The notes under the pieces: generated by a model
Databases searched by the model: none
The model's input: the letters and a program-made list of their open reading frames with translations, nothing else
Told to the model about the DNA's origin: nothing
Program-made: the position numbers and the translations under genes
Source: an uncultured Haloferula sp.
GTDB taxonomy: Bacteria; Verrucomicrobiota; Verrucomicrobiia; Verrucomicrobiales; Akkermansiaceae
Reading direction: 5' to 3'
NCBI GenBank assembly: GCA_965652295.1
Contig: CBFGTS010000001.1
Coordinates: forward strand, 288,001-352,000
DNA length: 64,000 nucleotides
Shown here: positions 1-64,000 of the stretch, piece after piece
Position numbering within the stretch: the first letter of the stretch is position 1
How the letters are laid out: each line of letters opens with the position of its first letter

Positions 1-2
1 AC

Positions 3-1121
<1,119 letters not shown>

Positions 1122-1247
1122 GACCTCTTCATGGTATCAGGTTCGCCGCCCCGCGCGGCGCACCTGATCCCGGATCTTACGGGGCACCTTGGATCGTCGA
1201 TCCGGGGTGCCCCGGCATCGCCTCCATCCACCAGCATTTTTCCCAAC

Positions 1248-1323
1248 ACGGTAGTAGCTCAATTGGTAGAGCATCGGTCTCCAAAACCGAGGGTTGGGGG
1301 TTCAAGTCCCTCCTGCCGTGCCA
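1248..1323 (+). tRNA. trnW: tRNA-Trp (CCA)
   Basis: Acceptor ACGGTAG/CTGCCGT, D-arm AGCTCAATTGGTAGAGC, anticodon arm TCGGT-CTCCAAA-ACCGA, T-loop TTCAAGT, encoded 3' CCA; between tuf and secE. Confidence 0.97.
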
Positions 1324-1353
1324 TCCTTTTCCTGATTTCGACTTCGATTCGCC

Positions 1354-1581
1354 ATGTTTTCCAAGATCTCCAGATTCATCGGTGAAGTGAAGAACGAGCT
1401 CCGCAAAGCCAGCTGGCCTTGGGAGTCCGATCCGAAAATCAAAGGGTTCCGCAAATACAAGGAACTCGTGGATTCCACCGTGGTGGTGCTGATCGCCACC
1501 ATCCTCCTGGCCGGTTTCGTGTCCCTCTGGGACATCATCCATACCCAGGTGATCTTTTTCCTGACCTCGCTCGGCCGCTGA
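1354..1581 (+). CDS. secE: Preprotein translocase subunit SecE
   Basis: EVKNELRKASWP motif, one TM helix, position before nusG. Confidence 0.93.
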   Translation: MFSKISRFIGEVKNELRKASWPWESDPKIKGFRKYKELVDSTVVVLIATILLAGFVSLWDIIHTQVIFFLTSLGR

Positions 1582-1624
1582 CGGACTCCTTTCGTCTTCT
1601 CTGAGAACCTTTTTCCCACCCATC

Positions 1625-2194
1625 ATGCCCGTCATCCCGCCAGCCGAAAAGCAATGGTATGTCGTCCACGTTCTCTCCGGCCAGGAGCAGAAGGTGCGTG
1701 ACCGCATCCTGCGCCAGGCCGAGGCCGAAGAGCTCGGCGACTGCATCTACGAGGTCCTGGTCCCCATGGAAATGGTCTCCGAAGTCCGCAAGGGCAAGAA
1801 GACCGAGAGCAAGCGCAAGTTCTTCCCGGGCTACATCATCGTCAACATGAGCCTCCTCACGGAGGACAACCAGCTCGTCGAGAAGACCTGGTATTTCATC
1901 AAGGAGATGGAAGGCGTGATCGGTTTCGCCGGCACCAAGGACCGTCCGATCCCGATGCGTCAGCGCGAGGTCGACGCCGTGCTTTCCCAAATCAAGGAGC
2001 GCGAGGAAAGCGCCCGCCCCGCCATCACCTTCGAGGTGGGCGATACGGTGAAGGTTGCCGATGGCCCGTTCGAAAGCCAGAGCGGCGTGGTCGAGGAAAT
2101 CGACCTCGAAAAGGGCAAGCTCCGCGTCTCCGTCACCATCTTCGGCCGCGCGACGCCGGTCGAACTCGAGTTCTGGCAGGTCGAAAAGGCCTGA
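1625..2194 (+). CDS. nusG: Transcription factor NusG
   Basis: WYVVHVLSGQE, FFPGY, KOW domain with GPF and IFGRATPVEL. Confidence 0.98.
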   Translation: MPVIPPAEKQWYVVHVLSGQEQKVRDRILRQAEAEELGDCIYEVLVPMEMVSEVRKGKKTESKRKFFPGYIIVNMSLLTEDNQLVEKTWYFIKEMEGVIGFAGTKDRPIPMRQREVDAVLSQIKEREESARPAITFEVGDTVKVADGPFESQSGVVEEIDLEKGKLRVSVTIFGRATPVELEFWQVEKA

Positions 2195-2236
2195 GTCGCC
2201 ACCGTTTTCATACCAACCATCTAGCATCCCACCATC

Positions 2237-2665
2237 ATGGCCAAGGAAGTTACCCACATCATCAAGCTCCAGATCCCGGCTGGAGCCGCCAACCCGTCCC
2301 CGCCCGTGGGTCCCGCCCTCGGTCAGGCCGGCGTCAACATCATGGGCTTCTGCAAGGAGTTCAACGCCGCCACCCAGAGCCAGGCCGGAGACGTCCTGCC
2401 GGTGGTGATCACCGTCTTCAAGGACAAGAGCTTCACCTTCATCACCAAAAAGCCGCCGGCAGCGAACCTTCTCAAGAAGGCCGCCGGCATCGCTTCCGGA
2501 TCGGGTGAGCCGAACAAGAAGAAGATCGGCACCATCACCAAGGCCAAGCTCATGGAAGTGGTCGAGACCAAGATGCCCGACCTCAACACCAACGATCCCG
2601 AGCGGGCCGCGCGCATCCTCGCCGGCACCGCCCGCCAGATGGGCCTCGAGATCGAGGGAATGTAA
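2237..2665 (+). CDS. rplK: 50S ribosomal protein L11
   Basis: [25 protein letters not shown]. Confidence 0.99.
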
Positions 2666-2703
2666 GCCTTTCCGCCCCGGCTCCGGCCGGGGCACCAAAA
2701 ACC

Positions 2704-2744
2704 GCAGGAGGAGCCCGCGCAAAGGCGGGACCCGATCGCACTGC
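2704..2744 (+). promoter_or_regulatory. Candidate L1-binding autoregulatory RNA element before rplA
   Basis: GCAG/CTGC outer stem, GGAG internal loop, inner CCCGC/GCGGG hairpin; resembles L1-binding leaders. Confidence 0.5.
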
Positions 2745-2755
2745 TCCAACACGAC

Positions 2756-3457
2756 ATGTCCAAACACCGCAGCAAACGCTACCAGAAGGCCGCCGCCCTC
2801 GTTGAGGCCGGCAAGTCCTACGCGCTGGAAGACGCCGTCGGCACCGTGAAGAAATTCCCGGCACCGAAGTTCGATCCCACCGTGACCGTTTCCTTCCACC
2901 TCGGCGTGGATCCCCGCAAGTCCGACCAGATGGTCCGTGGCTCCGTTTCCCTGCCCCACGGCACGGGTAAGAACGTCCGCGTCGCCGTCTTCGCCGCCGG
3001 TGCCGCCGCCGAGGCCGCCAAGGCCGCCGGTGCCGAACACGTCGGCTACGAGGACCTCATCAAGCAGGTCCAGGGTGGATTCACCGACTTTGACGTCGCC
3101 ATCGCCACTCCGGAGGCCATGACCGAAGTCCGCAAGATCGCCCGGGTGCTGGGTCCCCGCGGCCTCATGCCGAACCCGAAGACCGGCACCGTGACCGATG
3201 ACACCGCCAAGGCCGTCAACGAAGTCAAGGCCGGCCGGATCGACTACAAGCTCGACAAGAACGGCAACGTCTCCGGCGCGATCGGCAAGACCTCCTTCGA
3301 GCAAAGCGCGCTGCTTGAGAATGCCCAGGCCTTCATCGACAGCGTCCTGCGCGCCAAGCCTCCCGGTGCCAAAGGCAACTACGTCCAGAGCGTGACCCTC
3401 GCCGCCGCCATGTGCCCCGGCGTGCCGGTCGAGTCCTCCGTTTACACCAAGAACTGA
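2756..3457 (+). CDS. rplA: 50S ribosomal protein L1
   Basis: LGVDPRKSDQMVRG, LPHGTGK, LGPRGLMPNPKTGTV. Confidence 0.99.
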   Translation: MSKHRSKRYQKAAALVEAGKSYALEDAVGTVKKFPAPKFDPTVTVSFHLGVDPRKSDQMVRGSVSLPHGTGKNVRVAVFAAGAAAEAAKAAGAEHVGYEDLIKQVQGGFTDFDVAIATPEAMTEVRKIARVLGPRGLMPNPKTGTVTDDTAKAVNEVKAGRIDYKLDKNGNVSGAIGKTSFEQSALLENAQAFIDSVLRAKPPGAKGNYVQSVTLAAAMCPGVPVESSVYTKN

Positions 3458-3468
3458 GCCCACCCGCC

Positions 3469-3981
3469 ATGAATCCTGACAAAAAGATCATCATTGACGA
3501 GCTGCTCGAGCGGGTGAACTCCTCGCCCTTCGTGCTGGTGGTGGAATACACCGGCATGACCGTCCCGCAGTTCTCCGAGCTCCGCAACCGCCTCGCCGCC
3601 ACCGGCGCCGAGTGCCACGTGGCCAAGAACACCTACATGAAGAAGGCGCTCGCCGAAGCGGGTCTTCCGGACACCGGCGACAGCCTTGTCGGCCAGACCG
3701 CCTTCATCACTGGCGAGTCCGACGTGGCCGCCGCCGCCAAGGTGCTCAAGACCTTCGAAAAGGAATTCCAGAAGCCGGCCATCAAGCTGGGCATCCTCGA
3801 CGGCGACCTGCTGGACGAGGCCCAGGTCAAGGCCATCGCCGAACTTCCTTCCCGCGAGGTCCTGCTTGCCACCCTGCTCGGCGTCATCAACGCCCCGGCG
3901 ACCAAGCTGGTCCGCACCCTCAACGAGCCCGGCGCATCGCTGGCTCGCGTCATTCAAGCAAAATTCAACCCCGAGGGCTGA
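3469..3981 (+). CDS. rplJ: 50S ribosomal protein L10
   Basis: VAKNT, LPSREVLLA motifs; operon position; start moved to ATG 3469. Confidence 0.96.
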   Translation: MNPDKKIIIDELLERVNSSPFVLVVEYTGMTVPQFSELRNRLAATGAECHVAKNTYMKKALAEAGLPDTGDSLVGQTAFITGESDVAAAAKVLKTFEKEFQKPAIKLGILDGDLLDEAQVKAIAELPSREVLLATLLGVINAPATKLVRTLNEPGASLARVIQAKFNPEG

Positions 3982-4119
3982 ATCTAGACAATCTGAACGG
4001 ACGGCGTCGCCTCTCCAGGCGGCGCCCGAACTCACAATGGTTCCTCGTCGGTCCCGGAGCTCCGGGACTCAAATATCGGGATGCTTCCCGGTGCGACGAT
4101 ACCGCAAAGGAGAAATACA

Positions 4120-4497
4120 ATGGCTGATATCGCTGCAATTGCTGAAGAACTGGGCAAGCTCACCGTCTTGGAAGCTGCCGAACTCGTGAAGAAACTGGAA
4201 GAAGAGTGGGGCGTTTCCGCCGCCGCTCCCGTCGCTGCCGCCGCGGCTCCCGCCGCCGGTCCTGCCGAAGCTGCTGAAGAGAAGACCGACTTCGACGTCG
4301 TTCTTACCGAAGCAGGCGGCAACAAGATCGCCGTCATTAAAGCGGTGCGCGAAGTGGTTTCGGGTCTCGGCCTCGCCGACGCCAAGAAGCTCGTCGAAAG
4401 CACTCCGGCCACCCTTCTCGAGGGTGCCCCGAAGGACGCTGCCGACGCTGCCAAGAAGAAACTCGAAGAAGCCGGCGCCAAGATCGAGCTCAAGTAA
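4120..4497 (+). CDS. rplL: 50S ribosomal protein L7/L12
   Basis: Ala-rich hinge, [29 protein letters not shown] upstream. Confidence 0.98.
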
Positions 4498-4701
4498 GAC
4501 CCTCGGTTTTACGAAATCCGGAGTCGCCCCGTGCGGCTCCGGATTTCCCGGCTCCGGAACCGGCGCGAAACGTCCACCCATCCCATCCCAAGACCTTTCC
4601 CGCCGATCCCGGATTCCCGCTCCAAATCCTGATCCAAATCTTTCGCCCGGCCGAGCCTTCGGCCCGGGCTTAAACCGCACCCCGCAAACACTACAGACAT
4701 C

Positions 4702-8652
<3,951 letters not shown>

Positions 8653-8685
8653 TCCAGCACCACCCACTACGACCCATTTATTATC

Positions 8686-12843
<4,158 letters not shown>

Positions 12844-12859
12844 TCCTCAACATCCTTCC

Positions 12860-12895
12860 AAGCCGGCCCCGCCACCGCGGGGCCGGCTTTTTTGT
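12860..12895 (+). terminator. Intrinsic terminator after rpoC
   Basis: AAGCCGGCCCCGC-CACC-GCGGGGCCGGCTT followed by a T-run. Confidence 0.9.
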
Positions 12896-12957
12896 TCGAA
12901 CGCTGCCGACAAGCTCCGGGTTTGACTCTCTCAGGGCCGATGGGCAGAACATGGAGC

Positions 12958-13527
12958 ATGAAGGCGTGTGTATTTCTTGGGGTGGCGATGCTGGGACTGA
13001 CCGGGTGCAGGGAATCCAAGCAAGCGCCTGCAACCGATGAGCCCCCGCCGCGTCCGCGAGCTGACACCGGGAGCGGCGTCTCCATGAACGACCATGCTCC
13101 GGAAGCCGATGAAGCCGCGGCTTCGCCAAAAATGAAAGTCCGCCCGGAAAAGCCTGCCGGACCTCAGAGGGCGAAGCCGGTTGCGGGCAAACCCGATCAC
13201 GTGATCAGCCCTGGTTCCGGCAAGGAGGTCTTCGTCGGAGGACTACCTGCGGGAACGTTGATGCGGGACCCGGATTTCCCCGAGGATGAAAGCCTGTTCT
13301 TCGTGGTGCCGGAGGTGGAGGGCGAAGAAGGGAGGCCGCCGATCGCCCGGAAGGCTCCCGGAAAGCCCGGATTCGCCTTCAGCCCGTTCAACAACAAGCT
13401 CATCGATGTGACCGGCATTCCTCCCGGGATCTTGGTTCAGGACCCGACTTTTCCCGCCGAGGAGAAGAAGCTTTTCCGCATTCCTGTCGCGGCAGAGCTG
13501 ATCGTCGAGCGGCCCCCCGGGCAGTGA
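12958..13527 (+). CDS. Hypothetical lipoprotein with a duplicated ~47-aa motif
   Basis: Signal peptide with lipobox LTGC; two GKP...SP...G.P.G....DP.FP repeats. Confidence 0.75.
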   Translation: MKACVFLGVAMLGLTGCRESKQAPATDEPPPRPRADTGSGVSMNDHAPEADEAAASPKMKVRPEKPAGPQRAKPVAGKPDHVISPGSGKEVFVGGLPAGTLMRDPDFPEDESLFFVVPEVEGEEGRPPIARKAPGKPGFAFSPFNNKLIDVTGIPPGILVQDPTFPAEEKKLFRIPVAAELIVERPPGQ

Positions 13528-13707
13528 TGTGGCTCCGCCGTTCATTGCCGGGCACCTCATCCGGTTCCCGGCACGCTCGATCCCTGGCTTGAACTCCTTT
13601 TGGTGGGCTCCTCGTCCGGTGGGCGAAAGCTTGACATTTTTTGCGGAACGGATCGATTCCTCACTCTGTAAAAGAGGTGACTGCTACCTCGCCTCCCGCT
13701 CACTACC

Positions 13708-14196
13708 ATGAAATCAAATCACTTTGTCGCAGGGCTTCTTTTGTCGGCCGGTTTGGCCTTCGCCGAGGATCAGACGATCAACTATCCGGCGGACGAGCCA
13801 ATTTTTGCGATCACCTTCCCGGAGAAATGGAAGGTGGAGGCGGAGGAAAGCGTGTCCGCCTCCTCGCCTGACGAAGAGGTGAATATGGAACTCATCGCGC
13901 TGGAGGCGGAGGCGCTGGATGAGGCACTGAATCTGGCCAAGGAGTCTCTTGTGGAGGAACTTGAGGGTATCAAATGGAACGGCAAACCCGAGAAGGGCGA
14001 ACTGAACGGCATGGCGGCGTCGTTCCTCAATGCAAAGGTGAAGATCGAGGACATCGAGTTCGCCGTGAATTGCGCTGTTTTCGCGCCCGAGGGGGCGGAC
14101 ACCTTCTTCATGTTGTTCAACATGCTTCCCATGGAATCGCTCGAAAAACATGGCGAGGACGTGGCGAAGATCCTGAATTCCGTGGAAGCCAAGTAG
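13708..14196 (+). CDS. Hypothetical secreted acidic protein
   Basis: Signal peptide ending AFA; coding-like composition. Confidence 0.75.
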   Translation: MKSNHFVAGLLLSAGLAFAEDQTINYPADEPIFAITFPEKWKVEAEESVSASSPDEEVNMELIALEAEALDEALNLAKESLVEELEGIKWNGKPEKGELNGMAASFLNAKVKIEDIEFAVNCAVFAPEGADTFFMLFNMLPMESLEKHGEDVAKILNSVEAK

Positions 14197-14220
14197 CCGG
14201 GGAAAGCTGCGGGCGGCAAG

Positions 14221-14619
14221 ATGCCCCAAGAACCGTCATTGCGTGACCATGGCAGCGGGCGATCCGTGCTGCTTGCCTTGTCGGGCGGCACGTTCATCGC
14301 CCTGTGGCTGGTGCTGTCCCTCGTGTGGTTCGCGCTGTCGATGATGGGGGGCTTGATGGCGAATGATGCCGGTCACGCATCCGCTGATCGGCACGTGGCG
14401 CTGATCGGAGGCGTGTTGGCAGGCCAAGTGGGCACCACGCTGGCCGGAGTATTCGGCGGGATGGCCTTTTTCTATCGATCGCGGCGGCGGCGGATGGTGC
14501 TGCTTTTCCTCGTCCTTCTGGTGGCTGGCGTGCTCGCCCAGCTTCTTTCGTTCCAGGCGTTTTTCGCGGCTCCTTCGGGGGGAACCGCGGGCGCGTCTGC
14601 GGTCATTCGGCCATTCTGA
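14221..14619 (+). CDS. Hypothetical membrane protein (about 3 TM helices)
   Basis: Three hydrophobic stretches; 17-nt convergent overlap with the next gene. Confidence 0.6.
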   Translation: MPQEPSLRDHGSGRSVLLALSGGTFIALWLVLSLVWFALSMMGGLMANDAGHASADRHVALIGGVLAGQVGTTLAGVFGGMAFFYRSRRRRMVLLFLVLLVAGVLAQLLSFQAFFAAPSGGTAGASAVIRPF

Positions 14620-16018
14620 AGACGACGACCCGGCGGTCGAGCTGGCGCAGTCTTTCGGCCGCATTTTCAGGATAGCGGGCTTCGCTTTCACCGAAGCCGA
14701 CAGGGATCAGCCGTTCGGGGTCGACGCCCGAGCGGACGAGCTGGCGGGTGATCGCCTCGGCCCGCCGTTGGGAGAGGGCGAGGTTTTCCTCATAGCTGCC
14801 CTCGGCCGAGGCGTGGCCTTCGATCACAAAGTGTGCATCGGCGAGACCTCCGCCGCTCAGCGCACCCTCCAGCACTTCGAGCATGGCGAACGAATGGTCG
14901 TCGGCGAACTGCGTGGAACCCTGCATGAAGAGGATGTCATTGCTGGTGACCATCGATTCGCGGCTCACCGGATACGAGACCACCCAGGCGTCGTCACCGC
15001 GATAGGCCTCTGGAACCGTATTCTCGGTGAACACCGGAGCGTCCATCTCGCTCGCGGGTTGGACGTTCACCCGGTCGAGCGCTGCGGCGGCGAAGAGAAT
15101 GGCGGGAACCGCCGCGCGGGAGTCGAAGGTGGCGAAGCGCCGGCCCTCGTGGAAATAGCGGAGCTGACCTTCATCGTCGGCGGCACCCGGAAGCGGATCG
15201 CGCTCGGTGGTGCGGAAGAATTCGGGTGCAGCCGTGTCTTCCGGCGCGGATCCCTGGAGGCGGTTGCGAAGGAAATCGACCGCCTCCCGGCGGCGTTGCC
15301 GCTCCGTTTCGCTCACGGGCGCATCCTTCGCGGCACGGAGGGTGCGTTCCTCCCGGGCCATCTCCGCCGCAGAGATGCGGCTCTCCGCTCCCAGAACCTC
15401 TTCGATCACCTCGTGGGCGGCTTTAGGGTCATCAATGGACTGCTTGGTGCGATCGAGACGTTCTTCGATCTCCCGGCTGGCTTCCTGTACCGTGGTTTCG
15501 CTTTCCGGGGCGCCGTCATTTTCCGGCAACGGAGGCTCGGGACGGACGTCCGGCGCGTCTTCCACCGGCTCCGCATCCGACGACGCCATGGGGTCCGAAT
15601 CCTCGGTGGGGCGGGAATCCGGGGCGGCTTCGTCAGGATTGCTGTCGCGGACCCGTCGGGCGTCGCGGCCGGCGGTGCTGTCGCTGTCGCGCTGCCGTCG
15701 CGCGCCGGGGTTGGCTTCGTCCTCGCGATCTTCGACAGGCTGCGAATCGGGCGCGGCTTCATCGCTGCGGTCTTCCACCGGCTCGGAGTCCGGTGCGGCA
15801 TTGGGGTCGGTGTCGCGGACCTCGGTGGTTTCGCGGTTGGCGCGTTCGGTGGTGTCATCCACTTCGCGCGAGTTCCGGTTGGCGACGTCGCGTTGGTCCT
15901 CGACCGGCTGCGACTCGGGGTTGGCCGGATCTTGTGCCTGGATTCCTGTCATCGCGGCCGCGAGGGCCATGGCCGTGACCGCGACCGGCTTGAGTGGGGA
16001 AAGGCGTGGTTTTTTCAT
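14603..16018 (-). CDS. OmpA-family peptidoglycan-binding protein with acidic low-complexity N-terminus
   Basis: Signal peptide; C-terminal IEGHAS...NLALSQRRAEA...GFGE...DRRV OmpA_C motif. Confidence 0.88.
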   Translation of the reverse strand: MKKPRLSPLKPVAVTAMALAAAMTGIQAQDPANPESQPVEDQRDVANRNSREVDDTTERANRETTEVRDTDPNAAPDSEPVEDRSDEAAPDSQPVEDREDEANPGARRQRDSDSTAGRDARRVRDSNPDEAAPDSRPTEDSDPMASSDAEPVEDAPDVRPEPPLPENDGAPESETTVQEASREIEERLDRTKQSIDDPKAAHEVIEEVLGAESRISAAEMAREERTLRAAKDAPVSETERQRRREAVDFLRNRLQGSAPEDTAAPEFFRTTERDPLPGAADDEGQLRYFHEGRRFATFDSRAAVPAILFAAAALDRVNVQPASEMDAPVFTENTVPEAYRGDDAWVVSYPVSRESMVTSNDILFMQGSTQFADDHSFAMLEVLEGALSGGGLADAHFVIEGHASAEGSYEENLALSQRRAEAITRQLVRSGVDPERLIPVGFGESEARYPENAAERLRQLDRRVVVFRMAE

Positions 16019-16029
16019 GCTCCCGGTTC

Positions 16030-16045
16030 CGCTCGAAGCGTGCCG
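16030..16045 (-). promoter_or_regulatory. Sigma54-type -24/-12 promoter of the OmpA-family gene
   Basis: Minus strand CGGCAC-GCTTC-GAGCG (GG-N10-GC), GC lies 12 nt before the ATG. Confidence 0.55.
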
Positions 16046-16223
16046 GTGACGGAAGCTTCTGGTTATCAGGGAATGGAGCCCGGATCGTCACAGGCAGGCA
16101 TGCGGATTGACGGCCGGCGGATGCGATTTGCATCCGGATTCTCCGGGCCGGATGACGGTTACAGCACCGGTTGACACCGCCGCCCGCCTTGACGCCGAGG
16201 GGTGGGAAAAACAGAGTCGGGCC

Positions 16224-17924
16224 ATGTCCGATCCGCGCCGCCCGTTTTCCTCGCCGATGCTTGATGGCCCCGACCGCGCTCCCTCGCGCGGAATGCTCTA
16301 TGCCGTCGGTTTCGAGAAAGAGGACTTCTCGAAACCCCAGATCGGCATCGCCTCGACGTGGTCGCAGGTGACGCCGTGCAACATCCACATCGACCGCCTC
16401 GCCCGCGAGTCGGCGAAGGGTGCCGACGCCGCTGGAGGAAAATCGGTGATCTTCAACACGATCACCATTTCCGACGGCATCTCGATGGGCACCGAGGGGA
16501 TGAAATACTCGCTCGTCTCCCGCGAGGTGATCGCCGATTCGATCGAAACGGTGGTGGGCTGCGAGGGCATGGATGGCTTCGTGGCGATCGGCGGCTGCGA
16601 CAAGAACATGCCCGCCTGCCTGATCGCCATGGCACGCATGAACCGCCCGGCGGTGTTCGTGTACGGCGGCACGATCCTGCCCGGCTGCGCGACGATCAAG
16701 GGGGAGAAGAAAGACCTCGATATCGTGTCGATTTTCGAAGCCGTGGGCAAACACGCCGCGGGCGAGTATTCCGACGAAGAGCTGGAAACCGTCGAGTCCT
16801 GCGCGATCCCCGGCGAGGGTTCGTGCGGTGGGATGTACACGGCGAACACGATGGCTTCGGCGATTGAGGCGCTTGGCATGTCCCTTCCGAACAGCTCGGC
16901 GCAGGCGGCGATCTCCGAGGACAAGATGCGCGATTGCTTTGACGCGGGTGCGGCGGTGCTGCACCTCATGGACCGGGACATCAAGCCGCGCGACATCATG
17001 ACCCGCAAGGCGTTCGAGAACGCCATCACGGTGGTCATCGCGCTCGGTGGCTCGACCAATGCGGTCCTCCACCTGCTCGCCATGGCTCATGCGGCGGAAG
17101 TCGAACTGAGCATCGATGATTTCACCGAGATCGGAAAACGCGTGCCGGTGTTGGCGGACCTGAAGCCTTCCGGGAAATACTCCGTGGCGGACCTCGTGAA
17201 GATCGGCGGCACGGTGCCGCTCCTGCGAATCCTGCTGGAGGCCGGCCTGCTGCACGGCGACTGCCTCACCGTCACCGGCAAGACCCTGGCCGAGAACCTC
17301 GCGAATTCGCCGCTGCGTTATCCGGAGGGTCAGAGCATCATCCGGCCGCTCGACAATCCGATCAAAAAGGACAGCCACCTGCGTATTCTCTACGGCAACC
17401 TGGCCCCCGGCGGCGCGGTGGCGAAGATCACCGGCAAGGAGGGTGAATCCTTCACCGGCTCGGCCCGCGTGTTCGACTCCGAGGACGAAGGCATGAAGGC
17501 GATCCTGGCCGGTACGATCAAGGACGGCGACGTGATCGTCATCCGCCGGGAAGGTCCGAAGGGCGGCCCCGGCATGCGCGAGATGCTCGGGCCCACCAGT
17601 GCGATCATGGGTCGCGGCCTCGGGAAAACGGTGGCTCTCATCACCGACGGACGCTTCTCCGGTGGCAGCCACGGTTTCGTGGTCGGCCACATTACTCCGG
17701 AAGCCCACGATGGCGGCCCGATCGGGCTGCTGGTCGATGGAGATGTGATCACGATCGATGCCGTGAACAACTCGATCTCGGTCGATCTCGACGACGATGC
17801 CCTGCAAGCGCGCCGCGACAACTGGCAGCAGCCCGCGCCCCGCTACACGCGCGGCGTGCTGGCGAAGTTCGCCAAGCTGACCACCAGCGCCAGTGAAGGG
17901 GCGGTGACCGACAAGAACCTGTGA
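16224..17924 (+). CDS. ilvD: Dihydroxy-acid dehydratase
   Basis: [37 protein letters not shown]; start moved to ATG 16224. Confidence 0.98.
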
Positions 17925-18883
17925 GCCAGGAGATCGAAATCCGGCTGGAGTACGAAACCGCTCCGTTCCTTCAATCGCTGTTCGGCAACGAGGCGGGAAA
18001 CCTGCGTTACCTCGAAGAGAAAGTCGGCGTCCGCACGGTGACCCGCGATGGGTGGATCCTCATCGTGGGGCCGAAGGACGGAGTCGAGGCAGCCCAACGA
18101 GCTTTTGCCGACCTTGAGGAAGCGAAGCGCGGCGGGGCGGAGATTCACACGCGGGATTTCCAGCTCGCCGTGGACATCGCGGCCCGCGGTGAGGAAAACG
18201 GCGTGAGCGAGCTTTCCGGTGTGCGGCTGCTGGGTTTCCGCGGCCGCCGCCCGGTGGTGCCGAAGACACCGACGCAACTCGAATACCTCAAGACGATCGA
18301 GTCGTCCGATGTCTGTTTCGGCCTCGGTCCGGCGGGCACGGGAAAGACCTACCTCGCGATGGCCATGGCGCTGGCGATGCTCAAGCAGAAGCAGGTCCAG
18401 CGGATCGTTCTTACGAGACCTGCCGTAGAAGCCGGTGAGGCACTGGGTTTCCTGCCCGGGGACATGCGGGAAAAGGTCGCGCCCTACCTGCGGCCACTCT
18501 ACGACGCCATCCACGACATGATCGGTTTCGAGCAGGGTGAGCGCTATTTCGAGGACGGTACCATCGAGATCGCACCGTTGGCGTTCATGCGTGGACGAAC
18601 CTTGGCGAAGTCGTTCGTGATTCTCGACGAGGCGCAGAACACGACGCGCGAACAGATGTTCATGGCGCTGACACGGATCGGTGAGGATTCGCGGATGGTG
18701 GTCACGGGTGATGCTTCGCAAGTGGACTTGAAGCCCAACGTCGCTTCCGGCCTTGCCGAGGCGGAGCGGGCGCTGGAAGGGGTCGATGGCATCGGCTTCG
18801 TGCGTTTCACAGGCGAGGATGTGGTCCGCCACCCGGTGGTGGGGCGCATTATCGCCGCCTATCGCAAGGCGCGCGGCAGCTGA
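17921..18883 (+). CDS. phoH: PhoH-family ATPase
   Basis: [41 protein letters not shown] overlap with ilvD. Confidence 0.95.
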
Positions 18884-18889
18884 GCACGC

Positions 18890-19897
18890 TCAGTTCACGC
18901 TGAGGCTCGGCCCGTCCGCGGCCACCCGGATGCGGGCATCGATGCCGCTCACTCCCGGCAGCGCGCGGGCGTTGGCGAGACAGGCTTCCCGCGCGGCCCG
19001 GGTGGGCACATGGCCGTCGATCGTGAGGCGGCTGCCCACGAATCCAGCGACCAGATGGCTGCCGTGCAGTCGCGGATCGGCCTCCGTGACGAGATCGAAT
19101 ACCTTGAGAATGTCGGAGGTCTGATACTCCTTCGCACCGATGCCAGCGAGGGCGAGGCCGGCATCGATGGCGATTCCACGGGTGTTGCACTCCATCACGC
19201 CGGAGACCAGCGAGTGAAGGAGCAGGCGGTCTTTCTCCTCCGGTGAGGCCACCGATCCATCGATAGTCAGCACGCCATTGGAAAAACGGGGAACCAGCCC
19301 GTAGCGGGCGAAGATGGGATCATCCGCGTAGTTCATCAGAAGTTGGGCTTCGATCGCCCCGGCGGGACGCAGGCGGAAAGGATCGTGAAGGACCCGCACC
19401 TCGATTTCACGGATGCCAGCGACCCGTGAAACGAGCTCGCGAGCAATCTCCCCCTCGTCGAAGCAGCCGACCTTCCCGGCGATGACCGCCGAGCCGTCGG
19501 GGGAAACCCGGACATCCAGCGAGGTATTGGCGAGCGCGGGGGAACGCGCCATCATTTCGCGCGCGGTGGGCTCGGCCTTGCCGACCGGGCCCCGCACATG
19601 AAGGCCCTGCACCACGCCGAAGACCTCGTCCATGCGCATGGTGGCGGCGGCGATGTATTCGGCTTGGTCGAGCGTTCGAGTGGTGCCGCGGAGGTGCGCG
19701 ATGTGGTCGTTGATCTCGACTTTGAAGTCCGCGCCCTCAAGCCGTCCACTCGTTTCCACGAAAGAGAGGAGGCGTTCGGCCGGGCCGTCGGTGGTCGGGG
19801 GAAGTTCGGTTCCAGAGGACGTCGTGAGGTCGATGGCCACGCAAACGGCGGCAATCACGATCGGACGGAGGAAGGAGGTCCGCGTCGGGGTTTTCAT
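18890..19897 (-). CDS. Multi-BON-domain periplasmic protein
   Basis: Signal-like N-terminus; about four BON-like units (e.g. LTIDGHV...A...ARALPGVSGIDARI). Confidence 0.75.
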   Translation of the reverse strand: MKTPTRTSFLRPIVIAAVCVAIDLTTSSGTELPPTTDGPAERLLSFVETSGRLEGADFKVEINDHIAHLRGTTRTLDQAEYIAAATMRMDEVFGVVQGLHVRGPVGKAEPTAREMMARSPALANTSLDVRVSPDGSAVIAGKVGCFDEGEIARELVSRVAGIREIEVRVLHDPFRLRPAGAIEAQLLMNYADDPIFARYGLVPRFSNGVLTIDGSVASPEEKDRLLLHSLVSGVMECNTRGIAIDAGLALAGIGAKEYQTSDILKVFDLVTEADPRLHGSHLVAGFVGSRLTIDGHVPTRAAREACLANARALPGVSGIDARIRVAADGPSLSVN

Positions 19898-19908
19898 GCA
19901 ACCTCATC

Positions 19909-19924
19909 CGCAAGCCCTGTGCCG
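19909..19924 (-). promoter_or_regulatory. Sigma54-type -24/-12 promoter of the BON gene
   Basis: Minus strand CGGCAC-AGGGC-TTGCG, close to TGGCAC-N5-TTGC; GC lies 12 nt before the ATG. Confidence 0.7.
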
Positions 19925-20055
19925 TGCCGGGGGCGAACTCATAACAGGCTAGATCTCAGTGTCTCGCGAAAGAGCATTTCTTTTGGGGGGCGAGGAGCCG
20001 GATCGGGGCGGGGGATCCTGCATCGCTCCGGCGTGCGAAACGCAGGCCGCGCTGC

Positions 20056-20085
20056 AAAAAAGCGCGGCCTCAAAAGAGGCCGCGC
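20056..20085 (-). terminator. Intrinsic terminator after the fasciclin gene
   Basis: Minus strand GCGCGGCCTC-TTTT-GAGGCCGCGC-TTTTTT. Confidence 0.85.
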
Positions 20086-20119
20086 CTGATGATAAGTTTG
20101 GATGAATTGCGAAGGCGGC

Positions 20120-20683
20120 TCAGTCCGCTTCGAGTTCGGCGATGCCGTCGAGCGCTTCAGGCACCACGACTTTGTCGATCACGTGGATCACGCCGTTACC
20201 GGCTTCGATGTCGGCATTCACGACTTTGGCCTCTTCGATTTCCACCTGCTTGCCTTCAACATCGATTTCCATCATGTCGCCGCTCATGGCCTTGAGTTCC
20301 TGATCCTTGATGGACGCGGACATCATTTTGCCCGGGAACACGTGGCTGAGGAGGAGCTGGCGGAGCTTCAACTTGTTCTCCGGTGCGAGAAGGGCGGTCA
20401 GGGCACCTTCCGGCAGGGCGCGGAAGGCGTCATCGGTGGGCGCGAAGACGGTGACGGACCCCGCATTGCTCAGGTCTTCTTGCAAGCCGGCGGCCTCGAT
20501 CGCGCTCTCAAGAAGCTGGAAGGTGGCACCGTCCTGAATCGCTTTGAAAACGTTCTCCGACATCTGGGGATCGACCATGATCGAGGAGGTGTCGGTGGTG
20601 GATTCGTCGTTGGTGTCCTGAGCCAGGGCGGCGGGTCCGGCGACGGGAATGGCAAGCATGAGGGCGAGTTCGGTAAGTTTCAT
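20120..20683 (-). CDS. Fasciclin (FAS1) domain protein
   Basis: TVFAPTDDAF, LLSHV, NGVIHVIDKV motifs; signal peptide; start moved to ATG 20683. Confidence 0.95.
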   Translation of the reverse strand: MKLTELALMLAIPVAGPAALAQDTNDESTTDTSSIMVDPQMSENVFKAIQDGATFQLLESAIEAAGLQEDLSNAGSVTVFAPTDDAFRALPEGALTALLAPENKLKLRQLLLSHVFPGKMMSASIKDQELKAMSGDMMEIDVEGKQVEIEEAKVVNADIEAGNGVIHVIDKVVVPEALDGIAELEAD

Positions 20684-20746
20684 TGTGATAATTCGGTTTG
20701 GGATGGGGGCGGACTCCATGGCCCGCGATCCGTTGCCGTTCTGTTT

Positions 20747-20762
20747 TGCAGGCGACGATCCA
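20747..20762 (-). promoter_or_regulatory. Sigma54-type promoter of the fasciclin gene
   Basis: Minus strand TGG-ATCGTCGCCT-GCA (GG-N10-GC); IHF-like TAAGATGCTGATT at 20780-20792. Confidence 0.5.
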
Positions 20763-20940
20763 AGTAGATGGAGTTTGCGTAAGATGCTGATTAATAGGGG
20801 GTAATAAAAGGTGTGGTGGCGGTGGCCGTTCGCCTCTCAAGGGCACATCGCGCCGCGTAAAATGCAGGCTGCAATGGTCGTTGCACGTCGCCGTCCGGGC
20901 GGGTTGACACCTCGGCCGAGGAGACTATTTTTCGCGCCCG

Positions 20941-22785
20941 ATGAGCACGACGACTTCCGAAAAGCATGGGTTCCAGGCCGAGATCCAGCAGCTCCTCGAC
21001 TTGGTCGTTCACTCCCTCTACACCGACCGTGAGATCTTTCTCCGCGAGCTGGTGTCGAACGCGTCCGACGCGATGGAAAAGCTGCGGCATATTGAGGCGA
21101 CGGAGAAAGACATCCATGACTCCGGCCTGCCGCTGGAGGTGACGATCACCGCGGACAAGGAGGCGGGAACGCTGACGATCGAGGATCGCGGCATCGGCAT
21201 GACGCGTGAGGAGCTGGTGGAGAATCTGGGCACGATCGCCCATTCGGGCACCAAGGCGTTTCTCCAGTCGATGAAGGAAAGCGGCAGCACGCCGGCGGGG
21301 ATGATCGGGCAGTTCGGCGTCGGGTTCTATTCAGCCTTCATGGTGGCGGATGAGGTCAAGGTCTTCACCCGCAGCTGGCGCAAGGAGGGCGAGGGCCTGG
21401 TCTGGACCAGCGATGGCAAGACCGGCTACGAAATTGAAGCGGCCGAGGGCGTGGCGCGCGGCACGAAGATCGTGCTGAAGCTGAAGGAGGATCAGAAGGA
21501 ATACGCCGAGGACTACCGCGTGAAGCACCTCGTCGAGACTTACAGCAATTTCGTCGGCTTCCCCGTGATGGTCGATGGCAAGCGCGTCAATGAGATCGAG
21601 GCGCTGTGGCTGAAGAACAAGAGCGAGATCAGCGACGAAGAATACAAGGCGTTCTACCAGTTCCAGGCGAAGGCCTTCGACGAGCCGCAATACCGCCTGC
21701 ACTTCGCGGCGGATGCGCCGATCGCGATCAACGCGCTGCTTTTCGTGCCGTCGGAAAACCCGGAGCGGATGGGCTTCGGCAAGGTGGATGCCGGCGTGGC
21801 GCTCTACTGCAAGAAGGTGATGATCGATCCCGAGCCGAAGGGCCTGCTGCCCGAGTGGCTGCGTTTCATGAAGGGGGTCATCGATAGCGCCGACCTGCCG
21901 CTGAACATTTCCCGCGAGTCGATGCAGGACAGCGCGTTGGTGCGGAAAATCGGCACGGTGATCGTCAAGCGCGTGCTGAAGATGTTCGAGAAGGAGGCCG
22001 AGGGCGATCCGGAGAAATGGCAGGCGTTCTACAAGAAGTTCGAGCGTTTCTTCAAGGAAGGCATCGCCACCGATTTCGCCCACAAGGAGGCGTTGGCGAA
22101 GCTGCTACGCTTCGAAAGCTCGATGACCGAAGCTGGCAAGCTGACCGGCCTCGCCGACTACCTGACCCGCGCCAAGGACGGGCAGGACAAGATCTACTAC
22201 ATCGTCGGCAGCAACCGCGATCAGATCGAGGCCAGCCCCTACCTCGAAGGCTTCCGCAAGCGCGGGCTGGAGGTGGTGTATTTCACCGATGCGGTGGACG
22301 AGTATGTGGTCGATTCGCTCGGTGAGTTCGACGGCAAGAAGCTGGTTTCCGTTTCGAAAGCGGGCGTGGAACTGGAGGATGCCGAGCTGGAGGGCGAGTC
22401 GCTTTCCGAGGAGGAAACGAAGGCCCTGTGCGAGTTCCTCCAGTCCGAGTTCGGTGACCGTGTGACCAAGGTCGAAGCCGGCAAGCGTCTGGTCGATAGC
22501 CCGGTCGTCGCCCTGACCCCCGAGGATGCCATGACGCCGCAGATGCGGGCCATGATGAAGGCGATGGACGAGAACTTCAGTGACGAGGTGAAAGTCGAGC
22601 TGGAGATCAATCCGCGCCACGAGATCATCCGCAAGCTCGCTGCGGCGAAGGATGCCTCTCCGGAGACCGCGAAGTTGGTCGCCGGTCAGCTTCTCGACAA
22701 CGCCCTGATGGCCGCCGGTCTGCTCGAAGATGCCCGTGAAACCGTCAAGCGTATGAACGCGCTGATGGCGAAGGCGCTGGGGTGA
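20941..22785 (+). CDS. htpG: Hsp90 chaperone HtpG
   Basis: FLRELVSNASDA, NLGTIAHSGT, IGQFGVGFYS, LPLNISRE. Confidence 0.98.
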   Translation: MSTTTSEKHGFQAEIQQLLDLVVHSLYTDREIFLRELVSNASDAMEKLRHIEATEKDIHDSGLPLEVTITADKEAGTLTIEDRGIGMTREELVENLGTIAHSGTKAFLQSMKESGSTPAGMIGQFGVGFYSAFMVADEVKVFTRSWRKEGEGLVWTSDGKTGYEIEAAEGVARGTKIVLKLKEDQKEYAEDYRVKHLVETYSNFVGFPVMVDGKRVNEIEALWLKNKSEISDEEYKAFYQFQAKAFDEPQYRLHFAADAPIAINALLFVPSENPERMGFGKVDAGVALYCKKVMIDPEPKGLLPEWLRFMKGVIDSADLPLNISRESMQDSALVRKIGTVIVKRVLKMFEKEAEGDPEKWQAFYKKFERFFKEGIATDFAHKEALAKLLRFESSMTEAGKLTGLADYLTRAKDGQDKIYYIVGSNRDQIEASPYLEGFRKRGLEVVYFTDAVDEYVVDSLGEFDGKKLVSVSKAGVELEDAELEGESLSEEETKALCEFLQSEFGDRVTKVEAGKRLVDSPVVALTPEDAMTPQMRAMMKAMDENFSDEVKVELEINPRHEIIRKLAAAKDASPETAKLVAGQLLDNALMAAGLLEDARETVKRMNALMAKALG

Positions 22786-22788
22786 GGT

Positions 22789-22860
22789 GTGGCGGCGGAT
22801 TGCATCCGCCATGCTCAGTCATGGGCCCGGTGCGGCGTGGCGGATGCAATCCGCCGCCAC
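22789..22860. repeat. Inverted pair of REP-like palindromes (REPIN-like)
   Basis: GTGGCGGCGGATTGCATCCGCCATGC at 22789-22814 and its near reverse complement at 22835-22860. Confidence 0.8.
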
Positions 22861-22926
22861 GGGGAGGCTGACCGCCGGCATGGAAAAGCGCTGGAAGCCG
22901 GGAAGGGTGACAGCTATGTTTCGACC

Positions 22927-23145
22927 ATGGCAGCGTCCGAGAAAGTCCGCGAACTCGCTGAGAGCTACACCGAACTGAGCCCTGAGGAGAGAAGCGAGTT
23001 CCTCTCCCTCGTGGCCCCGGACGATGGCGCGGAGCTGAGCGGCGAATGGCTCACCGAGCTTCGCAGCCGTGCGGACGACATCGATTCCGGGCGGGTGCAG
23101 CTCATGGATGGTGAGGATTTCTTGCGACGCTTGAACGCCATTTGA
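22927..23145 (+). CDS. Putative addiction-module antitoxin component
   Basis: 72 aa acidic protein; LSPEER...W..EL..R...IDSGRV resembles TIGR02574-type antitoxins. Confidence 0.8.
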   Translation: MAASEKVRELAESYTELSPEERSEFLSLVAPDDGAELSGEWLTELRSRADDIDSGRVQLMDGEDFLRRLNAI

Positions 23146-23149
23146 GATA

Positions 23150-23378
23150 CTTCTGCCATTCCGCCTGCACCCCGAGGCCGATGCGGAGGGTATCGGCGTA
23201 GCTCGGCACATCGACTTCGAGGATCCTCGGCAGGGACTTCTTTTCCGGCGGGCCCTTTCCGAAGCTCTGGAGTGGGCACGCCGCGGCCCCCTGATTTTCC
23301 GCTGTTTCGATTCTCGCCGTGGCTCAGATGAGCCGGCGGCCCGGCTACTGGAAGGACCGCTCGCGAGGCTGGCCTTGA
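23150..23378 (+). pseudogene. ParE/RelE-like toxin remnant (internal deletion and frameshift)
   Basis: One frame gives LPFRLHPEADAE...F...L...GP; another gives ILAVAQMSRRPGYWKDR; central part missing; no canonical start. Confidence 0.7.
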
Positions 23379-23393
23379 GCTGATTTTCGCTTG

Positions 23394-23419
23394 GCATGGC
23401 GGATGCAATCCGCTGCCAC
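23394..23419 (-). repeat. Third REP-like copy
   Basis: GCATGGCGGATGCAATCCGCTGCCAC, one mismatch from the reverse complement of 22789-22814. Confidence 0.8.
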
Positions 23420-23436
23420 TGTGGTAGACCTCCGCG

Positions 23437-25998
23437 GTGCGTTTGCCGGTTTTTGAGATCGAGGAGGAACTGAAGGCTGCGGTGGCTGGGGGCGACCGGG
23501 TGAGGGTGTTGCTGAAGGCCCCGACGGGGTCGGGGAAATCGACGGCGGTGCCGGGAATGATCCGGGACGCGGGGCTGGAGGGGACGATCCTGGTGATCGA
23601 GCCGCGGCGGATGGCGGCGCGGCTGCTGGCGGGATGGGTGGCGAAGCAGCGCGGGAGTTCGGTCGGTGGGGAAGTGGGTTATGCGGTGCGTTTCGATACG
23701 AAGTATGGCCGGGAGACGAAGATCGTGTTCCTGACCGATGGGGTGTTCCAGCGGTGGATCCAGGACGACCCGGAGCTGAGGGGCGTGTCGGCGGTGGTGT
23801 TCGATGAATTCCACGAGCGGCGGCTGGCGGTGGATGTGGCGTTGGGGAGGTGCCTTGAGTTGCAGGAGAAGTCCCGCAGGGATCTGGCGGTGGTGGTGAT
23901 GTCAGCGACGCTGGAGACGGCCGGGTTGGCGGAGTATTTGGGGGAAACGCGGCGGGTGTTGGAAGCAGGTGGGCGGACGTATCCGGTGGAGATCGGGTAT
24001 CGGCCGTCGAAGCCGGTGAGGGATCGGATGGGGCGGATGGTGGAGCCGCCGGTGTGGGAGCAGGTGGCGGCGGCGTGCCGGGAGGCGCTGGCGGACGCGG
24101 AGTGTGGCGACGTGCTGTGTTTTCTGCCGGGGATGCACGAGATTCGGAAAACGGAGGAGCTGCTGCGGAATGCTTCGTGGACGCGCGGGCGGGAGATCTA
24201 CCCCTTGCATAGTAGTTTGCCGCCGGCGGCGCAGGAGGCGGCGGTGTCATCGGGCGGCCCACCGAAGATCATCGTTTCAACCAACGTGGCGGAGACCTCG
24301 CTGACGATCGAGGGCGTGCGGACGGTGATCGATGCGGGGCTTGCGCGGGTGTCGGGTTTCGACGCGCGACGGGGAATCGGGACGCTGCTGGTGAAGAAGA
24401 TTTCGCGGGCGGCGGCGGACCAGCGGGCGGGTCGCGCGGGGCGGACGGCTCCGGGGCGGTGCTTCCGGCTGTGGAGCGCGGCGGATCATGCGCGGCGCGA
24501 AGGCTTCGAGGTGCCGGAGGTGCACCGGGTGGATCTTTCGGAAACGACGCTGCTGCTGAAGGCGAGCGGGGTGGAGGATGTGGCGGAGTTCCGCTGGTTG
24601 GATGCGCCGCGACCCGACGCGTTGGAGCGGGCGGAAAGCCTTCTTCACGGACTGGGGGCGACGGATTTGCACGGGAGGCTCACGGAGGAGGGTCGGGCGA
24701 TGGCTTCGCTGCCGCTGGAGCCGCGGTTCGCACGGCTGATGATGGCGGGGGTGGAGCATGGCTGCGTGGCGGAGATGGCCTTCGTTTGCGCGGCGGTGCA
24801 GGGCGAGGGGATCTGGGTGGGGAAGTGTGGGATCGGGATGAAGGATTTCGTGGAAGTACGGGATTACTCGGATTTCCAAGCGGAGTGGCGCGGGTTCGGC
24901 TCGGCGGAGGCGATGCAGTTCGACCCGCGGCGGGTGTCGCAGCTCGGCATCCACGGCCGGGGCGCGCGGGAGGTGGCGCAGGGGTTCGAGCGGCTGAAAC
25001 GGCTGGCCTTGCAACGTGGCTGGCCGGTAGAGGCGGTGAATTTCGAGGGAAAGAAGGACGCGGTGGGGAAGGCGATGCTGGCGGGCTTCAGCGACCGGCT
25101 GGGCGTGCGTTTCGGTGAGGCGACCCTGGCGTGCCGGATGGTGGGGAACCGCCGCGGCAAGCTGGACGAGCACAGCGCGGCGAAGCGGGCGACGGCCTTC
25201 GTGGCGGCGGAAATGACGGAAGTGGAGGGCCGCGAAGTGATCACCCACCTGAAACGGGCGACTGCGGTGGAGCTGGAGTGGCTGCGCGAGCTGTTCCCGG
25301 AGGATTTGGCGGAGGTGGACGAAGCGGCCTGGGACGATACGCGGCGGCGGGTGGTGGGCCGGAAGCAGCTGCGTTTCCGCGATCTGGTGTTGGAGAGCAA
25401 GGACGTCGATCAGAACGTGAACCTGGACGCGGCGGCGGAACTGCTGGCGGAGCGGGTGCTGTCGGGTGAGCTGGTTTTGAAGAAATGGGACGCGGCGGTG
25501 GAGCAGTGGTGCGCACGGCTGGCCTGTCTTTCCGAATGGATGCCGGAGCTGGAGCTGCCGACGTGGACGGATGAGGACAAGGCGGCTGCGGTGGCTCAGA
25601 TCTGCCACGGGGCGGTGAGCTACAAGGAGATCAAGGAACGTCCGGTGTGGCCGGTCCTGAAGGATTGGCTGAGCGCCCCGCAGCAGGCGGCGCTGGAGGC
25701 ATACGCACCGGAACGGCTGAAGCTGGCGAACGGGCAGACCCCGAAGGTGACCTACGAGGCGGGGCAGGACGCGCGGATCGGGCTGCGGGTGCGGGATCTC
25801 TTCGGGGTGTGGGAAACGCCGCGGATCGCCGGCGGGAAGGTGCCGGTGCTGGTCCACGTGCAGGCTCCGAACCAGCGGCCGTGGCAGATGACGAAGGATC
25901 TGGAAAGTTTCTGGAAGAGCGGCTACGCGCAGATGCGCAAAGATTTGGCGGGGCGGTACCCGAAGCACCCGTGGCCGGAGGATCCGCGGGCGCGGTGA
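23437..25998 (+). CDS. hrpB: ATP-dependent helicase HrpB
   Basis: APTGSGKST, DEFHER, MSAT, STNVAETSLTI, QRAGRAGR, C-terminal RYPKHPWP. Confidence 0.95.
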   Translation: MRLPVFEIEEELKAAVAGGDRVRVLLKAPTGSGKSTAVPGMIRDAGLEGTILVIEPRRMAARLLAGWVAKQRGSSVGGEVGYAVRFDTKYGRETKIVFLTDGVFQRWIQDDPELRGVSAVVFDEFHERRLAVDVALGRCLELQEKSRRDLAVVVMSATLETAGLAEYLGETRRVLEAGGRTYPVEIGYRPSKPVRDRMGRMVEPPVWEQVAAACREALADAECGDVLCFLPGMHEIRKTEELLRNASWTRGREIYPLHSSLPPAAQEAAVSSGGPPKIIVSTNVAETSLTIEGVRTVIDAGLARVSGFDARRGIGTLLVKKISRAAADQRAGRAGRTAPGRCFRLWSAADHARREGFEVPEVHRVDLSETTLLLKASGVEDVAEFRWLDAPRPDALERAESLLHGLGATDLHGRLTEEGRAMASLPLEPRFARLMMAGVEHGCVAEMAFVCAAVQGEGIWVGKCGIGMKDFVEVRDYSDFQAEWRGFGSAEAMQFDPRRVSQLGIHGRGAREVAQGFERLKRLALQRGWPVEAVNFEGKKDAVGKAMLAGFSDRLGVRFGEATLACRMVGNRRGKLDEHSAAKRATAFVAAEMTEVEGREVITHLKRATAVELEWLRELFPEDLAEVDEAAWDDTRRRVVGRKQLRFRDLVLESKDVDQNVNLDAAAELLAERVLSGELVLKKWDAAVEQWCARLACLSEWMPELELPTWTDEDKAAAVAQICHGAVSYKEIKERPVWPVLKDWLSAPQQAALEAYAPERLKLANGQTPKVTYEAGQDARIGLRVRDLFGVWETPRIAGGKVPVLVHVQAPNQRPWQMTKDLESFWKSGYAQMRKDLAGRYPKHPWPEDPRAR

Positions 25999-26008
25999 GG
26001 GCTGGCTT

Positions 26009-27220
26009 TCACGAAGCGTAGGCGTCGCGGTAGCGCAGGACGGGATCGCCGGGGGCGTGGGGATGGCAGATGCGCTCGATCATTTCGTCCCAGTCGTCGT
26101 GACCTTCGAGGATATCGACCTCGATCCGCAGGAACCAGATCGGCACGGCGGGATCGGTGGGGCGCGGGAAACGGACGGCGTCCTTTTCGGTGGTGAGGAT
26201 CATTTCCATGTCGCGCTCGACGCAGCGGGTCATGAAGGCGTCGATCTCCTTGCGGGTGAAACGGTAGTGGTCGGGGAAATGGCGGCGGATCTCGACGTGA
26301 GCGCCGAGGTTTTCGAGGCTGCGCTCGAAGCTCTCCGGAACGGCGATGCCCGAGATGGCGGCCACCCATTTGTCCTGCAGGTAGCCCAGCTCTTCGCGGC
26401 GGCCGGTGAAGAGCTCCTCAAGATAGCGCGGCCCGTGGGTGCACTGGATGATCGGTGCGTGCCGGTTGTGGCGGCGGATTTCCTCGATCAGGCCGTCGTT
26501 CGGTGAGCCATCGCATTTGGTGAGGAGGATGTACGAGGCGCGGATGAGGTTGGCGGGGGGCTCGCGCAGGGTGCCGCGGGGCAAAAGATGGCCGGTGCCG
26601 TAGGGCGCGGTGCGATCGATGAGGACGATGTCGTTGCCGTGGGCGAGGCGCAGGTATTGCAGGCCGTCATCGAGGACGAGGGTGTCGGCCCCGAGGTGTT
26701 TCACGGCAAAGCGCCCGCCCTTGACGCGATCCTTGTCCACCACGACGGAGACTCCGTCGAGGTTACGAGCGAGCATGAACGGCTCGTCGCCGGCGTATTT
26801 GGAGTCGAGCAGCAGCGCGCGACCGTCCGAAACGACCTTGGGCATGTCCTCCTCCGGCACTGGCTCGCCGGCGGCGTTCTTCCATTTCTGGGTCTCCTTG
26901 AGTTTGCGGCTTTTGTAGCCGCGGGAAAGGATGGCGACCTTGCGGCCACGCTCGCGCAGGGTTTTGGCGAGCATTTCGGTGACGGGGGTCTTGCCGGTGC
27001 CTCCGACGGTGATGTTGCCGATGGAAATGACCTGCGTGCCGAGGTGGGCCTGCTGCTTCCAGCGTTTGCGGAAAATCGTGAGCCGCAGGGCGACGATGCC
27101 GCGCATCAGGACGGAGAGCACGCTCATGGCGAGGCGCATCATGCCGGCACGAAAACCGCGGGCGCGGCCGAAGATGACATCGGCGCCCCAGCGTTCGAGT
27201 TCGGCAAGGTTTTCCTTCAT
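26009..27220 (-). CDS. lpxK: Tetraacyldisaccharide 4'-kinase
   Basis: [44 protein letters not shown]. Confidence 0.95.
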
Positions 27221-27335
27221 GCGGTGGACGCCAAGGATTCACCGCCAAGACGCGGAGGTCGCCAAGGAAAGAAAGATGCCGCGCAGCGAACAACGCACCG
27301 CGCGGCATCAACCCCGGCCGAACACACCCGTGAAA

Positions 27336-30269
27336 TCAGGGACGGACGGCGCGGAGCCGCCCGAAAAGTTTGCCATCCTCGGCGAGGGTTCGCGGCAGGG
27401 TCACGGTGATGGTTTCCAAGCCGGAAGAGGGAGTGTCGGGGACGACGGTCACAGATTCTCCGCTGGTGGCGGGGATGGCGATGCTGGTCCAGGCACCGAG
27501 ATCGGCGCTGTATTCGAATGTCTGGGTGGTGTCGGCCTTCGATTCGGTCCGGCGGATGAAGGTCAGGACGTAGTTGGAAGGCTCAAGGTCCACCGTCGGC
27601 AGGACGGAGTCGTTTCCGGAGGTCGGATCGCCATTCAGGATGTACTCCAGCAGGTTGGTCAGGCCGTCCTGATCCGGATCGGCATCGGGGTCGCCATCGG
27701 AGATCGCAGGGAAGCCCGCGAGCCATGAGCTGTATCCGCCCTCGCCCGCTTCGTAGTGAAGGACGAGATCGTTTCCGCTCGCTTCCAGGGACCAGGTGCC
27801 GGTGCCGGGGAAGTTCGAGGTGGCGACCTGCCAGTTGTCCGCGGTCAGGCCCGCGGGGGTGGAGGAGGCGGTGGCGATGACGAAGGTCTGGGCGCTTTCG
27901 CTGAAGTTGGCGATGCCGGAGCCATCGATCTGGATGGTCAGCTTGGAGCCGGTGGTGGACGAAATCGCGAGGCTATCGAAGTTCGCGGTGTCGTAGCCGG
28001 TGCCCGCGGCTCCGGTCCAGTCCCCGATCTGGATGCCCAGCGACGAGCCCGGGAGCAGGGCCAGCGCGGCGGTCCCGGTGGCGGTGCCGATGCCATCACC
28101 GGGGGCGAGGGTGCCTTCGATGGAAACGTCGCCCAAGGTGTTGAGATTGCCGGTCAGAGTGGCGCCGGCCGCGACCTGGAGTGGAGTGGCGTCGAGGGAG
28201 CCGTTGGCGGCGAGGGTGCCTTCCTCCACCACGGTGGCACCGAGGTAATCGGAATTGCCGCTGAGAGTGAGGGTGCCGGTTCCGGTTTTGACCAGCCCAC
28301 CCGCGGCACCGTCGTCGAGATCGGAGGCGGTGAGGATGTGGGTGAACCCGGGGGCGGGGTCGTCCGTGCCTCCGCCGATGAACGAGATGGAGAGTTCATC
28401 TCCTTCCTGATAGTCCTCGCCGGGATTGGTGATGGTGATGCCGGTGACGACACCGTTTTCCACCTCAGCCACGGCGAATGCGTCGAAGCCGACGCCGTCT
28501 GTTTCGATCCGCACCACGGGCGGGGTGAGATAGCCGGTGCCGCCGGCGGCGACGCTGAGGGTGCCATCGGAGAAATCGACTCCGTTGGCGAAAGGCCGGA
28601 AGATGTCGGCCTCGATGGAGGCGTTGAAGCCGTTGGTATCGACCCGGAGGCCGCCGCGGCGAGTGACGGTCTGGAGTCCGCTTTTCACGAGGACGACGCC
28701 ATCGCGGCCGGCTTGGAGGGTGCCGCCGTTGGCATTGAAGAAGCCGGCACCGCCGCCTTTGTAGATCGAGCCATGGAGAAGGATGGTGCCGTTGTTGAGG
28801 TTGAGGTGACCTTGGGCACCGCCGGTTCCTCCGACGATGATGGAACCGTCGCCGTCGTCGGGGCGCAGGCCGTTGAGGACGGCGTCGCCGCCGGCGAGGG
28901 TTCCGACGTTGATGACGGCGGTTGAGCCGGAGCGATCACCGACGATCAGGCGCCAGTTGGCGGTGACGGTGGCGGAGCCTCCGAGGAAAGTGGCCACGCC
29001 GGTGGAGTTGTCTCCTCCGACGGCGAACCAGCGGTTGGAGGTCAGGTCGCCGCCGGTTTGGATCAGGTTGCCGGTTCCGTTGAGGCCCAGGCGGATGCCG
29101 GAATCGGCACCCGTGACCACGCTGCCGCCGGAGAGCTCGAGGGCGCCGAAGGAATCGGTACCATTGGCGATGGAGAGGTAGCCCCCGCCGGAGGCGTAGG
29201 TGGAAGAACCGCCGCTCTGGCGGATGATGCCCACGGCGTCCTGACCGGTGCCGATACCGGGGTTGCCTCCGAAGACGATGGTGCTGTCTCCCGCTTGTTC
29301 CAGCACGGCGGTGCCGGAGGGAACGGCGAGTTCGAGGTTTCCGAGTACGGTCCGGGTGGCGGTCCCGATGTAGGACAAGGTGCCCTCGCGGACAAAGGTG
29401 GGCCCGGCATAGGTGCTGTCGCCGGTGAGTTCGATCTCGGAGGGACCTGTTTTCACCAGGCTGCCCGCGCCGGCAAGGGTCGAGGCGATGGTGGCGTCTT
29501 CGTTGGCGCGGAGGCGGCTCACGCCCACCAGCGTCAGGGTGTCGCTCTGGATTGAATAACCCGGTGCGTCGAACTGGAGTACGCGGGCGTTGATCGGCTC
29601 GGTGAGTGTCACCGTGGTCGGGCTCCCGGCACCGAACAGGGCGCGGGCCAGGATGGTGGAGTCCCAGGTGGCTGGAGCACCGTTGTCCCAGTTCTGGGAA
29701 GTGGTGTTCCATTCGGTGTCGGAGGCACCGGTCCAAACGAAGTCGATCGGAGCGGGCGTGGCGGGAAGTTCGAAGTCGGCGGTGTAAGTGCCGCGGGTTT
29801 CGGGAACCGCCGCGGCGAGGACGTTGTCGAGCAACGTCCAGGTTGCGCCGTCGGCGCTGCCTTCGAGGGTCCAGCTTATCGGGTCGCGGTCGATCGCGTC
29901 ATTGGCGGTCGCGAAGTAGTAGCCATCGACCGTGGTGGTGGCACCGAAGTCGATGACGAGGACGGATTTGTTGAAGTCGAGCCACTTGGTGCCGGTGTCG
30001 CCATCCACGAGGTTGACGGGGCCTTCCGCGTCGGGAGAACGCCCGCCGGGGTTGGTCACGGTGGCGGTGGCCATGTCGACATCGCCGCCCGATCCGGTGT
30101 AGAAACCGAATTCGGAAAGCTGGATGCTGTTCGAGGTGGCGTCGTTCCTGAGCTGGGTGGGAGTGAACCGGTAGTAGCGGTAATCGGCGCCGTGGCTGAA
30201 AAGAGCGATGCAGGGAAAGAGGTACAACAGGGTTGTGGGTCTCAAGGAGTGGAAGCGAATGGGGATCAT
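27336..30269 (-). CDS. Secreted protein with N-terminal discoidin-like domain and autotransporter-associated beta-strand repeats
   Basis: Signal peptide; [49 protein letters not shown] repeats; C-terminal DPDQDG.NLLEY domain. Confidence 0.85.
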
Positions 30270-30297
30270 GGTGGGTTGGTTCGGGAGATGTTGGGAA

Positions 30298-31716
30298 TCA
30301 GCGCTGAGCCGGATTTTCCGGCTGAGGGGGATAATCGACGCTACGGGCGTGGATCTCGGTCAGTGCGAGGTCACCGCCCTCATCATTCTCCACGGTCAAA
30401 GAGACCGGCGTGGCCGACGAGGAGGTGGTCAGGCTGGCGAGCTGCCTGCCTTGAAGGTTGGGCCCCTCGTGGATTGTGAGGTGCCTATTGGCGGGGTCGA
30501 AGCGCAGGGTTAAGGCGTGGTTCTCCAGCGCGGAGATTTCAAGCAGCTCGGATTCGTCGCCGGATGCTCCGTCCTGAAGCCGCCAGCGGTGCTCTTCCGT
30601 CGCCCGGGCGATCAGCGAGAAAATCGGCGAGCCCTGGTGGTCCCACAACCGGACGATTTCCCGGCCTTCCAAACGGGACGCTTTGTCGGAGATCTGGGTC
30701 GGCTCCGTCGTGCCGAGCGAGATGATGAAGATGCGCTGGCCGTTTCCCTCGGATTGCCGGCGGAAGGGGGCGCTGAGCGTGCGGTAGCCGCCGGAGGTGT
30801 CGAGAGCGCCGTTGCGGATGTAGGTCGGCCGGGCTTCGCGCAAGGCCATCCACGGATAGCCGACGTCCGGTCGTTTCCCACTGAATGGGGTTCCGGCGGG
30901 GTCATCGAAGTCATCGGCGAACAAGGTGGTTTCCGAAGGGAGTTCCGTCCGAAACCGGTTGAGTTCCGCTTGGAGGGGAATCACCGGGCCTTTGTCCGTC
31001 CAGCGGGCCGCTTCGCCATCCACGAGCAAAGTCGGCGCTTTCTCGCCGAGCCGTACTTCCACCTTGCCTTGGGCGACGTGGACCTCCCCTTTTCCTCCGG
31101 GGGATGCGGCGATGCCGTAACGCGTGCCGAGATGGCGGATCGACGCTCCGGAAACGATCGCATGGAAGTCCGGTGCTGAGGATTTGACGTCCACCCAGCC
31201 ACGGCCGGAAAGGAGTTCGAAACTGCCATCGGATTCGAGGAGCACGACTTCCGCGGGGCTCTCGAGGAAAAGTTCGGTGGCGGAGTTGATCCGCGCGGAC
31301 ACCATGCCGCTCTGGACGGTGAGCTTCTGGTCCGGTTGCAGGACGAGTTCGGCGGATGGCTCGCCATCGATGGTGAAGCGGGCATCGGCGGATGTCGTCA
31401 GACTCACGTCCGGCCTCTGGACCCGGGTCACCAACATGGTGGCGAAAAGCAGCAGCAGGATGGCGGCCGCGGCGGCCAGCGAGAACGTCCACGGGTGTCC
31501 TTCATACCGTTTTTCCGACCAGCGGCGGTGGGACATCGCCTGCCGAGGTGAGCTGAACCGTTCGACGAGAAGCTGATCGGTACAACTAAGGTCATAGTAG
31601 CGTTGCCGCGCTTCGGGGCTGGCGTGCAGCTCCGCTTGCAGCCGTTCGAAGTCGCCGTGGCCGATCGTGCCATCAAGCAATTCGTGGATCAGCCCGTCGA
31701 TTTCTTCGGCATTCAT
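30298..31716 (-). CDS. FecR-like anti-sigma factor
   Basis: N-terminal LLDGT...L..SPEARQRY, one TM helix, FecR motif HLGTRYGI...VHVAQGKV; 4-nt overlap with the ECF gene. Confidence 0.85.
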   Translation of the reverse strand: MNAEEIDGLIHELLDGTIGHGDFERLQAELHASPEARQRYYDLSCTDQLLVERFSSPRQAMSHRRWSEKRYEGHPWTFSLAAAAAILLLLFATMLVTRVQRPDVSLTTSADARFTIDGEPSAELVLQPDQKLTVQSGMVSARINSATELFLESPAEVVLLESDGSFELLSGRGWVDVKSSAPDFHAIVSGASIRHLGTRYGIAASPGGKGEVHVAQGKVEVRLGEKAPTLLVDGEAARWTDKGPVIPLQAELNRFRTELPSETTLFADDFDDPAGTPFSGKRPDVGYPWMALREARPTYIRNGALDTSGGYRTLSAPFRRQSEGNGQRIFIISLGTTEPTQISDKASRLEGREIVRLWDHQGSPIFSLIARATEEHRWRLQDGASGDESELLEISALENHALTLRFDPANRHLTIHEGPNLQGRQLASLTTSSSATPVSLTVENDEGGDLALTEIHARSVDYPPQPENPAQR

Positions 31717-32240
31717 GACGATGGGTGGAGCTGGCGCTCGATGCAGGTGCGGAGGGACGCCCGAAGCTGGTGGAGCCTTGCTTTGAGCGTGCCGATGCTG
31801 CGGTGGGTGGCGGAGGCGAGGATCTCAAGCGGCTCGTCTGACCAGTAGCGGTGACGCAGCAATTCGAGGTCTTTCGGGGTCAGCTTGGTGATGCAGTGGG
31901 AAAGGGCGTGGCGGCGCTCCGGGAGCTGGTCGGCGACGACCTCGAACTCCTCCGCGAAGCGTTCCAGCAGCTTGTTGTCGAACGCAACCGTGCGGGACCG
32001 ACGCTGTGACCTGAGGTATTTCTTCACCTCAAAGTGGGCGATGCGGAATGCCCAGCTTCGAAAATTGGTGCCGGGCTGGTATTTGGAACGCTTCTTCCAC
32101 ATCACCATGTTCACGGATTGGCGGATGTCCATGGCCGCATGGACATCCCCCACGAGGGTGCGGATGAAGTAGATCAGCTCCATCTGGTGACGGGTCAGCT
32201 CTTGAACAAAGTCATCGAGGTCTTTGGCATCGTCAGACAT
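31713..32240 (-). CDS. ECF sigma factor (Rhodopirellula/Verrucomicrobium type)
   Basis: DIRQSVN..MWKK..Y.PGTNFRSWAFRIA; region 4 LRHRY...LRASLRTCIE. Confidence 0.92.
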   Translation of the reverse strand: MSDDAKDLDDFVQELTRHQMELIYFIRTLVGDVHAAMDIRQSVNMVMWKKRSKYQPGTNFRSWAFRIAHFEVKKYLRSQRRSRTVAFDNKLLERFAEEFEVVADQLPERRHALSHCITKLTPKDLELLRHRYWSDEPLEILASATHRSIGTLKARLHQLRASLRTCIERQLHPSS

Positions 32241-32504
32241 AGCAATCGGTCTCACCTGCTAACCCCCGGAACGCACGCAGGGTTTAGTGGAAAAGGAGGG
32301 TATTCCGGGGTAGCCCACCATTTGCGGCATGTCATGGAAAGAAGGAGGTCGTTTCCGCTCCCTTTTCGCTAGGGATGACACGGGAGGGAGTCGATTTCTT
32401 GAAGCTCCGACTAAACCCGGCCGGGGGAAGGGGGTGTTGCTGTGAGCCGGTTGCCTCGATGTGCAGGAGCCTCGGGGCATGCCGGTCATCCCCAACCACA
32501 ACCT

Positions 32505-33188
32505 ATGAAAACCTACTCCTCCATCGCCACGGCGGCCTTGTTCCTCGGAACCCTGTCGCTCGCTCACGCCACCGTCATTGGCTTCGGACAGATCGGCGGC
32601 AGCAACACCACGGTCCCCTCGGACCTGGGCTCGAACGCCACAGCGGACGGCAACGGCTTCGTTGTCACCAACGGCACCACTCCCAACATCGCCCTCACTT
32701 GGGACGGCGGCTGGGACATCCACACCAGCGGCTTCTTCGCTGCGACGGAAGACCAGTCCGTCGGCGGTGGAGACTGGGATAACGAAGGCGGTATCCCGCG
32801 GATCGGCCAACTGGATTTCGGAACCCACTCGATCGCCTTCACCGTGGATCCCGGATTCGCGCTGGTGCTCGGCTCGTTCGACTTCGGCCATACGGCCGAA
32901 ACCGCGGGCACGACCGCCTGGGACATCAGCCTGACCGATTCGTCGCTTACCGAAGTCTGGCAGACGACGGTGGCATTTGTGAACGGTCAGGTGGTGACGG
33001 TGACGCCCGGTTTCACCGGCGAGCTGGGCGAGGACTACACCCTCTCCTTCGAGCGCACGGCGGAAAGCTATGGATCCAACGGCCGTCACGCCTTGGACAA
33101 CCTGAGTTTCACGCAGGTTCCGGAGCCATCGGCTGCGGCGCTCGTCGGACTTGCGGGCTGGGGGCTGCTGCTGCGGCGTCGCTCGTAA
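32505..33188 (+). CDS. PEP-CTERM sorting-domain protein
   Basis: Signal peptide (AHA); C-terminal VPEPSAAALVGLAGWGLLLRRRS. Confidence 0.95.
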   Translation: MKTYSSIATAALFLGTLSLAHATVIGFGQIGGSNTTVPSDLGSNATADGNGFVVTNGTTPNIALTWDGGWDIHTSGFFAATEDQSVGGGDWDNEGGIPRIGQLDFGTHSIAFTVDPGFALVLGSFDFGHTAETAGTTAWDISLTDSSLTEVWQTTVAFVNGQVVTVTPGFTGELGEDYTLSFERTAESYGSNGRHALDNLSFTQVPEPSAAALVGLAGWGLLLRRRS

Positions 33189-33218
33189 TCCCTGCCGGTT
33201 TGTTCGCCGGTTTTTTCT

Positions 33219-33258
33219 CCAACCTCTCCCGACCTTGGCGGGAGAGGTTGGTTCTTCT
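33219..33258 (+). terminator. Hairpin / probable terminator after the PEP-CTERM gene
   Basis: CCAACCTCTCCCG-ACCTTGG-CGGGAGAGGTTGG followed by TTCTTCT. Confidence 0.6.
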
Positions 33259-33312
33259 CGCGGTGAGAGGTCCGGTGCGCGCTTTTCCCCCATCGATTTC
33301 GTGGCGATCCCG

Positions 33313-36300
33313 ATGATGCGATTTTTTCAGAGGCTCGTTCTGATCCTTTGCGGAGTGGTGGCGGGTCTCGCAGGGAGTGAGGCGGCGGCGGTGGAATTCC
33401 GCTTCTATCGGTTTTCCACGGTGGCGGTTCGCACGGGTGTCGGCACGTCGGTGCAGCTCGCCGATTTCCAGTTCCACGCGGATAGCGGGCTGGTCGCGCA
33501 ACCCCCGCTCATTACGAATCCCGGAGGCGACAATCCGGAGGGCGAGGGACCGGTGAACCTCGGAGACTTCGACCCCGCGACCAAATGGCTGGATTTCGAC
33601 CGCCAACCCGTGGTTTTCGATTTCGGGGCACCGATGGAGATCGTCCGTTATGGCTTCACCACCGCCAACGACGTAAGCAGCCGGGACCCGGTGCGGTGGC
33701 TTTTTGAAGGAAGCCACGACGGCAGTGTTTGGTTCATGCTCGATGACCGGAGTGGCACCACCCAAAGCGTTTCGACCGAACGTCATTTCACCCATGAATG
33801 GGACCTGACATCCGTGACGGATCTGCCACGGGTGGACGTGGCGGTATCGGTGCCGGGAGTTTCGTCGCTGTACGGAGTCAACATCACAAACGGCGATGCC
33901 GTGACGCTCGCGTGGGAGGTGGAGGGTGCCTCCGTCGTGATCGTTCGGGAGGGCCCGACGACCCTTTCCACGGCGGTGAACGGGTCGGTTTCGGTTTCTC
34001 CCGTTTCGACAACGGGCTACACGGTGGAGGCGCAGAACGCGTCGGGCACGGAAGGCAGGGAGGTGGTGGTTTACGTCGATGCTGCGAGCGCCGAGGTCGA
34101 ACTCAATGAATTCGCCTCCGATGTCACGACGGACGGTGGCATGCTCGATGAGGATCAGGAGGCGTCCGATTGGATCGAACTCCACAATCCAAATCCTTTC
34201 GCGGTGTCCTTGGAGGGGTATGGCTTGACTGATGACGCCTCCCTCACGGCCCCGTGGCTTTTCCCGGCGGGCAGTGCGATCGAAGCGGATTCGTTCCTGG
34301 TTGTCTTTGCTTCGGGGAAAAACCGCAGGGTTCCGGGGGCGGAGTATCATACGGACTTCGCGCTTTCCAAGGGAGGCGAGTTTCTGGCGCTCACGGATGA
34401 TGGAGGGTCGGTGTTGCAGGTGCTCGATCCCTTTCCGCCGATGTTCGAGGATGTCTCCTACGGCCGCCGACTTGAGGATGGAGCATGGGATCATTTCACC
34501 ACGCCCACGCCCGGAGCTCCCAACGACACGCTGCCCGGACCGCCCGGTGCCGCTGTCACTTTTTTAACCCCGTCTTCCACTTTTACCACCTCGATCCAGG
34601 TCGGGCTGGCGACGGATTCCGCCACGGCTGGAATCCGCTACACGACGGACGGAAGCCTCCCGGACGAGACTTCATATCTTTACACGGGTCCGATCACGGT
34701 GACTTCCACCACCCTGATCAAGGCCCGGACCTATGAGACGGGTCGCGCTCCCGGCGAGGTGGCGGCTGCCGCCTATTTCAAGACCGAAGCCTCCGTGGCC
34801 AACTTCTCCTCGGACCTGCCGGTCGTGGTTCTGGAGAATTTCGCGTCAGGTCCGGTGCCGTCGGAGCGGACTTTGCAGGCAGCGCAGTTCTCGCTTTTCG
34901 AGCCGGACGCCCTCAACGGCCGGACGCTTCTCACCTCGACTCCCGCCGAGTCCCACCGTTGCGGCATCAAGCGCAGGGGGTCTTCGACCCTCAATGACCC
35001 CAAGGGAAGCTATCGGGTGGAATTTTGGCAGGACGGCAGCGACGAGGAGAAGGATGTCGGGCTGCTTGGCTTGGCGGAACACGACGAATGGGTGCTGTAT
35101 GCACCCTACACTTTCGACCGGGCTCTGGTGCGCAATGCCTTCTTGTTCGGACTGAGCAACGACCTGGACCGATGGGCTCCGAAGACCCGCTTCTGCGAGG
35201 TTTACCTCAACACCGACGGCGGGGCGCTGACGGGGTCGGACTATCAGGGCGTCTATGTCTTGATGGAAAGGATCAGTCGTGACGGGGATCGCGTGGATGT
35301 TGAAAAACTCACCGCCGCCGACAACAGCGAGCCCGAGGTCACGGGCGGGTACATTCTGAGCATCGACCGCCGCGACCCGGAGGACCTGGGTTTCCGCAGT
35401 GCGCTGGGGCATCCTTTCGATCCCCCCAACGCCAGTCCGCAGCCGTGGTTCAACCACGTCTATCCGAAGGAGCAGAACATCACACCGGCGCAATCAGGCT
35501 ACATCCGTGGCTACATCGATGACTTGGAGTCGGCGCTCTACGGGCCGGATTTCAAAGATCCCGAGACTGGCTACCGAGCTTGGCTGGAAACACCGGCGAC
35601 CATCGATCACCACCTGATGGTCACCTTCAGCAAGGATCCTGACGCCCTCCGGCTGAGCACCTACCTTCACAAGCCGCGCAACGCCAAGCTGGCGTTTGGG
35701 CCGCTGTGGGACTTCGACCGTGGCATGGCCCCTGACAACGACCAGCGCGCCGCCAGTCCCATCGGTTGGGACGCCGCGCCGGAGCGTGCGGAGTTCTTCG
35801 GTTATGATTACTGGGGCCGCCTGTTTCAGGACCCGGATTTCATGCAGGCATGGATCGACCGCTGGCAGGAACTGCGGCCGGGCGTGTTCTCCGATGGCTC
35901 GCTCCGGGCGCGGATCGATGGCATGGCAGCCGAACTCGCCGAAGCCCAGGTGCGCAATGCCGCACGGTGGCCGGCGGTTGCTCCCAACGGTGGAGCACTG
36001 TCGTCACTCGGAGGCTACGCTGGAGAAATCGAGCATTTGAAAAACTGGCTGGTTCAGCGAGCGGGATGGATCGACACGCAGTTCGTCGATCCGCCGTCCG
36101 TGCCCCCCGGAGGCCAGGTCGCGGCAGCCACGGTGGTGGAAGTGCAGCCGGCTGGGGCCCCAGTATGGTACACGATCGATGGCTCCGACCCACGGCTGCC
36201 GGGCGGGGGCGTGAATCCGTCCGCGATCGCCATCTCGGATGGCGCGGTGGAAACCATGTTGGTCAGCGAATCCTCCGCGCAAGTGCGGGTTCTACGCCCT

Positions 36301-37887
36301 ACTTCAGACATCCCGGGAGCCACCGCATGGACGATGCCCGGATTCGACGATTCCGGCTGGGACTCCGGGTTGTTCGGAGTCGGCTATGAGCTTTCTTCGG
36401 GCTACGAACCCTATCTTTCGACGATCGTCCACGAAGGCAGCGCTGGGGCACCGACGAGTGTGTATGTCCGGGTTCCCTTCGAGGTTTCGGTTCCGGCGTC
36501 CGGATTCGATTCATTGACGCTGCGCCTCCGCTATGAGGACGGCTTTGTCGCCTACCTCAATGGCACGCCGGTGGCGTCTTCGAACGCCCCGACCCCGCTT
36601 GCTTGGAACAGCGCCGCCACCGCCGTTCGTTCGGACGCGCTGGCCGTCGGGTTCGCTGATCTCGACCTCAGCCCTTTCGCGCATCTGCTGGTCGAGGGGG
36701 ACAACCTTCTCTCCATCCACGCCCTCAACGATGGCGACGTGAATGCGTCCAACACCGGCAGCGACAGTTCCGACATGCTCGTTTCCGCCGAACTGCTCGG
36801 CAGCTTCCAAGCATCGAACTTGGGCGAGGTGACGATTCACGAGACGACCCGGCTCATCGCACGTTCCTATGCGGACGGATCATGGAGCGGGCCCGTGTAC
36901 TCGAACTTCGTGGTGGGGAGACTGGCGGATGCGGAAAATCTGGTCGTGTCCGAAATCATGTATCATCCCCCGGCCCCCACTGCTGCGGAGATATCGGCAG
37001 GTTATTCCGACGACGGAGATTTCGAGTTCCTCGAACTGCAGAATATTTCGCCGACGGAAACCATCGACCTGACCGGGGTGGTGATCCGCGACTGCTTCGA
37101 TTTCGACTTTGCCGACGCCGGTCAGACCGTGATCCCGCCGGGCGGCTGCCTGCTGGTGGTGCGGAATCGTGCCGCGTTCGAACTCCGCTACGGCGCGGGC
37201 CTGCCAATCGCGGGTCAGTGGGGTGATGCGACCTTGCCGGACGGCGGATCGAACCTTTCCAATGGCGGGGAAAGGATCACCCTGACCGCCGCGGATGGCT
37301 CGGTGATCCGGGATTTCATCTACGACGATGCCTTGCCCTGGCCGCTTGCAGCGGATGGCGACGGGCCATCGCTTGAGCTCGTCACACCGTTCCGATCCCC
37401 GGACCACGCCTTGGGCTTGAACTGGCGTGCGAGCGCTACTCTTGGAGGCTCACCCGGCCTCGTTCCGGGAGTGTTCGAAAGCTGGGCCGCATCGTTTTTT
37501 TCCGCGGAAGAGTTGGAGGATCCTTCCGTCTCCGCGCCGGAGTCCGATCCGGACCACGACGGGCTCGCCAATGTCATCGAGTTGGCTTTCGGCGGGAATC
37601 CTCGCCTCGCCTCGCCCGGGCTGCGTCCCAGCGCGCAGCTGGAGGAGATCGAAGTGGACGGGGATTCCAACGTTTACCTCACGATTACCTTCAGGCGGGA
37701 TCCTTTGGTGCCGGGCTACACGGCGACACCGCAGTTCGGTTCGTCGCTTGATGTCTGGCCGGATGAAGGGGTGTTGATCGCGACTGTCTCTCATCCCGAC
37801 GGCACGGAAACCGTCACCTACCGCGACTCGACCCCGGCACCCGAGGGTCGGCGGTTCGTGCGGGTGAGAGTCGTGGGGGAGCTTTGA
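33313..37887 (+). CDS. Large secreted CotH-kinase-family protein with discoidin-like, lamin-tail and Fn3-associated domains
   Basis: Signal peptide; DWIELHN and SEIMYHP lamin-tail motifs; IRYTTDGS.P; CotH motifs RGSST, YQGVYVLMERI, GPLWDFD. Confidence 0.88.
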   Translation: MMRFFQRLVLILCGVVAGLAGSEAAAVEFRFYRFSTVAVRTGVGTSVQLADFQFHADSGLVAQPPLITNPGGDNPEGEGPVNLGDFDPATKWLDFDRQPVVFDFGAPMEIVRYGFTTANDVSSRDPVRWLFEGSHDGSVWFMLDDRSGTTQSVSTERHFTHEWDLTSVTDLPRVDVAVSVPGVSSLYGVNITNGDAVTLAWEVEGASVVIVREGPTTLSTAVNGSVSVSPVSTTGYTVEAQNASGTEGREVVVYVDAASAEVELNEFASDVTTDGGMLDEDQEASDWIELHNPNPFAVSLEGYGLTDDASLTAPWLFPAGSAIEADSFLVVFASGKNRRVPGAEYHTDFALSKGGEFLALTDDGGSVLQVLDPFPPMFEDVSYGRRLEDGAWDHFTTPTPGAPNDTLPGPPGAAVTFLTPSSTFTTSIQVGLATDSATAGIRYTTDGSLPDETSYLYTGPITVTSTTLIKARTYETGRAPGEVAAAAYFKTEASVANFSSDLPVVVLENFASGPVPSERTLQAAQFSLFEPDALNGRTLLTSTPAESHRCGIKRRGSSTLNDPKGSYRVEFWQDGSDEEKDVGLLGLAEHDEWVLYAPYTFDRALVRNAFLFGLSNDLDRWAPKTRFCEVYLNTDGGALTGSDYQGVYVLMERISRDGDRVDVEKLTAADNSEPEVTGGYILSIDRRDPEDLGFRSALGHPFDPPNASPQPWFNHVYPKEQNITPAQSGYIRGYIDDLESALYGPDFKDPETGYRAWLETPATIDHHLMVTFSKDPDALRLSTYLHKPRNAKLAFGPLWDFDRGMAPDNDQRAASPIGWDAAPERAEFFGYDYWGRLFQDPDFMQAWIDRWQELRPGVFSDGSLRARIDGMAAELAEAQVRNAARWPAVAPNGGALSSLGGYAGEIEHLKNWLVQRAGWIDTQFVDPPSVPPGGQVAAATVVEVQPAGAPVWYTIDGSDPRLPGGGVNPSAIAISDGAVETMLVSESSAQVRVLRPTSDIPGATAWTMPGFDDSGWDSGLFGVGYELSSGYEPYLSTIVHEGSAGAPTSVYVRVPFEVSVPASGFDSLTLRLRYEDGFVAYLNGTPVASSNAPTPLAWNSAATAVRSDALAVGFADLDLSPFAHLLVEGDNLLSIHALNDGDVNASNTGSDSSDMLVSAELLGSFQASNLGEVTIHETTRLIARSYADGSWSGPVYSNFVVGRLADAENLVVSEIMYHPPAPTAAEISAGYSDDGDFEFLELQNISPTETIDLTGVVIRDCFDFDFADAGQTVIPPGGCLLVVRNRAAFELRYGAGLPIAGQWGDATLPDGGSNLSNGGERITLTAADGSVIRDFIYDDALPWPLAADGDGPSLELVTPFRSPDHALGLNWRASATLGGSPGLVPGVFESWAASFFSAEELEDPSVSAPESDPDHDGLANVIELAFGGNPRLASPGLRPSAQLEEIEVDGDSNVYLTITFRRDPLVPGYTATPQFGSSLDVWPDEGVLIATVSHPDGTETVTYRDSTPAPEGRRFVRVRVVGEL

Positions 37888-38107
37888 GAATCTCCCGCAT
37901 ATGAGGCGGGCTGATGGTGAGGCGTCTGTCTGAGAGGGGAAAACACCCTCCGCATGAGCTGGCGGCATGGCTCGTAACCGACTGAATGAGAGGAATTGAT
38001 GAAGTGCCTCTCAGGTTCAAACGCGCTCATGAGCGGCAGGCTTTTTTCTCATCAGCTCGGTGGAGAGGCCGGCTTCCGGGGCCTGCCCCCTGCTAGATGG
38101 GGAGCGG

Positions 38108-40093
38108 ATGTCGAAACCGTCTCGCGCGAAACCCAACCTCCCTCTGCCTTCCTTGGTCGTGGTCGGGAATGGCATTGCCTCGGTGCGTTTCTGCGAGGAG
38201 GCGATGGCGTTGGGACTGGCCAAACGTTTTCGGATCACAGTCGTGGGAGCCGAGGTCATGCCGGGATACGATCGGGTCCGGCTTTCCCGCTACGTCGAGA
38301 CTCGTGATGCAGCCTCTCTGGTCCTGCGCCCGGCGGAGTGGTACGAAGCCGCGGGTATCCGCCTGGTGCTCGGAGAACCGGTCATCACCATCAACCGCGA
38401 GGCGGGCGAGGTTCTTACCAAGGTGGGAAGCCGGATTGCCTACGACCAGTTGGTGCTGTCGACAGGGTCCTCGGCCTTTGTTCCGCCGTTGGAAGGGGTG
38501 ACCGCCGAGGGGGTGTTCGTGTATCGAACGATTGGCGATCTGGAAGCCATCATGGCGGCTGCGAAAACCGCGAAGCGCGCGCTGGTGATCGGCGGCGGCC
38601 TGCTCGGATTGGAAGCGGCCCAGGCGGTCGATTCGCTCGGGCTGCCGGTCACGATCGTTGAACGCGCCGCTTTCCCGATGCCCCGGCAGCTCAACGCCAG
38701 GGGCGGCGATCGGGTTATGGCACGGATCAGGCAGCTGGGCATGGAGTTCCATGGTTCCTTTGCCGGCAAGGCAATCGAGCGACGGCCGGAGTCGTTGGTG
38801 CTGATCGATGAAGAAGGCCGCGAGCTGGCGGCAGACCTGATCGTGATTTCCGCCGGCATCGCGCCCAACTCGGACCTCGCCGGGCAGGCGGGGCTGGAAT
38901 GCGGCGTGCGGGGCGGCGTGGTGGTCGATGACAGCCTTTCGACCGCCGACGCCCGCATCCATGCGATCGGCGAGTGCGCCCTGCATCAGGGACAGATCTA
39001 CGGACTGGCGGCACCCGCCGCGGCGATGGCTCGATACGTCGCCCGCAAGCTGGCGGGAAAAAAGCAGAAGCCTTTCCCGAAACCGGACCTTTCCACCCGG
39101 CTCAAGATGCTGGGCCTCGACGTGTTGACGGTGGGCGATCCGCTCGACCGCGGTGAGACCTTTGAGTTCGAGTCGGCAGAAAGCTACCGCGCGATCACTC
39201 TCGACGGCCGTCGCGTTCCCGTCGGCGCACTGGGCGTGGGGGCCTGGCCGGAGTCGGCGCAGGTGCACAGCTGGTACCTCGAAGGCCGGGCGGTGCGGGA
39301 CAAGGAGATCGAGCGATTCGTTGCAGAGGGCGAGCTGCAGCCCGGCGGTGGCTCGGCCAGTGTGACCGCGTGGCCGGGTGAGCGCGTGGTTTGCAACTGC
39401 ATGTCCGTCACCAAGGAACGGCTTTGTCAGGCGATGGCCTGCGGAGCGACGACCCCCGCCACGCTGGCGGAGGCCACCGGGGCGTCCACCGTGTGCGGCT
39501 CGTGCACCGGCCTGCTGGCGGAACTCTGCGGAGACCCGGCCGAGGCACCCGTGAAACCCGCCGCGCCGCTGGTCTTGGTCTATTTCGGCGTCATCGCGTG
39601 GGTGCTGACGATGACGATCCCCGTGTTGAGTCCGCCGGTGGCGACGAGCGTCGATTCCATCGTCTATCAGCTCGACCGCTTCTGGGCGGACTCGTTGGCC
39701 AAGCAGGTCACCGGGTACTCGTTGCTCGGCGTGTGCCTCCTGGCGTTGGCGATTTCGGCACGCAAGCGGCTTCCGAGATTCCGCTTCGGATCGTTCGCGA
39801 AATGGAGGGTCTTCCACGCCGGCGTCGGGCTCTCGTCGCTGCTGCTGCTCTTCGTCCACACCGGCTTTCGTTTCGGAGGGGATCTGAACACATGGCTGAT
39901 GGGCGTGTTCGTGGGACTCAATCTGCTCGGTTCGGCCGCCGGCATCGCCGCGGGCATGGAAGTCCGGGGCGGGCCGAGATCCGCCATGCTGGCCAGGCGG
40001 ATGAGGCCGGGCCTCGTCGTCGCCCACTACGTGTTCTTCTGGCCGCTGCCGGTGCTGGTCGGGTTCCACATCGCCGCCGCCTACCTCTACTAG
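38108..40093 (+). CDS. NirB-N-terminal-like FAD/NAD(P)H oxidoreductase fused to BFD [2Fe-2S] and a C-terminal membrane domain
   Basis: VVVGNG, IGGGLLGLEAA, AIGECA; CNC...CGSC; about 5 TM helices with two H-x13-H pairs; no siroheme domain. Confidence 0.85.
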   Translation: MSKPSRAKPNLPLPSLVVVGNGIASVRFCEEAMALGLAKRFRITVVGAEVMPGYDRVRLSRYVETRDAASLVLRPAEWYEAAGIRLVLGEPVITINREAGEVLTKVGSRIAYDQLVLSTGSSAFVPPLEGVTAEGVFVYRTIGDLEAIMAAAKTAKRALVIGGGLLGLEAAQAVDSLGLPVTIVERAAFPMPRQLNARGGDRVMARIRQLGMEFHGSFAGKAIERRPESLVLIDEEGRELAADLIVISAGIAPNSDLAGQAGLECGVRGGVVVDDSLSTADARIHAIGECALHQGQIYGLAAPAAAMARYVARKLAGKKQKPFPKPDLSTRLKMLGLDVLTVGDPLDRGETFEFESAESYRAITLDGRRVPVGALGVGAWPESAQVHSWYLEGRAVRDKEIERFVAEGELQPGGGSASVTAWPGERVVCNCMSVTKERLCQAMACGATTPATLAEATGASTVCGSCTGLLAELCGDPAEAPVKPAAPLVLVYFGVIAWVLTMTIPVLSPPVATSVDSIVYQLDRFWADSLAKQVTGYSLLGVCLLALAISARKRLPRFRFGSFAKWRVFHAGVGLSSLLLLFVHTGFRFGGDLNTWLMGVFVGLNLLGSAAGIAAGMEVRGGPRSAMLARRMRPGLVVAHYVFFWPLPVLVGFHIAAAYLY

Positions 40094-40113
40094 GTCTTCC
40101 GTAGAAAACTTTG

Positions 40114-41541
40114 ATGTTCATCCGATTCCATCGCCGCACTCAGATCACCGCCTGGTTCCTCGTGGCTGGCGCACTGGCCGGAGGATGGGCGCAGGTGTTT
40201 TTTCGGGCGGAGGACAAGACGGCGATCATGCCCGGGGATACCTCGCACGGGCACCATCAGATCGAGCTCCAGTGCTCGGCCTGCCATGACACCGGCTCGG
40301 GCGGGGCGCTGGTCACGGCGGTCACCAACGACGCCTGCCTCAAGTGCCACGACCAGGATCTCGACGAGGCGGACGACTCGCACCCGGTGGTGAAGTTCAA
40401 GAAGCCGGAGAACCGGCCGTTTTTCGAAAAGATCGATGCCCAGCGCTGCATCACCTGCCACACCGAGCACCGGCCGGAGGCCACCGGATCGATGGGAGTG
40501 ACGATTCCTGCCGACTACTGCACCTACTGCCACCAGGCGACCATTGAGGAGCGCGACACCCACAAGGGCCTCGGTTTCCAGTCCTGCGCCACCGCCGGCT
40601 GCCACAACTACCACGACAACCGCGCCCTCTACGAACGCCACCTCGCGATGCACTCGCTGGACCCACCGCACCTCGACGGCGGGCGGGTGGGCGATCTCGA
40701 AAGCCTGAGGCGGTACCTTCAGGAGCATCCTGAAACGGAGCCGCTGAGGCCCGCAGCGGCCGACGCGCCGGTTGGCGTCAAGCTGCCGGACGAGGAACTC
40801 CATCGCTGGTCCGCCGACGCACACGCGCTCGCCGGGGTCAATTGCTCGGACTGCCACCAGCCCGACGGCGGCGACTGGAAGGACGAGGTGACGATGGAGA
40901 CCTGTGCGACCTGCCACACGCAGGAGCACGCCGGCTTTCTCCGGGGAAAACACGGCATGCGCCCCGCCGCCGGCATGTCGCCGATGACGCCCGCCATGGC
41001 CCGTCAGTCGATGCGGCCCGAGGCCGCCCATCGCGCCTTGGACTGCATGTCGTGCCACGGCGCGCACGCTTTCGACACCCGCCACGCGGCCGTCGCCGCC
41101 TGCATGGAATGCCACGACGACGACCACACCCGGGCCTACCGCGGATCACCCCATTTCGCCGCCTGGCGGAAGGAATTGGCCGGCGAGGCTCCCGCCGGCA
41201 GCGGCGTCTCCTGCGCCACCTGCCACATGCCCCGGGTGGAGGACGGTGCCGGCGGACTGCGGGTGGAGCACAACCAGAGTGCCAACCTCACGCCCAACGA
41301 GAAGATGCTGCGCCCCGTGTGCCAGCAATGCCACGGCCTGCCCTTCGCCATGGACGCCCTCGCCGACCGCTCGCTCATCGACCGCAATTTCACCGGCACG
41401 GCCGGGGTCCACGTCGAAAGCTGCGACTGGTCCCGCCAGCGGGCGATCGATCGCAAGGATCCCGAGTTTCTCGAACTGATCCGCCGGATGTCCGGCCAAG
41501 ACTCTCCATCCACGCCAACCAACGAACCGACACAGCAATGA
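40114..41541 (+). CDS. Multiheme cytochrome c (10 CxxCH plus 1 CX4CH)
   Basis: CSACH, CLKCH, CITCH, CTYCH, CATAGCH, CSDCH, CATCH, CMSCH, CMECH, CATCH, CQQCH; N-terminal hydrophobic anchor. Confidence 0.92.
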   Translation: MFIRFHRRTQITAWFLVAGALAGGWAQVFFRAEDKTAIMPGDTSHGHHQIELQCSACHDTGSGGALVTAVTNDACLKCHDQDLDEADDSHPVVKFKKPENRPFFEKIDAQRCITCHTEHRPEATGSMGVTIPADYCTYCHQATIEERDTHKGLGFQSCATAGCHNYHDNRALYERHLAMHSLDPPHLDGGRVGDLESLRRYLQEHPETEPLRPAAADAPVGVKLPDEELHRWSADAHALAGVNCSDCHQPDGGDWKDEVTMETCATCHTQEHAGFLRGKHGMRPAAGMSPMTPAMARQSMRPEAAHRALDCMSCHGAHAFDTRHAAVAACMECHDDDHTRAYRGSPHFAAWRKELAGEAPAGSGVSCATCHMPRVEDGAGGLRVEHNQSANLTPNEKMLRPVCQQCHGLPFAMDALADRSLIDRNFTGTAGVHVESCDWSRQRAIDRKDPEFLELIRRMSGQDSPSTPTNEPTQQ

Positions 41542-42149
41542 AAACGACACCAACCGTCGCCCTCACGGGCGCTCTCACCACCGCGTTCCTCCTTTCCTCC
41601 TGCGGGGAGAAGGAAAGCACCGCCTCCGCCACCCCCGGCGGATTCACTTCCGAACAGGTTGCCGATACGGTGTATACCGTACTTGCCGCCGACCGGAAGG
41701 TCTACGCCTCGAAGATCGTCAACCGCCTCGTCAATGAGGAGAAGGTGATCAAGGCCCACGAGAACCACCTCGACGAAAAGGCGCTGCCGCTGCCCGCCCA
41801 GGTCTTCCGCATGGGAGCCGAGGAGGTGGACATGGTGGACGACAAGACCGTCGATTTCTCCTACTCGCTCCAGTCGCTGTGGCCGCTCAACAAGGAGAAC
41901 GCCAAGAAGCAGACGGATAAGGTGCGGGAGGGCCTGCAATACCTCGTCGACAATCCGGGTGCCGCGAAGTGGACCGGTGAGGAGGAGATCTCCGGCCAGA
42001 AGTACTTCATCGGTGTCTATCCGGACAAGGCCGTGGCACCCGCATGCTTCACCTGCCACAACAATCACGCCGACAAGGAACCCGACTTCCCTGAGTTCAA
42101 GCTCGGCGACGTGATGGGCGGAGTGGTCATCCGCATTCCCACGGAATGA
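41538..42149 (+). CDS. DUF3365/Tll0287-like monoheme cytochrome c lipoprotein
   Basis: Lipobox LSSC; LPLPAQ.FR, SLWPLNK, ACFTCHN.H...F.LGDVMGG.VIRIP; ATGA overlap with upstream gene. Confidence 0.8.
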   Translation: MKTTPTVALTGALTTAFLLSSCGEKESTASATPGGFTSEQVADTVYTVLAADRKVYASKIVNRLVNEEKVIKAHENHLDEKALPLPAQVFRMGAEEVDMVDDKTVDFSYSLQSLWPLNKENAKKQTDKVREGLQYLVDNPGAAKWTGEEEISGQKYFIGVYPDKAVAPACFTCHNNHADKEPDFPEFKLGDVMGGVVIRIPTE

Positions 42150-42159
42150 AGCAGCGGCC

Positions 42160-42570
42160 ATGAATTTCCATCTGCCGCTGTTCGCCGTCCTGCTGCCGGT
42201 CCTCGCTTCGTGCGATGGGCCGGCGGCCGAGGCGGTCGCTTCCAAGCCGGCGAAGCCCGCCCGCTTCGTGCCGTCCGAGTGGCAGCCCGACGACCCCGAG
42301 CTCGCCCACGGCAGGAAGATCTACCATCAGACCTGCCACCTGTGCCACGAGCACGGCGAGCAAAGCGCTCCACGGCTCCGGCATCGCGAGATCTGGGCGG
42401 GGCGCGCCGCCAAAGGCACCGACGTCCTCATCCGCCATGCCACGGAAGGCTTCCGCGGCAGCGAGGGCGAGATGCCCGCCCGGGGCGGCGAGGACACCCA
42501 TAGTGATGAAGACATCGCCGCGGCCGTGAAATTCATGGTCGCCGCCAGCCAACGAACCTCAACCGATTGA
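42160..42570 (+). CDS. Cytochrome c5-family lipoprotein
   Basis: LASC lipobox, CHLCH, MPARGG axial Met motif. Confidence 0.88.
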   Translation: MNFHLPLFAVLLPVLASCDGPAAEAVASKPAKPARFVPSEWQPDDPELAHGRKIYHQTCHLCHEHGEQSAPRLRHREIWAGRAAKGTDVLIRHATEGFRGSEGEMPARGGEDTHSDEDIAAAVKFMVAASQRTSTD

Positions 42571-42574
42571 TATC

Positions 42575-42997
42575 ATGACCGAAGACCAGAAAACACTCGT
42601 CCAGGAAAGCTGGGAACTCGTCGTTCCCATTTCCGACACCGCCGCGGAGCTGTTCTATGCCCGCCTGTTCGAGCTCGACCCCGAGCTCCGTCCCTTGTTC
42701 GCCGACGCGGACATGAAAGAGCAGGGAAAGAAGCTGATGCTGATGATCACCACCGCGGTCCGCGGCCTTGGCCGCCTCGACGAGCTGATCGGAGCCATCG
42801 AAGCCATGGGCAAGCGCCACGTCGGCTACGGCGTGAAGACCGAACACTACGACACCGTGGGCACGGCCTTGCTCGATACCCTGGAAAAGGGCCTCGGCGA
42901 GGTGTGGACGCCCGACCACAAGGAGGCGTGGGCGCTGACTTACACCACCCTGGCCGATGTGATGAAAAAGGCCTCCTACGGATCCGAGGCGGCCTGA
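42575..42997 (+). CDS. Single-domain globin (flavohemoglobin-type globin domain)
   Basis: VQESW, FYARLF..DP..RPLF, QG.KL, GKRHVGYGV...HYD.VG.ALL. Confidence 0.93.
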   Translation: MTEDQKTLVQESWELVVPISDTAAELFYARLFELDPELRPLFADADMKEQGKKLMLMITTAVRGLGRLDELIGAIEAMGKRHVGYGVKTEHYDTVGTALLDTLEKGLGEVWTPDHKEAWALTYTTLADVMKKASYGSEAA

Positions 42998-43186
42998 GAA
43001 CCGGCCGGCGGGCCCGAGTGTGATCCGGGTTCGCCGGCGGGGAGGCTCGTGGTGTCATCAATGGCATGACCATCCCGGTCATGAACGCAGGAGTTCGGAT
43101 CGCCCGGCGGCATTCAGTTGCCTTCCAGAGCGTTCGGCTTCACCCATCATGAGCGGGGACGGTCATGCCACGACGAGCGGACCGCG

Positions 43187-44476
<1,290 letters not shown>

Positions 44477-44540
44477 CGGTGGGTCGAGTTAAGGCAGCGC
44501 CGGGCGGGTAGCAAGCGGCAAGGGGGCGCGGCGCGGGGTG

Positions 44541-44978
44541 TCAGGAAACAGGCGGCGGGTTGGCTTCGAGCCAGCGGTTGAGGATCTCGACGGCGGCGGC
44601 CTGGTCGATGACGGCCTTCTGGCGTTTGGCGTTGCGGCCGGCCTGGCGGAGCTTGGCGGAGGCATCGACGGTGGTGTGGGACTCATCGACGAACTCCAGG
44701 GGCAGCCCGGGCAGCCGGGCGGCGATCTTTTCCGCGAAGGCTCGGGCTTTGGCGGCGGCGGGACCTTCCTCGCCATCGAGGTTGAGGGGCAGGCCGACGA
44801 CGAGGGTGGCGATGCCGCGTCGCTGGCAGAGGACGGCGATGCGATCGACGGCATCCATCGTAGCCAGCGGGATGGTCTCGACCGGATGGGCGAGGATGCC
44901 GAGCGGATCCGTGGCGGCGACGCCGATGCGCGCGTCGCCGTAATCGATTCCAAGGGCGGGATGGAGGCCGGATTTCAG
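44541..44978 (-). CDS. ruvX: Holliday junction resolvase-like RuvX/YqgF (start uncertain, possibly CTG)
   Basis: LGIDYGDARIGVA.TD, VVGLP, VDE, IDQAAAVEIL; no in-frame ATG/GTG/TTG upstream of the first motif. Confidence 0.88.
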   Translation of the reverse strand: MKSGLHPALGIDYGDARIGVAATDPLGILAHPVETIPLATMDAVDRIAVLCQRRGIATLVVGLPLNLDGEEGPAAAKARAFAEKIAARLPGLPLEFVDESHTTVDASAKLRQAGRNAKRQKAVIDQAAAVEILNRWLEANPPPVS

Positions 44979-45005
44979 ATTGAGGATTTCAGATGGAAGA
45001 TTTTC

Positions 45006-46079
45006 CTAAAGCAACTCGGGCGGGAGCTTGGTGGAGAGGTTTTTGATCGCGTCGGCCTGGTGGCGGTTGGCGATGAGCAGGGCGTCCTCGGTCTGGACGA
45101 TGATGAGGTCATCGACGCCGAGCAGGGCGACGTGGGTGCCTTTGCGGGCGTTGAAGACGATGTTGTTCTCGGAGTCGATCTCGGAGACGGGGGTGTTGAC
45201 CTGATTGTTGTCGCCGACGGTTTCGAGGTATTTGGCGACGGAGATCCAGGAGCCGACGTCGTCCCAATCGAAGGTGGCTTCGATGTTGAGGACGCGGCGC
45301 GCCTTTTCCATGAGGGCGTAGTCGATGGAGATGGGGGTGAGCTTGGGAAACTGGGCTTCGATGGTCGCCTCGAGGTTCTTGGAGGAGCGAAGCTCGGAGA
45401 TGAAATGGCTGAGTTCCGGGGCGTGGGTGGAGAGTTCGCGGATGACGTTGGGCAGCGACCAGACGAACATGCCGGCGTTCCAGCAGAAGCCGCCCTTGGC
45501 GAGGAATTGCTCGGCGAGTTCGACGCTGGGTTTTTCGCGGAAGCGCTTCACCTCGGCGGGAGGGTGCTCGCAGCTCAGGCCGGTGATCGAGGCGCGCGGA
45601 CCGCGCTCGATGTAGCCGTAGGAGGGGCAGGGCCAGGTGGGCTTGATGCCGATGGTGACGAGGCCGTCGGATTTTTCCGCGGTGGCGATGGCATCGCGCA
45701 TGACGGAGTGGTAGGCGGCGGTGTCCTGGATGAGCTGATCGGCAGGGAGGACGAGCATGGTGGCATCCGGATCGCGGGCGGCGACGAGGCCGATGCCGAG
45801 CGCGACGGCGGGTGCGGTGTCGCGCTTGGCGGGTTCGGCGTAGATGTTCTCTGCGGGGAGCATGGAGGCGACTTCGCGGACGGCCTCGAGTTGCTTGGAG
45901 TTGGTGAGAATGAGGATGTTTTCCCGTGGGATGAGGCCTTCGAGGCGGTGGATGGTTTGCTCGAGAAGGGTGTCGGAGCCGAAGAGATTGAGGAGTTGCT
46001 TGGGCCGGGCGTCGCGGCTGAGCGGCCAGAAGCGGGTGCCGGAGCCGCCGGCGAGGATGAGAGCGTAGGTAGAGGACAT
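45006..46079 (-). CDS. manC: Mannose-1-phosphate guanylyltransferase (no PMI domain)
   Basis: LAGGSGTRFWPLSR...PKQ, EP.KRDTAPA, YGYI, F.EKP, ISIDYALME, WDDVGSW. Confidence 0.9.
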   Translation of the reverse strand: MSSTYALILAGGSGTRFWPLSRDARPKQLLNLFGSDTLLEQTIHRLEGLIPRENILILTNSKQLEAVREVASMLPAENIYAEPAKRDTAPAVALGIGLVAARDPDATMLVLPADQLIQDTAAYHSVMRDAIATAEKSDGLVTIGIKPTWPCPSYGYIERGPRASITGLSCEHPPAEVKRFREKPSVELAEQFLAKGGFCWNAGMFVWSLPNVIRELSTHAPELSHFISELRSSKNLEATIEAQFPKLTPISIDYALMEKARRVLNIEATFDWDDVGSWISVAKYLETVGDNNQVNTPVSEIDSENNIVFNARKGTHVALLGVDDLIIVQTEDALLIANRHQADAIKNLSTKLPPELL

Positions 46080-46223
46080 GAAGGAAGCGGAAGACGGGGT
46101 TGCGGCGGGAGTCTATCGATGAGGGGATCGACCGGAAGCCTGAATGCCTTGGGTGCCGCGTGGGCGGGTGAGGGCGGCGTTTTCGGGAGTTGTCGCCGGG
46201 CGGGTCCCTGCTAACTTCCGCTC

Positions 46224-46529
46224 ATGCCGATCGAAGAAGATGAAATGGCGCACGATTGGACGGACGCATCCGCGATGGTCTCGCCCGCACTCCTGGGAGC
46301 GGCCGCGGGCCTGATCCTCGGTGACATCATGCATGAGAACGCCCGCCGCGGGATCGCGATCGCGCTGGCGGCTTTGGGCGTGGCGGCGCTTTTGCCGAAA
46401 GCGGTGACCGGAATCGTGCACAAGGTGAACGGGCCGGAAAGCCAGCGGGGCGTGCAGCGCCGGCTACGGGGGATCCGTGACGCCGGCGACGGGGTGGAGA
46501 GCCTGCTGGATGAAACCGGCGTGATCTGA
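46224..46529 (+). CDS. Small hypothetical membrane protein
   Basis: Two hydrophobic segments; promoter-like TGCTAACTT just upstream. Confidence 0.6.
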   Translation: MPIEEDEMAHDWTDASAMVSPALLGAAAGLILGDIMHENARRGIAIALAALGVAALLPKAVTGIVHKVNGPESQRGVQRRLRGIRDAGDGVESLLDETGVI

Positions 46530-46630
46530 CCGGATGCGGATCGCCGTTGTGGCGGATACGTTCGTATTTGTCCGGGTCTCTGCCGTTGACCCCTGCGCGG
46601 GTGAGTGGCAGGTTTCGTTCAGTCAGATCC

Positions 46631-47317
46631 ATGAAAGCCTCTCTCTTCTGTCTTCCTCTCGCCTGCTGTTTCGTTGCCTCGTGCGGGTCCGGCGGGCCCT
46701 CGTCGGTTTCCTCCTCGACCTTCGATCCGCTGAACGCGGCGGGAGGTGTTTCGCAGCCGACGAGCATGGCTGGCCAGCAAACCCTCAGCCCGGGTGAATT
46801 CGTTCAGGCCCTGACGGACAACACGGCTCTGTTCAAGAACCGTGGCGACGACACCGCGGCGAAGCTGCTCTCTCGCGGGACGACCATGAAGGTGATCTCG
46901 GACGATGGCAGCTATGCCAAGGTGGAGCTGGATGACGGCAACGTGGGATACGTGCCCTCGGTTCAGATTGGGAATCCCTCACAGTCCATGGCGGCGGATG
47001 CTGGGACGGGTAGCGAGGTTCAGGTGTGGCCGCCGGTGGGATCGACCATCCCGCTGCCTCCCGCCGACCCGGGAGCGCCCCCGGGAGCGCCCCCGGAAGG
47101 GGCCGCGGGTGATGGGGCTCCGACCTTGCCGCCGGTGATCGATCCGGATGCACCTGCCGAGCTGCCACCGTTGCCGGACGATGCACCCACGCCGGGCCTG
47201 GGTTCGGCGCCGCCGCTCGAACCGGCCCCGGCCGCCGAGGAAGCACCGAAGGAGAAGCCCGACGCGACGGAAACCACGGCGGATGAGGAAACGCCCTCCG
47301 ACGCCGAGATGGAGTAA
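46631..47317 (+). CDS. Hypothetical lipoprotein with SH3b-like domain and Pro/acidic tail
   Basis: Lipobox VASC; L.RGTTMKVI...YAKVEL.DG.VGYV; Pro-rich C-terminus. Confidence 0.7.
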   Translation: MKASLFCLPLACCFVASCGSGGPSSVSSSTFDPLNAAGGVSQPTSMAGQQTLSPGEFVQALTDNTALFKNRGDDTAAKLLSRGTTMKVISDDGSYAKVELDDGNVGYVPSVQIGNPSQSMAADAGTGSEVQVWPPVGSTIPLPPADPGAPPGAPPEGAAGDGAPTLPPVIDPDAPAELPPLPDDAPTPGLGSAPPLEPAPAAEEAPKEKPDATETTADEETPSDAEME

Positions 47318-47337
47318 CCGTTCGATTTTCCCCAATC

Positions 47338-47372
47338 AAAAAGCCGCGATCCCTGAGGGATCGCGGCTTTTT
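47338..47372. terminator. Bidirectional intrinsic terminator
   Basis: AAAAAGCCGCGATCCC-TGA-GGGATCGCGGCTTTTT between convergent genes. Confidence 0.9.
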
Positions 47373-47388
47373 CATGAGGAGAGGGCGA

Positions 47389-47883
47389 TCAGGAAAGCTC
47401 TTTCAGAGCTGCCTTCACGGCATCGAAATCCGGAAGGTCCTTCGGATGCTCGGAGACCTGCACGTGGCGGACGATCCCTTGCTGGTCGATGACGAACGCC
47501 GAGCGCTTGGCGACGCCGCCCATGATGAGATTGGCCTCTGGCAGGAATTGCTCGTAGGCGACTCCGTAGGCCTTGGCGACCTCATGCTCGTAGTCGCTGA
47601 GCAGCTTGATGCCGATCCCGGCCTTCTGCGCCCACGCTTCCTGGGCGAAAGGATTGTCGCCGGAGATGCCGACGACGGTCGCCGACAGCGCCTCGTAGTC
47701 GGAGATGCCGGCGCTGATGTCGCAGAACTCCTGGGTGCAGACGCCGGTGAAGGCCATCGGCACGAAGAGTAGGACGAGGTTCGACTTCGCGGTGAGGTCG
47801 GAGAGTTTCACAAGTTCCGGACCGTCGGGTCCCTTGGAAACGAGAGTAAAGTCAGGGGCGATGTCGCCGATTTGGAGTGCCAT
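47389..47883 (-). CDS. Peroxiredoxin (AhpC/TSA redoxin family)
   Basis: GD.APDFTL, F.P.AFTGVCTQEFC, LLSD, RSAFVID; TTGACC-N16-TATGCT promoter at 47915-47942 (minus). Confidence 0.92.
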   Translation of the reverse strand: MALQIGDIAPDFTLVSKGPDGPELVKLSDLTAKSNLVLLFVPMAFTGVCTQEFCDISAGISDYEALSATVVGISGDNPFAQEAWAQKAGIGIKLLSDYEHEVAKAYGVAYEQFLPEANLIMGGVAKRSAFVIDQQGIVRHVQVSEHPKDLPDFDAVKAALKELS

Positions 47884-47950
47884 AAGTAGTAACGGAGGGT
47901 TAGGTTCGCGGCGCAGCATAAGGCCCGGCCCTCAGAGGTCAACGTAGCGC

Positions 47951-49219
47951 ATGGATTTCGAATTTTCCCAAACCGGCCGCGAGCTTGCCGGCGGCAGTGG
48001 CATCGGCGAACTGATGGAAGACCTCGGTCACGCCCTTGCCACCGGTGGCGATGTGAAAATGTTGGGCGGCGGCCAACCGGCGCACCTGCCGGAGGTGAAC
48101 TCGATCTGGCGGAGGCGGATGGAGGAAATCCTCTCCGAGCCGGGAGCGCTGGAAAAGGCCCTGGCGAGCTACGATCCCCCTCGCGGGAATCCCGGCTTCC
48201 TCTCCGCACTTGCGCGACTCTTCCGCGAGCGCTTCGGGTGGGAGGTGAGCGAGGAGAATCTGGCGGTGACGGCCGGGGGGCAGACGGCCTTCTTTTTCCT
48301 ATTCAATCTCCTGGCAGGTCTGATGCCGGACGGCCGGAAAAAGAAGATCCTGCTGCCGCTGGTTCCGGAATACATCGGCTACGCCAACCAGGGAGCGTCC
48401 GGCGATATTTTCCTCGCTGTGCCGCCGGTGGTCGAAAAGACCGGTCCGCACGAGTTCAAATACCGCGTCGATTTCGAGCGCCTGGAGATCACTCCTGAGA
48501 TCGCCGCGATCTGCGTCTCCCGGCCGACCAATCCCACCGGCAACGTCCTGACGGATGAGGAGATCGGGCGTCTTTCCGAGCTGGCAAAGCGCCACGGCAT
48601 CCCGTTGATCATCGACAATGCCTACGGTGCGCCTTTTCCGGGGATCATTTTCACCGACGCCACCCCGGTCTGGGACGAACACATCATCCTGACCCTCAGC
48701 CTTTCCAAGCTCGGCCTGCCGGGAACCCGCACGGGAATCGTCGTCGCCCATCCCAAAATCGCCGCCGCCATCGCCTCCATGAGTTCGATCGTGGGCCTAG
48801 CCAACCCGAACCTCGGGCAGGCGATCGTGAAACCGCTTCTGGAAAACGGGGAGATTCTCCGGCTCTCGGCGGAGACCATCCGCCCTTTTTATCGGGCGAA
48901 ATCCCGCCAAGCCATCGCCTGGGTGGAGGAATCCTTTGGCGACGACTTCGATTACTATATTCATCGTAGCGAAGGAGCCCTGTTCCTCTGGCTGTGGTTC
49001 CCGGGGATTCCCATTTCCTCCGCGGAACTGTACGAGCGGCTGAAAAAGCGGGGCGTGCTCGTGGTTCCCGGCCACTATTTCTTTTTCGGGCTGGGCGAGA
49101 CGCCCTGCTCCTATCGCAATGAGTGCCTGCGGATTTCATATGCGATGGGCGACGTGCCCGTGCGGGAGGGTATCCGGATCATCGGCGAGGAGGTTCGGAT
49201 CGCCCTCAAATCTCTCTGA
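47951..49219 (+). CDS. avtA: Valine-pyruvate transaminase
   Basis: MLGGG.PA, PEYIGY, SRPTNPTGN, IDNAYG.PFP, SLSKLGLPG.R.G. Confidence 0.92.
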   Translation: MDFEFSQTGRELAGGSGIGELMEDLGHALATGGDVKMLGGGQPAHLPEVNSIWRRRMEEILSEPGALEKALASYDPPRGNPGFLSALARLFRERFGWEVSEENLAVTAGGQTAFFFLFNLLAGLMPDGRKKKILLPLVPEYIGYANQGASGDIFLAVPPVVEKTGPHEFKYRVDFERLEITPEIAAICVSRPTNPTGNVLTDEEIGRLSELAKRHGIPLIIDNAYGAPFPGIIFTDATPVWDEHIILTLSLSKLGLPGTRTGIVVAHPKIAAAIASMSSIVGLANPNLGQAIVKPLLENGEILRLSAETIRPFYRAKSRQAIAWVEESFGDDFDYYIHRSEGALFLWLWFPGIPISSAELYERLKKRGVLVVPGHYFFFGLGETPCSYRNECLRISYAMGDVPVREGIRIIGEEVRIALKSL

Positions 49220-49421
49220 ATTAGACGGTTATCCGGTTTTTTGAAGGACCGTCGAGCGGTGGAGGGCGGGTTGAACGCCTCCGCGATCACGTAAGTATTT
49301 AGGGATTCCGGTTTTTCGATTTAGGTGGATGATCGGGACGTGCGGCTGATACCGCACACCGTCCACCTCCCCCGGAGGACGTTCCCCCTAAATCGAGTTC
49401 ACCCCCAACTCACTCCCCCCC

Positions 49422-50141
49422 ATGAAGACACGACTCCCCCAGTCGGTTTGCGCCCTCGTCGCGCTAGCTATCACCGCCCTCGGCGGATCCTCCCACGCCA
49501 GCGACATTCCTGTCGGTTTCATCAACGCCTCCCCGGGCGTGGTCAAAGTAGGCACCTTTCCAGAGCTGGATTGGCAGATCAAATACCCGGTGAAGCTGGA
49601 TGACCTCGTGAAGGTCTCCTCCCCGGGCACGATCATTCCGAAGACCGATCTGGACATGAAAGTCCGCCTCCTCGGCGCGGGCGTGACGCTCAGCTACTCG
49701 AACGGCTCGAACCTGACCTTCGTTCACACCGAAGGTTACTTCAGCTACAACGGTGGCCACTGGCAGAAGCTTTTCGCGGGCACCAACGACGATGTCGACC
49801 AGAGCGAGGTGCTCAAGTCGCAGAAGGTGACCGCCGGCAAGTCGATCCGCTTCGGAGGTCGCTACTGGCACAACAGCTGGTCCTCCTTCTACAGCTCCAA
49901 CGACGGCACTCAGAACGTCCGGGTGCTCAAGGACGGCGACTCGATCCCGACCACCTACGACGTCGCGAATTCCCCGACCCTTGAGCAGTTCATCAAGCCT
50001 TACCTCGATGCGGGCGGCAAGGTGGACATCGGACCGATGGACATGATCGTGATGCTGGAGCTGACCCACACCGACAGCCAGCGGTACCAAAGTGGCTACG
50101 ACCTACAGGATCTCGTATTTCTCGTGACCTTCAGTGAATAG
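49422..50141 (+). CDS. Hypothetical secreted protein (DUF4114-like C-terminal motif)
   Basis: Signal peptide; ends in ELT...YDLQDLVFLV. Confidence 0.75.
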   Translation: MKTRLPQSVCALVALAITALGGSSHASDIPVGFINASPGVVKVGTFPELDWQIKYPVKLDDLVKVSSPGTIIPKTDLDMKVRLLGAGVTLSYSNGSNLTFVHTEGYFSYNGGHWQKLFAGTNDDVDQSEVLKSQKVTAGKSIRFGGRYWHNSWSSFYSSNDGTQNVRVLKDGDSIPTTYDVANSPTLEQFIKPYLDAGGKVDIGPMDMIVMLELTHTDSQRYQSGYDLQDLVFLVTFSE

Positions 50142-50174
50142 TAGACTCCGGCCGATCCACACCCCACCGCACCC

Positions 50175-51200
50175 ATGAAGACCGCCCTCCACACACTCGC
50201 CGTTTCCCTCCTGGGGCTGTCCGCAGTGTCCGGGCAGTCCTCCGACTACACCAACTTCATCCGCCAGGTCCTGCTCGGCAGCGACCCGGCGATCTACTGG
50301 GATGTCAGCGTGGAATCCAAAGGAGAGCGGCTTTCTCCGGTGGCCCTGGATCTCGCCGGGGCCCGCTACGAGCTCTGGACGGTGAAGTCCAAACCGTGGA
50401 CCTCCTACCTGCTGGACACCGCCTACGTCAGCGCCTTTGCGCCGGAGGCGGAGATCGTCATCGAAACCCTTGACCCCGATGGCGGCACCGTGCCCCGCAC
50501 CCGCGCCGACCAGCCTTTCAGTGTTGAGATCCAGGTGAAGGGCCTCCTTTCCGGGAACGACGCCCCCGCGGCTTCGAAGTCCGTCCGTCTCCTGCATCAC
50601 GTCCAGTCGTACGGCGGCACGAATGGCGAGAACATCGATCGCACCCAGGCGGACTTGTTCGCCCAGTCCGTGATCGATAAGAACGGCAAGACCACCCTCG
50701 ACTACGGGATGACGAACATCCCGGTTTCCGACCTTACAAGGGTCCGTGGCGAAGAGCGTTTCTCGGTCTACACGAGGAAGGACGACGGCACCCTGGATGA
50801 GCAGCTTTGCTCGCGCTACGTGATCGTCTGGCCGATCACCCAGGTCGCGATCACCGGGCTGAAAAAGGACGCGTTGATCCGTTTCGAGACACCCGACGTC
50901 AACATCCAGGTGGTGGACATGTATCCGAAGTCCTACACCTACACGCAGATCTATCCCGGCCACCCGAAGCTCGGCATGGCGGGAACCAAGATTCCATCCG
51001 CGCAGCGCCAGCTCGATCAGGCCATCCCGGCCAGCAAGACCTGGCGGATCAGCAATCTGGGCGACTACCTGACGAAGGACGGGCGTTGGACGCTCGAGGT
51101 GGTGACCGAAACCGTCTTCGGCAAGGAACGGCTGGGCTACGTCTCCTTCGATGTCGATCGCAGCCTGGAAGTTCGCTCGCTCATCTCGACCCTGGAATAA
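50175..51200 (+). CDS. Hypothetical secreted beta-rich protein
   Basis: Signal peptide; strongly coding-like codon usage. Confidence 0.75.
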   Translation: MKTALHTLAVSLLGLSAVSGQSSDYTNFIRQVLLGSDPAIYWDVSVESKGERLSPVALDLAGARYELWTVKSKPWTSYLLDTAYVSAFAPEAEIVIETLDPDGGTVPRTRADQPFSVEIQVKGLLSGNDAPAASKSVRLLHHVQSYGGTNGENIDRTQADLFAQSVIDKNGKTTLDYGMTNIPVSDLTRVRGEERFSVYTRKDDGTLDEQLCSRYVIVWPITQVAITGLKKDALIRFETPDVNIQVVDMYPKSYTYTQIYPGHPKLGMAGTKIPSAQRQLDQAIPASKTWRISNLGDYLTKDGRWTLEVVTETVFGKERLGYVSFDVDRSLEVRSLISTLE

Positions 51201-51219
51201 ACCTCCGCCTTCTCCCGTT

Positions 51220-51750
51220 ATGAAACTCCCTGAAGTTTTCTGCCTCTTCGGTCTCGCCATCCTGTCCATCGCCCAGGCGGAGGAAATGCGCGAAGCTCCG
51301 ACTCACGAAGAGATTCTCCACCGGCTGCGCGTCCAGCGGCAGAATGATCCGATGAAGGATCTCCAGATCGTGGAAGGCGATGATCCATCGAAGACCAACC
51401 GGCCCGCCGATATTCTGGAAACCTCGGAATTCCTCTCCTTTTCCGGCCTGACGACGCTGGTGCCGAAGGGTGCCGTGCTTCATGTTCCGGCCCACCTCCA
51501 GACGCGGATCGGCAACCAGAGTGGAACGCGCATCGTGACCTGGTCCCAGTTTCTGGCCGAGAACCGTTCATGGATCGAGGTGGTGGAGTTCCAATTCGCC
51601 CAGGTCGCTGGCAAGGAGCCGTTGCCTGCCGGCCTGATCGGAAGCATGAAGGACTCACGTCGCATCATGGTGGCAGCCGTTCAAGGAGGGCCGATCTCGG
51701 TGCCCCCGGCGAAGATCGAGGAAGCGCGGGCCGCCGCCGAGGCGAAGTGA
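51220..51750 (+). CDS. Hypothetical secreted protein
   Basis: Signal peptide ending AQA; LVPKGAVLHVP...W.QF...N..WI motif; start moved to ATG 51220. Confidence 0.7.
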   Translation: MKLPEVFCLFGLAILSIAQAEEMREAPTHEEILHRLRVQRQNDPMKDLQIVEGDDPSKTNRPADILETSEFLSFSGLTTLVPKGAVLHVPAHLQTRIGNQSGTRIVTWSQFLAENRSWIEVVEFQFAQVAGKEPLPAGLIGSMKDSRRIMVAAVQGGPISVPPAKIEEARAAAEAK

Positions 51751-52028
51751 CGCCGACCGCCAGGCTCACGGACTGAGCCATCATTTTCCGCCGGTCGTGC
51801 CGGCGCGAAGGGAACAGAACGAAACGCGCTGGTGTGGGACACCAGCGCGTTTTTTTGGCAACGCCGGCAAGGAACACCCTCCCAAGAGGGGCTGCGGTTC
51901 TTCGCGCTCGGCGGGGACGGACTGATAAAATTTTTACGATTCTGAGTGGGGCGATGCAGCCGCTTGAGGAGGAAGCGGGTCTGCGATGAGGCGCCGCACG
52001 CAGGAACGAAAACCGGGAATGCTTCCGA

Positions 52029-52261
52029 GTACACTCCGAATCCCAAAGTACACCTGAGGTACACCGCAAGTTCCCAAGATGGACGGGGAGGGTGGTTTTC
52101 TAAAAAAACAGACCCTTGTTTAAGCCGTTTAGAAGGACTTGGAACACTGAAGTCCACTGGAAAACACCTCGTAACTCACTGATTGATAGTGATTTAAAAA
52201 TTATTCACAACGGCTCGAATTTCTCTTGCGGGTTTTAGTGTACTTTGGTGTAGTTGGCGCA
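52029..52261. promoter_or_regulatory. dcw/mraZ promoter region with candidate MraZ boxes, IHF-like site and DnaA box
   Basis: TACAC/TCCC boxes at ~10-bp period (52030-52075); GTGTA at 52238 and 52248; TAACTCACTGATT at 52172; TTATTCACA at 52201; TTGCGG-N17-TGTAGT. Confidence 0.55.
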
Positions 52262-52287
52262 CGGCAAATTCCGCCCGCCCCCTTTGA

Positions 52288-52743
52288 ATGTCCGCAACCG
52301 TCCAGAATCTGGAGAACCACTTTGTCCACAAGATGGACTCGAAGAACCGCGTGTCGGTTCCGACCGAGTTCCGTTTGGTGGAGGAGGGGACGCCGATTCG
52401 GATCATGCGCTCCAGCGAGCACGGCGAGCCGGTGATCAAGGTGTTCACCGAGGATCACTACCAAGGGAAGTTCGAGGAGATCGAGCAGGCCGAGGGGCTG
52501 CTGCCCGCCAAGAAGAAGCAGCTCGTGAGCGCGCTGCGCATGTTTTCCAAGCAAGTGACCATCAGTCCCCAGGGCAAGCTGACGCTGCCGAAGGACTGGT
52601 GCGACAAGGTCGGCCTCCGGGCCGAAGAGCACGCGGTCCTCGGGGGCTGCGGCGATTATTTCATTATCTGCAGTCAGGACGCCATGACCCGCATGGAGGA
52701 GAGCCTCCGCGATCTCGACGACGGCGGCCTCGGCGTCCTGTAA
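52288..52743 (+). CDS. mraZ: Transcriptional regulator MraZ
   Basis: HKMDSKNRVSVP..FR and second repeat QGKLTLP...G.GDYF.I; head of dcw cluster. Confidence 0.9.
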   Translation: MSATVQNLENHFVHKMDSKNRVSVPTEFRLVEEGTPIRIMRSSEHGEPVIKVFTEDHYQGKFEEIEQAEGLLPAKKKQLVSALRMFSKQVTISPQGKLTLPKDWCDKVGLRAEEHAVLGGCGDYFIICSQDAMTRMEESLRDLDDGGLGVL

Positions 52744-52864
52744 CCAAGATTTTCACCCAACGAACGACGACATGCTGTTCGCCCAACCAACCCTGGCATC
52801 CGGCACCACCCGCCCGGAAGCACCCACTTCCTCCTTCGGGCGGATGTCGGGGTTGGGCATGTTT

Positions 52865-53419
52865 TTCCAGCCGCGGCCCGGAGCAATCGGGACAGCGCTT
52901 TGCGCCGTGGCTACCCAAACGGTTGTCCGCTCCGGTTTCCATGGCTGGTTTGCGGAGCGGCGACCGGTGATTTCCCAGGCTGAGCGGAAGGAGTTTCTCG
53001 GGACAGTACTCCTTTCGCCGATTACCCCGCGTGTCCGTGCCGGTTTCCATGGCTGGTTTGCGGCACGGACCGCGGCATTTTTTTCCAACGACACTCCGGC
53101 TCCGTCTCTCGGGACAGCGGCGGCACCGGAGTCACTCATGACGGTTGTCCGCTCCGGTTTCCATGGCTGGTTTGCGGGGCGGCGACCGATGATTTCCCAG
53201 GCTGAGCGGAAGGAGTTACTCGGGACAGCACTCCTTTCGCCGATTACCCCGCGTGTCCGCGCCGGTTTCCATGGCTGGTTTGCGGCGCGGACCGCGGCAT
53301 TTTTTTCCAAAGTAGCTCCGGCTCCGTCTCTCGGGACAGCGTCGGCTCCGGAGCTTCGCAAAACGGTTGTCCGCTCCGGTTTCCATGGCTGGTTTGCGGA
53401 GCGGCGACCGGTGATTTTC
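52865..53419 (+). repeat. Five-unit, 111-nt-period structured tandem array (222-nt higher-order repeat)
   Basis: TCGGGACAG at 52887/52998/53109/53220/53331; CCGGTTTCCATGGCTGGTTTGCGG at 52932/53040/53154/53262/53376; flanking stems covary. Confidence 0.95.
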
Positions 53420-54382
53420 ATGAGCGAGTCGGCCGAAGGCGGCGCTTGCGACTACCACCTGTCGGTCCTTCCGGAGGAAACGAAGCATTGGATGGCCGCA
53501 GGGCCGGGGAAGTTCATCATCGATGGCACCCTCGGCGGAGGCGGCCACAGCGAGGCGTTTCTCAAGGACGGAGCACGCGTGCTCGGAGTCGATCGCGATC
53601 CCGAGGCCATTGCCTACGCCAGCGCACGGCTGGCCCCGTATGGCGACCGCTTCCGCACGTGGCATGGAAACTTTGCCGATCTCTGTGAAGATCCCGAGAT
53701 CCAGGGGGGAGAGCGGGCCGACGGTCTGCTCCTGGATCTCGGGGTGTCTTCCCATCAGCTCGATGCCCCGGAGCGGGGCTTTTCGTTCATGCGCGAGGGC
53801 CCGCTCGACATGCGCATGGGCCCGGCGGTGGAAAAGACCGCGGCGGATCTGGTCAACACCTGGTCCGAGGCGGAAATCGTCCGCATCCTCCGCGAATACG
53901 GCGAGGAGCCCAAAGCGCGCCGGATCGCGGCCGCCATCGTCCGCCAGCGGGCGGAGAAGCCGTTTTCCACGACCACCGACCTCGCCGGCTGCATTGAAAA
54001 GACGGTCGGCCGCAGCGGTCGCACCCATCCGGCCACCCGCGCTTTTCAGGCGATCCGGATCGCCGTCAATGACGAGCTCGGCTCGCTGAGGAGAGCGTTG
54101 GAGGCTTCCATCCATCTTCTGAAGCCCGGAGGACGGTTGCTGGTCATCACCTTCCACAGCCTCGAGGACCGGATGGTGAAACAATTCATGAGGGATCGGT
54201 CCCGGGAATGGATCGACCAACCCCAATGGCCGGAGCCACGGCGGAACCCCGACCGGGTCTTCCGGCTGCCACAGTTGAAGGCGATCGCCGCAACCCCTGA
54301 AGAAATCCAAGTCAATCCCCGGGCCCGCAGTGCGAAACTGCGGGTCGCCGAGCTTCTGGACCCAGCCGAAACCGCACCATGA
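53420..54382 (+). CDS. rsmH: 16S rRNA m4C1402 methyltransferase RsmH (core; frame open back to ATG 52772)
   Basis: HLSVL, DGTLGGGGHS, DLGVSS.QLD..ERGFSF, FQAIRIAVN.EL, ITFHSLEDR, NPRARSAKLR. Confidence 0.96.
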   Translation: MSESAEGGACDYHLSVLPEETKHWMAAGPGKFIIDGTLGGGGHSEAFLKDGARVLGVDRDPEAIAYASARLAPYGDRFRTWHGNFADLCEDPEIQGGERADGLLLDLGVSSHQLDAPERGFSFMREGPLDMRMGPAVEKTAADLVNTWSEAEIVRILREYGEEPKARRIAAAIVRQRAEKPFSTTTDLAGCIEKTVGRSGRTHPATRAFQAIRIAVNDELGSLRRALEASIHLLKPGGRLLVITFHSLEDRMVKQFMRDRSREWIDQPQWPEPRRNPDRVFRLPQLKAIAATPEEIQVNPRARSAKLRVAELLDPAETAP

Positions 54383-54720
54383 ACCGCCGACGCTCCGAAC
54401 CCAGGAAATCCCACCTCGCCGCCTACATCGCCCTCGGCCTGCTCACGGGCATCGCCACCACCGGTGGAGCCATGCACGCGATTTTCCGCAACGGCCAGAT
54501 CCAAACCGAGCGCAAGATCAGCGAGGCCCGCAAGCGCATCGAGGAAGTCCGGGCCGACATCCAGTTGATCGACGTCCGCCGCGAGCGCCTGATGGATCGC
54601 TACGAGATCCGCGATCAGCTGGCCATGCTCGACTCACCGCTCGTGCCGGTGACCTACGAGGTCATCGAGCGCATCCAGGACCCTTCGGTCGAGCCCATGC
54701 CCGTTGCCGCCCATCCCTGA
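54379..54720 (+). CDS. ftsL: FtsL-like cell division protein
   Basis: One TM helix plus coiled coil; between rsmH and ftsI; ATGA overlap. Confidence 0.65.
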   Translation: MNRRRSEPRKSHLAAYIALGLLTGIATTGGAMHAIFRNGQIQTERKISEARKRIEEVRADIQLIDVRRERLMDRYEIRDQLAMLDSPLVPVTYEVIERIQDPSVEPMPVAAHP

Positions 54721-54727
54721 TTTTCCC

Positions 54728-56659
54728 GTGACCCGGCGGAACTTCCAGCGTCGTTGTTTGCTCCTGTGCTCGATCTTCGTGATCGGGCTCAGTTTGCTTT
54801 CGGTGCGGTTGATCCAGATCCAGTTGCTGGACCGCCAGAAATACCGCGAGCGCGCCCGCGCCGCCTACGACCGCAGCGAGGTCTTGCCCGGCCTCCGGGG
54901 GAAAATCGTCGATCGCAATGACGAGGTGCTGGCGAAGAGCATCGGGCTCAGCACCATGATGGTCGATGCGAAGCTGCTCCAGGACCCGGTCGTGGTCGTC
55001 CGCGCCCTGGCCTACAAGCGCGCTTCCACCGAGCCGGGATGGGACCAGCTTGGCAGTGATGAGAAGGCGCGCAAGGTCAAGGCCTACCGCAGCGTGATTC
55101 TGGAGGAGGAGAAGGAAGAGCTCCATATTCTCGTCGATCGTCATCTCGCCCATGCCGTGGGACTGCTCGCCCGTCCGCTGGGCCTCCGTCGCGAGGAACT
55201 CAGGGCACGCATTGAGGAGCCGCTGGCGAAAGGACGGAAGTACTTCCCCATTGCCAAGGACCTGCCCGAAGACATCGCCGATTCGATCCGCGAACTGATC
55301 GAGCGCAACGACCTCAAGGGCTTCCGTTGGGACAACAGCATCAAGCGCTGGTACAGCTCGCCCGATCTCGCCGTGCACGTCGTCGGCTACACCGGGGAGG
55401 AGAAAACCGTCGATGACCGGGGCGAGGACAAGTTCATCCAAGTCGGGAAGTTCGGCGTCGAGGCGGCGCTTGAGGAATACCTGCGCGGGCGCGACGGCCG
55501 CTGGGATCACCTCAACATTCCGATGCCCGGGGAGAAGGGCAACATGATCCCGCCGGTCCATGGCCTCAACGTCCAGCTCACGCTCGACATGGGCATCCAG
55601 GCGATGGTCGAGGAGGAATTCGACGCCGGGCTAGCGGAGTTCAAGGCCGAGCGTGGTTGCGTCGTCGTGCTGGATCCGGCTTCCGGCGAGGTGCTGGCGA
55701 TGGTCAGTCGCCCCGCCTTCAACCTGAATCTCAAGGAAGGTTTGTCCGAGGGCGCGATGAACTACGCGCTTCAGGGAATTTACGAGCCCGGGAGTACCTT
55801 CAAGATCATCGCCACCGCCGGGGCGCTGAACGAAAAGCTCGTTTCTCCGGACACGATGACTTTCTGTCACAACGGTCTTCTTCAGGAAGGCAAGCTTCGC
55901 ATTCCGGATCACCACCCCTACGGAATGCTGAGCGTCTGGGGAGTGCTTCAGAAATCGAGCAACATCGGCGCGTTCAAGATCGGGCGTCAGCTCGGGACGA
56001 AGCGCTTTTTCAACTATGCCCGGCGCTTCGGTTTCGGGGAGGAAACCGGAATCCTACTGAGCGGGGAATCGTCCGGGGTGGTGCGCGACACCAACAACCT
56101 CATCGATTTCAGCCGCCAGACCTACGGCTACGCCCTGAATGTGACTCCGCTCCAAGTGACCAACGCCTACGGCGCGATTGCCAATGGCGGCGAGTGGATC
56201 CGCCCGCGGGTCATCCGCTCGATCATCGCCCGCGATGGCACCGTGCTGGAGCGTTTCGAACCCGAGGTCGACCGCCGTGTGATCAGCGAACGCACCGCCC
56301 GCCAGATGCGGGAAGCCCTGGTGACCGTGGTGGAAAAAGGCGGCACCGCCACCCAGGCCGCGGTGCCGGGATACAAGGTCGCGGGCAAGACAGGGACGGC
56401 GCGGCGGGTCGAGGACGGCCGCTACCAAGAGGGCCATTACACCGTTTCCTTCGTGGGCTTCATGCCTGCCGAGGACCCTGCTTTCGTGTGTCTCGTGGTG
56501 GTGGACGACCCCCTCACCACCGAGGTCAAACGATACGGCGGCACCATTGCCGCACCGATTTTCGCGAAGATCGCCGCACGACTCGCAACGCACCTGCACT
56601 TGACTCCGACCGAGCCGGTGGACGACGAGGACGAACTCGCCGCCACCGAAAGACGATGA
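54728..56659 (+). CDS. ftsI: Class B penicillin-binding protein (FtsI/PBP3)
   Basis: RG.IVDRN, EPGSTFK (SxxK), SSN, KTGTA; GTG start chosen. Confidence 0.92.
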   Translation: MTRRNFQRRCLLLCSIFVIGLSLLSVRLIQIQLLDRQKYRERARAAYDRSEVLPGLRGKIVDRNDEVLAKSIGLSTMMVDAKLLQDPVVVVRALAYKRASTEPGWDQLGSDEKARKVKAYRSVILEEEKEELHILVDRHLAHAVGLLARPLGLRREELRARIEEPLAKGRKYFPIAKDLPEDIADSIRELIERNDLKGFRWDNSIKRWYSSPDLAVHVVGYTGEEKTVDDRGEDKFIQVGKFGVEAALEEYLRGRDGRWDHLNIPMPGEKGNMIPPVHGLNVQLTLDMGIQAMVEEEFDAGLAEFKAERGCVVVLDPASGEVLAMVSRPAFNLNLKEGLSEGAMNYALQGIYEPGSTFKIIATAGALNEKLVSPDTMTFCHNGLLQEGKLRIPDHHPYGMLSVWGVLQKSSNIGAFKIGRQLGTKRFFNYARRFGFGEETGILLSGESSGVVRDTNNLIDFSRQTYGYALNVTPLQVTNAYGAIANGGEWIRPRVIRSIIARDGTVLERFEPEVDRRVISERTARQMREALVTVVEKGGTATQAAVPGYKVAGKTGTARRVEDGRYQEGHYTVSFVGFMPAEDPAFVCLVVVDDPLTTEVKRYGGTIAAPIFAKIAARLATHLHLTPTEPVDDEDELAATERR

Positions 56660-58158
56660 AACTCCGCGACGCCATCTCCGAACTCCGCAAACCCCTGGTC
56701 CAGGGGACGCTCGAACGCGAAATTCTTTCCGTCACCGCCGATTCGAGGACGGTGGAGGAGGGGAGCGTGTTCGTGGCGGTGCGCGGCAAGCAGGCGGACG
56801 GCCGGCGTTTCATCGATGACGCCGTGCAGCGGGGTGCCGTGGCGGTGATCGCCGATTCTCCTCCGGAAACGGGGGCCGCCAAGGAAATCACCTGGTTGCA
56901 GGTCGCCGATCCGCGCGCCGCCCTTTCCTCGCTCGCCGCCAAGCTGGCCGGCAGTCCTTCGGCCGACCTGAAACTCGCGGGCGTCACCGGCACCAACGGC
57001 AAAACGACCATCGCTTTCCTGCTCCATCATCTGATGCGGTCCGCGTGGCACCGCGCCGGGATGATTGGGACCATCAGGATCGATGACGGCATCGAAACCG
57101 CCGCTGCCAGCCACACCACCCCGGATGCGCCCGGTCTTCACGACCTGCTGGCCCGCATGGCTGGCAACGGTTGCCGCGGTGCGGCCATGGAGGTTTCCTC
57201 GCACGGCATCGACCAGAAGCGGGTGGCTGATGTCGCCTTCGACGCGCTGATTTTCTCCAACCTCACCCAGGACCACCTCGACTATCACGGGACGATGGCC
57301 GCCTACGCCGAGGCGAAATACTCGTGGTTCGAGGCCACCGCCGCGCACCCGCGAGGCAAGAAGCCAGTGGCGGTGATCAATGTCGATGACGCCGCCGGCG
57401 CCGAGCTGGCCGAGCGGCTGGAGGGGAAAATGCCGGTGACCCGCTACGGCTTCGGCCTGCACACCGAGGTCCGCGCGCTCGATTTCCGCCAATCGCCCCG
57501 CGGCATGGAGATGAAGCTTGAAGTACGGGGGAAGCAGTATCTCGTCCGCACGCCGCTGATCGGCCGTTTCAACGCCTACAACATCATGGCGGTGCTCGGC
57601 GCGGCCAAGGCGCTCGGTCTTTCGTTCCGCTCCGCCATTTCCGACCTGGCGGAGGCTCCTCAGGTGCCGGGCCGGATGGAGAACTGCGGCACCCGCGATG
57701 GGGTCACCGTCTTCGTCGATTACGCCCATACCCCCGATGCGCTGGAAAACGCCTGCCGCACGCTCAAGGAGCTGGAGCCGAAGCGTTTGATCACCGTCTT
57801 CGGCTGTGGTGGCGACCGCGACAAGGCCAAGCGTCCGTTGATGGCCAAGGCCGCCGCCCGCCATTCGGACGCCTGCATCATCACCTCCGACAACCCGCGC
57901 AGCGAGGACCCCGAGGAGATCATCCGGCAGATCGAAAGCGGCATGGGCTCCGCGCGCTACCGGACCGTGAGCGACCGTGCCGAGGCGATCCGGATCGCGG
58001 TCCACGCCGCGGCACCGGGTGACATTGTGCTGGTCGCGGGCAAGGGCCACGAAACATACCAGCAGTTCGCCGATCGGACGATCGACTTCGACGACCGGCG
58101 TGAAGTGAAACGCTCGCTGGCCGCCCGGCCGGATCCCGAGGAAAGGAGGCGTCCGTGA
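56656..58158 (+). CDS. murE: UDP-MurNAc-Ala-Glu--diaminopimelate ligase
   Basis: GVTGTNGKTT, MEVSSHG, DHLDYH, DYAHTPD, DNPR (meso-DAP type). Confidence 0.96.
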   Translation: MKLRDAISELRKPLVQGTLEREILSVTADSRTVEEGSVFVAVRGKQADGRRFIDDAVQRGAVAVIADSPPETGAAKEITWLQVADPRAALSSLAAKLAGSPSADLKLAGVTGTNGKTTIAFLLHHLMRSAWHRAGMIGTIRIDDGIETAAASHTTPDAPGLHDLLARMAGNGCRGAAMEVSSHGIDQKRVADVAFDALIFSNLTQDHLDYHGTMAAYAEAKYSWFEATAAHPRGKKPVAVINVDDAAGAELAERLEGKMPVTRYGFGLHTEVRALDFRQSPRGMEMKLEVRGKQYLVRTPLIGRFNAYNIMAVLGAAKALGLSFRSAISDLAEAPQVPGRMENCGTRDGVTVFVDYAHTPDALENACRTLKELEPKRLITVFGCGGDRDKAKRPLMAKAAARHSDACIITSDNPRSEDPEEIIRQIESGMGSARYRTVSDRAEAIRIAVHAAAPGDIVLVAGKGHETYQQFADRTIDFDDRREVKRSLAARPDPEERRRP

Positions 58159-59519
58159 TCCCCGCCGATGCCAAGACCCTGGCCGAGGCTTGCGGCGGCG
58201 AAATCGTGACCGGTGACCCCGCGCAAGTGGCGGAAACCGTCTCGACCGACACCCGTACGCTTCAGCCCGGCTCGTGCTGGGTCGCGCTGAAGGGCGAGCG
58301 CTTTGATGCCAACACCTTCGCCGGCGAAGCCGCGGCCGCCGGAGCCAAGGTGCTGGTGGTCGAGAAACTGGAGGGCCCCGCGCCGCAGGGGACGACGGTC
58401 ATCGTCGTCAAAGACGGCCTGCTCGCCCTGCAGAAGCTCGCCCATTGGCATCGCATGGGTCTCGACCTCGAGGTGGTCGGCATCACCGGCTCGAACGGCA
58501 AGACCAGCACCAAGGATTTCACGCGCACCGTCCTCGGCACCCATTTCGAGACGGTGGCGACCAAGGGGAACTTCAACAACCACATCGGCGTTCCCCTCAC
58601 GCTGCTTTCCTTCGAGGCCCGCCACGAGGCGGCAGTGGTGGAAATGGGGATGAACCACGCCGGTGAAATCGCGCCGCTGTGCCAGATCGCGCGGCCCCGG
58701 ATCGGGATCATCACCAACATCGGCACGGCCCACATCGAGTATCTCGGCAGCCGGGAAGGCATCGCCGAGGAAAAAGGCGCGCTCGCCCGCGCGCTGCCGG
58801 AAGACGGGGCGCTGCTGGTTCCGGCAGGCTGCGATTTCGCGGAGTATTTCAAGAAGCGCACCAAGGCCAAGGTTCTGCCCGTGGGCAACTGCCGCGGCAT
58901 CGTCCGCGCCGAGAACCTGCGGCAGGACGGCGTCCGCTCGAAGTTCACGCTGGTGGTCGAGGGCAAACCGGTCGGAGAGGTCGACCTGCCGGTCATCGGC
59001 CGGCACATGGTCCGGAATGCGCTGCTGGCCGCCGGCTGCGGCTGGTTCCTCGGGGTGCCCTTCGACAAGATCTGCCAGGGTCTCAGCGGCACCATGCTGA
59101 CCAGCGGCCGGCTGCGTCGCTTCGAGGTGGAAGGCGTGACGGTGTTTGACGACACCTACAATGCCAATCCGGAATCGATGATTGCGGCGATCGACACGCT
59201 GGCCGATGTGCCGGTGGTCAATGGCGGCCGCCGCTTCGTGGTGCTGGGACGCATGGGTGAGCTGGGCGAGCATGCCGCCGAAGCCCATCCGCGGATCGGC
59301 CGCCTGGCCGCGGAACGTGGGCTGCATGTCGTGTCCGTGGGCGAGGGTGCCGAGGGCATCTCCCGCGGTGCCGGCGACGGTGAGCATTTCCCCCATATCG
59401 ATGATGCCGTGGCCGGCCTGACCGGACGCTTCCGCCCGGGCGATATCGTGCTTTTCAAAGCCAGCCGGGGTGCCGCGCTGGAACGGGTGATGGACCGGAT
59501 TTTTCCCCCTGAGAACTGA
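58155..59519 (+). CDS. murF: UDP-MurNAc-tripeptide--D-Ala-D-Ala ligase
   Basis: ITGSNGKTSTK, NFNNHIGVP, EMGMNH.GEI, YNANPES, KASRG. Confidence 0.96.
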   Translation: MIPADAKTLAEACGGEIVTGDPAQVAETVSTDTRTLQPGSCWVALKGERFDANTFAGEAAAAGAKVLVVEKLEGPAPQGTTVIVVKDGLLALQKLAHWHRMGLDLEVVGITGSNGKTSTKDFTRTVLGTHFETVATKGNFNNHIGVPLTLLSFEARHEAAVVEMGMNHAGEIAPLCQIARPRIGIITNIGTAHIEYLGSREGIAEEKGALARALPEDGALLVPAGCDFAEYFKKRTKAKVLPVGNCRGIVRAENLRQDGVRSKFTLVVEGKPVGEVDLPVIGRHMVRNALLAAGCGWFLGVPFDKICQGLSGTMLTSGRLRRFEVEGVTVFDDTYNANPESMIAAIDTLADVPVVNGGRRFVVLGRMGELGEHAAEAHPRIGRLAAERGLHVVSVGEGAEGISRGAGDGEHFPHIDDAVAGLTGRFRPGDIVLFKASRGAALERVMDRIFPPEN

Positions 59520-60739
59520 TGCTCTACTGGATCTACGAATGGTGGCGGGCTGCTTTTGAAGCGGAAGCCGCAGCAAGCAAGGAGGGCTGGGCCCATACCT
59601 TGAGTTTCCTCAACCTGCTGCAATACATCACCTTCCGAGGCGCGCTCGCCTGTTTGATGGCATTCGGGCTGAGCATCCTCTTCGGACCCCGGGTGATCCG
59701 CCGGCTGATCTCGCTCAAGGTCGGCCAGCCGATCCGCACCGCGGAGGAGGTCCACAAGCTTGCCGAGCTCCACGGCGGCAAGGTCGGCACGCCGACGATG
59801 GGCGGGGTGCTCATCCTCGGGTCGGTGCTGGTTTCCACCTTCATCTGCGCTCGGCCGTTCAATCCATTCGTCGCCGTCTGTGCGTGCTCGATGGGGGCCC
59901 TGGGCCTGCTGGGGTTCGTCGACGACTACACCAAGGTGAAGCTGAAGAACTCCGACGGTGTCAGTGCCCGCACCAAGCTCTTCTGGCAGCTCGTGGTGGC
60001 GCTGGTGGCCAGCTCGTTCCTGTTTTTCAAAACGGAGATCTCCGGCTTCGGGGCGACTCCCGAGATGGCCGAGCAACTCGGTTTCCAGCCGGGCTATCTT
60101 TTCGCCGGCACTCCGATGAGTTTCAGCGAGGTGACCTTCCCGCTCTTCAAAGGGCCGATCATCGACCTCGGCTACCTGATCATCCCGTTCTACGCCGCGA
60201 TCATCATCGGGTGCTCGAATGCCGTGAACTTGACCGACGGCCTCGATGGTCTGGCCACCGGCTGCACGATCACCGTGTCCCTGGCCTACGCCGGCCTTGC
60301 CTATCTCGCCGGCCACCATTTCATGGCCAATGAATACCTGACGATCCCCTACAACCGCTTCGTCGGGGAGCTCTCGGTCTTTCTTCTCGCCCTGGCCGGC
60401 GCGGGCTTCGGCTTCCTGTGGTTCAACTGCCACCCGGCCAAGGTTTTCATGGGTGACACCGGTTCACTCGCGATCGGCGGTGCCCTCGGCACGGCCGCGC
60501 TGTGCGTGAAACAGGAGCTGCTGCTGGTGATCATCGGCGGCGTGTTCGTGATGGAGGCCCTCTCCGTCATGCTCCAGGTCGGCAGCTTCAAACTGCGGCG
60601 CAAGCGGATCTTCGCGATGGCTCCGATCCACCATCACTTCGAGCTCCGCGGCTGGCACGAGAGCCAGGTGATCATCCGTTTCTGGATCCTTTCCATCATG
60701 CTCGCCCTTGCGGGCATCGCCCTTCTCAAGATCGTCTGA
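59519..60739 (+). CDS. mraY: Phospho-MurNAc-pentapeptide transferase
   Basis: TPTMGG, GFVDDY, NAVNLTDGLDG, FMGDTGS, MAPIHHHFE. Confidence 0.97.
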   Translation: MLYWIYEWWRAAFEAEAAASKEGWAHTLSFLNLLQYITFRGALACLMAFGLSILFGPRVIRRLISLKVGQPIRTAEEVHKLAELHGGKVGTPTMGGVLILGSVLVSTFICARPFNPFVAVCACSMGALGLLGFVDDYTKVKLKNSDGVSARTKLFWQLVVALVASSFLFFKTEISGFGATPEMAEQLGFQPGYLFAGTPMSFSEVTFPLFKGPIIDLGYLIIPFYAAIIIGCSNAVNLTDGLDGLATGCTITVSLAYAGLAYLAGHHFMANEYLTIPYNRFVGELSVFLLALAGAGFGFLWFNCHPAKVFMGDTGSLAIGGALGTAALCVKQELLLVIIGGVFVMEALSVMLQVGSFKLRRKRIFAMAPIHHHFELRGWHESQVIIRFWILSIMLALAGIALLKIV

Positions 60740-62034
60740 TGAGCCTCACCGGACAGCGCGTGAACATCCTCGGTGCCGGTGCCAGTGGCCGGGCGGCGAT
60801 GGCGCTTGCCCTGCGCGAGGGTGCGGAGGTGCATGTGTTCGATGCGGGCCATCCCACCGGCCTGCCGGAAGGCGCGACCGTCCACGGTGGCGTGACGCCC
60901 GCCTCGGCGGAAGCCTGCGACCTGTTGGTGGTGAGCCCAGGCATCGATACCTATGGCCCGCTGGTGGGCGCGTTCTCCGGTCTCGCCGGGGAAACGGTCG
61001 GCGAGATCGAACTGGCCTGCCGCTACTACAACGGCCGTATCATCGCCATCACCGGCACCAACGGCAAGACCACCACCACCGAGCTCGTCGAGCGCCTGCT
61101 TCAGGCCGCCGGCACGACCGCCGTCGCCTGCGGAAACTACGGCGTGCCCGTCTGTGAGGTGGTCATGCGCGATCCGCAGCCCGCCGTGCTCGCGCTCGAA
61201 GCCAGCTCGTTCCAGCTCGAGACCATCGTCGATTTCCGCCCGGACGTCGCCGTGTGGCTGAATTTCGCACCCGACCACATGGACCGCTACCCGGACGTCG
61301 AGAGCTACCGCCGGGCGAAGCTCCGCATCTTCGAAAACCAGGGTGCCACCGATACGGTCGTGACCCGCGCCGGCGAGGAACTCCCCGAACTGGTGGGCCG
61401 CAAAATCACTTTTTCCACCGAGACCAAGGACGCCGACTGGTGGTCGGATGGCGAGACGCTGTTCCTCCACGGCGAGCCGGTTTTCAACCTGCTCCGGAGC
61501 TCCCACCTGCGCGGCCTGCACAATGCCGAGAACGCCATGGCCGCGCTCGCGGCCTGCGAGGCGATCGGCGTGAGCCGCGGAAAGCTGCTGGCCGCCTTCG
61601 ATGGCTATGCGCCGCCGCGCCACCGCTGCGAGCTGGTGCGCACGCTCGATGGCGTCGAGTGGCTCAACGACTCCAAGGCGACGAACCTGCACGCCCTCGA
61701 AAGCGCGCTGCGTTCGCAGACCCGCCCCGTCGTGCTGATCGCCGGCGGCAAGGAAAAGGGGCTCGACTACTCGCCGGTCCTCGCTCTGTTGGAAAAGCAC
61801 GCCGCTGCCGCGGTGACCTTCGGCCAGATCGGCGCGAAGCTCGGCGAACTTTTCGCGCAAGCCGTCCCGGTGGATACCTGCGACACGCTCGCCGAAGCTG
61901 TCGCCGCCGCCCACCGGCGCGCCGGCCGCGGGCAGGTCGTCATCCTTTCGCCCGGCACCTCCTCCTTCGATCAATTCACCGGCTACGAGGAACGCGGTGA
62001 CGTGTTCTGTCGGCTGGTCAACGAACTCCGCTAA
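60739..62034 (+). CDS. murD: UDP-MurNAc-Ala--D-Glu ligase
   Basis: ITGTNGKTTT, SSFQL, DHMDRY, NDSKATN, LSP...SFDQF..YEERG. Confidence 0.96.
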   Translation: MSLTGQRVNILGAGASGRAAMALALREGAEVHVFDAGHPTGLPEGATVHGGVTPASAEACDLLVVSPGIDTYGPLVGAFSGLAGETVGEIELACRYYNGRIIAITGTNGKTTTTELVERLLQAAGTTAVACGNYGVPVCEVVMRDPQPAVLALEASSFQLETIVDFRPDVAVWLNFAPDHMDRYPDVESYRRAKLRIFENQGATDTVVTRAGEELPELVGRKITFSTETKDADWWSDGETLFLHGEPVFNLLRSSHLRGLHNAENAMAALAACEAIGVSRGKLLAAFDGYAPPRHRCELVRTLDGVEWLNDSKATNLHALESALRSQTRPVVLIAGGKEKGLDYSPVLALLEKHAAAAVTFGQIGAKLGELFAQAVPVDTCDTLAEAVAAAHRRAGRGQVVILSPGTSSFDQFTGYEERGDVFCRLVNELR

Positions 62035-62053
62035 CCCTCACATCGACACCCCT

Positions 62054-62905
62054 ATGAGAAACCAACGCATGACCGTGAAGCGCCGCTCCGTGAAGAAGAG
62101 CAAGTTCCGCACGCTCTTCGCGAATGTGGCCAAAAAGAAGAAGCGCCATCGCGCCGCCACCGCCGCCGTTTCCCCGGAAGAACTCGATGGCGATGTGCCG
62201 AACCTCGGCATCGGCAAGGCGCTGCTCGTGATCCTCGCCATCCACGTCGTGGCCATCGGCGGGATCTTTTACCACAGCTACCGCCTCGATCGCTCGGGCG
62301 AGCCGGCCAAGGCCGATGCTTCGAACCAGCGGGTGGTCAAGGCACCGGGAAATGAGTTCGCGGACAGTCCCGCGATCCGGGTGACGCCGTCGATCGCCCG
62401 CGCCGTCGAGCCGAGCGCCGATGAAGCACTGCCGATTTTCCGGGCCGCCGATCAGATTTACTCGGCCGGCACCGGAGACACCTACGCGACGATCGCGGCG
62501 CGCTTCGGCATCGATGAAATGGAGCTGCGCGCCGCCAACGACAACATTCCGCTGCGCCAGGGCCGCCGTCTGCGGATCCCGCCGAAGTCGATCACCGCCG
62601 TGGAACCCGCGGAGATCGCCGCCCTCCGCGTGACCTCCGCGCCCGACCCCGCGGCTCCGCCGGCCGAGGATCTGGTGGCCACCGATGCGGCCATCGCCCT
62701 CGACCGCCAGGTCGCCGCAGCTCCGAAAGCTGTTCCGGTCCGTGAACCGTCGGCCGGCACCGCCAGCTACAAGGTCGAATCCGGCGACACCTTCTGGAGC
62801 ATTGCCAAGCGCAACAACGTTTCCGTGGACCGGCTGATGCAGGTCAACGGCATCAGTGACGCCCGCAAGCTGCGGGTCGGCATGAACCTCGTGATCCCGC
62901 GCTGA
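62054..62905 (+). CDS. Membrane-anchored LysM-domain protein
   Basis: Basic N-terminus, TM helix, two LysM motifs (GDTYATIA; YKVESGDTFWSIA...NGI). Confidence 0.88.
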   Translation: MRNQRMTVKRRSVKKSKFRTLFANVAKKKKRHRAATAAVSPEELDGDVPNLGIGKALLVILAIHVVAIGGIFYHSYRLDRSGEPAKADASNQRVVKAPGNEFADSPAIRVTPSIARAVEPSADEALPIFRAADQIYSAGTGDTYATIAARFGIDEMELRAANDNIPLRQGRRLRIPPKSITAVEPAEIAALRVTSAPDPAAPPAEDLVATDAAIALDRQVAAAPKAVPVREPSAGTASYKVESGDTFWSIAKRNNVSVDRLMQVNGISDARKLRVGMNLVIPR

Positions 62906-62927
62906 CCCACCGCAACCCGCAGTTTCC

Positions 62928-64000
62928 ATGAACCGTTATCTCAGCATCATCCTCTGCGCTGGCGTCGCCGCGTTGGTGGCGCTGGGATTGATCATGCTCG
63001 CCAGCACCAGCGCGTGGGTGAATGGCCAGGAGGAACCATATCACTTCTTCTGGCGGCAGAGCGTCATGGCGGTGACTGGCATCGTCGGGGCAATCTTTCT
63101 CGCCCTTGTCGATCCTGCGCTGCTGCGGAAATTCTGGCCATGGCTGCTGCTCGGTGGCTGCCTCCTGCTGGTCCTCTGCTACGTGCCCGGCATCGCGAAG
63201 GACATCAATGGCGAGAAGCGCTGGATTGCCTTGCCGGGAATCGGCCAGTTCCAGCCATCGGAAATCGCCAAGTCGATCACCATGGTTGCCCTCGCCGGCT
63301 GGTTCGCGCGGTGGCAGACCGAAATCCCGACCTTCTGGAAGGGTTTCGTCATTCCCAGCCTGCTGCTCGGAATCCCCTTCCTGCTGATCCTTTTCGAAAC
63401 GGACATGGGCACCGCCGTGGGCATCGGAGCCGCCGGATTCGCCGTGCTTTTCACCGTCGGAGTGCGCCTGATTTTCCTGATCCCGACCGTGCTCATTGGC
63501 TCGGCCGCCTTCGCCGTATTGGTCCGCAGCAACGAGAACCGCTGGTCGCGGATCGAGGCGTGGTTGGATCTGGAGAACCCGGTCCACCAGCTCGACAAGG
63601 GACTCCAGCAGTGGCGCGCGCTGCTTGCCTTTGGCAATGGCGGCGTCGAGGGCCAGGGGCTCGGCAACGGCTTCGAGAAATTCGGTCACCTGCCTTACGC
63701 GCACACCGACTTCATTTTTCCTAACATCGGTGAGGAACTCGGTCTCTACGGTACGCTCGGCACGGTGCTGTGCTACGTGGTCATCGCGATTGCCGGCACC
63801 GGCATCGCCACCTACTCGACCAGTGTTTTCAACCGCTGCCTCGCGGTCGGCCTGACGGCGGTCATCGTGGTTCCGGCCATGGTGAACATCGCCGTCACCA
63901 CCGCCGCCCTGCCGAACACCGGTCTGCCTTTGCCCTTCGTGAGCTACGGCGGCACCAACCTCGTTTTCACGCTCGCATCCGTCGGTCTGCTCTGTGGCAT
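62928..64000 (+). CDS. ftsW: SEDS protein FtsW (3' truncated)
   Basis: Translated by hand: NGEKRWI, FQPSEIAK, LPYAHTDFIF, GLPLPFVSYGG. Confidence 0.93.
   Translation, partial: MNRYLSIILCAGVAALVALGLIMLASTSAWVNGQEEPYHFFWRQSVMAVTGIVGAIFLALVDPALLRKFWPWLLLGGCLLLVLCYVPGIAKDINGEKRWIALPGIGQFQPSEIAKSITMVALAGWFARWQTEIPTFWKGFVIPSLLLGIPFLLILFETDMGTAVGIGAAGFAVLFTVGVRLIFLIPTVLIGSAAFAVLVRSNENRWSRIEAWLDLENPVHQLDKGLQQWRALLAFGNGGVEGQGLGNGFEKFGHLPYAHTDFIFPNIGEELGLYGTLGTVLCYVVIAIAGTGIATYSTSVFNRCLAVGLTAVIVVPAMVNIAVTTAALPNTGLPLPFVSYGGTNLVFTLASVGLLCG

Follow-up and report, generated by a model that had tools for sequence, protein, structure and literature searches.

The nearest described element by place is the mraW motif of Actinomycetales (RF01746), which presumably lies in front of mraW/rsmH; the tandem RNA array considered here, found in the window (the whole 64-kb stretch of Haloferula DNA that was analysed), likewise lies between mraZ and the RsmH domain. 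According to the accessible text of its description (PMC2864571), the mraW motif is structured as well, its fixed loop being carried by a variable stem, but it is a single hairpin with the loop CUUCCCC, whereas each unit of the array comprises two hairpins with the fixed words GGGACAG and GGCUGGUU. Moreover, the mraW motif is found in another phylum, while the array is embedded in the rsmH frame and occurs also in phages. The RF01746 covariance model did not match the array at the gathering score or at E-values up to 10, and the array is thus not a member of this family, either by model or by loop. In the open literature searched, no description of the two-hairpin element was found. In line with the original prediction of an undescribed element, an Rfam scan gave no match to the array, the nine hits over it being chance-level and all far below gathering, and at the gathering score the window holds only a tRNA (1248-1320; nusG, G000:C1:289649, also lies at the window start).

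Other known systems share single traits with this array. Type III antitoxin (ToxI) arrays occur in hosts and are imitated by pseudo-ToxI RNAs of phages, which resembles the combination of a host tandem array of structured RNA with a phage mimic. The units described here are, however, three times longer and consist of hairpin pairs, and the downstream gene is rsmH instead of a toxin gene. ToxI units are pseudoknotted and cleaved into monomers; in the array, the predicted pseudoknot of GGACA with TGTCC is possible in 58 of 196 units and is hence not general. ANTAR targets are dual hexaloops with A1 and G4, and CsrB-type sponges expose GGA loops. The array shares with both the tandem fixed-loop hairpins, and the hexaloop CGGGAC of hairpin 1 contains GGA; in contrast to ANTAR targets, loop 1 lacks the initial A and loop 2 is not a hexaloop. 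The proteins of these systems were sought as partners: CsrA was found in none of 41 genomes (control positive in 3 of 14), an ANTAR protein in none of three array-bearing and one of two array-free genomes, and ToxN (PF13958) in none of five genomes, with a control that was likewise silent. REP/BIME elements occupy many loci per genome, the array a single one. MraZ binds GTG-type DNA boxes spaced by about 10 bp, as far as the accessible part of PMC12957436 describes them, whereas the period of the array is 108-114 nt. Two opposite sets of GTGTA/TGGGA-type words with 9-11 bp spacing, located 5' of mraZ at 52237-52261 (+) and 52030-52076 (-), are probably such MraZ boxes.

In other phyla, structured RNAs in or ahead of mraZ-rsmH-ftsL-ftsI are also represented by the decay-generated dcw ncRNAs of enterobacteria (PMC6156199) and by UpsM of Rhodobacter (PMC8266604). 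In the accessible text of these two papers, they exhibit reduced synonymous change, as does the array, but are single-copy, and phage copies go unreported there; by Rfam, their sequences are unrelated to the array. Finally, the put RNA of phage HK022 is, according to the accessible text of PMC9378689, a phage-borne element of about 70 nt with two stem-loops that affects elongation without a phage protein. It binds the beta-prime zinc domain of RNA polymerase and suppresses termination. The stems of put abut at one base, whereas the linker within the array units, which are longer at 90-109 nt, has a median of about 6 nt by MFE. put lies near its promoter; the host array lies ~600 nt after the presumed mraZ promoter, and the phage copies lie behind stop codons. 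Also unlike put, the array carries fixed bases in its apical loops and is repeated in tandem in the host.

The five units listed in Table 1 are real: the TCGGGACAG motif recurs four times at exactly 111 nt, as had been predicted, while the second hairpin is repeated at 108/114/108/114 nt. This alternation indicates that the array is built from a 222-nt A-B dimer (2.3 copies, 92% identity) in the order A-B-A-B-A. Unit length is about 105-111 nt, all stems quoted in the original prediction are present in the sequence, and the 64-kb window contains no other array with a period above 42 nt. In both B units a scanner reports small terminator-like hairpins (53054-53075 and 53276-53297), which overlap the 3' arm of hairpin 2, precede the 7-T run and would preclude the formation of hairpin 2.

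Table 1. Features at the array locus (positions in the window) and sites of the phage units
Feature	Position	Strand	Details
mraZ (151 aa, divergent)	52288..52743	+	ORF; weak Pfam MraZ match, E 0.0018, below cut-off
rsmH from conserved MLF..P start	52772..54382	+	536 aa; 5' extension of about 216-228 codons, RNA-bearing
P0 long hairpin	52781..52858	+	arms CCAACY / GGGUUGG; fold z -2.6
Unit 1 (type A)	52865..52973	+	TCGGGACAG of hairpin 1 at 52887; CATGGCTGGTT of hairpin 2 at 52940
Unit 2 (type B)	52976..53081	+	motifs at 52998 and 53048; then CA and 7 T
Unit 3 (type A)	53087..53195	+	motifs at 53109 and 53162
Unit 4 (type B)	53198..53303	+	motifs at 53220 and 53270; then CA and 7 T
Unit 5 (type A)	53309..53417	+	motifs at 53331 and 53384
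Internal ATG 3' of array	53420..53422	+	ATG at corresponding stretch in 14/50 loci; not conserved
RsmH/MraW methyltransferase domain	53456..54352	+	Pfam PF01795, E 1.2e-101, residues 229-527
Phage unit L376			between protease/scaffold-like gene and major head gene
Phage unit L377			between spanin-like gene and portal gene
Phage unit L380			between small tail-fibre-like gene and large unknown gene
Phage unit L399			behind portal-like gene (label by inspection), inside possible 54-codon ORF

The array had been placed between mraZ and rsmH. Its location at the junction of mraZ and the RsmH domain holds, but it is not intergenic: a single open frame (52772-54382) extends from the ATG at 52772 across the five units and on into the RsmH domain, and the array lies within a conserved in-frame 5' extension of rsmH. 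The assignment of mraZ draws support from syntenic homologues 5' of rsmH in 17 relatives listed. Across the genus of the window (g1) and the related genus g18, the extension opens with MLF or MWF and then a proline or serine in 40 of 49 loci listed, two of the other nine being cut by contig ends. When the units were placed solely by their nucleotide motifs, no stop interrupted the RsmH frame in 49 of 49 loci, whereas the two remaining plus frames were open in 7 and 10 of 49. Between the last unit and the His-x-x-Val of RsmH, 36 of 50 loci have no ATG and 26 of 50 have no ATG, GTG or TTG; hence RsmH must start in or before the array, and the ATG at 53420 is atypical. Among 25 further named or metagenomic loci, the units are in frame with rsmH in 19, end before rsmH in three and show one-base slips in three; the slips are mended within the unit (peptide LGTA to GSGQ), so that the frame still reaches RsmH although the peptide is altered. 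The array is thus probably translated in vivo. RsmH gene calls start at arbitrary points in the extension and range from 394 to 536 aa.

P0 starts about 9 nt after the rsmH AUG in the window, and about 10-15 nt after it when the orthologues are included; similar hairpins occur in genera without the array, so that P0 is the older of the two. Many relatives carry a second, more distant rsmH paralogue with a short frame (E about 1e-60 to 1e-75; e.g. G007:C8:2264-3136). In the small shares of RNA runs that were covered, a 151-nt contig from a metatranscriptome library spans 52832-52982 with two differences; it does not count as evidence of transcription.

Every unit in the window folds as two hairpins (z -2.9 to -4.1 versus dinucleotide shuffles), hairpin 1 with the hexaloop CGGGAC and hairpin 2 with the loop UGGCU/CAUGGCUG. 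When 110 of 128 non-redundant units were aligned, 83.5% of the cells were paired, compared with 68.6% after shuffling and 35-49% after sliding, with hairpin 1 (74%) being less regular than hairpin 2 (90%), and both sides change in 23 of 27 stem pairs of this alignment of relatives' units. RNAalifold applied to the full alignment returned hairpin 2 only, since the register of hairpin 1 differs between unit types; hairpin 1 was therefore defined from anchored covariation. The comparison of 57 orthologous unit pairs, drawn from 17 disjoint genome pairs chosen to limit kinship effects, yields 82 double changes that keep pairing and 18 that break it (single changes: 112 and 73, respectively), whereas 15 ± 3.5 pair-keeping double changes were obtained in 1000 randomisations. 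The predicted selection on RNA structure is borne out by these data, and, judged from its sequence, the two-hairpin unit is a real, covarying and hitherto undescribed RNA family.

The invariance of the loops in this alignment arises by construction, as the units were cut on the loop words. Codon counts were anchored on amino acids, which leave the codon free. The loop words GGGACAG and GGCUGGUU turn out to be fixed even at wobble positions. In g1, the Gly-Thr codons are GGG in 120 of 121 and ACA in 120 of 121 cases, and in g18 GGG in 72 of 76 and ACA in 65 of 76; every leucine that follows tryptophan is encoded by TTG (77 of 77; 76 of 76), as is every histidine by CAT (92 of 92). The same codons are far from fixed in the RsmH core (GGG 197/975, ACA 33/468, TTG 115/1079, CAT 84/242). 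Consistently, over 18 disjoint genome pairs the array exhibits dS 0.27, dN 0.19 and dN/dS 0.71, as opposed to dS 0.86, dN 0.11 and dN/dS 0.13 for the RsmH core; the most distant pairs are near saturation. The sequence data thus show selection at the nucleotide level. Each unit has about 20 fixed bases, spread over its two loops and an internal loop, whereas the stems vary freely. In 144 of 196 units the fold of the plus strand is the more stable one, and two pairs alternate between C-G and U-G only; both observations point to the transcript and not to a DNA hairpin.

These findings bear on the view that the repeated peptide GT...GW[LF] is itself functional, as a low-complexity arm of RsmH, with the hairpins being incidental. 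Such a role would account for the frame being open in all 49 loci, for a dN/dS slightly below 1 and for the occurrence of the extension peptide on RsmH only (13 of 13 homologues; near-length search, 8000 candidates). It is at odds with the fixation of rare codons, with stems that covary through non-synonymous changes, with local slips that rewrite the peptide, and with phage copies that are out of register (see below). AlphaFold likewise predicted no fold for residues 1-228 (pLDDT <50), albeit from a shallow alignment of 17 sequences. We consider this view scarcely credible; the extension peptide appears to be nearly free of constraint, with a dN/dS of 0.71 allowing for weak peptide selection.

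The array is present in 34 of 35 genomes of its own genus, with five units in 25; the one genome lacking it is 72% complete, and its sole rsmH match scores like the second paralogue. An assembly artefact is excluded, since the array recurs in 33 of the 34 remaining genomes of the genus, including three single-contig ones. Genome scans with a covariance-type model, in which the best 33-150 candidates per genome were scored, located the array in 12 of 12 g1, 12 of 12 g18 and 1 of 1 g26 genomes of the family, with 2-8 units, whereas none was found among the best candidates scored in 95 genomes of 17 other genera of the family. In other families of the phylum, with strict filters and the best 26 candidates each, 150 genomes yielded none beyond the own genus. 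In relatives, the matches group at rsmH or at the ends of contigs, which corresponds to one locus per genome among the candidates scored, and the array is thus present at the orthologous rsmH locus across the genus as well as in g18 and g26. A 16-nt pattern with two mismatches, applied to 201 genomes, was too noisy for counting. Among 80 of at least 120 stretches scored, single pattern matches in other phyla reach at most 22 bits, and all 63 matches of at least 30 bits fall into 15 multi-unit loci. The record titles of multi-unit loci, among the matches listed, read Verrucomicrobiales, Akkermansiaceae, Luteolibacter and similar, and one extension-peptide match is named Haloferula luteola. Three loci (L154, L199, L183) are titled Prosthecobacter or Akkermansia and carry typical arrays, while the sampled other families and genus g16 are without the array; these titles may be loose. 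In an RsmH-core tree of 44 rows (thinned to 9 g1, 9 g18 and 4 g16), a branch with support 97/91 separates the 19 array-bearing rows from all others. The array hence has, on this phylogeny, a single origin followed by vertical descent.

In sister genus g29 (L104, L105), a simpler in-frame repeat forms hairpin-1-like stems with the loop UGGGAC. These repeats are mostly preceded by an unfolded UGGCUGG, and in 68 of 196 full-array units a similar word stands before hairpin 1. In place of the array, RsmH of g16 (L109-L116) and g32 (L103) has at its N-terminus a domain of about 190-230 aa that weakly resembles a Y1 (IS200/RAYT-type) transposase, with Pfam PF01797 E-values of 0.004-0.03, below cut-off, in three of four tested. 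This domain may be a domesticated nucleic-acid-binding domain occupying the slot of the array.

The distribution also speaks to the idea of a selfish or mobile palindrome, akin to REP/BIME or Rickettsia palindromes, that was inserted in frame and then amplified. Alternating A-B dimers, Y1 transposases in the genome, a sister lineage with a Y1-like domain fused to RsmH in the corresponding place and the sporadic occurrence in phages would all be in keeping with such an origin. A dispersed mobile repeat is nevertheless excluded by the single locus in the genome: BLAST, the covariance model and a loose two-motif scan of the own genome detected the five units and one poor chance match, without any second locus. 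Given one locus in each genome scored, stems that vary freely while pairing is kept, and vertical descent from a single origin, this idea is very improbable, being largely refuted by the non-dispersal.

Five pattern scans of viral contigs combined with model scoring (80 of at least 117 stretches in the first scan) revealed, among the matches listed, four distinct units in six viral contigs with 46-58 bits; the other viral pattern matches listed, which share the loop words by selection, reach at most 25 bits. All four phage units form the two hairpins of the host unit, on stems that are new and paired throughout (z -2.0 to -3.8). Each is single and on the late-gene strand, with GGGACA located 23, 23, 24 or 32 nt after a stop codon (Table 1). 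The distance between the loops equals 1 mod 3 for 188 of 196 host units but for none of the four phage units, and neither stop-codon read-through nor a common small ORF emerged across the four, which have no shared frame. When the family was searched, the closest cellular matches of the phage genes were prophage genes, namely a portal gene at 68% in g1 and capsid genes at 82-83% in g18 and g28, so that the phage hosts probably belong to this family. The unit is absent from all 23 related viral loci (two duplicates omitted; one locus without upstream DNA) and from all 18 prophage loci, a relative with a 93% identical capsid being among these loci, and blastn against a cultured phage collection gave no match.

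The slots occupied by the phage units are themselves variable. In L376/L431, hairpin 2 and a U-rich tail lie where seven of nine relatives have a terminator-like hairpin and a U-run before TTGAC, and one relative has a tRNA-Met there. The conserved TTGAC before the capsid gene can be read as a promoter, although a scanner made no call. In L380, hairpin 2 is directly followed by 5 U, so that a U-rich tail follows at once in two of four phage units, while L377 and L399 have no U-run after hairpin 2; a consensus terminator scanner called hairpin 2 in neither L376 nor L380. In the unit of the portal group, a GGGGACCAC word forms part of the 3' arm of hairpin 2; several relatives lacking the unit retain this word. 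Regarding these loci more generally, GGGGACCAC is conserved upstream of the portal gene in L446-L455 with variable inserts ahead of it. About 170 nt before the major head gene of L431-L443, a conserved leader between TTGAC and the capsid start features the words CGGACCAC/GGATCAC, GATCACC, a CCCG hairpin and GAGTGA. This capsid leader may be another structured RNA.

Taken together, the evidence leads us to favour, tentatively, a module that would be recognised by a factor, control transcription elongation into the dcw operon and be kept under translation. That phages carry a single copy of the host unit suggests that a host factor reads the RNA. The two fixed loop words would then be read by RNA polymerase or by an elongation, termination or RNA-binding protein of the host, with the stems merely presenting them, and the module would act in cis on the nascent transcript to decide whether transcription continues. 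The host would stack 2-8 copies, usually five in the own genus, at the head of the >11-kb dcw operon and, requiring a translatable stretch, keep them in the open rsmH frame, so that the ribosome could pass, RsmH could be made, and folding would be coupled to translation, with the extension peptide as a passenger. Phages would sometimes gain one copy at a late-region gene boundary, and a plain boundary or terminator would thereby come to answer to the host factor. Within this model, the structure, the nucleotide-level selection, the plus-strand bias, the frame constraint, the single origin and the phage copies with their position follow from the sequence itself, while we infer translation in vivo, that a factor exists and what it is, that it acts on elongation and which way its effect goes.

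The slot in the phages and the U-rich tails point to the control of elongation or of transcript ends. A run of at least 3 U occurs within 12 nt after hairpin 2 in 185 of 196 host units; the runs mostly comprise 3-4 U at a distance of 3-5 nt. Intrinsic terminators have a GC-rich stem with a long U-run immediately after it; a U-run sits directly at the stem in only 6 of 196 host units, and a U-rich tail does so in two of four phage units. Since the host runs are short and rarely at the stem, host units do not look like standard terminators. As far as the accessible text of the respective sources goes, put alters elongation as RNA alone (PMC9378689), and structures just 5' of terminators suppress termination (bioRxiv 10.64898/2026.06.17.733018). 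Several considerations weigh against the favoured elongation module. The host U-runs are short, the phage hairpins lack either a U-run or a scanner call, put sites lie just after promoters while the phage copies follow stop codons, and the dN/dS of 0.71 allows for weak peptide selection. Furthermore, a single bound copy suffices for a put-like effect, so that the tandem copies are left unexplained by put-like action, and the absence of the phage units from close relatives argues against a cis-element needed for late expression. Regarding possible readers of the RNA, two genes with a Rho RNA-binding domain are present in five of five family genomes tested (G000:C11:128642, G000:C10:120495), and a second NusG-like gene in four of five; as they occur with and without the array, they do not discriminate. 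Inspection of MraZ sequences by eye gave no array-linked feature.

Sporadic spread among phages, a variable slot and tandem dose may also be viewed from the opposite side, since for the phages a decoy fits equally well. In one such scenario, the unit would be cut or trimmed from the rsmH message, persist as a stable RNA and bind in trans to a core protein of the host, for example a division regulator or a restrained toxic protein, with the copy number setting the dose; phage copies would titrate it and thereby secure a division block or an escape from an abortive response. The patchy occurrence in unrelated phages with none in 23 relatives, the slot filled by tRNA-Met in one relative, a position at transcript 3' ends that would leave a stable fragment, and tandem copies that vary in number all agree with this scenario, and stable RNAs cut from coding regions of the dcw operon offer an enterobacterial precedent in the accessible part of PMC6156199. 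It is harder to reconcile with an array that is vertical and universal in its clade, unlike patchy defence systems, with the absence of CsrA in 41 genomes and of ToxN in 5 (where the control was also silent), and with a processed RNA not being visible in thinly sampled RNA runs; we regard it as the main rival, though a rather unlikely one. Also on the unlikely side is the related proposal that the extension of RsmH is disposable and hides an RNA ligand of a division protein, of which unrelated phages would repeatedly take one copy as a decoy. If true, phages would arrest division or dodge a shut-off sensor by means of an RNA mimic of a housekeeping mRNA element, a kind of mimic for which no example was found in the literature searched. 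A cis role in the host and a decoy role in the phages can both hold.

RNase control of mraZ/dcw messages has reportedly been described in a Corynebacterium paper on RNase III. The units might serve as signals for processing or for blocking decay, and thereby determine how stable the mraZ and downstream parts of the dcw message, as well as the late messages of phages, would be. Strong stems at gene boundaries, the long conserved P0 stem and, in the accessible text of PMC8266604, RNase control of mraZ/dcw messages in other phyla lend this some appeal. Protection by stems or cleavage by RNase III would, however, not need ~20 fixed loop bases in two hairpins, and we regard this explanation as improbable.

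The same fixed bases, which lie in both loops and the internal loop of otherwise free stems, would suit a small-molecule aptamer in which the two loops dock and tandem copies sharpen the response. The proposed kiss between GGGA and loop 2 has exact TTCC in 96 of 196 units and U-Y-Y-Y in 175 of 196, although these bases also pair within hairpin 2 and the loop is invariant. Riboswitch classes usually serve several related genes. The array, by contrast, occupies a single host locus, no expression platform was found, and phage late genes and dcw are without an obvious common metabolite; an aptamer is thus quite improbable.

Our results describe an RNA family that is absent from Rfam and covaries strongly at the head of a cell-wall and division operon, in a phylum whose regulation has been little studied. 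The phage copies are a natural minimal version, indicate that the RNA works without the peptide and represent a bait for pulling down the partner; what emerges would be a put-like elongation RNA encoded by the host or else a novel decoy used by phages. Finally, a regulatory RNA array that is hidden in a frame-preserved coding extension, as the one ahead of the RsmH domain in Haloferula and its relatives may be, escapes intergenic searches.
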